Source: a virus (Duplodnaviria; Caudoviricetes). From it: a DNA stretch of 44,968 nt. Position 1 is the first letter of the stretch. Each line of letters begins with the position of its first letter. Position numbers and translations under genes: made by a program. The DNA is taken from positions 1 to 44,968 of the IMG/VR virus record IMGVR_UViG_3300048599_000066, one strand, 5' to 3'. Positions 1-44,968 of the stretch are shown piece by piece. A model generated the notes under the pieces. It was given only the letters and a program-made list of their open reading frames with translations. It was not told the origin of the DNA and ran no database searches.

Positions 1-200
1 TTGGCATCCGCGAGATTGGCACCCGCGAGATAGGCACGCGCGAGATTGGCATCCGCGAGATTGGCACCCGCCTTAAATGCCCATCGGACTGCCAAGCCAA
101 GCTTGATGGATGTCGGGGCATCGTCCGCGCATTCTATGGTTGCGGTGAACTGGACCGCTCCGGTGAACCTGTTGCGGACATCGAACTTGATGGCGGTCAT
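1..200 (-). CDS. Pentapeptide-repeat protein, N-terminal part (continues across the contig end into 44968..44501)
   Basis: ATG at 200 with AAGGAG RBS; translates MTAIKFDVRNRFTGAVQFTATIECADDAPTSIKLGLAVRWAFKAGANLADANLARAYLAGANLADA and runs off the edge in A(N/D/Y)LAx repeats. Confidence 0.85.
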   Translation of the reverse strand, partial: MTAIKFDVRNRFTGAVQFTATIECADDAPTSIKLGLAVRWAFKAGANLADANLARAYLAGANLADA

Positions 201-226
201 CTGGCGTTGTCTCCTTGGATGATTGG

Positions 227-255
227 AGACTAAACCAGACCGAAAATTCAGTCAA
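227..255 (-). promoter_or_regulatory. pL-like leftward promoter with overlapping repressor operator
   Basis: Minus strand TTGACT-17bp-TAGTCT upstream of the ATG at 200; operator CGAAAATTCAGTC at 241-253 lies in the spacer/-35. Confidence 0.7.
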
Positions 256-290
256 GCTAAATAATCAGTCCCGATGAAAATAAATTTGGG

Positions 291-317
291 CAACAAAAAA
301 CCCCGCCGAAACGGGGT
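291..317 (-). terminator. Intrinsic terminator of the cI operon
   Basis: Minus strand CCCCG-TTTCGG-CGGGG-TTTTTTG downstream of 339..506. Confidence 0.8.
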
Positions 318-338
318 CGGGCCGAGCACCGGGGCGCC

Positions 339-506
339 CTAGCGCGAGAAATAGATCATCATGAATACGACAGCGCAGCCACCCAATACCATCCCGATAT
401 GGCGAATTTCGCGCTCGGCCTTCTCGGCCAGCCCCCGAATGACCAAAAGTTGCGTTTCTATGGCTTCCAGCCGGTCGGCATGATCCTGGTAGTCGTCGTC
501 TGACAT
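339..506 (-). CDS. Small membrane protein co-transcribed with the repressor
   Basis: ATG overlaps the cI stop (TAATG); 55 aa with C-terminal hydrophobic helix IGMVLGGCAVVFMMIYF. Confidence 0.7.
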   Translation of the reverse strand: MSDDDYQDHADRLEAIETQLLVIRGLAEKAEREIRHIGMVLGGCAVVFMMIYFSR

Positions 507-895
507 TAGTCGCTTTCCTTGATCCCCCGGGCGAAGTCGGCCACCCGTTGCCTCTGGGGGGCCTTCAGGCCGTTCCAGATCGTCCAAAAGTCGCTGGACT
601 TGCCCGGGCGGGGGTCAACCCCGAAAAGCTCGCCTATGGTCACGCCAAGGGCATCGGCCAGTTTTGGCAGGCTATCCCTAGACCACCCGATTTCCCCGTT
701 TTCGATCCCCGATATGGTTCCATCGGACAGGCCGGATTCCTCGGCCAGCTTGGCGACCGTCCATGCCCGGGCAAGGCGGTGCTGCCTGATCCTTATGCCT
801 CCGGTTCCGAGCTGGTCGGGGTTCTCAACGTCCCGCGCCCCGGGCCTGGTCTTGTAGGGGCCGCGCGGCCCGGTTTTCCTGCCCTTTTTAGCCAT
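506..895 (-). CDS. cI: CI-like repressor (XRE/HTH_3)
   Basis: IRQHRLARAWTVAKLAEESGLSDGTISGIENG XRE HTH; divergent from a cro-like gene; no S24 peptidase domain visible. Confidence 0.85.
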   Translation of the reverse strand: MAKKGRKTGPRGPYKTRPGARDVENPDQLGTGGIRIRQHRLARAWTVAKLAEESGLSDGTISGIENGEIGWSRDSLPKLADALGVTIGELFGVDPRPGKSSDFWTIWNGLKAPQRQRVADFARGIKESD

Positions 896-980
896 GCTGA
901 ATTTTCGCAAGATTCGGTCCTCGCTTCCACGCCGCGAGGCTGAACTTTCGCTTGCATTGAAAATTCAGCCATGCTAATTG
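896..980. promoter_or_regulatory. OR operator cluster and pR promoter
   Basis: GCTGAATTTTCGC (896-908), GGCTGAACTTTCGC (from 938), TGAAAATTCAGCC (958-970) match the site at 241-253; TTGCAT-17bp-TAATTG at about 951-980 lies just before the cro ATG. Confidence 0.7.
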
Positions 981-989
981 TTCGGGTGC

Positions 990-1193
990 ATGACGCACCC
1001 GCTAGAGCAATGGCTGAGAAACGAACGGCTCGCAGGACACCGGGCAACCCGGCGGAAGCTAGCCAAGGAAGTCGGCTGTTCTCCTTCGCGGATTACGCAG
1101 ATCGCATACGGCGACACACCGTCTCTCGCACTGGCCGCCAAGCTCAGCGAGAAAACGGGAATCCCAATCAATGATTTTGTGAGGGCCGACTAA
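990..1193 (+). CDS. cro: Cro-like HTH regulator
   Basis: TRRKLAKEVGCSPSRITQIAYGDTPSLALAAKL HTH; first gene after pR, probably leaderless. Confidence 0.85.
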   Translation: MTHPLEQWLRNERLAGHRATRRKLAKEVGCSPSRITQIAYGDTPSLALAAKLSEKTGIPINDFVRAD

Positions 1194-1417
1194 TGCTCGG
1201 TTCGCTCGCCCCGCAATGGCCCAAGGATTTTCACAAAGGCCGTGCGCGTCGCCAAGTATTCGACGGGCCATACGGCTGTGTAAACCGGCTCCAGGTATTG
1301 CCCGCGCACGACGCAGGCGTACAGCCGAACGCAAGACGTCCCGACCCGCTCCACCTTTCCGATATGCGTCACGAAGAAATCTTGGACGGGCATTTCGAGC
1401 ATTTGCAATTCCGGCAT
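1190..1417 (-). CDS. Hypothetical protein antisense to the early right operon
   Basis: GGAGG RBS before ATG 1417; 75 aa MPELQMLEMPVQDFFVTHIGKVERVG...; converges on the cro stop. Confidence 0.6.
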   Translation of the reverse strand: MPELQMLEMPVQDFFVTHIGKVERVGTSCVRLYACVVRGQYLEPVYTAVWPVEYLATRTAFVKILGPLRGERTEH

Positions 1418-1560
1418 TCCGAAACCTCCCCATTTTTTTTGATGGGGAATAAGTTGCGCTCCGCAGCAGAGTTCCACAACGGAAAATTGCACGTAGCCAG
1501 CTTGCATGGTTACGGAATCGCAAAGACATCGCCGCGCATTTTCCAGATCGGGGTGCGCGC

Positions 1561-1665
1561 ATGACGATCCTCTTGATCATCGGCGGCATCTGCTTCTTTA
1601 GCATGGCCATCATTCTGTATCTGGCCCACATCGCGCCGGAAATGGATTTCGATGACGACGAGTAA
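1561..1665 (+). CDS. Small membrane protein (34 aa)
   Basis: MTILLIIGGICFFSMAIILYLAHIAPEMDFDDDE; GGGG RBS-like. Confidence 0.55.
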   Translation: MTILLIIGGICFFSMAIILYLAHIAPEMDFDDDE

Positions 1666-1779
1666 TTCCAATTCGGCGGTTATTCAGTCTCCCCGCCGGA
1701 TACGGCAGGCCGGGCGGGGTTGCCAGCTCCGTCCGGCCGATCCTTTCCCGTGTGGCCATCCCTCCCGGCCGCGCCAACT

Positions 1780-1808
1780 CGCGAGCGCCAATGCTCGCGC
1801 TTTTATTC
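1780..1808 (+). terminator. tR1-like terminator
   Basis: CGCGAGC-GCCAAT-GCTCGCG-CTTTTATT. Confidence 0.5.
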
Positions 1809-1819
1809 ATGAGGCGAGC

Positions 1820-2428
1820 ATGAGCGACAATCTTGGGTTCGTTCCGTTCAGCAAGATCGCGCGGCTTTCGCGCGAAATCATTGTCACTGAAAAGATCGAC
1901 GGGACGAACGCGCAAATCCTCATTGGGAATCCTGGCCTCATCCCGGATGAGGGGGGGCAAGCCATCGCTCAGATCGAGACTGAGCATGGGCCGGTTTCTG
2001 TTTTCGCCGGCTCGCGTTCCCGTTGGCTCCAACCCACCAAGGGCGCCGATAACTTCGGATTCGCGGCTTGGGTTCGCGACAATCTGGAAGAACTCGCGAA
2101 GCTTGGGCCGGGCCGACACTACGGCGAATGGTGGGGTCTCGGGATTCAATCCGGTTATGCCCAGACGCGCAAGCGGTTCTCGCTTTTCAATGTTGAGCGG
2201 TGGGCAGATGAGCGCCCGGCATGTTGCGATGTTGTCCCGCTGATGTATCGAGGCGAGTTTGACATTAACGAGATTGATGGCTGTCTTGCTCGCCTCGCGG
2301 AACACGGGTCGCTTGCGGCTCCAGGCTTCATGAAGCCTGAGGGCGTTATCGTTTTCCACACCGCCTCCCGGCAACTTTTCAAGAAAACCATCCACAAGGA
2401 TTCCGAGCCCAAGTCGGCTGCGGCTTAA
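1820..2428 (+). CDS. ATP-dependent RNA ligase (Rnl2-like nucleotidyltransferase)
   Basis: Motif I TEKIDGTN, YGEWWGLGIQ, FSLFNV, PEGVIV; GAGG RBS. Confidence 0.85.
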   Translation: MSDNLGFVPFSKIARLSREIIVTEKIDGTNAQILIGNPGLIPDEGGQAIAQIETEHGPVSVFAGSRSRWLQPTKGADNFGFAAWVRDNLEELAKLGPGRHYGEWWGLGIQSGYAQTRKRFSLFNVERWADERPACCDVVPLMYRGEFDINEIDGCLARLAEHGSLAAPGFMKPEGVIVFHTASRQLFKKTIHKDSEPKSAAA

Positions 2429-2443
2429 TTCAGGGAGGCGAGC

Positions 2444-2605
2444 ATGAGAACGGTTGTCGCGATTGCTGTTTTTCTGAACTTCGTCGCCGCCGCGCTCAAT
2501 GGCTACGGCGTGATGTTCCTCGAATGGGGGACGACGAACGCGTTTCTCGGCGGTGCCGCACTCTCTGCGGGCGCTTTCACATTGATCGATTTGGCTCGCG
2601 ACTAA
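2444..2605 (+). CDS. Small two-TM membrane protein
   Basis: GGAGG RBS; MRTVVAIAVFLNFVAAALNGYGVMFLEWGTTNAFLGGAALSAGAFTLIDLARD. Confidence 0.65.
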   Translation: MRTVVAIAVFLNFVAAALNGYGVMFLEWGTTNAFLGGAALSAGAFTLIDLARD

Positions 2606-2707
2606 ACGCAAGTTGCTGCTTCCGGCGTTCGAGCGCCGGACCAGCGGAGTAGCAAGAGTCTCAGGAAGTAGCCTCAGCATGGGATCAATCAACCATGCGA
2701 GGTTTCC

Positions 2708-3070
2708 ATGAAGTCGGAAAAGGTTTCCAAAGTGCGTGAACTGGTAATGGCAGTGGCGGGACCGAAGACAGTCAACGATACGCGGGAGACGTGGTTGCGT
2801 CGTGCCGCGCGGCTGGCTGGCACGTCCTATCGTCAGGCCAAGGCGCTTTTCTACTGCGAGATTGAAGACCCTCACCACCCAACGGTCACGAAATTCAAGG
2901 AAGCGGCTGGCAAACATGAAGCCCGACTTATGGCTGAACAATTCGAGCGCATGGCTGTCTCGCTCAACCAGAGGGATTCGGATTTCCATTGCCAGGACAT
3001 CGCTGCGCTTCTCAGCGCGGCTCGCGCGCTTCGCGGTCTGGATCGCGCCAGAGATAACCGAGACGACTAA
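2708..3070 (+). CDS. Hypothetical HTH regulator (CII-like position)
   Basis: WLRRAARLAGTSYRQAKALFY helix-turn-helix-like; position after cro. Confidence 0.6.
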   Translation: MKSEKVSKVRELVMAVAGPKTVNDTRETWLRRAARLAGTSYRQAKALFYCEIEDPHHPTVTKFKEAAGKHEARLMAEQFERMAVSLNQRDSDFHCQDIAALLSAARALRGLDRARDNRDD

Positions 3071-3105
3071 CGGCGGCTGAGGGGCCGCAAGCACGAGGGG
3101 CAGCA

Positions 3106-3693
3106 ATGAACTTCCATTCGTCCAGAGACGACATGGTTCGCGCCGCGCGGGCGGTAGCCAAGTCGCAAAGAGAAATGGCTGCGCTGATCGGCATTAGCCA
3201 CGGCCGGGCTGTCAATTACTGGATCAACAAGCTCGGGTTGCCAAAGTTCGGGCGATACCGCCACCACTCCCCGGAGACTATCGAGAAAATCAAGTCGTTA
3301 TTTGCGGGCGGGACCTCGATTGGCCGGATTTCAACCGAGATGGGGCTCACGCGCAATCAGGTGGCGGGGGTTCTGGACCGCGCCAATATGTTCACGCACC
3401 GGGAACGCGGGAAAAAGAAAGAGAAGATCAGGGTTAGAACGCGGCCTTTTATCGTGCCGGGGCCGAAGCAATTCCACGCTGTAAAATTCAAACAGCGATC
3501 CGCGCCCGTCGAGCCGTTGCATATCCCGTTTCTGGAATTGGAACGGGATCATTGCCGCCAGCCTTACGGCGACGACCCAAGCACCATGACGTTCTGCGGT
3601 CATCCCAAGACTGTCGGCTCCTATTGCGCGCAACACGCCGCGATCAATTATATGCCGCCGCAAGCCCGCAATCGCAATGCGAGGCCGCGATGA
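3106..3693 (+). CDS. gcrA: GcrA-family cell-cycle regulator homolog
   Basis: SIGRISTEMGLTRNQVAGVLDR HTH plus C-terminal LELERDHCRQPYGDDP..FCGHP..YCAQHA typical of GcrA; extra N-terminal HTH. Confidence 0.85.
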   Translation: MNFHSSRDDMVRAARAVAKSQREMAALIGISHGRAVNYWINKLGLPKFGRYRHHSPETIEKIKSLFAGGTSIGRISTEMGLTRNQVAGVLDRANMFTHRERGKKKEKIRVRTRPFIVPGPKQFHAVKFKQRSAPVEPLHIPFLELERDHCRQPYGDDPSTMTFCGHPKTVGSYCAQHAAINYMPPQARNRNARPR

Positions 3694-4118
3694 GGGCTGA
3701 CCCGTTACTGGAGCGATTGATCCGGCACCATCGGCCGGCGCCTCAATGGCGATACGAACCGAAGTCCTTCAATCGGCGGATCACCGGGATGCTCGGGTTC
3801 GAGCCGTGGGAGAACGGGATCATCTACGACCCGTCGCCGCAGGAGATCATCGCGGCGGTGACGGATTATTATCAACTTCCCAGCGGCCATCTGGTTTCGC
3901 GCGTTCGAACAAAACTCGTCAGCCGGGCGCGCATCGTTGCGCTGTATCTATGCCGACGATTGACCAGCCTACAAAACACCGAGATTGCCGCTGCGTTCAA
4001 CCGCGAGCGGACTTCGGTCTGGTACGCCTATCAGACAATCACAGAGATGAAACAAACCGACGCCGCGTTGGGCCGCGACATCTGGAATCTTCAAAGCATG
4101 TTTGGGAGGCTGAACTGA
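3690..4118 (+). CDS. DnaA C-terminal (domain IV) DNA-binding domain protein
   Basis: IIAAVTDYYQLPSGHLVSRVRTKLVSRARIVALYLCRRLTSLQNTEIAAAFNRERTSVWYA matches the Bac_DnaA_C pattern; ATGA overlap. Confidence 0.85.
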   Translation: MRADPLLERLIRHHRPAPQWRYEPKSFNRRITGMLGFEPWENGIIYDPSPQEIIAAVTDYYQLPSGHLVSRVRTKLVSRARIVALYLCRRLTSLQNTEIAAAFNRERTSVWYAYQTITEMKQTDAALGRDIWNLQSMFGRLN

Positions 4119-4453
4119 TGGAGATTCACCGCTGCCCTTGCTGCGGGTCGGACGTGTCGAATCGCGACCGCCCCTATGTGTCGCTTGAGACAAATCGGAT
4201 GATGGCGGGGGCTGAGATAATTCAACTCTCCCCAACGCAGGCTGAAATTATCTATTCGCTTGCGGAGGCAATGCCGCTTCCCCTCGCGCATGAGAGGCTA
4301 TTCGCAAAACTTTGGGGCCAAAATCCCATCGGCAATCCCGAAGTAACGCTGCGGGTGATCGTCACCAAATTGCGAAAGAAGATCAAGCCAGCCGGCATGA
4401 ATATCAAATCGGTGTGGGGCGTTGGATATGCTCTGGAATATGGGGGCGCATAG
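4118..4453 (+). CDS. OmpR/CtrA-like winged-helix protein without a receiver domain
   Basis: CPCC N-terminus, then LSPTQAEII..LW..TLRVIVTKLRKKI..IKSVWGVGYAL (Trans_reg_C). Confidence 0.8.
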   Translation: MEIHRCPCCGSDVSNRDRPYVSLETNRMMAGAEIIQLSPTQAEIIYSLAEAMPLPLAHERLFAKLWGQNPIGNPEVTLRVIVTKLRKKIKPAGMNIKSVWGVGYALEYGGA

Positions 4454-4890
4454 TGGTTGTCCTTGATCTGCCGTTTCCGCCGTCTGCAAACAGGCTGACC
4501 CGTCACACGGCGAGGGGCGGGAAACTCGGTAGCTATCCCGATCCAGATTACGAGGCGTGGAAAGACGAGGCCGGCAAAGAATACTTGCGTCAAAAGAAAT
4601 TCGCAGGCGAGCCGATCAAGGGTTTCTTCAGCTATCACATATCGCTCGACAAAACCCGATGGCCGAAAGCCTCGGACGGGGACAACCGGGGCAAGGCTGT
4701 TCTGGATTTCCTTCAGTCGGTCGGCCTCATCGAAAACGACAAATACGCAGTAGCGGGGAGCTGGTCATGGGGGCCTGTGAACGGGTGCCTTGTCCAGATT
4801 CATCCGGTGACAAACACAGAATTAGAACGGGGACGTTCCGCTACGTCGAATGGTCGCAAGTCCAAAGCCTCATTGATAGCGGCTGGATAG
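4453..4890 (+). CDS. rusA: RusA-like Holliday junction resolvase
   Basis: LPFPPSAN start, DGDNRGKAVLDFL and ENDK motifs. Confidence 0.8.
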   Translation: MVVLDLPFPPSANRLTRHTARGGKLGSYPDPDYEAWKDEAGKEYLRQKKFAGEPIKGFFSYHISLDKTRWPKASDGDNRGKAVLDFLQSVGLIENDKYAVAGSWSWGPVNGCLVQIHPVTNTELERGRSATSNGRKSKASLIAAG

Positions 4891-5051
4891 TGGGTGTCCC
4901 GGCAAGTGAGTGGTCGTGCGTAATGTGGGCCTGTGAATGCAATCCCGAGGGGGATGTTCATGGAATCCGAGGAACAACTGATCAAGCGGGTAGGAAAGAA
5001 GATGTTCGGGGACAATGTGGAGTTCTCCCCTCAGGTCATGGAACTGATTAA
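4768..5051 (+). CDS. Possible small hypothetical protein overlapping the rusA 3' end
   Basis: RTGTFRYVEWSQVQSLIDSGW..EWSCVMWACEC looks protein-like; start uncertain. Confidence 0.35.
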
Positions 5052-5124
5052 GCCGATATTCCGAAGGATGATGAAGGATTTGGGACAATTACCAGATGAA
5101 CAAGTCGAATCATCCGACTGGTGA
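4960..5124 (+). CDS. Hypothetical protein
   Basis: GAGGGG RBS; MESEEQLIKRVGKKMFGDNVEFSPQ... Confidence 0.55.
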   Translation: MESEEQLIKRVGKKMFGDNVEFSPQVMELIKPIFRRMMKDLGQLPDEQVESSDW

Positions 5125-5145
5125 TCCTGACACGGAGCGAGCTGC

Positions 5146-5856
5146 ATGAACGAATGTCTCGACGCTGCGCTGAGCGAGCTTCGTGCCGCTGGCATCGAAC
5201 CTGATGTGTCGCCCGGTGGGAAGCATATCCGCATCACATGGGATCATAACGGGGCATCACGCCTGTTTGTCGTACCGCTCACGTCCTCCGACTGGAGGGC
5301 GCCGATGAATTGCCGGTCGGACGTGCGCAAAATCCTGAAAGACGATGGCCTGATCGGAAACGAGGTAGCGCCAGTCGAGCGACCGGCAATCGCCCTTCGT
5401 GACGGCGGCGCGCGGGTGTCGTCGGTCGATATCGCAAGGCACTTCGGCAAGGCGCACAAGGACGTTCTGCGGGCGGTGGATCGGATATTGGAAGACACGG
5501 GCGAGTTTGGAGGGCGCAATTTTACGCCCTCCTCGTATCTCACTGATCAATCTAAGGAATTGCGCGCGTTCGACATCACGAGGGATGGTTTCTCTCTGCT
5601 GGTCATGGGCTTTACCGGGTCCGATGCGATGCGCTGGAAGCTTCTCTATATCGAGGCGTTCAACGCAATGGAGGCCGAGATCACCGCGTCGCGCGCGCCG
5701 CTTGATCGTCGGCTGACGAAAATGGAGGAAAACCTGGATGCCCTGACATCGCTGTTTTTCGACGATTTGGCGCCGCCACGAATTATCCGCAGCGCGGGCT
5801 TCGTCCGCATCAAGCCGTGCATTCGTGAAAAGTGGCTGGCTGGGGGTGCGGCTTAA
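5146..5856 (+). CDS. rha: Rha-family phage regulatory protein
   Basis: SSVDIARHFGKAHKDVLRAV..NFTPSSY..ITRDGFSLLVMGFTG..WKLLYIEAFNAME; extra N-terminal GGKHIRI (HicA-like) domain. Confidence 0.9.
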   Translation: MNECLDAALSELRAAGIEPDVSPGGKHIRITWDHNGASRLFVVPLTSSDWRAPMNCRSDVRKILKDDGLIGNEVAPVERPAIALRDGGARVSSVDIARHFGKAHKDVLRAVDRILEDTGEFGGRNFTPSSYLTDQSKELRAFDITRDGFSLLVMGFTGSDAMRWKLLYIEAFNAMEAEITASRAPLDRRLTKMEENLDALTSLFFDDLAPPRIIRSAGFVRIKPCIREKWLAGGAA

Positions 5857-6686
5857 TGGCTCGCATCCGTTCGATCAAACCCGACTTTTTCCGGCACGCC
5901 GAGCTCTATGACGCCGAGCGCAAGGCAAAGTTGCCACTACGCATCGCATTCGCTGGCCTATGGACGGCCGCAGACCGCGAAGGGCGGTTTAAGTGGGAGC
6001 CGCGCGCCCTCAAGCTCGATTGCCTGCCGTTTGATGACGTGGATTTCTCAAAGGTGCTGGATGCCCTGTGGGAACACGGGTTCATTGTCAAATACGTAGT
6101 CGACGGCGTGACCTATGGGTGTGTCCCGTCATGGAAATCGCACCAGTATGTGAATGCACGTGAGACGCCATCCAAAATCCCCGAGCCGTCAGAGGATTGC
6201 ACGTGCATGCACGTGCATGCACCGGATGGAAGGGAAGGGAAGGGAAGGGAAGGGAAGGGAACGGATATATCGACGCGTGACGCGTCGGTCGATGCGGATT
6301 TTGAGAATTTCAAGAAGGAATACCCCAAACGAGGGGCATCAAACCCTTGGCAGCCTGCTTTGCAGCTTTTCAGAAAGGCCGTGAAGGACGGCACTGACCC
6401 ACCCGCAATCATTTCGGCGGCCGCTTCCTACCGGCACGAATGCGAGAAAAACAACATCGTCAACACCGACAAGGTTGCTCAGGCCCAAACATGGCTGCGG
6501 CAGGAGCGTTTCCGGGATTACAAACCAGTCGCGCCAGTTGAGACAATACCGGGGGAGTTTCTTGTGAAACGATTCAGCCAAGATCAAACATGGCGCGCGG
6601 AATACGGCCCCGAACCCGGAAAGCCCGGCTGTCGAGCATCACCGGAAGTCCTTGCTAAATACGGCTATGAACCGAGGGCGGCATAA
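5856..6686 (+). CDS. Phage replication initiator (O-like)
   Basis: MARIRSIKPDFF N-terminus, internal repeats, FENFKKEYPKR and AQTWLRQERFRD C-terminal motifs. Confidence 0.8.
   Translation: MARIRSIKPDFFRHAELYDAERKAKLPLRIAFAGLWTAADREGRFKWEPRALKLDCLPFDDVDFSKVLDALWEHGFIVKYVVDGVTYGCVPSWKSHQYVNARETPSKIPEPSEDCTCMHVHAPDGREGKGREGKGTDISTRDASVDADFENFKKEYPKRGASNPWQPALQLFRKAVKDGTDPPAIISAAASYRHECEKNNIVNTDKVAQAQTWLRQERFRDYKPVAPVETIPGEFLVKRFSQDQTWRAEYGPEPGKPGCRASPEVLAKYGYEPRAA
6155..6290. repeat. Putative replication origin within the initiator gene
   Basis: Palindrome TGCACGTGCATGCACGTGCA (6198-6217), (GGAAG)x6 plus GGAA (6228-6261), CGACGCGTGACGCGTCG (6271-6287). Confidence 0.65.
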
Positions 6687-7214
6687 TTGCTCAAGAAACG
6701 CAAGGTTGAACCAACAGAACCGCTCCATGATCGGAGGTCCATTGACCTTCTCGCGAATGCACGGGTTGCGCTCGCGGTCGTGGATGATCCACTGGAGCCG
6801 GGGGCCAAGCTCCAGGTGTTTCGGTCAACCCGCGATGACGTGTTGGCTGAGATGCTTTCGCGCCGGGAAATCGACCAAGCGCAATACGACGCGGGGCGGC
6901 TATACGAGAAATTCGCAGAGCAAGCCGAGATCGGGAATGTCCAAGCCATCGATCCCGGCAAGGAGGCCGTGGATGGGGGTAGGGGGTATGAGGGCATCAC
7001 TGATGCGCAAATAGACGCCGTGCGGCGGCTATCTGAGGCCGCGCGGGTGCTTGGAATGAGGGGCGAGGGGCTGGTTCGATTCGTGCTGATTAGCAGGCGG
7101 CCGTTCTCGGCGCTTGGGTTGGACCGCCGGCAGACGGACAGGGCGCGGACCAAGTTTTTCACCTATCTGGAAATCCTGGCGCAGTTTTGGGGCTGCGCAA
7201 CCCATACCCGGTAG
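6687..7214 (+). CDS. Putative late-gene regulator/antiterminator (Q position)
   Basis: Last early gene, directly before a promoter-terminator unit; LAEMLSRREIDQAQYDAG motif and C-terminal HTH-like segment; TTG start. Confidence 0.6.
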   Translation: MLKKRKVEPTEPLHDRRSIDLLANARVALAVVDDPLEPGAKLQVFRSTRDDVLAEMLSRREIDQAQYDAGRLYEKFAEQAEIGNVQAIDPGKEAVDGGRGYEGITDAQIDAVRRLSEAARVLGMRGEGLVRFVLISRRPFSALGLDRRQTDRARTKFFTYLEILAQFWGCATHTR

Positions 7215-7220
7215 GGGTAC

Positions 7221-7250
7221 TTGACAAGTGTACCACTGATATGGTACATT
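7221..7250 (+). promoter_or_regulatory. Late promoter (pR'-like) with overlapping inverted repeats
   Basis: TTGACA-18bp-TACATT; palindromes ACTTG-A-CAAGT and GTACCA-N6-TGGTAC overlap it. Confidence 0.65.
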
Positions 7251-7269
7251 CTTGCCATAGTGCCGAATT

Positions 7270-7400
7270 GCGGATTAGACCAGTCCGCTCCAAGTACGGG
7301 TAACGACGCGCTGCGTCGTGGCAGGAGACCGGATAGCGGTGCACCGCGAAGCCGGAGAGCGAACTAAGCCCCGAACGCTTTGAGCCGGGGATGCCCGTAG
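7270..7400 (+). ncRNA. Candidate structured RNA with H-type pseudoknot in the late leader
   Basis: Closing helix 7295-7302/7392-7399; hairpins 7303-7319 and 7329-7355; crossing helices 7356-7361/7376-7381 and 7369-7373/7386-7390. Confidence 0.55.
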
Positions 7401-7418
7401 TTCTTTCTTGTAGGGAAA

Positions 7419-7601
7419 GTGAATCAGAAACCCACCCGCGCTTACGGGCGCGTTTTCTATTTCGGCAAGCGCAAAGACGAACAGCGGAAGCGCGAACTTG
7501 CCGGAATGGCGCTTGGTGGGATCGATCCTGAGTTCGACGACATTCTGCAAGCAGAATTAGAAATCAGCGTGCCCGCCGATTGTATCGGTCCCGAACGCTG
7601 A
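7419..7601 (+). CDS. Possible small protein
   Basis: GTG start with AGGGAAA upstream; overlaps a terminator and hairpins, so doubtful. Confidence 0.3.
   Translation: MNQKPTRAYGRVFYFGKRKDEQRKRELAGMALGGIDPEFDDILQAELEISVPADCIGPER
7437..7462 (+). terminator. tR'-like intrinsic terminator
   Basis: CGCGCT-TACG-GGCGCG-TTTTCTATTT, about 200 nt after the late promoter. Confidence 0.65.
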
Positions 7602-7900
7602 GGGGATAACCCGGCTGAATTGACCGGGCCAAGGGCGAATATAGAACGTCTGCCGAGGGCGGGTGAACAAACGGCAGGGCGCATCGCAAGGTGTCCCGTG
7701 GATCGCGGGTGCAAAGCCATTCCCGCGCATTCAATGAGATCGGGACAAGATCACTGCGGCGTCGCAAGACGGCCTTCGGGTATGACCGCAAATCCCTCGG
7801 TTCTCGGTCAAGTTTTCAGGACCGTTTCAAATCGGCTTTGCTGACAAAACCGGGCGGAGATGCATCGAACCTCGGACACAAACGGGCGAGGCCACTAATT
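7560..7900 (+). ncRNA. Candidate large multibranch structured RNA
   Basis: Many nested helices with GCAA and UUCG tetraloops, closed by 7600-7608/7792-7798; no convincing ORF. Confidence 0.55.
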
Positions 7901-7904
7901 CAGG

Positions 7905-8077
7905 CAGCAACCATGTGGCTTTTATATTCATGACCAGACAAGAAATACAGGAGCGTCACGACCGCGTTATGGCCCGCATCAAAAGAAACGGGTTCCCGAA
8001 GCGTCCGATAAGCGCGGCCGACAGAAAGCGGTTTGACGAACTAAAGGCGGCCAAGGACAGCAACCATGTGGCTTTTA
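7905..8077 (+). repeat. 20-bp exact direct repeat CAGCAACCATGTGGCTTTTA (7905-7924 and 8058-8077)
   Basis: Read directly from the sequence; brackets most of the small ORF 7930..8109. Confidence 0.9.
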
Positions 8078-8109
8078 CTGGCGATCTACACGGCCATAAG
8101 CCCGGCTAG
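7930..8109 (+). CDS. Small basic hypothetical protein
   Basis: MTRQEIQERHDRVMARIKRNGFPKRP...; ATG coupled to the mini-ORF MWLLYS*. Confidence 0.55.
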   Translation: MTRQEIQERHDRVMARIKRNGFPKRPISAADRKRFDELKAAKDSNHVAFTGDLHGHKPG

Positions 8110-8200
8110 TTTCAACGAAAGACACGGGCAATGGTGCCAGATGACGCAGGAGCGGCAGGAAATAGCGAACCGCCTGGCTGGCGTCACCGCCGGCAGATGA
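8066..8200 (+). CDS. Small hypothetical protein with hydrophobic N-terminus
   Basis: MWLLLAIYTAISPASFNERHGQWCQMTQERQEIANRLAGVTAGR*; ATGA overlap with the next gene. Confidence 0.45.
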   Translation: MWLLLAIYTAISPASFNERHGQWCQMTQERQEIANRLAGVTAGR

Positions 8201-8571
8201 GGCAATGGGTGCGAGCCCTGACCGACAAGACCAAGGCAGTTGGCGCGTTCGACCGCGATCTGCACAAGACAGTCAACGAGATAAACAACGGGCCGGGCCT
8301 CGTGGAGAAAATCGTTCACGACCCGCTTCCTGTATTCACGGAACCAGCGATGACCAACAGAACCGGATTCGGCGGCTTTGCCGGAATGATCCGCCAGCAA
8401 CTCGACAGCCTCAAGCAGGAGGCATCGAACATTCAGGGCGAGATGGGCAAGGCATTGGCGGAAGGCGAGGAACTGGCACAGGTCGCGCGCAAGACCGTGA
8501 ACGATGTAAAGGCCGAGATTGCGGAGGCAAAGGCAGCATTCGGGCAACTGACGAATGGCGGGCCTGAATAA
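8197..8571 (+). CDS. Hypothetical coiled-coil protein
   Basis: MRQWVRALTDK...; helical C-terminal half. Confidence 0.6.
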   Translation: MRQWVRALTDKTKAVGAFDRDLHKTVNEINNGPGLVEKIVHDPLPVFTEPAMTNRTGFGGFAGMIRQQLDSLKQEASNIQGEMGKALAEGEELAQVARKTVNDVKAEIAEAKAAFGQLTNGGPE

Positions 8572-8746
8572 AATCGCTTCCAGCCCATGTCTCGATAACC
8601 AATGGGCCGCAGAAGCCTTTCACGATTCGCTGGACGATGCGTGTGACTTGCCACTCGATAACATCACCAAAGACGACCGCGCGAAGCTCAAGCAAGCCTA
8701 TTTGACCATGTGGCTGGAATGCGCTTGGCCGGCGGGCAATTGTTGA
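8555..8746 (+). CDS. Hypothetical protein
   Basis: 63 aa ORF overlapping the previous stop. Confidence 0.5.
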   Translation: MAGLNKIASSPCLDNQWAAEAFHDSLDDACDLPLDNITKDDRAKLKQAYLTMWLECAWPAGNC

Positions 8747-8915
8747 GGATGGCAAACAAACTACTTCCGAACGGAATGCACCGTTGCGAGCATTGCGGAT
8801 TTGTGGTTCGCGGAACCGGATGCCAATCCGACAAAGCCATTCGTTACGAGGCAAAAACCGGGAAGACGGTTTGCCCGAATAGCTAAACATTGCAAAAAGT
8901 TAACATGTAGCGAAC

Positions 8916-9218
8916 ATGCCGTTTCAACCGGGAAACCAAGAACAGAAAAAGGCTGATCGCAAAAAGCCCCGCGTGGTGGCGCAACAGCTTACGTCTGCAC
9001 TCAATGAGGCCTATGGCGACGGCAACATTACCAAGCTTCGAGCGGTCATCGATGCGTGGGTTGCCAACGCCATAAAGGGCGACCAGCAGGCGATCAATGC
9101 TCTGGCGGATCGCATTGACGGCAAAGTCCCGCAGGCAATCGGTGGCGACGACGAACTCGGCCCGATCAAGAATATTCTAGAGGTTTCGTGGAAGTCAGAC
9201 GACAGCGGGTCGAGCTAG
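8916..9218 (+). CDS. terS: Terminase small subunit
   Basis: MPFQPGN start and AIKGDQQAINALADRIDGKVPQ motif; directly before TerL. Confidence 0.8.
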   Translation: MPFQPGNQEQKKADRKKPRVVAQQLTSALNEAYGDGNITKLRAVIDAWVANAIKGDQQAINALADRIDGKVPQAIGGDDELGPIKNILEVSWKSDDSGSS

Positions 9219-10471
9219 ATTATCGGCCGCGTCTTCAGTTCAAGCCCTTCCACGACAGACAACAGCGTTGGTCATGTTTAGTCGCTCATCGTCGGGCCGG
9301 AAAGACGGTTGCGACAGTAAACGACATGATCCGGCGCGCGGTGCGAGATAGCAAGCCGGATGGACGCTATGCCTATATCGCGCCGCTCTACAATCAAGCC
9401 AAGGACATCGCCTGGTCCTACCTGAAGCACTATGCGTTTCCGCTTCTGGCTGACAGCCCGAACGAATCGGAATTGCGGGTTGATCTGGTCAACGGATCGC
9501 GCATCAGGCTTTACGGCGCTGATAATCCTGATCGGCTGCGCGGCATTTATCTCGATGGCGTGATCCTCGATGAATACGGGGACATGAAGCCGGCGATATG
9601 GACGGACGTTATCCGGCCGGCGCTTTCGGATCGCAAGGGGTGGGGCACGTTTATCGGAACGCCGAAGGGCAAGAACGAGTTCTGGACGCTCTGGCAAGAC
9701 GCACAGAAAAACGGGGACTGGTTCACGCTGATGCTCAAGGCTTCGGAAACGGGGCTGATCGAGCAATCCGAATTGGATGAAGCCCGCAAGCAGATGGGAT
9801 CGGACCAATTCGAGCAGGAATACGAGTGTTCGTTTGAAGCCGCGATAAAAGGCGCGTTCTACGCCGACGAAATGCGGCGCGCTCAGGATGAAGGCCGCAT
9901 CGGTCGCGTGGCGATTGATCGTGGCTTACAGGTAGACACTGCCTGGGACTTGGGCGTCTCGGATTCGACCGCGATATGGTTCATTCAGACGCTCGGCAAA
10001 GAGCGCCGAATGATTGATTACTACGAGTCGTCCGGCGTTGGCCTCGATCATTACGCGCAAGTGTTGCGTGACCGGGGCTATATCTATCGGGATCACTATT
10101 TCCCGCATGACATCGCGGCGAAAGAATTATCGACCGGCAAGTCCCGGCTCGAGACGCTGAAGGCGCTTGGGATCACAGCACAGGTCGGGGAGATGGCGTC
10201 TGTTATGGACGGCATCAACGCGGTGCGCCGGATGCTCGATCAATGCTGGTTTGACGCGGAGCGGTGCGAACGCGGGATCGAGGCGCTGAGACAATACCAG
10301 CGCGAATACGACGACAAGCTGAAGGACTGGAAGCTTAGGCCGCTGCACAATTGGGCGAGCCACGGCGCCGATGCGCTGCGGACATTCGCAACCGGGTTCA
10401 CGGACAAGACGGTATTGCTTCCGATCAATCGGGCAAACTTTGGCAGGTCAGGTTCATGGATGGGTGGCTAG
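9188..10471 (+). CDS. terL: Terminase large subunit
   Basis: Walker A AHRRAGKT, Walker B VILDEY, GTPKG, nuclease WDLGVSD and SHGADA. Confidence 0.95.
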   Translation: MEVRRQRVELDYRPRLQFKPFHDRQQRWSCLVAHRRAGKTVATVNDMIRRAVRDSKPDGRYAYIAPLYNQAKDIAWSYLKHYAFPLLADSPNESELRVDLVNGSRIRLYGADNPDRLRGIYLDGVILDEYGDMKPAIWTDVIRPALSDRKGWGTFIGTPKGKNEFWTLWQDAQKNGDWFTLMLKASETGLIEQSELDEARKQMGSDQFEQEYECSFEAAIKGAFYADEMRRAQDEGRIGRVAIDRGLQVDTAWDLGVSDSTAIWFIQTLGKERRMIDYYESSGVGLDHYAQVLRDRGYIYRDHYFPHDIAAKELSTGKSRLETLKALGITAQVGEMASVMDGINAVRRMLDQCWFDAERCERGIEALRQYQREYDDKLKDWKLRPLHNWASHGADALRTFATGFTDKTVLLPINRANFGRSGSWMGG

Positions 10472-10545
10472 TCGGCATGACGGCCCTCGCCCTGTTCGTT
10501 CTCCCCGGCATTCTTTTAACGATTGGTGCTTTTACGGATGACTGA
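10456..10545 (+). CDS. Tiny membrane protein
   Basis: MDGWLVGMTALALFVLPGILLTIGAFTDD. Confidence 0.4.
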   Translation: MDGWLVGMTALALFVLPGILLTIGAFTDD

Positions 10546-10723
10546 GTGCGACGACAAGTTGATCTTGGTGGAGGACCAGCCCTTTGCGCCGCGCGGCTTG
10601 GCCGATGAGATTTCAGACAAGATTTGCGATTCCATTGATTATGAAAGTGGGTGTCTTTGGCGTGATCCCAATGAGTTGGCCGCTGAAATCATAGAGATGG
10701 TTCGTAAACACGATGGCAGATAA
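10538..10723 (+). CDS. Hypothetical protein between terL and portal
   Basis: Acidic 61 aa ORF overlapping its neighbours. Confidence 0.55.
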   Translation: MTECDDKLILVEDQPFAPRGLADEISDKICDSIDYESGCLWRDPNELAAEIIEMVRKHDGR

Positions 10724-12887
10724 GAAGCGGGCGAGAACCGACGAGGAATCAGAAATCCTCGCCCAGGCCCGCGAAGATTGGGATGCCGCGTGGGAGCGCG
10801 AGCAGGACAATATCAAAAACGCCTATGAGGATCTGGAATTTCTCGCGGGCGATGACTATTGCCAATGGCCGTCCGAACAGCGCCGCAAGCGCGAGGAAGA
10901 ATACAGGCCCGTCCTTCAGATCAACGAGTTGCCGCAATTCGTCCATCAGATTACGGGCGATATTCGGCAAATGCGGCCCTCGATCAAGGTTGTCCCGGTT
11001 GATTCCGGCGCCGACGAAAAGATCGCAAGCCTTCGCGGTGGGCTGATCCGCTATATCGAGAACAGGTCCGACGCATCGGCCATCTATTTCCGCGCCGCTG
11101 ATTCGCAGGTTGCCTGCGGCATCGGGCATTGGAAGGTTATTGCGGAATACGCGGATCGATCCACGTTCAATCAGGAACTACGCATTGCGCCTATCGAGGA
11201 TGGCGTAGCGGTTTTATGGGACCCCGACGCATCGCTGCCGACCAAGGAAGACGCGCGGTTCTGCTTCGAACCCGTCGACATGAACCGGAAGTCCTTCGAG
11301 AAGGACTGGCCGGATATTGTGCCAACTGATTTTGATTCAACCGGATGGGCGCATAATCGGGAGTGGTGTACCGACGATTACGTCCGGGTCTGTGCTTATT
11401 GGGTGAAGGAACCGGCCAAGAAGCTGCTTGCGCTGGAACAGGACGGCTCGATTGTTGACATCACCGAAGCCGACGATTCGGTCATCGCGTTTCATGCGGC
11501 CCGAGGCGCGCGTATCGAGGAACGCGACAGTTACAACGTCAAGCGTTACCTCATCACCGTATCGAACGTGCTGGAATGGCCCGGCGAATATCCGGGGCGG
11601 TTCATCCCGATCGTTCCGGTTGTTGGCGAGGAAACCCGAATCGGCCGCAAGATCATTCGACAGGGCATTATCCGCAATGCCAAGGACGCGCAGCGGATGT
11701 CCAACTATTTCCATTCGGCGCATACCGAAACGGTAGCATTGCAGCCCAAGGCGCCGTTTATCGGGACTGAATTGAACTTCGCCAAATACCAGGCGATCTG
11801 GGCCGGGGCGAACTCCAATAACGACCCGTATTTGCCCTATGAACCGGACACCAAGAACGGCGGGCAGGCTCCGCAGCGGGTGCAGCCGCCGGTATCGTCG
11901 CAAGGCATTCTGGACGGCCTGACAATGGCGCGGCAGGACTTGCGCGCCGTGATCGGGATTTATGACGCCGGATTGGGCGAGAAGTCCAACGAGACCAGCG
12001 GCAAGGCCATTATGGCCCGGCAGCGGGAGGGCGACGTTGGGTCGTTTCTCTATATCGACAATTTCAGCCGGGCGGTTCGACAGACCGGCAACATCATCAA
12101 CGACCTGATCCCGTATTACTACGACACCGAACGAACCATCCGCATCATGGGCGAGGATGGCAAGGTTGACGTGATCGAGATCAACAAGGCCAAGGGCCTC
12201 GATCAATCGGGACAGACGATATTCGATCACGACATCACGCAAGGCTCATACGATGTCGTGGCGACGGTAGGCCCGAGCTATACCACGCGGCGAGAGGAAG
12301 CCCGCGAGGCGATGATTGAGTTTGTCAGGGCCGCCCCGGATGCGGGTGCGCTGATTATCGATCTGTTGGCCAAGGCTTATGACTTCCCGATGGCCGATGA
12401 CATCGCCAAGCGGCTGCGGATGAATCTCCCGCCGCAGATCATCGCAATGGAAGAGGCGGAAAAGCAGGGGATGGACCCCGAGCAGGCCCGCCAGATGGCG
12501 ATGCAGCAAATGCAGCCGCCGCCCGATCCGAAGGTGATGGCTGTCGAAGCCAAGGCCGCGAATGACCAGCAGAAGTTGGTATTCGAGCAGCAAAAGCTGA
12601 TCGCGGACCAACAGGCCGAAATGGGCAAATTGCAGGCCGAACTTGAGAAGGCCCGCATTCAGTCCCGGACGGCTGTCGAGGTTGCGCAGATCAATGCCGG
12701 CGTCGGGATGCACAAGACCATCACCGATGCTGCGACCGCGCAATATGGCGCGATGATCGATGCCGAGGTAGCGCGCGAGGAAATGGAAAAGCGCGCATCG
12801 GTAGAGCGTGAGAAATCCTACGTTTCGGCGGAAACGGCGCGGTACGCCACCGACCGCAAGCAAACCGAACAAAGGGCCGATAAATGA
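10713..12887 (+). CDS. P22-like portal protein
   Basis: 724 aa; GRFIPIVPVVG, KDAQRMSNY, SNETSGKAIMARQREGD, GPSYTTRREE; Q/E-rich helical-barrel C-terminus. Confidence 0.95.
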   Translation: MADKKRARTDEESEILAQAREDWDAAWEREQDNIKNAYEDLEFLAGDDYCQWPSEQRRKREEEYRPVLQINELPQFVHQITGDIRQMRPSIKVVPVDSGADEKIASLRGGLIRYIENRSDASAIYFRAADSQVACGIGHWKVIAEYADRSTFNQELRIAPIEDGVAVLWDPDASLPTKEDARFCFEPVDMNRKSFEKDWPDIVPTDFDSTGWAHNREWCTDDYVRVCAYWVKEPAKKLLALEQDGSIVDITEADDSVIAFHAARGARIEERDSYNVKRYLITVSNVLEWPGEYPGRFIPIVPVVGEETRIGRKIIRQGIIRNAKDAQRMSNYFHSAHTETVALQPKAPFIGTELNFAKYQAIWAGANSNNDPYLPYEPDTKNGGQAPQRVQPPVSSQGILDGLTMARQDLRAVIGIYDAGLGEKSNETSGKAIMARQREGDVGSFLYIDNFSRAVRQTGNIINDLIPYYYDTERTIRIMGEDGKVDVIEINKAKGLDQSGQTIFDHDITQGSYDVVATVGPSYTTRREEAREAMIEFVRAAPDAGALIIDLLAKAYDFPMADDIAKRLRMNLPPQIIAMEEAEKQGMDPEQARQMAMQQMQPPPDPKVMAVEAKAANDQQKLVFEQQKLIADQQAEMGKLQAELEKARIQSRTAVEVAQINAGVGMHKTITDAATAQYGAMIDAEVAREEMEKRASVEREKSYVSAETARYATDRKQTEQRADK

Positions 12888-13126
12888 TCCAGGCAGGGGG
12901 CGCGGGCGACGCAACCGCGCTGACCAAAAGCGACACCACGGTTTATGACAAGCCGTTTGACGCGCTCTATGTCGGCGTGGCCGGTAACGTGGCGGTGCGC
13001 ACGTTTCCCGCCGGTCAGACTGTGACCTTTGCCGGCGCGGCCGCCGGTTCAATCATTCCCATTCGCTGCGACCAACTGATGGCAACGAATACCTCCGCGA
13101 CCTCGGTTGTCGGGCTGCGATACTAG
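12884..13126 (+). CDS. Head-spike base protein (RcGTA Rcc01079-like)
   Basis: ALYVGVAGNVAV..GQTVTF..AGSIIPIRCDQLMATNTSATSVVGL pattern. Confidence 0.75.
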   Translation: MIQAGGAGDATALTKSDTTVYDKPFDALYVGVAGNVAVRTFPAGQTVTFAGAAAGSIIPIRCDQLMATNTSATSVVGLRY

Positions 13127-13163
13127 TTTCGAGCTTTCGCTGATCAGCGTTAGCCGACCCACG

Positions 13164-13186
13164 GCCGCCCCTTGGCGGCTTTTTTC
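13164..13186 (+). terminator. Intrinsic terminator before the scaffold gene
   Basis: GCCGCC-CCTT-GGCGGC-TTTTTT. Confidence 0.7.
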
Positions 13187-13196
13187 ATGAGGACCA

Positions 13197-14027
13197 ATGA
13201 CTGACGAAACAGGGGCAGCCGCCCCGACCGACGCGTTGCCGCCGCAAGGCGTGACCGAGAGTGAACAGGCAAAACCGGAGCAGACAGTTCCCGAAACGGG
13301 AGCCGCACCGGATGCAGAGACGCCACAAGACGGGCAACAGCCTACAGAGGAATCTGAGGACAAGCCAAAGAAGCCAACGCGGTTCGAGCGCATGAAGCGC
13401 CGAATGACTGCGATGGCTACCGAGTTGGACAACCTGCGTGCTCAGATCGGCACCGGGGAACAACGAGGGGCACCCGAGGAAGGCCCGAAGGAAGCTGATT
13501 TCAACGGCGACTATTTCGCATATCAGGCCGCGAAGATTGCTCATGAGAGCAAGAAAGCGTTGCGGTCTGAGTTTGATGCCGAACGCCAGAACCGCGAACA
13601 AGCGCGGCTGGCCACGCTTCAACGCGAGATGGTCGAGGATTTCGAGGAAAGGGCGGAAGAAATCCGCTCCCGAATCCCTGATTTCGATGGGGCCATAGAA
13701 GCCTTCACGGCATCGGGCGGCAAGTTCTCGGACGCTCTCCGGGATGAGATTCTGCAAAGCGAGATGGGGCCTGCATTGGCCTATCAACTCGCCAAGAATC
13801 CCAAGCTTGCAAATTCGTTGAATGCCATGTCACCGCGAGAGGTCGCCCGAGAGATCGGACGCCTCGAAGCCCGTGCGTCTCTGCCGAACCCAAAAAGACA
13901 AACATCGGCACCCGCACCAATGACGCAGCCCAAAGGCGGCGCGTCCCCGAGCAGATCGGAAACCGATCTCGCCAAAGGCGAGGACGTGTCGGAGCTTATC
14001 GCCAAATGGCGAGCCTCCAAAAAGTAA
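13197..14027 (+). CDS. Scaffolding protein
   Basis: Acidic, coiled-coil, GPALAYQLAKNP..AREIGRLEA; lies between portal and coat. Confidence 0.85.
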   Translation: MTDETGAAAPTDALPPQGVTESEQAKPEQTVPETGAAPDAETPQDGQQPTEESEDKPKKPTRFERMKRRMTAMATELDNLRAQIGTGEQRGAPEEGPKEADFNGDYFAYQAAKIAHESKKALRSEFDAERQNREQARLATLQREMVEDFEERAEEIRSRIPDFDGAIEAFTASGGKFSDALRDEILQSEMGPALAYQLAKNPKLANSLNAMSPREVAREIGRLEARASLPNPKRQTSAPAPMTQPKGGASPSRSETDLAKGEDVSELIAKWRASKK

Positions 14028-14054
14028 CGGGTGCCTAACCCCAAGGGGTAGGCA

Positions 14055-15302
14055 ATGGCTAACGTCACTATCACCCCGGATATCATCGCCGCAAAGGCGA
14101 TTGACATCCTGGATAATAACCTCGTGATGGGCAAGAAGGTCTATCGCGGGCACGAATCCGAGTTCGCGAAGAAGGTCAACGGCTACAAGGTCGGCGAAAC
14201 CATCACCATCCGCCGGCCGAACCAGTTCACCGTCCGCGACGGTGCCACCGCATCCATTCAGGATGTCGTGGAAGGCACTACCACGATGTCGATCAGCAAG
14301 CAGAAGGGCGTGGACTTCAAGTTCACTTCCGCTGACATGTCGCTCGAAATCGACGAGTTCGAAGATCGCATCCTGAAGGACGCGATGATCAAGCTGGCCA
14401 ACCAGGTCGATCAGGACTTGATGGCGCTCTACAAAAACGTGTGGAACTATGTCGGGCCGTCCTCGGGCGCGCTGGACTCGTTCGCTGACTTTGCTTTGGC
14501 TCCCGAGCGTCTTGACCTCGGCGCCGTGCCGCAGAACGACCGTTGCGCGATCCTGTCGCCCACGGATTTCTGGGGCATGGTCGGCAACCAGACTTCGTTG
14601 TACGTCAACTCCATTGCGAACCCCGCCTATCGCGAAGGCTCGCTCGGGATGATTGGCGGCATCGATACCTATATGTCGCAGAACACGCCGACCCATACGG
14701 CCGGCACCCGCGACAACTCGACCCCGGTTGTCAAGGGTACACAGTCCACGACCTGGGCCGCGTCGAAAGACACCGGCACCATGACGCTGGACACCGATGG
14801 CTGGGATTCGGCGGCCACTCTCAAGGCCGGCGACGTGTTCACCATCGATGCGGTATATGCCGTCAACCCGGTGACCAAGGCCACGCTGCCGCATCTGCAA
14901 CAGTTCGTTGTGATGTCGGACGTTACGGCACATGTCACCACCACTTCGTCCACGACCCTGACCATCTCGCCCCCGATCATCACTTCGGGCGCATTCCAGA
15001 CGGTCAGTGCTGCTGCCCTGAACGATGCCACGATCTCGATCATCGGCACCGCCAGCGGCAACATCCGTCAGAACCTCGTGTTTCACAAGAATGCGTTCGC
15101 TCTGGCTGTCGTTCCGATGGAAAAGCCGCAGGGCGCGGTCGACGTGGTTCGCAAGTCATACAAGGGGCTGTCCGTTCGACTGATCCCCTACTATGACGGC
15201 ACGAACGATGTCAGCAATTGGCGTCTCGATATCCTGTACGGCGTCAAGGCGCTCGATCCGCGTCTGGCCACCCGTCTCGGTATCTCGGCGGCTGCGGCGT
15301 AA
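14055..15302 (+). CDS. Major capsid protein (P22 gp5 family)
   Basis: KVGETITIRRP, QKGVDFKFTS, LKAGDVFTIDAV, QNLVFHKNAFAL, RLDILYG. Confidence 0.95.
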   Translation: MANVTITPDIIAAKAIDILDNNLVMGKKVYRGHESEFAKKVNGYKVGETITIRRPNQFTVRDGATASIQDVVEGTTTMSISKQKGVDFKFTSADMSLEIDEFEDRILKDAMIKLANQVDQDLMALYKNVWNYVGPSSGALDSFADFALAPERLDLGAVPQNDRCAILSPTDFWGMVGNQTSLYVNSIANPAYREGSLGMIGGIDTYMSQNTPTHTAGTRDNSTPVVKGTQSTTWAASKDTGTMTLDTDGWDSAATLKAGDVFTIDAVYAVNPVTKATLPHLQQFVVMSDVTAHVTTTSSTTLTISPPIITSGAFQTVSAAALNDATISIIGTASGNIRQNLVFHKNAFALAVVPMEKPQGAVDVVRKSYKGLSVRLIPYYDGTNDVSNWRLDILYGVKALDPRLATRLGISAAAA

Positions 15303-15314
15303 GGAGAAAGAACA

Positions 15315-15551
15315 ATGGCTACTTCTGTAATCACCAACCTTACGAACGTCAAGAAATTGAGCGACGGCGGTGCTGGCGGCTCAATGCTTGGCAATTCCGC
15401 TACCGATCTCGTCGGTTTCCACGGTGCAACCCCGTCCGATCAGCGGGCGGTGACCACCCTGGCGACCAACGCGACGCACGGCACGACTCGTACCGCCGTG
15501 ATCGAGATCATCAACCTGCTCAAAGAAAAAGGCTTGATGGCCTCCGCGTGA
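15315..15551 (+). CDS. Small virion (capsid decoration/fibre) protein
   Basis: AAGGAG RBS; LGNSATDLVGFHGATP..IINLLKEKGLM; directly after coat. Confidence 0.7.
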   Translation: MATSVITNLTNVKKLSDGGAGGSMLGNSATDLVGFHGATPSDQRAVTTLATNATHGTTRTAVIEIINLLKEKGLMASA

Positions 15552-16267
15552 AGATCAACTTCACGTCGCTTCCTTGCGTTCCGAATGAAGATTTGGAGCG
15601 CAACGAGGCTTACGCAAAATCGCTGGGCCTCCCCCGACTTGGGGAGGCTCAGCACCCTTATCTGGCGATAGTCGGGGGCGGGCCTTCCGCCCAAGATCAT
15701 CTGGAGGAATTGCGGGATTGGCCGGGAGAAATCTGGGCCATCAACGGGACGTATAAATGGCTCCGGGATAACGGGGTCTTGTCCGCGTTTTTCACCATCG
15801 ATCCCAAGCCCGGCATTGCGGAAATGACGGAGAGCGTCGATTGTGCGGTGCTGGCGACGTGCTGCCACCCGTCCGCGTTCGATGCGGCGTTTCATGCCCA
15901 TGTCGAGACGATTGACCTTGCGGACTATCCGTGCGGCCCGACTACGGCGTCAAGCGCGCCGATGATTGCGCTCAAGCGTGGCCACAAGCAGGTTTCGTTT
16001 TTCGGGTGCGAGGGAAATTTCGGGGCGACCACGCACGCTTACGAAAACCGGGAAATGCCGATTCTGGAAGTCGTCTGCAACGGGCAGACGTTCCGCACCA
16101 ATCCGCAGATGTTGCAACAGAGCGAATATCTCGCCGAACAAATCCGGGTTGCGCCGCAAGTCCTGATAGATCGAAGCGGGGGGCTGTTAAGTGCAGTCGT
16201 GGCTGATCCTGATATCGATGTCACGGCCGCCAGTCGGTCGATTTACGACGCGGTAATGGCTGCATGA
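15548..16267 (+). CDS. Maf/MptE-like (DUF115) glycosyltransferase-family protein
   Basis: LAIVGGGPSAQDHLEEL..IWAING..FTIDP and TTASSAPMIALKRGHKQVSFFGCE; GTGA overlap start. Confidence 0.75.
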   Translation: MKINFTSLPCVPNEDLERNEAYAKSLGLPRLGEAQHPYLAIVGGGPSAQDHLEELRDWPGEIWAINGTYKWLRDNGVLSAFFTIDPKPGIAEMTESVDCAVLATCCHPSAFDAAFHAHVETIDLADYPCGPTTASSAPMIALKRGHKQVSFFGCEGNFGATTHAYENREMPILEVVCNGQTFRTNPQMLQQSEYLAEQIRVAPQVLIDRSGGLLSAVVADPDIDVTAASRSIYDAVMAA

Positions 16268-16980
16268 AGCCGTCCATTCTGATCTGCATCCCCTCGCAGG
16301 ATCAAAAGACCTACATGCACACCGCCGAGTCGGTCTATTCGCTCGGGCAATGGCTGACCAGAGAGGGGTTCAAGAACGCCCTGACGTGGTTTTCCGGTTC
16401 CGACATCGAGGAAATCCGCAATCTGTTCGTCACGGCATGGTACGACGGGCGGCCCGATTTCTCGCATCTTTTGTTCATCGATGCGGATATGGGTTTTCAC
16501 CCCGCATTGATCCGCGACATGATCCGGTTTGACAAGCCGCTGATGGGGACGCTGTACGCCAAGCGCAAGCAGCCGCCCGGCATTGTCGGGATGCTGCCCG
16601 AGGGGCACAGTTCTAAAGACGTTGTGCGGGGCTTCATGCGCTCCGATGGCGTTGGGTGCGGCGTGATGATGATTTCGCGCCCCGTCATCAAGAAGATGCT
16701 GGACGAAATCCCGCGCATTAGCAGACCGATTCAAAAGTCGCTGGCGGAAGCGGCGCCCGAAATGGGGCTGACGCGCATCATTCACGCCTTCGACAAGATC
16801 AAGAACGACGAATTTCAACTATCCGAGGACATGTCCTTTTGCCGCCGCTGGATTGCGTTGGGCGGCGAAATCTGGGCGAACGTAGCGCATCGCATCAGCC
16901 ATATCGGCACGTTCGATTACGGCATTCGGTATCAGGGCATCATGGAAGCCAGAGAAGCGGCCAATAAGGAAGCGGCATGA
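16264..16980 (+). CDS. GT-A fold glycosyltransferase
   Basis: ILICIP start, IRNLFV, HLLFIDADMGF (DxD), GCGVMMISR, LSEDMSFCRRW. Confidence 0.8.
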   Translation: MKPSILICIPSQDQKTYMHTAESVYSLGQWLTREGFKNALTWFSGSDIEEIRNLFVTAWYDGRPDFSHLLFIDADMGFHPALIRDMIRFDKPLMGTLYAKRKQPPGIVGMLPEGHSSKDVVRGFMRSDGVGCGVMMISRPVIKKMLDEIPRISRPIQKSLAEAAPEMGLTRIIHAFDKIKNDEFQLSEDMSFCRRWIALGGEIWANVAHRISHIGTFDYGIRYQGIMEAREAANKEAA

Positions 16981-17366
16981 CCACCTATACCGCAGACGAG
17001 TTTGGTACGCGCGTCCTGAAAGACCTTGGGCTGATCGGTGCCGAGGAAACGCCGACATCGGCCGATCTGGAATGGGCGAAGGAAACGGCCGCGTCTGAAA
17101 TCATGATGATGGCCGCGCTTCGCCTGCCGATCTGGAACGGGTCCGACCTCTCCATTCCGCAGGAATATCTATCAACGCTTTCGCGGCGCGTCTGTCTCGC
17201 GGTAGCGCCGTCTTTCGGGCTTACCGATCTGGCCACCGCACAGCAAGCCATGCGAGAGGCGGAACGCACGCTTGCGATCATGGCGGCGCCAATGAGCCGG
17301 GCGCCTGCGCTCAAGACCGATCTGCCGGCATGGGGCAGCACCTTTAACTTCACGACAGGTCAATGA
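16977..17366 (+). CDS. Head-tail adaptor (P22 gp4-like)
   Basis: LKDLGLIGAEETP..IPQEYL..LAVAPSFG; position before gp10. Confidence 0.7.
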   Translation: MTTYTADEFGTRVLKDLGLIGAEETPTSADLEWAKETAASEIMMMAALRLPIWNGSDLSIPQEYLSTLSRRVCLAVAPSFGLTDLATAQQAMREAERTLAIMAAPMSRAPALKTDLPAWGSTFNFTTGQ

Positions 17367-18760
17367 CCGCAGTCCCGATTGCGTTCCGTTCGAACGAGGG
17401 CAAATACAAGTTCATCGGCACGACGCAGCTTGTCAACGCCTACGCCGAGCAGATGGGATCGGACGGCAAGGGCACTCTGGCGGTGCTGCCGTGCGAGGGT
17501 TTTCTGGAAGCTTGCGATACGGAATCCGGTCCGTGTCGCGGGATGATCTTCATGGAAGATCTTGACGTGGCTTATTCGATCCATTCGTCCGGCGCCTACA
17601 AGATCGAATATAGCGGCGGGGTTTTCACGGCGGATCGCATCGGGACTATTCCGGGCGTCGATCCCGCGCAATTGTCGAGAAACCAGAAGGCCGATCCGCA
17701 AACGCTGGTACAGACGGCGGCCGGCGTGCAAGTCATCGAATCGGACGCCGTGTCCTATGTGACGGACACGGATTTGCCGGACGGGGTTGTCACGTCCGAC
17801 TATGTGTCGGGCTATTCGATCTTCGGTTATGCGGATCGGACGTTTTACAAGTCCGCGCTCAATTCCTCGAAATCCGTGGCGGCGCTGGACTTCGCGACAT
17901 TCGAGCAGCGCGCCGGCAAGCTCAAGCGGGTCAAGGAGCACGGCGGCGAACTCGTCGGCATGTGTTCGACCTGGCTGGAGTTCTGGCGCGATACCGGGGA
18001 TGCGGATTTTCCGTTCACGCCTATCGGGTGGAAGAACCGTGGGCTGAAGGCAGCCAACGCGGTTGTTTCGTCCGACAATACGATGATGTTTCCGGGCGAC
18101 GATAACAACGTCTATCGGCTCGTGAACTACGATCCGCAGATTATTTCAACGCCGGAAGTAGCGCGGCTCATTCAGGATGACGCGGCCGGCGAGGATATCA
18201 GCGGATTCGGGTTTGACCGCGAGGGCCACGCCTTCGCCTGCTTTACCGGGTCGGACTGGACGCGATGTTACGATAGCGCGACGAAGGTTTGGCACGCCCG
18301 CAAGTCCTACGGTCAGGATCGCTGGCGCGCGAATTACTCCATGCGGGCATGGGGCAAGACAATTGTCGGGGATCGTCTGTCGGGCAAGCTGTTCTATCTC
18401 GACAAGGACACGTTCACCGAGGATGGCGAGCATCTGGTCTGGCAGGTTGTAAGCCCGCCGATGCACGCATTCCCGAATGGCGGAATTGTCGATGCGCTGC
18501 ATCTCGACATTGCGACGGGCTACGGGTCATTAGGCTCGACGCCCAAGGTGATGCTGGAAACGTCAACGGACGGCGGCAACACGTTCACGCAATACCGCGA
18601 ATTGTCCTTGGGTGTTCCGGGTCAATACCAGGCAAGGGTCACGGCCCGCAGGCTTGGGAGATTCGGGCCTAGAGGCATGGTGTTCCGCGTTTCGGTTTCC
18701 GATGCGTGCGCTAGGGCGCTGGTGAATGTCGATGTCGCGGTCAGGCCGCTTAAGCGATAA
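17363..18760 (+). CDS. Packaged-DNA stabilization/tail hub protein (P22 gp10-like)
   Basis: 465 aa beta-propeller-like; EGHAF..WTRCYDSATKVWH, STDGGNTF, RLGRFG. Confidence 0.9.
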   Translation: MTAVPIAFRSNEGKYKFIGTTQLVNAYAEQMGSDGKGTLAVLPCEGFLEACDTESGPCRGMIFMEDLDVAYSIHSSGAYKIEYSGGVFTADRIGTIPGVDPAQLSRNQKADPQTLVQTAAGVQVIESDAVSYVTDTDLPDGVVTSDYVSGYSIFGYADRTFYKSALNSSKSVAALDFATFEQRAGKLKRVKEHGGELVGMCSTWLEFWRDTGDADFPFTPIGWKNRGLKAANAVVSSDNTMMFPGDDNNVYRLVNYDPQIISTPEVARLIQDDAAGEDISGFGFDREGHAFACFTGSDWTRCYDSATKVWHARKSYGQDRWRANYSMRAWGKTIVGDRLSGKLFYLDKDTFTEDGEHLVWQVVSPPMHAFPNGGIVDALHLDIATGYGSLGSTPKVMLETSTDGGNTFTQYRELSLGVPGQYQARVTARRLGRFGPRGMVFRVSVSDACARALVNVDVAVRPLKR

Positions 18761-19425
18761 TGGCCCGGTCCAAAGTCCCCACCGATCCGAATATGACGCC
18801 GGAAGTCCGGCGCTATCTGGACGACCTGTCGCGCGCAAGCGACACGCTGCAACAGGAATTGCAGGCCGCGCTTGACGCACTCCCGGACTTTGCCTCCCAA
18901 GCGGAGGCAGAGGCGGGCGCCTCGACCACGGTAATGATGAGTCCGCTGCGGACCAATCAAGCCATCAAGGTTCTGAACCCGCTTTATTTTCATCTCCATG
19001 TCCGGGATGAGAAAACATCGGGAACCGGTGGCGGCACGTTTACCAGCGGCGCGTGGCAAACAAGAACGCTGAACACGGTCGTAACGAACAGAATAACCGG
19101 GGCGTCACTAGCGTCCAATACGGTTACGCTGCCGGCCGGGCTTTATCTATGCCAAGGCTCTGCCCCCGCCTTCGATGTCGGCAAGCACAAACTGCGGCTC
19201 TGGAATGTCGATAGCAGCGCCGAGATCATGCTCGGTTCGTCCGATGTAGTGCCGGCCAGCGGCTACAACCGAAACATTATCCAAGGCGAATTCACACTCT
19301 CTGTAGAGACGGACATTCGCCTTGAACAACGCTGCCAGAACACCAAGACCACCAACGGGTTTGGCGTCAACGCCAGCCTTGGCACGGAAATCTACGCAGA
19401 CATCAGCTTCTGGAAACTGGATTAA
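18760..19425 (+). CDS. Tail needle/plug-like protein with C-terminal knob
   Basis: Helical N-terminus then beta-rich domain; gp26 position. Confidence 0.55.
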   Translation: MARSKVPTDPNMTPEVRRYLDDLSRASDTLQQELQAALDALPDFASQAEAEAGASTTVMMSPLRTNQAIKVLNPLYFHLHVRDEKTSGTGGGTFTSGAWQTRTLNTVVTNRITGASLASNTVTLPAGLYLCQGSAPAFDVGKHKLRLWNVDSSAEIMLGSSDVVPASGYNRNIIQGEFTLSVETDIRLEQRCQNTKTTNGFGVNASLGTEIYADISFWKLD

Positions 19426-19430
19426 AGAAC

Positions 19431-20171
19431 ATGGGTCTTTGGGATAGTCTAACCGGCCAGTCGTCGGCCGCCGCGTCGAACGCGGCTGCGGAGGACACAT
19501 TCCGAAAGCAGAAAAAGGCCGGCAAGGAACTCCGCGCTTACGGCAACGAATATGCCAACCAGTTTCAGGGGCTTTCCCAATTGTTCGCGCCGTTCGCGAG
19601 CGCCGGGAAAGACGCGCTGAGTATGTATCGCGCTGGGCTTGGCCTTGATGGCGGGGCGGGGACCGAAGCATTCACCGCAGCCTATCGAGGACTTCCCGGC
19701 TATCAATCGGGCCTTCAGACCGGGCAGGACGCGGCAATTGCGGGGTTGAACGCAGGCGGTCGATTGAACAGCGGCGCTGCGATGAAGGCATTGCAGCGAT
19801 ACGGCTCGAATTATGAAGATCAGCGCGTCGGGTCTTATCTGGATCGCCTGTTCGGATTGTCGAACACTGGCCAGCAGGCCACGGGGCAACAGGTCGCAAC
19901 CGCCGGTCAGGGACTACAGGGCCAGCTCGCCACGCGCACGTCATCCTATGGAGGCGATATGAACGCGGCCGGGACCATCGGTCAGGGCATGGTGGCGGGC
20001 GCACAAGCAGAACAGCAGGGCTTGACCAATCTGATGGGGACCGCTGCGGGCCTTGGCGGCATGGCGTTGGGCGGGCAGTTCGGCGGCGCGCTCGGCAGGT
20101 CGCTATTCCCGACCAGCGGAACGCCGGGCACCTTTAATTGGGGCGGGCAGACTTACCCGATGTATCGCTGA
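19431..20171 (+). CDS. DNA ejection protein (gp7-like)
   Basis: G/A/Q-rich; PGYQSGL..GRLNSGAAMKALQRYG. Confidence 0.75.
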   Translation: MGLWDSLTGQSSAAASNAAAEDTFRKQKKAGKELRAYGNEYANQFQGLSQLFAPFASAGKDALSMYRAGLGLDGGAGTEAFTAAYRGLPGYQSGLQTGQDAAIAGLNAGGRLNSGAAMKALQRYGSNYEDQRVGSYLDRLFGLSNTGQQATGQQVATAGQGLQGQLATRTSSYGGDMNAAGTIGQGMVAGAQAEQQGLTNLMGTAAGLGGMALGGQFGGALGRSLFPTSGTPGTFNWGGQTYPMYR

Positions 20172-21130
20172 TGGCGAATCCTTTCTACGTCGAACCCGCG
20201 AACCCGCTTGCGGCGCTCATGCTCGGAATGCAGGGCTATGATCGCGGGCAGAAGTACGTCAAGGACCGTCAATTGGAGGATGCGCGCAATCTCGCTGCGC
20301 AGTCCCTGTTGTCCGGCGGCGATTCAAAGTCAGCCCTCGCGCAACTGATCCGGGGCGGCGATGTCGCCAGCGCGAACGCCATCGCCAATTTCGGCAATCA
20401 AACTGCGGACCAGGCTTACAAGACCGGAATGCTTGCCGTTGCGCAGCAAAACGCAAACAGGCAGGAAATCCCGTCCGATGTTCAAAAGCTGAAGGCCGCG
20501 GGCATCGCTCCCGGCACGCCGGAAGCCGCCAAGGCCCTGTTTCCGCGCACCGATACGCCGATCAGCGCGACCGACAAGAAAGCCATTTTCGAGGCCGAGG
20601 ATTCGTTGCCGCAGATCAAGGGCACCATTGAGGCGCTGGACCGCGCGCTTGAACTCAACCGGAAGACCTATACCGGATACGGTGCCGAGTTGTTCGGTAA
20701 CATCGGAACGAAGGCGGCGGGCGCTGTAGGCATCCAGCCGTCCGAACAGGCCCGCGCGACCGCTGAATGGTCGAAGCTGATGGGGGCCGAATCCATTCAG
20801 ACGATGGCGAGTACCCTCAAGGGTGCCACGACCGATTTCGAGTTGCGCAAGTTTGTGGAAATGCTGGCCGATCCTTCCACTGACGTTTCCGTTCGCGAGA
20901 ACATCATCAAACGAATGAAGACCCTTGCCGAACGGCAGATGAATATCGCCGATGCTCGCATCAAGGATTTGCGCGGCGGAACGTATTTCAAGCCCGGCAG
21001 CAATCCAGGAACCGCAGCGCCGGCCGGCGATCCCATCTCTCTTGCTCGCGATGCCATCGCTAGGGGTGCTGATCGTAATGCGGTTATCCAGCGCCTTCAG
21101 CAAAACGGCATCAATCCGAGCGGCCTTTGA
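20171..21130 (+). CDS. DNA ejection protein (gp20-like)
   Basis: A/Q-rich helical protein in the ejection-gene position. Confidence 0.65.
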   Translation: MANPFYVEPANPLAALMLGMQGYDRGQKYVKDRQLEDARNLAAQSLLSGGDSKSALAQLIRGGDVASANAIANFGNQTADQAYKTGMLAVAQQNANRQEIPSDVQKLKAAGIAPGTPEAAKALFPRTDTPISATDKKAIFEAEDSLPQIKGTIEALDRALELNRKTYTGYGAELFGNIGTKAAGAVGIQPSEQARATAEWSKLMGAESIQTMASTLKGATTDFELRKFVEMLADPSTDVSVRENIIKRMKTLAERQMNIADARIKDLRGGTYFKPGSNPGTAAPAGDPISLARDAIARGADRNAVIQRLQQNGINPSGL

Positions 21131-23421
21131 TGTTCGATGACCTGATCCCGCAGAAATCTCCCTACGCCGACGCCATCGGCGGCATCGAGAGCGGTCGCAG
21201 GTATGATGCAATCGGGCCGCAAACCGGAAAGGGGCGGGCGCTCGGTTACTATCAGGTAATGGATTTCAATGTCGGGCCTTGGTCGAAAGAGATTCTAGGC
21301 CGTGAGGTAACGCCGGGCGAGTTCATCCGTTCGCCGGAAATTCAGGACGCCATCTTTAACGGCAAGTTCGGATCATACGTCAGCAAGTATGGCCCGGAAG
21401 GCGCCGCAAAGGCGTGGTTTGCCGGCGAAGAAGGGATGAAAAATCCCAACGCTCGCGACGTTCTCGGAACGACCGTTGCGCAGTACGCGAACAAGTTCAA
21501 CCGAGCGATGCCAAGCGAGGCAAGTTCGCAATCCAAATCGGCCGCGCCGAAGCCGGCCCTTTCGTTTGACGATTTGATCCCGCAGGTTCCGTTGCCGCAG
21601 CCAGCGCCGGAATCGCGCAACCCGGAAGGCCCGCCGGCCCCGCCCGTTAATATGGTGCAGAAGGCGCTTGAGCCGATCACAGACTACCCGGCCACTCAAT
21701 CGCAGATGGCGAACGAGTCTTACGACCAGATGGCGCGCGGTGCCGGTCAGGTTAAAGAAGCAATCGTTGGAGACTACGCGCCGGCCAAGCTTCTAAGCGG
21801 CGTCGGTAATGTTGCGCTTGGCGGCATCGGCTACGTCGCAAGCCCGATCAATGCGGCGCTGCGAACCGTTGCCGGCAAGCCCATTGAGGAAAACTTTGAC
21901 GTTCCCAAGGAACTGACCGAAACGGCCCTCGGATTTGTGTTGCCAGTTCCAGGCACCAACATGACGGCCATTCGGTCCGTTCCGAATGCTGCGCGCGAAT
22001 TGACGGCCGGCGAAAGGGTTGTGCAAGCCGGTGAGAACCTTGCCAATGTGGGGCAGGGCGGCGCCGTTAAAATCCCGCAAGCGGTCGCGTCGGACAATAT
22101 GTCCACGCAGCGCGCGGCGGCGGCTATCGGGAATATTCCGTTTTCTGGCAATCCAATTGTTCGGGCGGCTGACGATACGGTAAAATCGCTTGGCGCGAAG
22201 GCGACGGACGTTGCTGCCGAGTACGGTGCCGGCTCCAAGATGACGGCCGGCGAATCCGCTTCCGGCGGGATCGTGGACTGGATCACCAAGACCAGCAAGG
22301 AAAAGGCGTCCCGGCTTTACGATAAAGTCGATGAGCTTGTAGACGCAGACAAGCTTGTGACCCCGAAGAATACCAAGCAAGTCATTTACAACCTCACGTC
22401 CGAGGAAGTGAAAAACCTTCCCCGCGACAGGGCGCTGCAAACCATCATCGATGTTTTTCAGGGCAATGCTCGCGGCCTGACCTATGCCGACACAAAGCAG
22501 GTTCGCTCACATATCGGCAACCTGATCGATCAGGGGATCGTCCCGGAGGGTATTTCGCAGGGGACGCTAAAACGCCTATACGCCGGACTGACGAAGGACG
22601 TTGAGCGCGCCGTGCAGGAGTCGGGCGGGATGAAAGCCCACGCGGCATTTCTGCGCGCAAACCGATATTACGATCTGATTTCGGATCGCCGCGCGTCTCT
22701 CGCCAAAATCGTCGGGCGGGAGGGCGACGTTCCAGCCGAGCAAGTGTTCGACCGGCTTATCGCGATGGCTGGCAACAGTTCGCGCGCCGACATGTCGAAA
22801 CTGGCTCAAGCCAGAAAGGCAATGGGAGCCGATAACTGGAATGAGGTCGCAAGCGCATTTATCCAGCAGATGGGAAGGTTTGAGGACGCAACCGGGAATG
22901 TCGTTTTCAGCCCGCAGAGGTTTTTGACCGCATACCAAGACAAGCTCTCTCCGACTGGCAGGACCATGCTGTTCAGGTCAGCCGGCAAGGAAAGCATCGC
23001 GCCGTATCTTGATGATATCGCGACCGTCTCGACCCGGTTTCGGCAATTGCAGAAATTCGCCAACCCGAGCGGAACCGGACAGACCGTTGCGGGCACTACG
23101 GGACTTGCGGCCCTGTATGCAGAGCCGATCACGGCGATTAGTTCTGCTGTCGGAACGCGGCTTATCGCTCAGGTGCTTGCGAATCCCGCAACCGTCGCGC
23201 CGGCCGCTCAATGGACGCAGAAATATGAAATCGCCTTCAGGGCGCCGACGCCGGCAAATGTCGCGCGCCTAACGATTGCCTCGCGCAATCTTGCCAACAC
23301 CGTGAATGCCGAGTTTGGCGCGTCGGTTCAATACCAGGATTTGCTCAAGGCGATTCAGGGACCAGTAAAGGGCCGCGCCGAAGACGAACAACCAGAACCC
23401 GTAAGGGTAATCGACCAATAG
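21130..23421 (+). CDS. Large ejection protein (gp16-like) with N-terminal lysozyme/transglycosylase-like domain
   Basis: AIGGIESGRRY..ALGYYQVM..QDAIF..AAKAWFAG; long helical remainder. Confidence 0.8.
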   Translation: MFDDLIPQKSPYADAIGGIESGRRYDAIGPQTGKGRALGYYQVMDFNVGPWSKEILGREVTPGEFIRSPEIQDAIFNGKFGSYVSKYGPEGAAKAWFAGEEGMKNPNARDVLGTTVAQYANKFNRAMPSEASSQSKSAAPKPALSFDDLIPQVPLPQPAPESRNPEGPPAPPVNMVQKALEPITDYPATQSQMANESYDQMARGAGQVKEAIVGDYAPAKLLSGVGNVALGGIGYVASPINAALRTVAGKPIEENFDVPKELTETALGFVLPVPGTNMTAIRSVPNAARELTAGERVVQAGENLANVGQGGAVKIPQAVASDNMSTQRAAAAIGNIPFSGNPIVRAADDTVKSLGAKATDVAAEYGAGSKMTAGESASGGIVDWITKTSKEKASRLYDKVDELVDADKLVTPKNTKQVIYNLTSEEVKNLPRDRALQTIIDVFQGNARGLTYADTKQVRSHIGNLIDQGIVPEGISQGTLKRLYAGLTKDVERAVQESGGMKAHAAFLRANRYYDLISDRRASLAKIVGREGDVPAEQVFDRLIAMAGNSSRADMSKLAQARKAMGADNWNEVASAFIQQMGRFEDATGNVVFSPQRFLTAYQDKLSPTGRTMLFRSAGKESIAPYLDDIATVSTRFRQLQKFANPSGTGQTVAGTTGLAALYAEPITAISSAVGTRLIAQVLANPATVAPAAQWTQKYEIAFRAPTPANVARLTIASRNLANTVNAEFGASVQYQDLLKAIQGPVKGRAEDEQPEPVRVIDQ

Positions 23422-23460
23422 CCAAAGCCCGACAAGGGCGAGCGTAAATCCGAATCTCAA
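23269..23460 (-). CDS. Antisense membrane protein, candidate superinfection exclusion
   Basis: TTG start with GAGGA RBS; MRFGFTLALVGLWLLVDYPYGFWLFVFGAALYWSL, two hydrophobic segments. Confidence 0.5.
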   Translation of the reverse strand: MRFGFTLALVGLWLLVDYPYGFWLFVFGAALYWSLNRLEQILVLNRRAKLGIHGVGKIARGNR

Positions 23461-23490
23461 GGGCTGTCCTCACGGGCGGCCCTTTTTCAT
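23459..23490 (+). terminator. Intrinsic terminator after the ejection genes
   Basis: AGGGCTGTCC-TCAC-GGGCGGCCCT-TTTT. Confidence 0.75.
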
Positions 23491-23502
23491 TAAGGGCCAT
23501 CA

Positions 23503-24459
23503 ATGGCAGTCGCAGTCTATACGTCACTCCTGACGCTTGACGAAGCCCCAAGCGGGACCGTCACCGTGCAGGATGCCGGAACCACCAACAGCCGGAATAT
23601 CTATACCGATACCGGGCTGTCCGTCGCGGCCACGAACCCAATTCCGCTCGATAGCTCGGGCCGGGCCACGCAGGGCATTATATACACGGCTGCCACGGCC
23701 TACAAAGTCATTGTCAAGGATTCGGCCGGCGTAACTCTCTATACTCGCGACAATATCGACCCCGGCGTTCCCATCGGGTCCGGCACCCTTGCCATTGCCA
23801 ATGGCGGAACCGGCTCATCTACGGCGGAAGCCGCGCTTGCTGCGCTGGGCGGCGCCACCGCAGGAGAGCTTGCGGACGTTGCGGCTGACGTTGCGGCCGT
23901 CGCCGGCACTCTCGGCTCGACCGAACGAACGCACATTGCCACCGGCACCACGGCGCAGCGGCCATCCGACCCAATCGAGGGCGACATTCGCCGGAATACT
24001 AGCATCCCGCAATGGGAGGGCCACGATGGCACGGACTGGAGAACATTGCTAACCAATGTGGACATCGCCGGCCAGTCCGGGATGGAAACCCCGACCAGCA
24101 CCACGGCGCTCGTTTCCCCCGGTCGGATGCAATATCACCCCGGCGTTGCCAAGGCGGTGGCGTTCGTCACGGTGTCCGGCGGGACACCCACGCTGACATG
24201 GGGCCACAACGTCGCGTCGGTTTCTGACGGCGGTGTCGGTGTCTACACAATCAACCTGACCACGGCATTTTCCGGCACGACTTACGCAGTTATCGGCACT
24301 CCGTTTGCCACTGTTACCGGCACCCTTTTTGCCATTGAGTGCTCGGCAAAAACAACGACCAGTTTCACCATCAAAATCTACAACGCGCAAGGCTCCGCTG
24401 ACTCCGACCTCGACCCGGAAGACAATTCGTTTTCCGTCATGGCGTTCGGGGATCAGTGA
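23503..24459 (+). CDS. Tail fibre/tailspike with head-binding N-terminal domain
   Basis: AGTTNSRNIYTD..NPIPLDSSGRA..YKVIVKDSAG anchor; GTTAQRP..IRRNT and GVYTINLTT fibre motifs. Confidence 0.8.
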   Translation: MAVAVYTSLLTLDEAPSGTVTVQDAGTTNSRNIYTDTGLSVAATNPIPLDSSGRATQGIIYTAATAYKVIVKDSAGVTLYTRDNIDPGVPIGSGTLAIANGGTGSSTAEAALAALGGATAGELADVAADVAAVAGTLGSTERTHIATGTTAQRPSDPIEGDIRRNTSIPQWEGHDGTDWRTLLTNVDIAGQSGMETPTSTTALVSPGRMQYHPGVAKAVAFVTVSGGTPTLTWGHNVASVSDGGVGVYTINLTTAFSGTTYAVIGTPFATVTGTLFAIECSAKTTTSFTIKIYNAQGSADSDLDPEDNSFSVMAFGDQ

Positions 24460-24689
24460 TGCTCACCAAGGAAGAATTACAAGACCTTCACGCGAAGGTC
24501 GAGACGGCGCGTGCCGGCGGCCATGTCGTGATCGCCAAGTATTTCACGCGAGCGCCGGACGGCACGCTGACCGAACTGCCGATGGGCGGCGAGATCATTC
24601 CTGAATATGCGCCCGAATATCTGGCTGTAGCGAAGATCAAATATGCGCAGGACATCGACGCCATCGATGCGGTCAAGGGCGGCAAATAG
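24459..24689 (+). CDS. Hypothetical protein
   Basis: About 76 aa ORF coupled to the fibre gene. Confidence 0.6.
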   Translation: MLTKEELQDLHAKVETARAGGHVVIAKYFTRAPDGTLTELPMGGEIIPEYAPEYLAVAKIKYAQDIDAIDAVKGGK

Positions 24690-26096
24690 ATGGCATCGAA
24701 ATATTGCTATAGCGGTGCTGGCGGTGCCGGCACGGGTGCCGATTGGGCGAACGCCTACACGAGCCTTGTGACTGCATTCGGTGGCATCTCGGCTGGCGAC
24801 TTCGTATATCTAGCGTCCGATCACTCGCAGACGCAGGCATCGCAATATTCGCTGAACTCGCCCGGCACGGCGGCTGCCCCCTGCAAGATCATCAGCGTCA
24901 ACCGAGCTGGTTCTACTCCCCCGGTATCGGCCGATCTGACGGCGGGCGCGCAAATCCTGACGACTGGCGCCACCGGCATTGAGATTTCGGATAACGGAAG
25001 CTCGGCTTGGTGGCAGGGGATAACGTTCCAGTTCGGCAGTTCCGCTGGATATATCCAGACCGATATTTGCGTCGGCGGTCATAACGTCTTCAAAAGCTGC
25101 ACGCTCAACTTTCTCAACACGTCCGCGTCCGATGTTTCGTTCGGCGGCATGTATAACGTCACGGTCGCCGGTCGTGTCGATCTGTACGACTGCACGGTCA
25201 GGCTTGATGTTAGCGTCACCATCAATTGCGAGTGGACATGGAAGGGCGGCTCGCTCTCGGCGATGGGCGCCACCAATATGTTCACCTCGGCTGGCAGCAA
25301 GCACGCGCCCGAGGTTCTGATCGAAGGCGTGGACCTCTCGGTTGCCGGTTCGGGCAAGACACTGGTCGCGGCTGGCGCGCACGGTCATTACACGTTCCGC
25401 AATTGCCGCCTGAATGCGTCGGTGACGATGGCGGCCACGCCGACGACCCCGAGCGGTCGTGTCGACGTTCTGAACTGCAACAGCGGCACCAGCAACACGC
25501 GCAATGAGCGCTACCGCTACGAAGGCACCGAGACGACCGAGACCACCATCGTGCGCACGGGTGGCGCCACCGATGGCGCGACGCCGACGGCCCGCAAGTA
25601 TGTCACGACCGCGAACGCCAAATGGCACAAACCATTTGATGCACTCCCCATTATGGTCTGGAACGATCAGGTTGGAAGTTCGATCACGGTCACGATGTAC
25701 GGAATATGGGGCGGCGGTTCGGTCCCGAACAACGATGACATCTGGCTTGAGATCACCGCGCTGGAAAATTCCAGCTATCCGCTCGCAACAATCGAGACCA
25801 CATCAAAGGCCGATATTCTGGCAACCGGATCGGGGGTGTCGTCGGATGCCTCATCCTGGGGCGGTTCGACCACGGCATTCAAGATAACCAAATCCTTCAC
25901 GCCGCAGATCAAGGGGCCGATTCTCATTCAGCCGCGCATCGGGGCTGCTTCCGCCACGATCTATCTCGACCCGGAACCGGAAGTGACCGGCGTATCGGCG
26001 GGCAGCACTTACCCAATCGGTATTGGTTTCGTCAATCAACTGGCATCGGCGGGCGGCGGTCTCCTGCAAGGCAACCTTCGGGGTAACATGCAATGA
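24690..26096 (+). CDS. Virion fibre/receptor-binding protein (beta-helix-like)
   Basis: GAGTGADWANAYTSL..AGDFVYL N-terminus; G/S/T-rich with FxxC repeats. Confidence 0.65.
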   Translation: MASKYCYSGAGGAGTGADWANAYTSLVTAFGGISAGDFVYLASDHSQTQASQYSLNSPGTAAAPCKIISVNRAGSTPPVSADLTAGAQILTTGATGIEISDNGSSAWWQGITFQFGSSAGYIQTDICVGGHNVFKSCTLNFLNTSASDVSFGGMYNVTVAGRVDLYDCTVRLDVSVTINCEWTWKGGSLSAMGATNMFTSAGSKHAPEVLIEGVDLSVAGSGKTLVAAGAHGHYTFRNCRLNASVTMAATPTTPSGRVDVLNCNSGTSNTRNERYRYEGTETTETTIVRTGGATDGATPTARKYVTTANAKWHKPFDALPIMVWNDQVGSSITVTMYGIWGGGSVPNNDDIWLEITALENSSYPLATIETTSKADILATGSGVSSDASSWGGSTTAFKITKSFTPQIKGPILIQPRIGAASATIYLDPEPEVTGVSAGSTYPIGIGFVNQLASAGGGLLQGNLRGNMQ

Positions 26097-27448
26097 GGTC
26101 CGTCAAGAAGGGCGCCACCGATCAGACATTCTATTTCAAGATGATCGACAGCGCGGCCGGTACGCCGGAAACCGGGCTGACCATCACAAATCTGGACATC
26201 ACCTATGTCCGCAATCGCGCGGCGCATTCCAAGACCGACGCGACTGCGCTGTCGGCCGTGACCGATGCCCATTCCGACAACAAGGCGATTGAAGTGGACG
26301 CTACGCAGGCTCCCGGCCTCTATCGCGTCGATTTCCCGGACGCAGCGTTTGCAACCGGCGTTGATGACGTGATCCTGATCGTGACATGTTCTGGCTGCGA
26401 CCCGGCCATGATCGAGGTCATGCTGGTCGATAACATCGAGAAAGATACCTACGACCGCATCGGGGCGCCTGCGGGTGCGAGCATCGCCGCCGATCTTGTC
26501 ACGATTGATGATTTCCTCGACACGGAAATCGCGGCCATTGTAACCGCAACGGGTGCGGCCGCTATTCGCTCCGCTGTAGGGCTGGCCTCGGCCAATCTCG
26601 ATACGCAGCTCGCGGCAATCGACGATCTTGTCGATACCGAGGTTGCGGCCATCAAGACCGTTGTGGACGCGATTGAGGTTGACACGCAAGACATTCAGGG
26701 CCGTCTGCCGGCCGCGCTGGTTTCGGGGCGGATTGATGCTTCCGTTGGGGCGATGGCGGCGAACGTCCTGACGGCCAGCGCCATTGCTGCGGACGCCATC
26801 ACTGACGCCAAGGTGGCGAGCGATGTCACGATCGCGAGCGTTACCGGGGCTGTCGGTTCTGTCACGGGCAACGTGGGCGGGAACGTCACCGGCTCGGTCG
26901 GCTCCATTGCAACGGGCGGCATTGCTGCGGCGAGCTTCGCAGCTGGCGCCATCGATGCGGCGGCTATTGCGACCAACGCCATCGGCTCCGACGAACTTGC
27001 GGCCTCCGCCATCACCGAAATCCAGTCCGGCCTTGCCACATCCGCCGCGCTTACCACGGTCGAAGGCAAAATCGACACGATAGATGGTATCGTCGATAGC
27101 ATCCTGGTCGATACGGCAGAGATCGGGGCGGCGGGTGCCGGATTAACGGTCCTTGCCACTCAGGCAAGCGTCAACACAATTGACGATTTCCTCGATACCG
27201 AGATAGCGGCAATCAAGGCCAAGACCGACAATCTGCCTTCCGACCCGGCAGACGCAAGCGTGGTCGCGGGGCTTATCGCTGCGGCGGAAGCCAAGATCGA
27301 CATCATCGACACGACCGCCGACGCCATCAAGGCAAAGACGGACAGCCTGACTTTTGCGGTCGCCGGGCAGGTCGATGCCAATATTCAATATGTCAATAAC
27401 ACGCAGGTAACAGGCGCCGGCACGACTGGCGACCCGTGGGGGCCGTAA
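26093..27448 (+). CDS. Virion structural/fibre protein with internal repeats
   Basis: PGLYRVDFPDAAFA domain; repeated (T/A)IDD(F/L)(L/V)DTE(I/V)AAI units; GSVTGNVGGNVTGSVGS. Confidence 0.7.
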   Translation: MRSVKKGATDQTFYFKMIDSAAGTPETGLTITNLDITYVRNRAAHSKTDATALSAVTDAHSDNKAIEVDATQAPGLYRVDFPDAAFATGVDDVILIVTCSGCDPAMIEVMLVDNIEKDTYDRIGAPAGASIAADLVTIDDFLDTEIAAIVTATGAAAIRSAVGLASANLDTQLAAIDDLVDTEVAAIKTVVDAIEVDTQDIQGRLPAALVSGRIDASVGAMAANVLTASAIAADAITDAKVASDVTIASVTGAVGSVTGNVGGNVTGSVGSIATGGIAAASFAAGAIDAAAIATNAIGSDELAASAITEIQSGLATSAALTTVEGKIDTIDGIVDSILVDTAEIGAAGAGLTVLATQASVNTIDDFLDTEIAAIKAKTDNLPSDPADASVVAGLIAAAEAKIDIIDTTADAIKAKTDSLTFAVAGQVDANIQYVNNTQVTGAGTTGDPWGP

Positions 27449-27649
27449 GTGGCAAGCGCGTGGGGCCTTGCGTGGGGTGACGCATGGGGCGAGTCGTGGG
27501 TTGCTGGTGCGGTCGCCGCGTTCAGCCCGTCGCCACGTTTTTTCAATGTCGGCAGCGAGGACCGAACCATCCACGCCCCGTATGAAAACCGATCCATCTC
27601 GGTTGCGTCCGAAAACAGAACCATCAATGCGACTGAGGGCGCGTCATGA
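27449..27649 (+). CDS. Small structural protein
   Basis: SAWGLAWGDAWGESW (xWG repeats); GTG start. Confidence 0.6.
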   Translation: MASAWGLAWGDAWGESWVAGAVAAFSPSPRFFNVGSEDRTIHAPYENRSISVASENRTINATEGAS

Positions 27650-27939
27650 ATTTGTTGTTACCCGATGGCTATTGGCCCGACAAAGACCCGGATGAGGTTC
27701 TTGATTACGATATCAACTGGTCGAAGCGTCTTGCGAGCGGCGAAACCATTTCAACGTCAACTTGGTCCGTTGTTTCGGGCTCGGTCACCATCAATTCCGA
27801 CGCTACATCAAGCCCGCGCACAAAGGTGTGGCTGCAGGGCGGATCGCTTGGTGAAACATGCAAGGTCCAAAACCGCGTCGTGACATCGGCAAGCCGAACG
27901 ATGGACCAAAGCGGATACCTGCGCATTTGCAGCAAATAG
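27646..27939 (+). CDS. Fibre-tail adaptor-like protein
   Basis: KDPDEVLDYDINW..ETISTSTW..KVWLQGG..NRVVTSASRT. Confidence 0.7.
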   Translation: MNLLLPDGYWPDKDPDEVLDYDINWSKRLASGETISTSTWSVVSGSVTINSDATSSPRTKVWLQGGSLGETCKVQNRVVTSASRTMDQSGYLRICSK

Positions 27940-27946
27940 GTTTGGC

Positions 27947-28063
27947 ATGAAAAAGACTCTGATCGCAGCCGCCGTTGTCGTCGGCATTCCATCGCTCATT
28001 CTGATTGGGTGGATCGCCATCATCTATCTATCTGCGCTCGCCAATAAAGGCTGGTTCGGATGA
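27947..28063 (+). CDS. Small membrane protein
   Basis: MKKTLIAAAVVVGIPSLILIGWIAIIYLSALANKGWFG. Confidence 0.55.
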   Translation: MKKTLIAAAVVVGIPSLILIGWIAIIYLSALANKGWFG

Positions 28064-28158
28064 GCAAGAAGACGATGTTTCTGATAGCAGCCGCCCTTGT
28101 GGCGGCTTTTTTGTTGCTCGTTCATTTCGTCATCGGTGACGCATGGGGGATGGCATGA
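28060..28158 (+). CDS. Small membrane protein
   Basis: MSKKTMFLIAAALVAAFLLLVHFVIGDAWGMA; ATGA overlaps at both ends. Confidence 0.55.
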   Translation: MSKKTMFLIAAALVAAFLLLVHFVIGDAWGMA

Positions 28159-29249
28159 GTTGGCGCGTCGCCAAGTCCCTTGAGAAACTGCGGACGCAAG
28201 TCAATGCGTCGGCTCCGCTGCGATCCAAGGCAAGCGACGGCTCGATTGGTGACGCCGCGCACGCCTCCCGCGCGTCGGATCATAACCCCTATATCAAGGA
28301 CAAGAATGGCGTCGGCGTGGTCCGCGCCATCGACATCACGCACGATCCTGACGGCGGGTTTGACAGCTACGATTTCGCGGAACATCTGCGCAAGACCGGC
28401 GACAAGCGCATAACCTATATCATCTCGAACAAGAAAATAGCGAACCCCGGACAGGCTTGGCGGAAATACACGGGAACGAACCCGCACGACCACCACGTTC
28501 ATGTATCAGTCAGCGAGACACCCGCGCTTTACGATGATGCGAGCGAATGGGACATCGGCGCGCGGCCCAAGGGCGCCGTTGCGCAGATCGTCGGCAAGAT
28601 TGTCGATGTTATCAGCCCGCCGCCAGCAATCCTGAAAGTCGGCAGCAAGGGCGCGGCCGTCAAGGAATTGCAAACCCTGCTCGGCATCGCCGCTGACGGC
28701 GCCTTCGGCCCGTTTACCGAGAAGGCCGTTCGCGCGTTTCAGGCGGCTAACGGTCTGGCCGTTGATGGAATGGCCGGACCCTACACGCTCTCAAAACTCA
28801 AAGAGGCAAAGAAACCGGCCGACATATTCGACCGCGTTATGGTCTGGGTATTCGAGGACGAGGGCGGCGTCACGATCAGTCCCGACGAGCCGGGAGGCAT
28901 CTCGACATTCGGCGTCAGCCGCACGTCATATTCCGAATACATGGGGCGCCCGGTTTCTGTCGAATCGATGAAGGTTCTCACCAGATCGGAAGCCACGAAA
29001 TTCTACCGCGACAAATTCTGGAACGTCATCGCAACCGACAAGCCTGCCGGGCTTCGCTACGCGGCGTTTGATTGGGCCATCAATAGCGGGCCGAAATTCG
29101 TCAACCAGCGCCTTCCGAATGATCCGACCATCGATGCGCTTTGCGACGACCGTCTTTCCTATCTGCGAACGCTAACGACCTGGCCGAAGTACGGCAAGGG
29201 CTGGACGAGCCGCGTTGAGCGGGTTCGCGAGCGCGCCAAGCAACTCTGA
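28155..29249 (+). CDS. Modular endolysin: M15-like peptidase + PG-binding + GH108 muramidase
   Basis: SDHNP..RAIDIT..HDHHVHVS; LKVGSKGAAVKELQ..DGAFGPFTEKAVRAFQ..DGMAGP; EGG..DEPGGISTFGV; KYGKGWTSRV. Confidence 0.85.
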   Translation: MSWRVAKSLEKLRTQVNASAPLRSKASDGSIGDAAHASRASDHNPYIKDKNGVGVVRAIDITHDPDGGFDSYDFAEHLRKTGDKRITYIISNKKIANPGQAWRKYTGTNPHDHHVHVSVSETPALYDDASEWDIGARPKGAVAQIVGKIVDVISPPPAILKVGSKGAAVKELQTLLGIAADGAFGPFTEKAVRAFQAANGLAVDGMAGPYTLSKLKEAKKPADIFDRVMVWVFEDEGGVTISPDEPGGISTFGVSRTSYSEYMGRPVSVESMKVLTRSEATKFYRDKFWNVIATDKPAGLRYAAFDWAINSGPKFVNQRLPNDPTIDALCDDRLSYLRTLTTWPKYGKGWTSRVERVRERAKQL

Positions 29250-29258
29250 GACAATCAA

Positions 29259-29750
29259 ATGATCTACGTGTTCCCGATGTACGGCCTCGGAGGCCGCATA
29301 TGGTCGTGGGCTATTGAGGATTATGTAGCCGCATCCCTGCGCAAGATCGATGGCGTGACCGTCGATCCGACGCGCGGTTATTCGCAATGGCGAACCATCG
29401 TGGCGCGGATAAATTCGCTGAAGCCCGGCTCGAAAGTCGTCGTTATCGGGCATTCGATGGGCGCGGCTTCCGCAACCTATGTGACCGATCACGTTCATTG
29501 CGATCTGGTCGTTTGCTACGATTCTGCCGGGCAGGGCTGTTCCTACATCGGGCGCAATTGCGAGAAGCTTCTGGATTTCTACGACCGCGCCTTTGCGCTG
29601 GTCCCAAAAACCAGACCCAAGGCATTGCCGGGTCACAAGCACAAGATCGTTCAGACCATCACGTTGGACGGGCACACGGGGCAGCCGTCCGATCCGAAAC
29701 TGCTTCGCCTCGTTGTCGATGAAATCCAGAAAATGAAAGGGACTAAATAA
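29259..29750 (+). CDS. Alpha/beta hydrolase (LysB-like esterase)
   Basis: VVVIGHSMGA nucleophile elbow; candidate Asp (YDS) and His (DGHT). Confidence 0.8.
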   Translation: MIYVFPMYGLGGRIWSWAIEDYVAASLRKIDGVTVDPTRGYSQWRTIVARINSLKPGSKVVVIGHSMGAASATYVTDHVHCDLVVCYDSAGQGCSYIGRNCEKLLDFYDRAFALVPKTRPKALPGHKHKIVQTITLDGHTGQPSDPKLLRLVVDEIQKMKGTK

Positions 29751-29911
29751 TGGATACCGTTCTCTCTGTTACCCGCCATATCGGCCAGTTGCTCGCCGGT
29801 TATCTCGTGTCCAAGGGCGTGATTGACGGCAGCATGACCGAAACCGTCATTGGCGCGCTGGTCAGCATCGCCACCCTCGGCTGGTACTTCTATTCCAAGA
29901 AGAAGGCATGA
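29750..29911 (+). CDS. Holin (small two-TM type)
   Basis: MDTVLSVTRHIGQLLAGYLVSKGVIDGSMTETVIGALVSIATLGWYFYSKKKA. Confidence 0.7.
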   Translation: MDTVLSVTRHIGQLLAGYLVSKGVIDGSMTETVIGALVSIATLGWYFYSKKKA

Positions 29912-30222
29912 ACCTTCTCTCAATCATCGCGTCCGTCCTGAAGCTCCTGCAATGGTTCGCGTCCTTTATCGAGGGCGAGAAAAACAAGCAGGCCGGGCGC
30001 GATGAAATCTCCGCACAGGTGAACAAGGAAGCCGCCGATGCTGAAAAACGCATGGCCGAGGTTGCCGATAATCCTAGCGATGACGCTATTGCTGACCGGA
30101 TGTCAAACGGCACGTTCCTCCATAGTCAAAATATCGTGCCCGACGATCAAGCAATACGATCAGGCGACACTCGACAAGGCGCTGTCCGAATACCGACTTT
30201 TGGCAAGTGGTTCCGCGATTAA
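29908..30222 (+). CDS. i-spanin (Rz-like)
   Basis: N-terminal TM then coiled coil; overlaps a lipoprotein ORF. Confidence 0.65.
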   Translation: MNLLSIIASVLKLLQWFASFIEGEKNKQAGRDEISAQVNKEAADAEKRMAEVADNPSDDAIADRMSNGTFLHSQNIVPDDQAIRSGDTRQGAVRIPTFGKWFRD

Positions 30223-30280
30223 GGGGATGATCGCGGATTACCAGGTTTTGCGCGATAGGGTGCGGGCGTGTCGGGGATGA
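30038..30280 (+). CDS. o-spanin lipoprotein (Rz1-like)
   Basis: Signal peptide with lipobox LLTG-C; lies in the +1 frame of Rz. Confidence 0.7.
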   Translation: MLKNAWPRLPIILAMTLLLTGCQTARSSIVKISCPTIKQYDQATLDKALSEYRLLASGSAIKGMIADYQVLRDRVRACRG

Positions 30281-30528
30281 GCAAGGACGACATCGAAGCA
30301 ATCGCTGAAGAAGCGGCCGACAAGGCCATTCACCGGCTGTTTCTCACGCTCGGAATCGATGTCACGGATTCAAAGGACGTGATCGCCCTGCAAGCAGACT
30401 TGAAGCACGTCAGGGTATGGCGCGAAAGCACAAAGACAGTGAAAGACCACGCATTGAGAACCGCAATCGGCGTCATCGTTGCCGGCGGGCTTGGCTGGAT
30501 CGGGCTGTTATTCTGGAAGGGACACTGA
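30277..30528 (+). CDS. Membrane-anchored hypothetical protein
   Basis: C-terminal TM AIGVIVAGGLGWIGLLFW. Confidence 0.7.
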   Translation: MSKDDIEAIAEEAADKAIHRLFLTLGIDVTDSKDVIALQADLKHVRVWRESTKTVKDHALRTAIGVIVAGGLGWIGLLFWKGH

Positions 30529-31175
30529 TGGCAAGATTCTGGTGCGTCCTGTTATGCGCCGTTATCTCTGCCATCCTCGCCTTTCTGGTTATCGTACAGG
30601 CTGGCAAGAAGCGCGACCGCCTCTCTGGTTCGACGGTCAAGATCGTGGCTGGGCCGGGCCACGGTTCCGGCTTTCATATCGGTAATCGCTTCGTGGTCAC
30701 GGCGGCTCATGTCGTGGGTGAAGCGAAAACGATAACGCTCAAGATCGAATCCGGCCGCGTCGTCAATGCGGCGGTGTTGTGGACCAACGAGGAATATGAC
30801 CTCGCGTTGCTGCGGGCGGACACATTGCCGGACGTTGCGGTGTCGCGGCTCAATTGCGATCCGGTAACCATCGGCCAGCCGCTTCATGTGGTCGGCAATC
30901 CCGGTCCGTTCGAATGGGTGCATTCGTGGGGGCATGTATCGTCCGACGCCCGCGAGTTGTTCCGCTGGAAACTCGCATTCATGGCGACGCCCGGCATTCA
31001 GCCCGGATCGTCCGGCGGTCCTGCGCTTGACGTTCACGGCCGCGCCGTTGGCGTCGTGGTCGGTATCAGTCTGGTCAATCTGTCGTCGATGTTCGCAGCG
31101 CCGGGTCCGTTTGCGATTGTGGTTCCCGGTTCTGCGGTTTGTCTATTGCTCGCGCGTCCCCGCAACGGCGAATGA
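30528..31175 (+). CDS. Trypsin-like serine protease with N-terminal TM
   Basis: GSGF, VTAAHVV (His), YDLALL (Asp), PGSSGGP (Ser). Confidence 0.9.
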   Translation: MARFWCVLLCAVISAILAFLVIVQAGKKRDRLSGSTVKIVAGPGHGSGFHIGNRFVVTAAHVVGEAKTITLKIESGRVVNAAVLWTNEEYDLALLRADTLPDVAVSRLNCDPVTIGQPLHVVGNPGPFEWVHSWGHVSSDARELFRWKLAFMATPGIQPGSSGGPALDVHGRAVGVVVGISLVNLSSMFAAPGPFAIVVPGSAVCLLLARPRNGE

Positions 31176-31918
31176 GGCCCCGGTTGAAAAAGCCGCGCAT
31201 CGCCTTTTACGACCTTGAAAACGCCCCGTCTCTGGGCTGGTACTATGACCGATATAAAGAGGGAAACATAGTCGCAGACGAACAAGACTGGTTCATGTTG
31301 TCCTTTGCGTGGCAATGGAAGGACGAAACCAGAGTTCATTGCAAGGCGCTCTGCGACTATCCCGGATACGCAAAAAACAAAACCGACGACAGTCCCCTCA
31401 TCAAAGACCTGCACAAGCTTTTTGATGAGGCGGACATACTCATTGCCCATAACGGGGATCGATTTGATCGACGCAAGTCCAACAGTCGATTTCTCGGCTG
31501 CGGCCTTCCCCCACCATCCCCATACAAAACAATCGACACGCTGAAAGTCGCGCGCCGGCAATTCATGCAGGGCAGCAACAGCCTGCAATCCCTTGGCGAG
31601 TTCCTGGGGCTTGGCGGCAAGCTCCCGACAACCGGCTGGCACACATGGCGCGGCTGCATCGACGGCGATCCGAAGGCGTGGGCGGCAATCAAGAAATACA
31701 ACAAGCGCGACGTGTCTTTGCTTCGTGGTGTCTATGAGAAACTGATTCCGTGGATACCGAACCATCCTGACATGCGGGTCTATACCGGCAAGGCGTCCTG
31801 CCGTAACTGCGGCTCGCATGATCTGCAAATGCGAGGCGAGGAGCGCACGCTAACGACCATCAAGCAACGCTATCGCTGTAACCAATGTTACCATTGGGGC
31901 AGCATTCCTAAGTCTTGA
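31172..31918 (+). CDS. RNase H-like (DnaQ/DEDD) exonuclease with C-terminal Zn ribbon
   Basis: YDLEN, AHNGDRFD, IDTLK, YNKRDV; CRNC..CNQC. Confidence 0.85.
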   Translation: MRPRLKKPRIAFYDLENAPSLGWYYDRYKEGNIVADEQDWFMLSFAWQWKDETRVHCKALCDYPGYAKNKTDDSPLIKDLHKLFDEADILIAHNGDRFDRRKSNSRFLGCGLPPPSPYKTIDTLKVARRQFMQGSNSLQSLGEFLGLGGKLPTTGWHTWRGCIDGDPKAWAAIKKYNKRDVSLLRGVYEKLIPWIPNHPDMRVYTGKASCRNCGSHDLQMRGEERTLTTIKQRYRCNQCYHWGSIPKS

Positions 31919-32435
31919 AGTTAAGCCTCGCGAACTTGCCGTGGATTCGCTTTGCGGCGGCGTCATACGCCAATGCCGCGTCCGCTTCTCGTATGTGGCT
32001 ACCTAGAGACTTTTGCCGCCCGCGTTCCCAGATAGTCGCGCGCCACTTCCCCCTGGTGGCATTCCATGAGACGCCGAGAAAATTACTGGTCCCGTTTTTT
32101 GTTGCTGACTTGTTGCACACGTTTTGCGCTTGCGTGGCCTCTCTCAGATTGGCGATTCGGTTATCTGATGGGTTTCCGTTGATGTGGTCGATTGTTTCTC
32201 TCGGCCACGCCCCCGTGTATATCGCCCATATCACCCTATGGGCGAAGTACTTGTGACAAAGGATATGGCCGTTCTTGTAGCCTATCCCGTTGTCCGCCGT
32301 AAGCGCCTCCTTACCGGCGAACCTCACATTGAATCTCTTATTCCCGGCCGTCGTGTTGGGGCGCGGCAACCAAAATAACTTCCCCGTCTCGGGTTCGTAT
32401 CGCAGCAACTTTCGCAGGGTCTCGACATCAATCAT
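31908..32435 (-). CDS. HNH homing endonuclease with AP2 domain
   Basis: LRYEPETGKL, AHRVIW, IDHINGNPSDNRIANLR, GVSW..W.A.I..AALAYDAAA..HGKFARLNF. Confidence 0.9.
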   Translation of the reverse strand: MIDVETLRKLLRYEPETGKLFWLPRPNTTAGNKRFNVRFAGKEALTADNGIGYKNGHILCHKYFAHRVIWAIYTGAWPRETIDHINGNPSDNRIANLREATQAQNVCNKSATKNGTSNFLGVSWNATRGKWRATIWERGRQKSLGSHIREADAALAYDAAAKRIHGKFARLNFKT

Positions 32436-32748
32436 GAAATCCGTCCGGATTGGTCCCCACATCTACCCGATAATATATGTCGAGAAGGTAGATGAGGAAG
32501 ACTCGTGGGGCCACTATTCGCAGGCAAAGCAAACCATTGAGTTGGCTAACGCCCTGCTGCCGCCCGGCAGCAAGTGGGCGGAAATTCTCCTGCATGAAAT
32601 CAGCCACGGCATTATTGACAACATGGATGCGGAATTTCCTAGCGAGGAAGCCGAGGAACGTGCAACCCGTAAATTTGCGCTCGGGCTGACGCAGGTGCTC
32701 AAAGACAACAAGACCCTATTCCGCGCGATCCTCAAGGCCCTCAAATGA
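32434..32748 (+). CDS. HEXXH metallopeptidase-like protein
   Basis: EILLHEISHGI motif with downstream EE. Confidence 0.8.
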   Translation: MKSVRIGPHIYPIIYVEKVDEEDSWGHYSQAKQTIELANALLPPGSKWAEILLHEISHGIIDNMDAEFPSEEAEERATRKFALGLTQVLKDNKTLFRAILKALK

Positions 32749-32837
32749 CCTTCTGGCAAGTGGCGCTGGACGCCGCTCCGGTCGTTCTAATGGCCCTCGC
32801 GATTGTGTTCATTCCTGTCGCCGGGGATATGCCGTGA
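32745..32837 (+). CDS. Tiny membrane protein
   Basis: MTFWQVALDAAPVVLMALAIVFIPVAGDMP; ATGA overlap. Confidence 0.45.
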   Translation: MTFWQVALDAAPVVLMALAIVFIPVAGDMP

Positions 32838-32997
32838 AAGAATTAAAATACTACGCCCGCACCGTATATCTCCGCAAAGACCATAGCGGATTAACGGTAG
32901 TCGCCATACATACGCAAGATTCAGAACTCGTTGAAATCTACCTGGGCGAAGCTCAGGCGAAACTCGTTGAACCAGAAATCGTGGAGTCTCCCTGCGC

Positions 32998-33201
32998 ATG
33001 AACCTCGAAATCGACTTCCCCAAAGTTTACTGGCAAGAGGGCGACAACTGGATTTTATCATATGTCGAGGCGGGGAGGGCGAAGCAGTTTTCAATCTCAA
33101 AGCGCAACGCGGCTATTCTGGCTAAGTCTCTCGGGGACGCATTCGAACGGGAGTTCCGCGACAAGAAACTAGTGGAGTGGGAGCGGAGAGTAGCGGTTTA
33201 G
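32998..33201 (+). CDS. Hypothetical protein
   Basis: GGAG RBS; 67 aa. Confidence 0.55.
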   Translation: MNLEIDFPKVYWQEGDNWILSYVEAGRAKQFSISKRNAAILAKSLGDAFEREFRDKKLVEWERRVAV

Positions 33202-33255
33202 TCGTACAGTGGCGTTACTTGCCGTCTGCGACATCGGCGAAATGTCACAGGTCGC

Positions 33256-33465
33256 TTATTCCTGATTGCGCGCAGAGTCCGGCCATGACCACTGTGTCGG
33301 GTTAGGGATATGGATTTCGCGACCCATCGTCCATACCGGGTCTTTTGCCACCCAATCGTCATCGATGATGTTGTAATACCCAAGCATCGGGTATTTTGCG
33401 TGCGGCCCGTTCAGTAGCAACGTGCTACCATCTTTCGGCGCTGTTTCGATTGGCTTCCAGTCCAT
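33256..33465 (-). CDS. DUF551-like phage protein
   Basis: MDWKPIETAPKDG..PTQW signature; GGAG RBS. Confidence 0.75.
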   Translation of the reverse strand: MDWKPIETAPKDGSTLLLNGPHAKYPMLGYYNIIDDDWVAKDPVWTMGREIHIPNPTQWSWPDSARNQE

Positions 33466-33578
33466 TGTTATTCTCCCTTAAATGGATCATGCCTATCCGG
33501 TTGACACCCACACACGCTTGGGCTAGTATCATGGGGCTTTCCGGGCAATCCAGCCCGCTCCCTATGGAGGGTTAATTC

Positions 33579-33833
33579 ATGATGCGCATCGGATCGATTC
33601 AGCGGGACATCCTCATGCTTCTTTATCGTTGCGGAGACACGGGGGCTTTTATTGGCTCCACAACCAAGGCCAGAGAATTGAGGGGCTACGATTTGGCCCA
33701 AGTCGAGCGGGCTCTTACTTCGTTGATTGGCCGAGGTCTGGTTCGGAAAGAGGGCATCCGATACATCATCTGCCCCACCGCGCGGAATTGGTGCTGGTAC
33801 GAAAAGAACCACGCACCTGCGGTTGGAAGCTGA
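33579..33833 (+). CDS. IS passenger, winged-helix-like protein
   Basis: GGAGG RBS; QRDILMLL..VERALTSLIGRGLVRKEG. Confidence 0.65.
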   Translation: MMRIGSIQRDILMLLYRCGDTGAFIGSTTKARELRGYDLAQVERALTSLIGRGLVRKEGIRYIICPTARNWCWYEKNHAPAVGS

Positions 33834-33836
33834 TTC

Positions 33837-34889
33837 ATGTCCCCGATCATCCTCCCCGACGTTCATCAATGGGAAAACCTGCCGTTTCCTAAGTCCTTGC
33901 CGGACTTCCAGCGACTGTTCCCCGACAACGCGGCCTGCGCCCTCTACCTTGAGGGCGCAAAGTGGCCGAAAGGATTCACCTGCCCGTGGTGTGGCGTAAA
34001 GCGCGACCCCTACCGGTTCGAAAACCGCCCCGGCGTGTTGCGTTGCAAGGCGTGCCGCAAAGACGTGGCGCTGACGGCCGGGAGCGTCATGGAGCGCACC
34101 CACACGCCGCTGACCGCATGGTTTTGGGGCGCGTATCTGGTTTCCAGCATGACGCCGGGAATGTCGGCCGTGCAGTTCCAGAGGCAGATAGGCTTGAGCC
34201 GGTACGAAACCGCCTTCCAAATCCTGCACAAGCTCCGGGCGGGCATGGTCCGGCAGGGCCGCGACCGGATCGGTGGCAACCTTGGCCGTGGCGATCATGT
34301 CGAGATGGACGAAACCTACATCGGCGGCGTGACGCGGGGTGAAGGTAAGGGCGTCCATGCCGACGAAAAGACGCTTGTGATAGGTGCCGTAGAGGTTCGC
34401 ACCCGCCCCGCCAAAAAGGGTGACAAGCCCGCACGCCGTGGTGGACGTTATGCCGGACGGCTGCGCTTGGAAATTGCGCCAACGCGCGGCGCTAAGTCTC
34501 TCAATTCTTTTGCGCAAAGCGCCATTGAGCCCGGCGCGATGGTCATCACGGATGCATGGGGCGGGTACAACGGCCTTGCCGCCTTGGGCTATGAACACTT
34601 GCCGGTCGTCGAAAGCAGCAACCCGGAAGTCGCCGAAGAATACCTGCCGATCATTCACCTTGTCTTTTCGAACCTGAAAGCGTGGCTGCAAGGCACGCAT
34701 CACGGCGCGGTCAGCCCGCAGCATCTGCAAGCCTACCTCAATGAATTTACGTTCCGCTTTAACCGGCGGTTCTACCCGTTCAATGCCTTTCGCAGCTTGC
34801 TCGGCATCGGCGCGAACGGGGAGGCCCCGACTTATGACGGGCTTTATCAAGGTACATGGAAACATCCGAGGGTTAGCAGTCATGACTGA
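33837..34889 (+). CDS. tnp: IS1595-family transposase
   Basis: Zn ribbon CPWC..CKAC, VEMDETYIGG, ITDAWGGY, HLQAYLNEFTFRFNRR. Confidence 0.95.
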   Translation: MSPIILPDVHQWENLPFPKSLPDFQRLFPDNAACALYLEGAKWPKGFTCPWCGVKRDPYRFENRPGVLRCKACRKDVALTAGSVMERTHTPLTAWFWGAYLVSSMTPGMSAVQFQRQIGLSRYETAFQILHKLRAGMVRQGRDRIGGNLGRGDHVEMDETYIGGVTRGEGKGVHADEKTLVIGAVEVRTRPAKKGDKPARRGGRYAGRLRLEIAPTRGAKSLNSFAQSAIEPGAMVITDAWGGYNGLAALGYEHLPVVESSNPEVAEEYLPIIHLVFSNLKAWLQGTHHGAVSPQHLQAYLNEFTFRFNRRFYPFNAFRSLLGIGANGEAPTYDGLYQGTWKHPRVSSHD

Positions 34890-34968
34890 GATCATCGCAA
34901 TTCTATTCTTCGTACTGGTCCCGCTATGGTTTATGTGGCCGCTGTGGCGTGACATGGACCATCGCTAG
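34882..34968 (+). CDS. IS passenger, tiny membrane peptide
   Basis: MTEIIAILFFVLVPLWFMWPLWRDMDHR. Confidence 0.45.
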   Translation: MTEIIAILFFVLVPLWFMWPLWRDMDHR

Positions 34969-35164
34969 GTTTCGGTAATATGGGTGAAAACCGGATAGGC
35001 ATGAGCCGAATTTGTTCTGGCAGTAGGTCGATGTCATAGAGGATCGATGTCAGGGGCGCCGAGTCACTCACCATTTTGCGATATGGTTTAAGCGCCTCCA
35101 CAACCGCCATTTCCTCTTCGTCCGTGACTTTGATGGTGATCGTTCTGTCGACATTCCCGGTCAT
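34931..35164 (-). pseudogene. Small gene truncated by the IS right end
   Basis: The frame reads into the IR at 35007 (…EQI|RLMPIRFSP). Confidence 0.55.
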
Positions 35165-35188
35165 TGTGTCGTTACCTTTTCATTTGCG

Positions 35189-35812
35189 TTACGCAACCGC
35201 TCGTTCGGCCTGTTTCGTGTTTGCCTGGAACACGGCCCGCGCAAATCCCAAAGGGGTAGCGCTCCGAAAATCTGCCCGTTCGTCGCTCGGTGGCGCTTTA
35301 TGGATACGATCATCGGGCGCTGAGTTGGCCGCAGCATTCGGCTCTGGCATCACGAAGCCGCCGCCGGTCCACAAGCAGGTCTTTTTGGTGTAGTTATCGG
35401 CAAGCTCAAACCCTGTGTATTGCCATGGGTGGAAGGTGTGGTTTGGCTTGCGCCAATAAGTTGCGAGTGTGCTGACCGGGTTCTCGATCATGTACGGGGC
35501 GCCGCTGTCCTCGCAGATTTCGCGGCAGGCATCCACAATCGACAGCGCCTCGATAAGGGCCCCCATACCCTTGCTCTGAAACCAGCGCGCGCCCGAGACG
35601 GCCAGATGGGTGCATGGCGGGAAGGCGAACACAATGGCCGGCGGCCCGAACCGGAGCGGGTAGCGCCACCTGGTCACGTCCGCGACGAAGTGATGCCGCT
35701 TCGGATTGGCCGTCTGGCTCTCCTGCATATCGACTGTGATGGCCTCATAGCCAGCCTCGATCCAGGGCTGGACCATGTTGCCGGTTCGGTCGCACAGGCT
35801 GAGAACGATCAT
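35189..35812 (-). CDS. DNA cytosine methyltransferase (phage Dcm-like)
   Basis: VLSLCD motif I, AFPPCTHL catalytic PC, IENP, YTKKTCLW. Confidence 0.85.
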   Translation of the reverse strand: MIVLSLCDRTGNMVQPWIEAGYEAITVDMQESQTANPKRHHFVADVTRWRYPLRFGPPAIVFAFPPCTHLAVSGARWFQSKGMGALIEALSIVDACREICEDSGAPYMIENPVSTLATYWRKPNHTFHPWQYTGFELADNYTKKTCLWTGGGFVMPEPNAAANSAPDDRIHKAPPSDERADFRSATPLGFARAVFQANTKQAERAVA

Positions 35813-35816
35813 GTCA

Positions 35817-35999
35817 CTACCGCCCGATCTGCGACGAACCCCAATCCATACCGGCAACCCTCATTAGTCGCTGGCAATGCATCGTGTGTGATTGTTTTGT
35901 GCAGTCGCACTCGCCATCGTTGGTCAGGCTGCCGCACCCCTCGCACCACCATTTGTAGTCACTGACTGTCCTCGTTGGATTCTGGCGGTCTTTTTCCAT
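35817..35999 (-). CDS. Small Cys-rich hypothetical protein
   Basis: MEKDRQNP..WCEGC..ECDC. Confidence 0.5.
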   Translation of the reverse strand: MEKDRQNPTRTVSDYKWWCEGCGSLTNDGECDCTKQSHTMHCQRLMRVAGMDWGSSQIGR

Positions 36000-36015
36000 T
36001 GTTATGATCCACTGA

Positions 36016-36240
36016 TTATCGCCGCTTGCGCGGCTTCTGGTCGCGCATGTACCAGGCGACCAGTTTGTTAAATTCCGCGCGTGGGATGGTGATGTTTTGC
36101 GTGGATGGGTGGCCGGTCTTCTGCTGGTACAGGCTAACGCGCCAACCGTCTGTGAGAATCCAGAAGTCGCCAGTGTCTTTGTGGTCTGTCCGTAGGCCGG
36201 ACGCAACCTCGTCGTCGCCCTTTGCGTCGTACGGTCTCAT
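36016..36240 (-). CDS. Hypothetical protein
   Basis: GAGG RBS; 74 aa. Confidence 0.65.
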   Translation of the reverse strand: MRPYDAKGDDEVASGLRTDHKDTGDFWILTDGWRVSLYQQKTGHPSTQNITIPRAEFNKLVAWYMRDQKPRKRR

Positions 36241-36252
36241 GTCATTGTCCTC

Positions 36253-36420
36253 TTATCTGGGTGGTTGTTCGTTTCGAACGAGGTCAAAGACGGCATCCGC
36301 TAACTCGGCGGCCAGTTCAATTTTATGCCCCATGTGCATAATCTCCGCGCGGCGGTTCCATTCATCGATTACCTCACGGATGCATTTGTGAATATCGTGG
36401 CGGGTTAACGTGATCGGCAT
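36253..36420 (-). CDS. Hypothetical protein
   Basis: GGAG RBS; MPITLTRHDIHKCIREVIDEWNRR... Confidence 0.55.
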   Translation of the reverse strand: MPITLTRHDIHKCIREVIDEWNRRAEIMHMGHKIELAAELADAVFDLVRNEQPPR

Positions 36421-36432
36421 TGTCGGTGTCTC

Positions 36433-36690
36433 CTAATCTGCGGTGCGCAGGCTGTAGGTCATCGCACCCATCCCACATTTGGTGCAGACACGTTCGCCGC
36501 CGAGGCCGCCATCAATCTCTCGCCAGCCTTGAAAATCGTGATCGCAGGCGTCTAGCTTTGGTGATACGTGGTGGAAGAACGACGCCCATGAGGCGCGACC
36601 GGGGCAATCGGTCTTCTCGCATTTCGGCACCGTCGCATCGTTGGTGCTGTTCGGACAGGCCGGGAACCGTTCACACAATGCGCCGCTCAT
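36433..36690 (-). CDS. Cys-rich hypothetical protein
   Basis: AGGAG RBS; CDHDFQGW..VCTKCG. Confidence 0.65.
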   Translation of the reverse strand: MSGALCERFPACPNSTNDATVPKCEKTDCPGRASWASFFHHVSPKLDACDHDFQGWREIDGGLGGERVCTKCGMGAMTYSLRTAD

Positions 36691-36859
36691 CTGTCTCTCC
36701 TACCTCGTTAATCTCTAATCTGGGATGCTTCGAACGCCGCCAGATCGCGCGCAATAAACCGGCGCTCGATCTCCTGATCCTCGGGGGATTTGTGCGGCCA
36801 TTGCTCGGCAGCGACCCGCAAGAGATCGGAACAGGTCGCGAACGATCCGGCCGCCGCCC

Positions 36860-37095
36860 GTGTCAATGGTGTGTCAGTTTTCTCGCACGTTCCCGTGGTG
36901 TTCACGCTTGAAAGTGCATGAACTTGCGAGGTCCGAAAGTCGGGACCGCTTATCTGTTGCGGATTCTTGGGGGCTTCTGTATATCGGCCGTGGGCCACCC
37001 CTCCCCAACGAGGGGAATTGCATTCATCGTCTATCGTCATGATGCTGCTTTCTTTTTTGCTTCACCAATAATCGGCTGTGTCAGCGGTGTGCCAG
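36860..37095. other. Putative attP
   Basis: Paired arm-type repeats GTGTCAATGGTGTGTCAG (36860-36877) and GTGTCAGCGGTGTGCCAG (37078-37095) flank an inverted repeat CCCCTC-N6-GAGGGG (36998-37015) at the int 3' end. Confidence 0.6.
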
Positions 37096-38026
37096 CGATG
37101 CACTCCGTAATCGTTCGGTCATCGTTGGCGTGGCCGTAGGTCTGGAACACATGCTGCGGCGTTTTCCATCCCCCAAGTTTCGCAATCGTCACCACGTCCA
37201 CGCCTTGCCTCAAGAGCGCGGTTGCAAAGCCGTGCCGGCAGGAATGCGGCGATAGTTGATCGATCCCGGCCCGCGCACAATTCGAGCGCCAAAGTTTTTG
37301 CGGCGTCGATTTGGACGGCCAGCCAAACACCCTTCCCTTGCCCCCCAGGTTCGCCAGTTCAACCACGAGCGGCGCCGGCAAGTGGGCGATGCGCTCGCTG
37401 CCGATCTTGCTTTCGCGGATCAACACAGTCCGCTCTTGCAGGTCCACGTCCCTCCATTCGACGGCAACCGCTTCCGAAATACGGGCGCCCGTAAGAAACA
37501 GAAACCACGCCAGCGCGGACAATCGAGGCGAGCGTGAGGCTGCCGCAAAATCTTGCACCCATTCCAAGGTTGCGGGCCTCTTGACCTTCGAAATGACCGG
37601 GAACCGCTTCACCGAGATTTTCTTGCAAAGTTCGGATTCGGCCGCGTTGTTGATGATGGCCTGCGTCGGGACGACGACTTGCCGGTTGCGCGTGGCGCCG
37701 CTCGCCTTCGGGTACAGTGTTAATGCGGATTGCCTTATCCCGCCGGCCGTGATGTCCTTGACAAGCGTGTCCTTCCAATGGTCCTCGATGGCCGAAAGGA
37801 AGCGCGCCGATTTACCCGATGATCGATATAGCATGGCGGCCTGTGCGAAGGTTACGACCGCTTCCGGTCCAGCAATATGACTTTTCCACTGTTGCGTCTC
37901 GATGATTGCGGCTTTCTGTTCTGCCTGTTCTTTGATCGAAGTGCTTGTAGAGCCGCGTAATCTCCGACCGGCAACTGTGCCCCGATAGTGCCAGATGCCG
38001 CCGCGCTTGTAGAGTGTGAGGGACAT
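37037..38026 (-). CDS. int: Tyrosine integrase
   Basis: TGARISEA, SKIG, HSCRHGFAT, LGGW..YGH catalytic motifs; N-terminal arm-binding domain. Confidence 0.95.
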   Translation of the reverse strand: MSLTLYKRGGIWHYRGTVAGRRLRGSTSTSIKEQAEQKAAIIETQQWKSHIAGPEAVVTFAQAAMLYRSSGKSARFLSAIEDHWKDTLVKDITAGGIRQSALTLYPKASGATRNRQVVVPTQAIINNAAESELCKKISVKRFPVISKVKRPATLEWVQDFAAASRSPRLSALAWFLFLTGARISEAVAVEWRDVDLQERTVLIRESKIGSERIAHLPAPLVVELANLGGKGRVFGWPSKSTPQKLWRSNCARAGIDQLSPHSCRHGFATALLRQGVDVVTIAKLGGWKTPQHVFQTYGHANDDRTITECIAGTPLTQPIIGEAKKKAAS

Positions 38027-38193
38027 GGCTTTGATGCCTCCAAAATAGCGTCAACGTCTTTGGGCGTCAGGATCATACGATTACCCAAAATCCGGCAGGC
38101 TCCAAGCCCCCTTGCCATTTCACGCACACGCCTGGCTGACCATCCAAGATGGTCGGCTAGTTGTTCCGGCGTGGTAAATTCTGGCAAGGTCAT
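37852..38193 (-). CDS. xis: Excisionase-like HTH protein overlapping the int 5' end
   Basis: TPEQLADHLGWSARRVREMAR; immediately upstream of int. Confidence 0.7.
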   Translation of the reverse strand: MTLPEFTTPEQLADHLGWSARRVREMARGLGACRILGNRMILTPKDVDAILEASKPCPSHSTSAAASGTIGAQLPVGDYAALQALRSKNRQNRKPQSSRRNSGKVILLDRKRS

Positions 38194-38218
38194 GTCATCA
38201 CAAATGGGGAATTAATGT

Positions 38219-38869
38219 CTATGGGGCCATGCCGGGGAATGTCCGACTGACTTGGATTTTCCGATCTTGAATCTCTGGCGTGTTCATCACCTTGCGCGGC
38301 CCATCCATATAGAACCGGCATGCAAGGTTGGTCGCCGCGCCGTACTGAGCGCCAGACAGGCCCATGTCGTTGATGATCTTGTTTTTGAAGGAGGCAGCGC
38401 GGAGGGCTTCGCGGTCGTGATCCCATGCATCTTTGTCCGACCACTTGCTGTGGTCGTACTTCTTCGCAAGCATGTGTCGCAGGATTTCGGCGGCGGTGAT
38501 CTGGATGCATTGTTCGTAACCTGGGCCAAGGCCGCCCATCTCTATCGACCACACGACCTGACCGGCATCCCATCGCGCGAGCCAATCGGCCGCGTCGGCG
38601 CCGTAGGACTCAATCTCACGGTGCTCGCGTTCCTCGGCATCGGTGCGATACCAGACCTTCACGCCGTCAATGAACAGCCCGCGCACCGGAGCGCCGATGC
38701 CCCTGCCATACTTCCGTGCAACCCATCCGACCTTGGGTACAATGGGGCAGTCTTTCCCGCACCATAGGTGCCAGCCATCGCAGCCGATCGCATAGGTTCC
38801 GTCGCTCTGCTTTTCGACGCTATCGATCGTCTCGTCTTGAAATTCGGTGTCGTTCTCAGGATATGTCAT
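38219..38869 (-). CDS. Hypothetical protein
   Basis: GGAG RBS; 216 aa. Confidence 0.75.
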   Translation of the reverse strand: MTYPENDTEFQDETIDSVEKQSDGTYAIGCDGWHLWCGKDCPIVPKVGWVARKYGRGIGAPVRGLFIDGVKVWYRTDAEEREHREIESYGADAADWLARWDAGQVVWSIEMGGLGPGYEQCIQITAAEILRHMLAKKYDHSKWSDKDAWDHDREALRAASFKNKIINDMGLSGAQYGAATNLACRFYMDGPRKVMNTPEIQDRKIQVSRTFPGMAP

Positions 38870-38897
38870 CCGTCTCTCCAACTGTACTAACGGCGGT

Positions 38898-39083
38898 TTA
38901 ACGAGGTTCGCGCGCAAGCTTGATTATTTTCCGCGCCTTCTCAAGCGCCACTTGCTGCGCCGCGTAACCCCATGTGCGCTTAAATTCTTCCTGCGTTTTT
39001 AGTCCGTAAGTCTCCGGCCCCACAGAGAACGCGGCGCGGTCAATAATTGCCGCCGCCTGCTTCGCCAAGCTTTCTCTTATCAT
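38898..39083 (-). CDS. Hypothetical protein
   Basis: GAGG RBS; MIRESLAKQAAAII... Confidence 0.55.
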   Translation of the reverse strand: MIRESLAKQAAAIIDRAAFSVGPETYGLKTQEEFKRTWGYAAQQVALEKARKIIKLAREPR

Positions 39084-39105
39084 AGTCGCCCTCAATATTG
39101 CGGGT

Positions 39106-39309
39106 TTAACGGCAGTCTCGGATTTCAAGACCGTTTGTCGCGTTGCGCAGGCATCGTTCGTGATCTTCGCTGTGTTGCGCGATACTTTCGATGGCCGCCC
39201 CGCCAAGCCAAAGAATGGCAAGAACCATCGGCGGAACGCAGACTATTGACAGCAAAACAACCTGCCACAGCTTGGGGTAGGGGGGATCGTTCGTCATCTT
39301 CGGCCTCAT
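39106..39309 (-). CDS. Membrane protein
   Basis: TM LWQVVLLSIVCVPPMVLAILWL. Confidence 0.55.
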   Translation of the reverse strand: MRPKMTNDPPYPKLWQVVLLSIVCVPPMVLAILWLGGAAIESIAQHSEDHERCLRNATNGLEIRDCR

Positions 39310-39428
39310 TGTACGGCGGTTAGCGTGTGGCATAGCAAATCAATGCGACCCCGCTTAGGACCGCAAAGATAGAGAGGGGGACCCACATCATTTCCATGTC
39401 AGACAATTCCTCGTTATTCAGTCGTTAA

Positions 39429-39701
39429 CTACGCGCGCCCCGACATCTCGGGTTGCCCCTCAAAGCGCGCAATCATTTCCTACATAAGCGTCACGACATC
39501 TTTTCGGTTTGCGCCGTTGCTGATGTAGTTGCACCGGCCCGTTGCGATCTCACCGAAGGGGAAGACCATCAGGACGAAACCAACGGAGCGTTCGGCCCCC
39601 TTGGCCTTGCCATTGAACGTCTGGTCAAGTGCCGCAGCGACGGCATTCATGTTCTCCTTGAATTTCGGCTCAATCGGGCCATCGCCGAGGCGCTCGGTCA
39701 T
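39429..39701 (-). pseudogene. Hypothetical gene with an in-frame TAG at 39480-39482
   Basis: ...KDVVTLM*EMIARFEGQPEMSGRA*; protein-like continuation past the stop. Confidence 0.55.
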
Positions 39702-39943
39702 GACGTGAGTTCCTTCACAACCCACATCACGGACTGCTCAAGCGACGTAATCGCCAGCGAGTTGTATCGGCCCGGCTTCACCTTGCCGAAAAGCACTTCA
39801 AGCTCTGCTGCCTTGTCTTTGATCTGATCGTGCAAGGCCTTCTCATCATCCGTCAGAGCGCGGTAGCGCGGACGGAATCGGCTCACCGGGATCGCGGTGT
39901 CAGCCTGTCGGTCGTCGGTTTTGCCTTCAAACACATTAGCCAT
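39698..39943 (-). CDS. Acb2/Tad1-like immune-signal sponge protein
   Basis: AGGAG RBS; YRALTDDEKALHDQIKDKAAELE..GRYNSLAITSLEQSVMW helical hairpin pattern. Confidence 0.7.
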   Translation of the reverse strand: MANVFEGKTDDRQADTAIPVSRFRPRYRALTDDEKALHDQIKDKAAELEVLFGKVKPGRYNSLAITSLEQSVMWVVKELTS

Positions 39944-40144
39944 TTCTTTTCTCCTGTTGAAAGTTGGTTGCCGCGTTAAACTCGCATTTGCTTTGGAGCG
40001 CCGCCGGCGTCCCGGCATTCCGATATGAGGGACAACATCCCCGCACTTATGACCGTCAGGTCGGCTACACCTTCCTGATCCGTAGTGCTCCAAACTCTCA
40101 TCGTTAAATTCCCATTTCCGATTTGTGGTGGGAGCGGTCCGCCA

Positions 40145-40450
40145 TCACGCCTGTCCTTTGGCGAGGGCGAGCAGTTTTCGATTGCGCGCCGAAGCTTCGA
40201 TGGCCTGCGCGTAGATGTGAAGCGCCGACACGTTCGGCGTGTCACCGACCAGCAGTTCTAGAATGTCGTTCGAGGCTTCCAGCGCCTTCACGAGATCGTC
40301 GTGGGAGGCGAGTGCGCGCATCACAAATTCAGCGCTGTAGAGATTGCCGTTGATCATGAGATCGTCGGCGGCACCAAGCATGGTGTAGGTACGAACGGGC
40401 GCAAATTCTGGCTCAATCCCCACGTCTTCCGTCTTTGCGGTGTCGGTCAT
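40145..40450 (-). CDS. Hypothetical protein
   Basis: NAEFIVRA-like AEFVMRALASHDDLVKALE phage motif. Confidence 0.65.
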   Translation of the reverse strand: MTDTAKTEDVGIEPEFAPVRTYTMLGAADDLMINGNLYSAEFVMRALASHDDLVKALEASNDILELLVGDTPNVSALHIYAQAIEASARNRKLLALAKGQA

Positions 40451-40465
40451 GTCATTAATCCCCAG

Positions 40466-40798
40466 CTAGTGCCAAGCCCTTACGATCCGCTCGCCCGCTT
40501 CCTGGTCCCCGCTCACTTTGTAGAGCGCCAGAGAAAGGGCTATCGGGTCGATCTGCTTTCCGTTCCACCATGCGCGTTCGTTCCCTGAATGCTGTTCCCT
40601 GTGATCCCGCCCGCAAAGCGGGACGCTGAATGCATCGTCGGGCTTCTCACCCATTCCGGTGGCTCGCTTACCAAGTCTCGGCTCTGCGTATCGAATATGC
40701 GCGGCCTGGGTTGCTGTGTTGTCGAGACAGACCGCACAAGGCAATCCTCGGATGAAATCCAGATGACCGGCGTCCTTCTGGCGGGGCTTGCGGATCAT
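40466..40798 (-). CDS. DUF968/NinG-like HNH-fold protein
   Basis: HLDFIRGLPCAVC..AAHIR..KPDDAFSVPLCGRDHREQH. Confidence 0.8.
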   Translation of the reverse strand: MIRKPRQKDAGHLDFIRGLPCAVCLDNTATQAAHIRYAEPRLGKRATGMGEKPDDAFSVPLCGRDHREQHSGNERAWWNGKQIDPIALSLALYKVSGDQEAGERIVRAWH

Positions 40799-41124
40799 CT
40801 CACCCGCTCCGCTGCCCGTGCGTTGGCGTTCTCGGTTTGCCATACCGATATGATTTTCTCGGCGGCATCCGTTCTGCGCTTGTGACGGGACACTTCAGCT
40901 TGCGCCTCAATCTCGGCATCCAATGCTTCCCGGTAAATCGAGTTGATCAAAACCTTGCTTTCGCGCTCCTTCGCTGTGCCGTCTGTGTCCAAGTAAATTT
41001 CCGCAAAGGCTTCATTCTTTTGCTTCTCGGCAAACAATTCCGCTTTCTGCGCGGCTGCGAGCGGGTGTGGGTCTTCCGCCAGATAGGCGAGCGCCTTGGA
41101 TACGGTGTCGTCAGATACGATCAT
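40795..41124 (-). CDS. Hypothetical helical protein
   Basis: 109 aa ORF coupled to its neighbours. Confidence 0.7.
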   Translation of the reverse strand: MIVSDDTVSKALAYLAEDPHPLAAAQKAELFAEKQKNEAFAEIYLDTDGTAKERESKVLINSIYREALDAEIEAQAEVSRHKRRTDAAEKIISVWQTENANARAAERVR

Positions 41125-41131
41125 GCGTCAC

Positions 41132-41599
41132 CTAAAAAGGAATTTCGTCGTCCATATCGCGCGCATTTTGGGCGCGATCCTTCCCAATATGGGTTGCCGT
41201 TTCCTGGTCATCGCGGCGCTCGTCCTCATACTCGCGGGAGCCGCCCTTGGCGCTGTCGAGCATGACAAGAACGGCGTGGAACCCTTGGAGGACGATTTCG
41301 GTGCTGTATTTCTCCACGCCGTCTTTGTCGGTCCACTTCCTGGTTTGAAGTTGGCCCTCCAAGTAAACCTTGGACCCCTTCTTGAGGTATTGCTCGACAA
41401 CCTTGCAAAGCGGCTCGCTGAAAATCACGACGCGGTGCCACTCGGTTTTTTCCTTGCGCTCGCCCGTCGATTTGTCCCGCCATGACTCTGACGTGGCAAT
41501 CGACAGGTTCGCTATTGGCTTGCCGTCCTGAGTTCTGCGAATCTCGGGGTCTTTCCCGAGGTTGCCGATCAAGATCACCTTGTTGACTGAACCAGCCAT
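41132..41599 (-). CDS. ssb: Single-stranded DNA-binding protein
   Basis: [32 protein letters not shown]. Confidence 0.97.
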
Positions 41600-42228
41600 T
41601 ATGCGGCTTCCTTCTGTTCATACCGTTTCGTCAGGTCGGAAATCTTGCCTTCCAGTTCGGCAAGAAAATCGGTTACCTGCTTTTCAAGCTCCGCGATGGC
41701 CTTGTCATCGCGCGCGACCCGGCTGACAAAAAGCTGCATCGTCGCAGGCATTCGGGGATCGAACGAAACCCAATCGCACCATTGGCGGCCGGTGCAGGCG
41801 AGTTGCCACTGGATTTGCGCTAGGTATTTGGCGGGCACCGCCGCACCTTGCAGGGTTTCAATGTGCGTCGCAGTCTGCGGACACTTGATCTCGATAAGGC
41901 CATCGTCGCCGATCAACCCGTCAGGGCTGGCGCCGGACATGCCGATATGGGGATGGTCGAAAAACCCGCATTCCTCAACGTTGCAATCGTGCAGGAAATC
42001 GTATGCGGCCCGCGCCAACGGTTCCTGCTCGGTGCCCCATTGCATCGCGGCGTTAACGTAACTTTCGGTCGGAGTCTGCGTCAGGCGCTCGACCAGCAAT
42101 TCCGCCATATAGTTGGCGCGGCTTGCGCCCCATCCGGTTTTGGTCTTGGCCGTCAGGTCAGCCATGCGGGATGCTGTGACCTTGCCAAGCCGCTGCTTTT
42201 TCCATTCGTGCGTGCCCTGCTCGATCAT
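41599..42228 (-). CDS. YqaJ/lambda-type exonuclease
   Basis: [33 protein letters not shown]. Confidence 0.93.
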
Positions 42229-42917
42229 TTCGAGGCGCCCCTCTTTGTTTCAAGCATCGCCCTCGCTTCGCCGAACTTGCTGGCCGGGATGTCGCTCAGG
42301 CTTTCGGCCCGCGCCCATTTCAGAAACTTGCTGATGTCCGATTTTGTCTCTTGAATGAGAGACGCCAAGGTATCTATCTGTTCGTCACTGATCGGCCCGC
42401 CTGTCGCGCGGCCGTCATCGTCATTCGACGCAGCCAAGCCGAGCGCCTGCATCAGCGAATAACGCTGTAGATAGGTGAGCGTCGAGCCGATGGCTTGGAT
42501 GGCGTTCTTGTTCCCGGTATTGTCAGGCGGGCCGGAAAGCGTCGTTTCCTCGCTGTGCCCGAGCTTGTGCGACAGAACGCAGGTCACGTTGATGCGCTCG
42601 TTCTGTTGGGATCGAAAACGATAGGAGAGGCCGTGCCGCGACAGGATCGGATCAACCGCCAGTGCAATTGCCGCGAAATCTGCGTATCTCTTTTCGTTGT
42701 GACCTTTTGCATTGCGCGTGACCGGCTTGATTTCTGACTTGGCATCGGCGACCGCCGCGTCAAATGCCTTGCGCGCGTGGTTGGCTTCCCATCGCTCCTG
42801 CAAGCCCATTAGCTTTTCGATGGTTTCGATACCGGCGCCGGAAGTCACGGCGCGCTCAATCATGTCCATTGGCGTTAATGTCGCCGGAAGCGGCTCAATG
42901 CGTGCGATCTGGCTCAC
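42225..42917 (-). CDS. erf: ERF-family ssDNA annealing protein
   Basis: YADFAAI..LSRHGL..QAIGSTLTYLQRYSL..DDDG. Confidence 0.92.
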   Translation of the reverse strand: MSQIARIEPLPATLTPMDMIERAVTSGAGIETIEKLMGLQERWEANHARKAFDAAVADAKSEIKPVTRNAKGHNEKRYADFAAIALAVDPILSRHGLSYRFRSQQNERINVTCVLSHKLGHSEETTLSGPPDNTGNKNAIQAIGSTLTYLQRYSLMQALGLAASNDDDGRATGGPISDEQIDTLASLIQETKSDISKFLKWARAESLSDIPASKFGEARAMLETKRGASK

Positions 42918-43096
42918 TTGTAAACCTCCGTGCAGTCGTCAATGTCGATCACGTCGCGAACGCTGTCCGCAAGCTTCTGCTTCCAATCATCCGGCGGGCA
43001 TTCCCGCTTGATGCGCTCGCAGGTCTCTAAAACCTTCTTGCGTTGGGCCTTGGCGGTGTAGTTCTTGCGGCCCAAGCGATGGTTGATGGGGTTCAT
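42914..43096 (-). CDS. Hypothetical protein
   Basis: 60 aa ORF coupled to erf. Confidence 0.55.
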   Translation of the reverse strand: MNPINHRLGRKNYTAKAQRKKVLETCERIKRECPPDDWKQKLADSVRDVIDIDDCTEVYK

Positions 43097-43110
43097 GGGA
43101 CAACTGCCAT

Positions 43111-43494
43111 CTATTGCTCGGGTGCATCCGACTGGTGATCAGAGAGTCCCGTTGCCTTGGCGAGCGCGGCCGAAACCTTGCGCCTGGTTTCTGGGTCAAA
43201 GTCGGCCTTGAATATGTTGGCTGCCGCCAGCGCCTCATACAGTTCCGGCGCTGCTGCGATTAGGCGAGCGTTGGCGTCACGCTCGGGGTCGATTTTGTGT
43301 TCGTGGCCCTTGCCGCGCTTGACGGGCAATTGGGGGTTGGCATGCGCGACAACATTGCCGCCCGCCATAACAACCGACGAGCCGTCATTCGGAAACATGC
43401 CGTATTGGACAATCAGATCTGCGATGCGCCAAGGCCCGGGTGTATAATCACCAGTCGTGACGGTGCCGCTTGCTGTGCTGGTCATTGTCCCCAT
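43111..43494 (-). CDS. Hypothetical phage protein
   Basis: TPGPW..ANARLIAAAPELYEAL, a common phage motif. Confidence 0.75.
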   Translation of the reverse strand: MGTMTSTASGTVTTGDYTPGPWRIADLIVQYGMFPNDGSSVVMAGGNVVAHANPQLPVKRGKGHEHKIDPERDANARLIAAAPELYEALAAANIFKADFDPETRRKVSAALAKATGLSDHQSDAPEQ

Positions 43495-43497
43495 CCT

Positions 43498-43596
43498 CTA
43501 ATGAATCCAAAACGCCACGATCAGAACAGCGCATCCGAAGAACACTGTTCCAGCTACCGTTGCGTTGATGACTGCGGATAGATGCTCGATTTCCAT
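43498..43596 (-). CDS. Tiny membrane protein
   Basis: MEIEHLSAVINATVAGTVFFGCAVLIVAFWIH. Confidence 0.45.
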   Translation of the reverse strand: MEIEHLSAVINATVAGTVFFGCAVLIVAFWIH

Positions 43597-43597
43597 G

Positions 43598-43849
43598 TCA
43601 CGCCACCGCCTGCATTGCGGGGCCGTACTTGGCGCGGCGGTGCTCAACGTCGCAGAGCGTGATCTGGAAATCCCACGCGGTTGCGCCGGCTACGTCCTCG
43701 CCGCGATCCACCGCGCGCTGGAAGCTTTCGTAGCGATCGATCCACTTGGCGTGTTCACGATCGCAAAAGGCGCGGCGGGCCGCGTCGTTCGGCAGCGTGG
43801 CCAGATGGGAGTCCAGCCGTTGGCGATATTTTTCACATTTGTCGATCAT
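43598..43849 (-). CDS. Hypothetical protein
   Basis: GGAG RBS; MIDKCEKYRQRLD... Confidence 0.6.
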   Translation of the reverse strand: MIDKCEKYRQRLDSHLATLPNDAARRAFCDREHAKWIDRYESFQRAVDRGEDVAGATAWDFQITLCDVEHRRAKYGPAMQAVA

Positions 43850-44504
43850 GTTTTGCTCCAACTTTTCCAGACGGGGTCTCGACGGCGCGCTCAACGGACC
43901 AGTTGAACCGACTGATCCGACTGGCGGCGACCCCTCGACTGGTTTTGCCTGCTCGCCGCACGGCTTCCGCCAGCGACATTTGCTCGCCGCGATAGGTGAC
44001 TATGTTGTTGTGCCTGGAATTATTGTTCTGTTCGGTGCGCGTGGCCCAACGACAATTCCCCGGCTCATAGTTGCTGTCATTATTCTTGCGGTCGATTGAG
44101 TGCCCATCGGGACAAACACCCATGTCCGCGTAGAAATTTTCAAAATTCCGCCAACGTTCGCAGACGGAAATTCCACGCCCGCCGTAGTTCTCATAGTTGG
44201 CTGCTTTTTGATTTGTGCAGCGTCGCAACATGCCGGACCAAATCCGATATTCGCGGCTGTTGGATTTTCCGTGGCTGGTTAAGCGAGCCTTCAGTTGATC
44301 GCGATGCAGACACCCGCAGGAGCGGGTATCACCGTTCCGAAGGTAAGCGAACGCCACGACTTTTTCGGTGCCGCAATCACATTGAACACGCACGAGTCGG
44401 TGACGGGCACTTGTGCGGCCAGCTTCCTCGACCACGCGCAAACGCCCGTATCGCGCACTATGAGTGCGGTAGCGTTCGCAGGGTCCGGGCTGGGGAGCGG
44501 TCAT
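43833..44504 (-). CDS. HNH homing endonuclease
   Basis: YGRLRV..CDCG..TRSCGC..YGGRGISVCERW..SIDRKNND..YEPGNCRWAT..QNNN. Confidence 0.9.
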   Translation of the reverse strand: MTAPQPGPCERYRTHSARYGRLRVVEEAGRTSARHRLVRVQCDCGTEKVVAFAYLRNGDTRSCGCLHRDQLKARLTSHGKSNSREYRIWSGMLRRCTNQKAANYENYGGRGISVCERWRNFENFYADMGVCPDGHSIDRKNNDSNYEPGNCRWATRTEQNNNSRHNNIVTYRGEQMSLAEAVRRAGKTSRGVAASRISRFNWSVERAVETPSGKVGAKHDRQM

Positions 44505-44968
44505 GCTGCGATATCCTCGGCTACGATTGGCAAAATGCGCCGGCCATACGCCATGCGCTCAAGATGATCGAGGATGGCGAAGGTCTCATCGCCCAGCGCC
44601 GTGCCGCCGCGTGTGCGCCGCCAATGCGAGCGGGCTTCGTCAAAGGATGCAAAATTCCTGCACCCGGCCTTGATCCGCAAACCTTCGGTCTTGAACGCGG
44701 TCAGAAAGAAGCGAAAACCATCGGATCGCAGGCCGCCGTCGATAATGGGCTGACCCGCGAGATAGGCACGCGCGAGATCGGCACGCGCGAGATCGGCACC
44801 CGCTAGATTGGCATCCGCGAGATTGGCACCCGCGAGATAGGCACCCGCGAGATAGGCACCCGCGAGATTGGCACGCGCGAGATCGGCACCCGCTAGATTG
44901 GCATCCGCGAGATAGGCACCCGCGAGATAGGCACCCGCGAGATAGGCACGCCAGAGATCGGCACACGC
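44501..44968 (-). CDS. Pentapeptide-repeat protein, C-terminal part (DUF5758-like tail)
   Basis: A(Y/N/D)LA(G/D/R) repeats, then GLRSDGFRFFL..IKAGCRNF..EARSHW..EDIAA*. Confidence 0.85.
   Translation of the reverse strand, partial: ACADLWRAYLAGAYLAGAYLADANLAGADLARANLAGAYLAGAYLAGANLADANLAGADLARADLARAYLAGQPIIDGGLRSDGFRFFLTAFKTEGLRIKAGCRNFASFDEARSHWRRTRGGTALGDETFAILDHLERMAYGRRILPIVAEDIAA
44754..44968. repeat. 15-bp tandem repeat array (also at 1-70)
   Basis: Units of the form GAGAT(T/A/C)GGCA(C/T)(C/G)CGC at both contig ends. Confidence 0.95.

Follow-up and report, generated by a model that had tools for sequence, protein, structure and literature searches.

What is the RNA that lies between a promoter-like site and the packaging genes of a temperate phage, and does it do more than lead into a message? 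The question arises from IMG/VR record IMGVR_UViG_3300048599_000066 (Duplodnaviria; Caudoviricetes), whose whole stretch of 44,968 nucleotides is called the window here. A first-pass annotation had described, at 7250-7462, a pseudoknotted RNA of about 200 nt between a late promoter and its terminator, too elaborate for a passive leader, and had proposed a ribozyme, a riboswitch or antiterminator, or a trans-acting RNA. The helices it named, the promoter-like site and the terminator-like hairpin are all present where it placed them. Comparison with other phages shows that the predicted RNA domain is a conserved, self-contained fold that two phages without kinship carry among different genes and that close relatives can dispense with. 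A passive leader is thus set aside, as that annotation had argued, by the homologue and the covariation described below.

Genomic setting

With its portal, coat, terminase, integrase and Erf genes, the window represents a complete temperate phage of the P22-like kind. A GcrA gene and a serC leader suggest a host among the alphaproteobacteria. The serC leader (36988-37025), the sole match in an Rfam scan of the window at gathering score, adjoins the integrase gene and is possibly an attachment site. The RNA falls between a DUF6456-like gene and the packaging genes, with the following neighbors:

6687-7214, + strand: 175-aa DUF6456-like protein, probably a Q-like late regulator (context, outside the RNA)
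7221-7250, + strand: sigma-70-type promoter-like site, TTGACA (7221-7226) and TACATT (7245-7250), a 10/12 consensus match
7274-7418, + strand: insert of about 145 nt that carries the RNA domain and is missing from relatives
7419-7601, + strand: 60-aa ORF with a GTG start and no assigned function, occurring with and without the RNA
7437-7462, + strand: terminator-like hairpin (7437-7452) with U-rich tail, inside the 60-aa ORF

Lambda makes a short pR'-tR' transcript under Q-type late control. The corresponding arrangement, a Q-like gene and then a promoter, is present here by consensus match and conservation, with the DUF6456 link as a lead. A similar promoter-like site precedes the leader in three relatives, L002, L078 and L112. 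The DUF6456 assignment of the upstream gene comes from PF20057, matched by 2 of 59 aligned relatives, and from an Atlas score of 0.95; a host search with the DUF6456-like alignment gave 0 of 121. DUF6456 is presumably the C-terminal part of GafZ/GafA, and a DUF6456-like gene in this position makes a Q-like late promoter plausible. As in lambda pR'-tR' and in GafZ antitermination (as the available portion of PMC11150451 describes it), the promoter follows the regulator gene directly, a hairpin comes some 200 nt downstream and packaging genes lie beyond. Unlike those systems, the hairpin here is in a coding frame, and the RNA domain is optional cargo that occurs elsewhere in a different context. 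At 2400-2950 of L112, a close relative, the DUF6456-like regulator is replaced by a different gene, which a similar promoter follows.

The RNA fold

The elements of the fold, all on the + strand, are these:

7270-7288: hairpin, partly inside the insert
7295-7399: closed RNA domain including P1 and P2, both of which also form, with unlike sequence, in the homologue L141
7295-7302/7392-7399: P1, 8 bp with one U-G
7303-7319: P2, 7 bp
7322-7361: 5' half of the conserved core, 34/40 identical in L141 and also seen in contigs of run X3
7329-7332/7352-7355: base of P3, CCGG/CCGG, invariant, with an AUA/GAAG internal loop in the window
7336-7347: upper hairpin of P3
7356-7361 and 7376-7381: pseudoknot strands, AGAGCG with its partner in the P4 loop
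7369-7390: P4 hairpin region, whose 12-nt loop holds AACGCUU, the pseudoknot partner
7369-7373/7386-7390: P4 stem, with 3 double compensatory changes relative to L141

The 5' core thus contains the junction strand CAGGAGA, P3 with its internal loop (AUA/GRAG across copies), the covarying upper stem, a UGCA loop and the strand AGAGCG. Support for this fold comes from homologues and not from folding energy. Against shuffled controls, the segment 7250-7462 that had been presented as a compact fold is unexceptional (z -0.70, with 54 of 200 shuffles as good), and the closed domain at 7296-7403 reaches a z of -1.20 (22/200 as good); the domain of L141 scores z -4.0. Minimum-energy folds of the long transcript of the window lack P1, and other pairings compete. 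In L141 the nested model lies 14.7 kcal/mol above a minimum-energy fold that unpairs P3, a figure that leaves the pseudoknot and non-canonical pairs uncounted.

A homologue in an unrelated phage

Five pattern scans of the viral collection returned 0, 16, 3, 14 and 10 stretches, which were judged by eye. One of the 43 is a true match: L141, found by a relaxed pattern (10 stretches, 1 true), in phage G405. G405 is unrelated to the window phage (51% versus 58% G+C). The RNA core is the sole significant DNA match between the two (E 2e-5), and Erf is the sole protein match among 174 long frames. The L141 RNA sits on the coding strand between two short ORFs of the recombination-replication region, that is, among early genes, and a consensus scan of its strand finds no promoter or terminator.

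Over the aligned length, 54 of 78 bases are identical between window and L141. Among the 59 aligned positions that lie outside the search pattern, 35 agree, which for a single hit has a binomial p of 5e-7 (10 were examined). Double compensatory changes affect 5 of the 20 model pairs, in the P3 upper stem and P4, a number reached by 13 of 500 shuffles and against 0-1 in slid controls. The pair table has four G-U cells and no A-C cell, which favors both an RNA and the + strand. P1 is 11 bp in L141 and of different sequence, and P2 likewise differs. The pseudoknot helix is nearly invariant and the P3 base fully so, hence neither shows covariation; covariation is no proof of the pseudoknot, and both elements are predicted pairings compatible with the alignment. 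Covariation among homologues, named in the first-pass annotation as one check on the fold, therefore holds for the P3 upper stem and P4 and does not extend to the pseudoknot helix or the P3 base. The full-length comparison rests on two sequences, the window and L141.

The self-complementary UGCA loop is found in both full-length copies despite a changed stem (it is not readable in the X3 contigs). Two contigs of wastewater run X3 hold partial copies, corresponding to 7317-7365 and 7319-7386, with unlike flanks (most of the differences are not listed), and a third variant of the P4 stem, around the same loop word, appears in the loose end of X3 record 4. Positions 7344-7445 recur unchanged in a contig of run X1, which places the filled form beyond this record as well. 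The RNA is single copy in each genome. The gene that follows it is the 60-aa ORF in the window and an unrelated 56-aa CxxC ORF in L141, and in both copies 16-19 nt separate the end of the RNA from the start codon.

L141 has some further features of its own. A 14-bp repeat lies on both sides of the 56-aa CxxC ORF. Positions 2876-3095 and 3198-3275 form a degenerate direct repeat, whose second copy has the outer helix words (see below) without the RNA core. On the minus strand, 3282-3359 is a tRNA-like piece with a T-arm that gives a weak Rfam score and is not called by ARAGORN.

An optional insert

The two closest of 88 loci fetched with the upstream gene, L002 (79% identity) and L078 (60%), keep the promoter, the 5' hairpin and the downstream sequence and are missing the RNA domain. 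L112, which was retrieved by its small ORF, differs in the upstream gene and has a promoter-like site, again with the domain missing. In run X2 a contig (record 2) follows the window as far as 7273 and is at the first codon of the small ORF about 15 letters on (30 loose letters); a contig of X3 probably has the same empty form (again 30 loose letters). The RNA was found in none of 77 related phage records, many of them fragments, that either the upstream gene or the small ORF had retrieved. Since the late genes of L002, L078 and L112 are kept without it, the domain is an optional, exchangeable cassette. The insert splits a hairpin that is intact in the empty forms, which makes gain in the lineage of the window the simpler reading. 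Its flanks show no terminal repeats and no target duplication. The view of the RNA as part of a late promoter-terminator unit accordingly divides: a Q-like late promoter is plausible, and the tie between RNA and unit is not supported, given the three relatives that do without it and the early location of L141.

No joint in the contigs skips the RNA, and contigs are silent on expression and ends. No RNA-type run is listed among the sequencing runs that carry the RNA sequence. Another optional stretch lies at 7646-8065, where 327 and 419 bases are missing from contigs of runs X3 and X5, so the leader accepts several inserts.

Ends of the domain

In each copy, UGCCGAAU precedes P1 by about 30 nt and GUGAAU follows P1 at 10-20 nt; parts of these words also occur in empty alleles. 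An outer helix, P0, may enclose the domain:

7261-7267, + strand: UGCCGAA, 5' strand of P0, pairing with 7461-7467 (pair probability 0.65-0.96)
7461-7467, + strand: UUCGGCA, 3' strand of the possible P0, made on read-through only

A 7-bp UGCCGAA/UUCGGYR helix can close 7261-7467, the L141 RNA, the core-less L141 repeat and, in L113, the empty leader. L078 forms it with 5 bp, and L112 is without the 5' word; in relatives free of the insert, UGCCGAA belongs to a local hairpin. A 7-bp partner for this word arises by chance in 383 of 3000 shuffles, and with a chance of 7-13% per case P0 is suggestive. If it is real, the unit of about 200 nt forms only when the hairpin at 7437-7462 is read through. 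Of the size first given to the RNA, about 200 nt, the conserved unit accounts for only some 75-105 nt, while the 7-bp outer helix may close a domain of 207 nt.

The terminator-like hairpin and the 60-aa ORF

The small ORF, which heads the late region, is kept in L002/L113, L078 and L112 and is found in four database proteins; its variable sites by codon position (24/57, 24/57 and 43/57 in four sequences) are biased to the third position, as in a coding sequence. The terminator-like element overlaps ORF codons 7-15, the hairpin itself codons 7-12. All four relatives form the hairpin (-5.9 to -16.4 kcal/mol), with the U-rich tail directly behind it in two of the four, and nine bases of its 3' side are invariant in 4/4. 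Because of these invariant bases and the presence of the hairpin in each relative, 7437-7462 may serve both coding and predicted termination. The terminator recognized in the first reading therefore stands as a hairpin with a U-rich tail, with the qualification that it also codes, within a conserved 60-aa ORF. Translation could block termination, that is, act by attenuation.

A second conserved element, at 7570-7660, covers the 3' end of the 60-aa ORF and is common to L112, L113 and L078. It has a 10-base word in common with the P4 loop (41 of 2000 shuffles), a word that two relatives lack.

Searches for known families

The statement that the RNA belongs to no recognized family is borne out by Rfam 15, which gives the RNA no match at gathering score and only chance matches at E up to 10; no ribozyme model scores at E up to 10 on either copy. 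As for catalogued RNAs nearby, the window has only the serC leader and G405 only two tRNAs. Comparison by blastn with cultured phages and plasmids gives no matches or chance ones. A genome-collection scan with a single pattern, too strict for a copy of the L141 type, gives three chance matches. Among sampled whole genomes, BLAST matched 2 of 401, both by chance, the pattern matched 0 of 401, and the model gave weak matches in 4 of 107 (two in long reading frames, two judged from alignments). Over 100 sources, model R1 finds nothing beyond chance in 98.

Core motifs of the RNA retrieve only unrelated papers from the full-text literature, with no description of the RNA found there. They are absent from the PMC10085705 supplement and from the readable PMC10690425 supplements, whose large alignment files fall outside that search and may bear on novelty. 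The PMC10690425 survey, in its accessible part, required three IMG/VR regions per motif; two are found for this RNA. Several more specific candidates were rejected. A scan of 37 proteins of the window and 32 of G405 finds no reverse transcriptase of the kind expected for a retron or intron. Opposite-strand coding is rejected, since the overlapping ORFs on the minus strand fail to align. Resemblances to twister, hairpin, ZTP, T-box and C4 RNAs gave no score in Rfam. Mimicry of 16S helix 42, suggested by a likeness of P3, gave alignments no better than shuffles (128-673 of 1000); both 16S genes compared have three short words in common with it, and model R1 gives the helix no score. The rare, uncatalogued fold in unrelated phages is real.

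Alternative explanations

A core this invariant, with no fixed gene partner and in relatives that do without it, argues for chemistry or a conserved binding partner over control of one gene. Binding is a rather doubtful candidate, if a close rival of the ribozyme reading below: the cassette would use the short promoter-terminator transcript (about 7257-7460) as a slot for expressing a trans-acting protein-binding RNA, abundant in the lysogen, that binds a conserved host protein as a decoy or in counter-defence and may dimerize through the UGCA loop. The CCGG/CCGG helix, the loop-E-like internal loop and the UGCA loop resemble a recognition surface, the last being kept in both full-length copies though its stem changes; promoter and terminator-like hairpin bracket the RNA in the window; and, like a moron, it is dispensable in relatives. 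Yet the L141 strand is without promoter or terminator by consensus scan, and no partner gene travels along with the RNA. As for a dimer, 1/16 of tetraloops are self-complementary by chance, and a favorable self-duplex energy follows from any such hairpin. The ornate multimeric RNAs GOLLD, ROOL and OLE are several-fold larger than this one. Their uncatalogued function, pseudoknots and possible self-pairing loop, as presented in the available portion of PMC12286853, are paralleled here in a shorter RNA without an Rfam match, for which multimers are a possibility.

A switch in cis, riboswitch-like or put-like, acting on initiation of the next small gene or on read-through of the 7437-7462 hairpin, is the second close rival, though unlikely. 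It would suit the placement of both copies 16-19 nt ahead of a start codon, the formation of P0 on read-through only, and the ability of the junction strand to pair with a U-rich strand behind P1, as it does in one computed fold. That alternative pairing, however, is no better than in shuffles (358/2000 and 153/2000 as good), the downstream gene and late operon exist without the RNA in L002, L078 and L112, and the genes downstream of the two full-length copies are unrelated and of no consistent class. HK022 put RNA is a structured RNA of about 70 nt near a promoter and before a terminator. The RNA here is alike in size and in its place in the window, but it has no Rfam or sequence match to put, its L141 copy is not promoter-proximal by scan, and relatives do without it. 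The riboswitch and antiterminator proposals are weakened by the relatives that lack the RNA and by the position of L141 between early genes, with neither promoter nor terminator by scan.

Still less probable is a passive knot that blocks ribonucleases and stabilizes the downstream message. A compact pseudoknotted domain does stand just 5' of small genes in both phages, with flanks that vary freely, yet a roadblock needs shape over sequence, and 34/40 core bases are invariant, single-stranded ones included. The least probable account is a selfish or leftover element (a non-autonomous mobile piece, a site that acts as DNA, or coding on the opposite strand) whose RNA does nothing useful. Its appeal lies in rarity, one true match beyond the window in the five viral-collection scans, and in a patchy distribution among relatives; single copy number in each genome, an insert in the window free of terminal repeats and target duplication, compensatory changes and G-U pairs that indicate RNA, and minus-strand ORFs that do not align all speak against it.

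A candidate self-cleaving ribozyme

The leading reading, itself tentative, is that the domain may belong to an undescribed class of self-cleaving ribozyme and serve to process phage transcripts. Self-cleavage is favored by analogy with prophage hammerheads and by anatomy. Ribozyme candidates in PMC10085705, in the portion available, have a core of 50-80 nt, conserved junction bases, a multistem junction or pseudoknot, and covariation; all of these are found in this RNA, on the evidence of two full-length sequences. Prophages of Agrobacterium and Azorhizobium have hammerheads on either side of single genes of unrelated kinds, where they cut, according to the accessible part of PMC3088659, an analogy backed by the review PMC6765202 so far as available. 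Here the RNA and the element at 7570-7660 similarly flank one small gene. A member of such a prophage cluster would have catalogued ribozymes nearby, and none is near this RNA in either phage.

The RNA resembles the small phage and prophage ribozymes (hammerhead, twister, twister-sister, pistol, hatchet, HDV-like) in size, knotted multistem junction, invariant junction bases, variable closing stems and intergenic place beside small unrelated genes. It differs in that Rfam ribozyme models give it no score, and its cleavage is a candidate activity. To our knowledge its order of helices (junction strand, E-loop hairpin, and H-type knot inside a closed junction) fits none of them. A new small self-cleaving class, of a fold unlike those catalogued and swapped between late and early operons, is a candidate that we regard as rather doubtful. 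The + strand would be transcribed from the promoter at 7221-7250; P1 would isolate the domain from its flanks; and the invariant junction strand, P3 internal loop and pseudoknot might pack into an active center. The transcript would be cut just ahead of the small gene, giving a new 5' end and a change in stability or translation. Exchange between phages may proceed by recombination at the short common end words UGCCGAAU and UGAAU, perhaps with help from Erf-like annealing proteins, which each phage encodes. The odds of a ribozyme are lowered because none of the 10 non-hammerhead motifs tested cleaved, by the available portion of PMC10085705, neither phage has a catalogued ribozyme, and no cleavage site can be named.

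Only about ten classes of natural self-cleaving RNA are known, and several came from phage-linked motifs. The candidate RNA is short, its ends are defined and it comes in two natural variants, which makes it readily testable by transcription, and near-identical phage leaders with and without the cassette provide a natural control. Should the RNA not cleave, it would still represent an uncatalogued module, one whose core is unusually invariant and which passes between phages that are unrelated.
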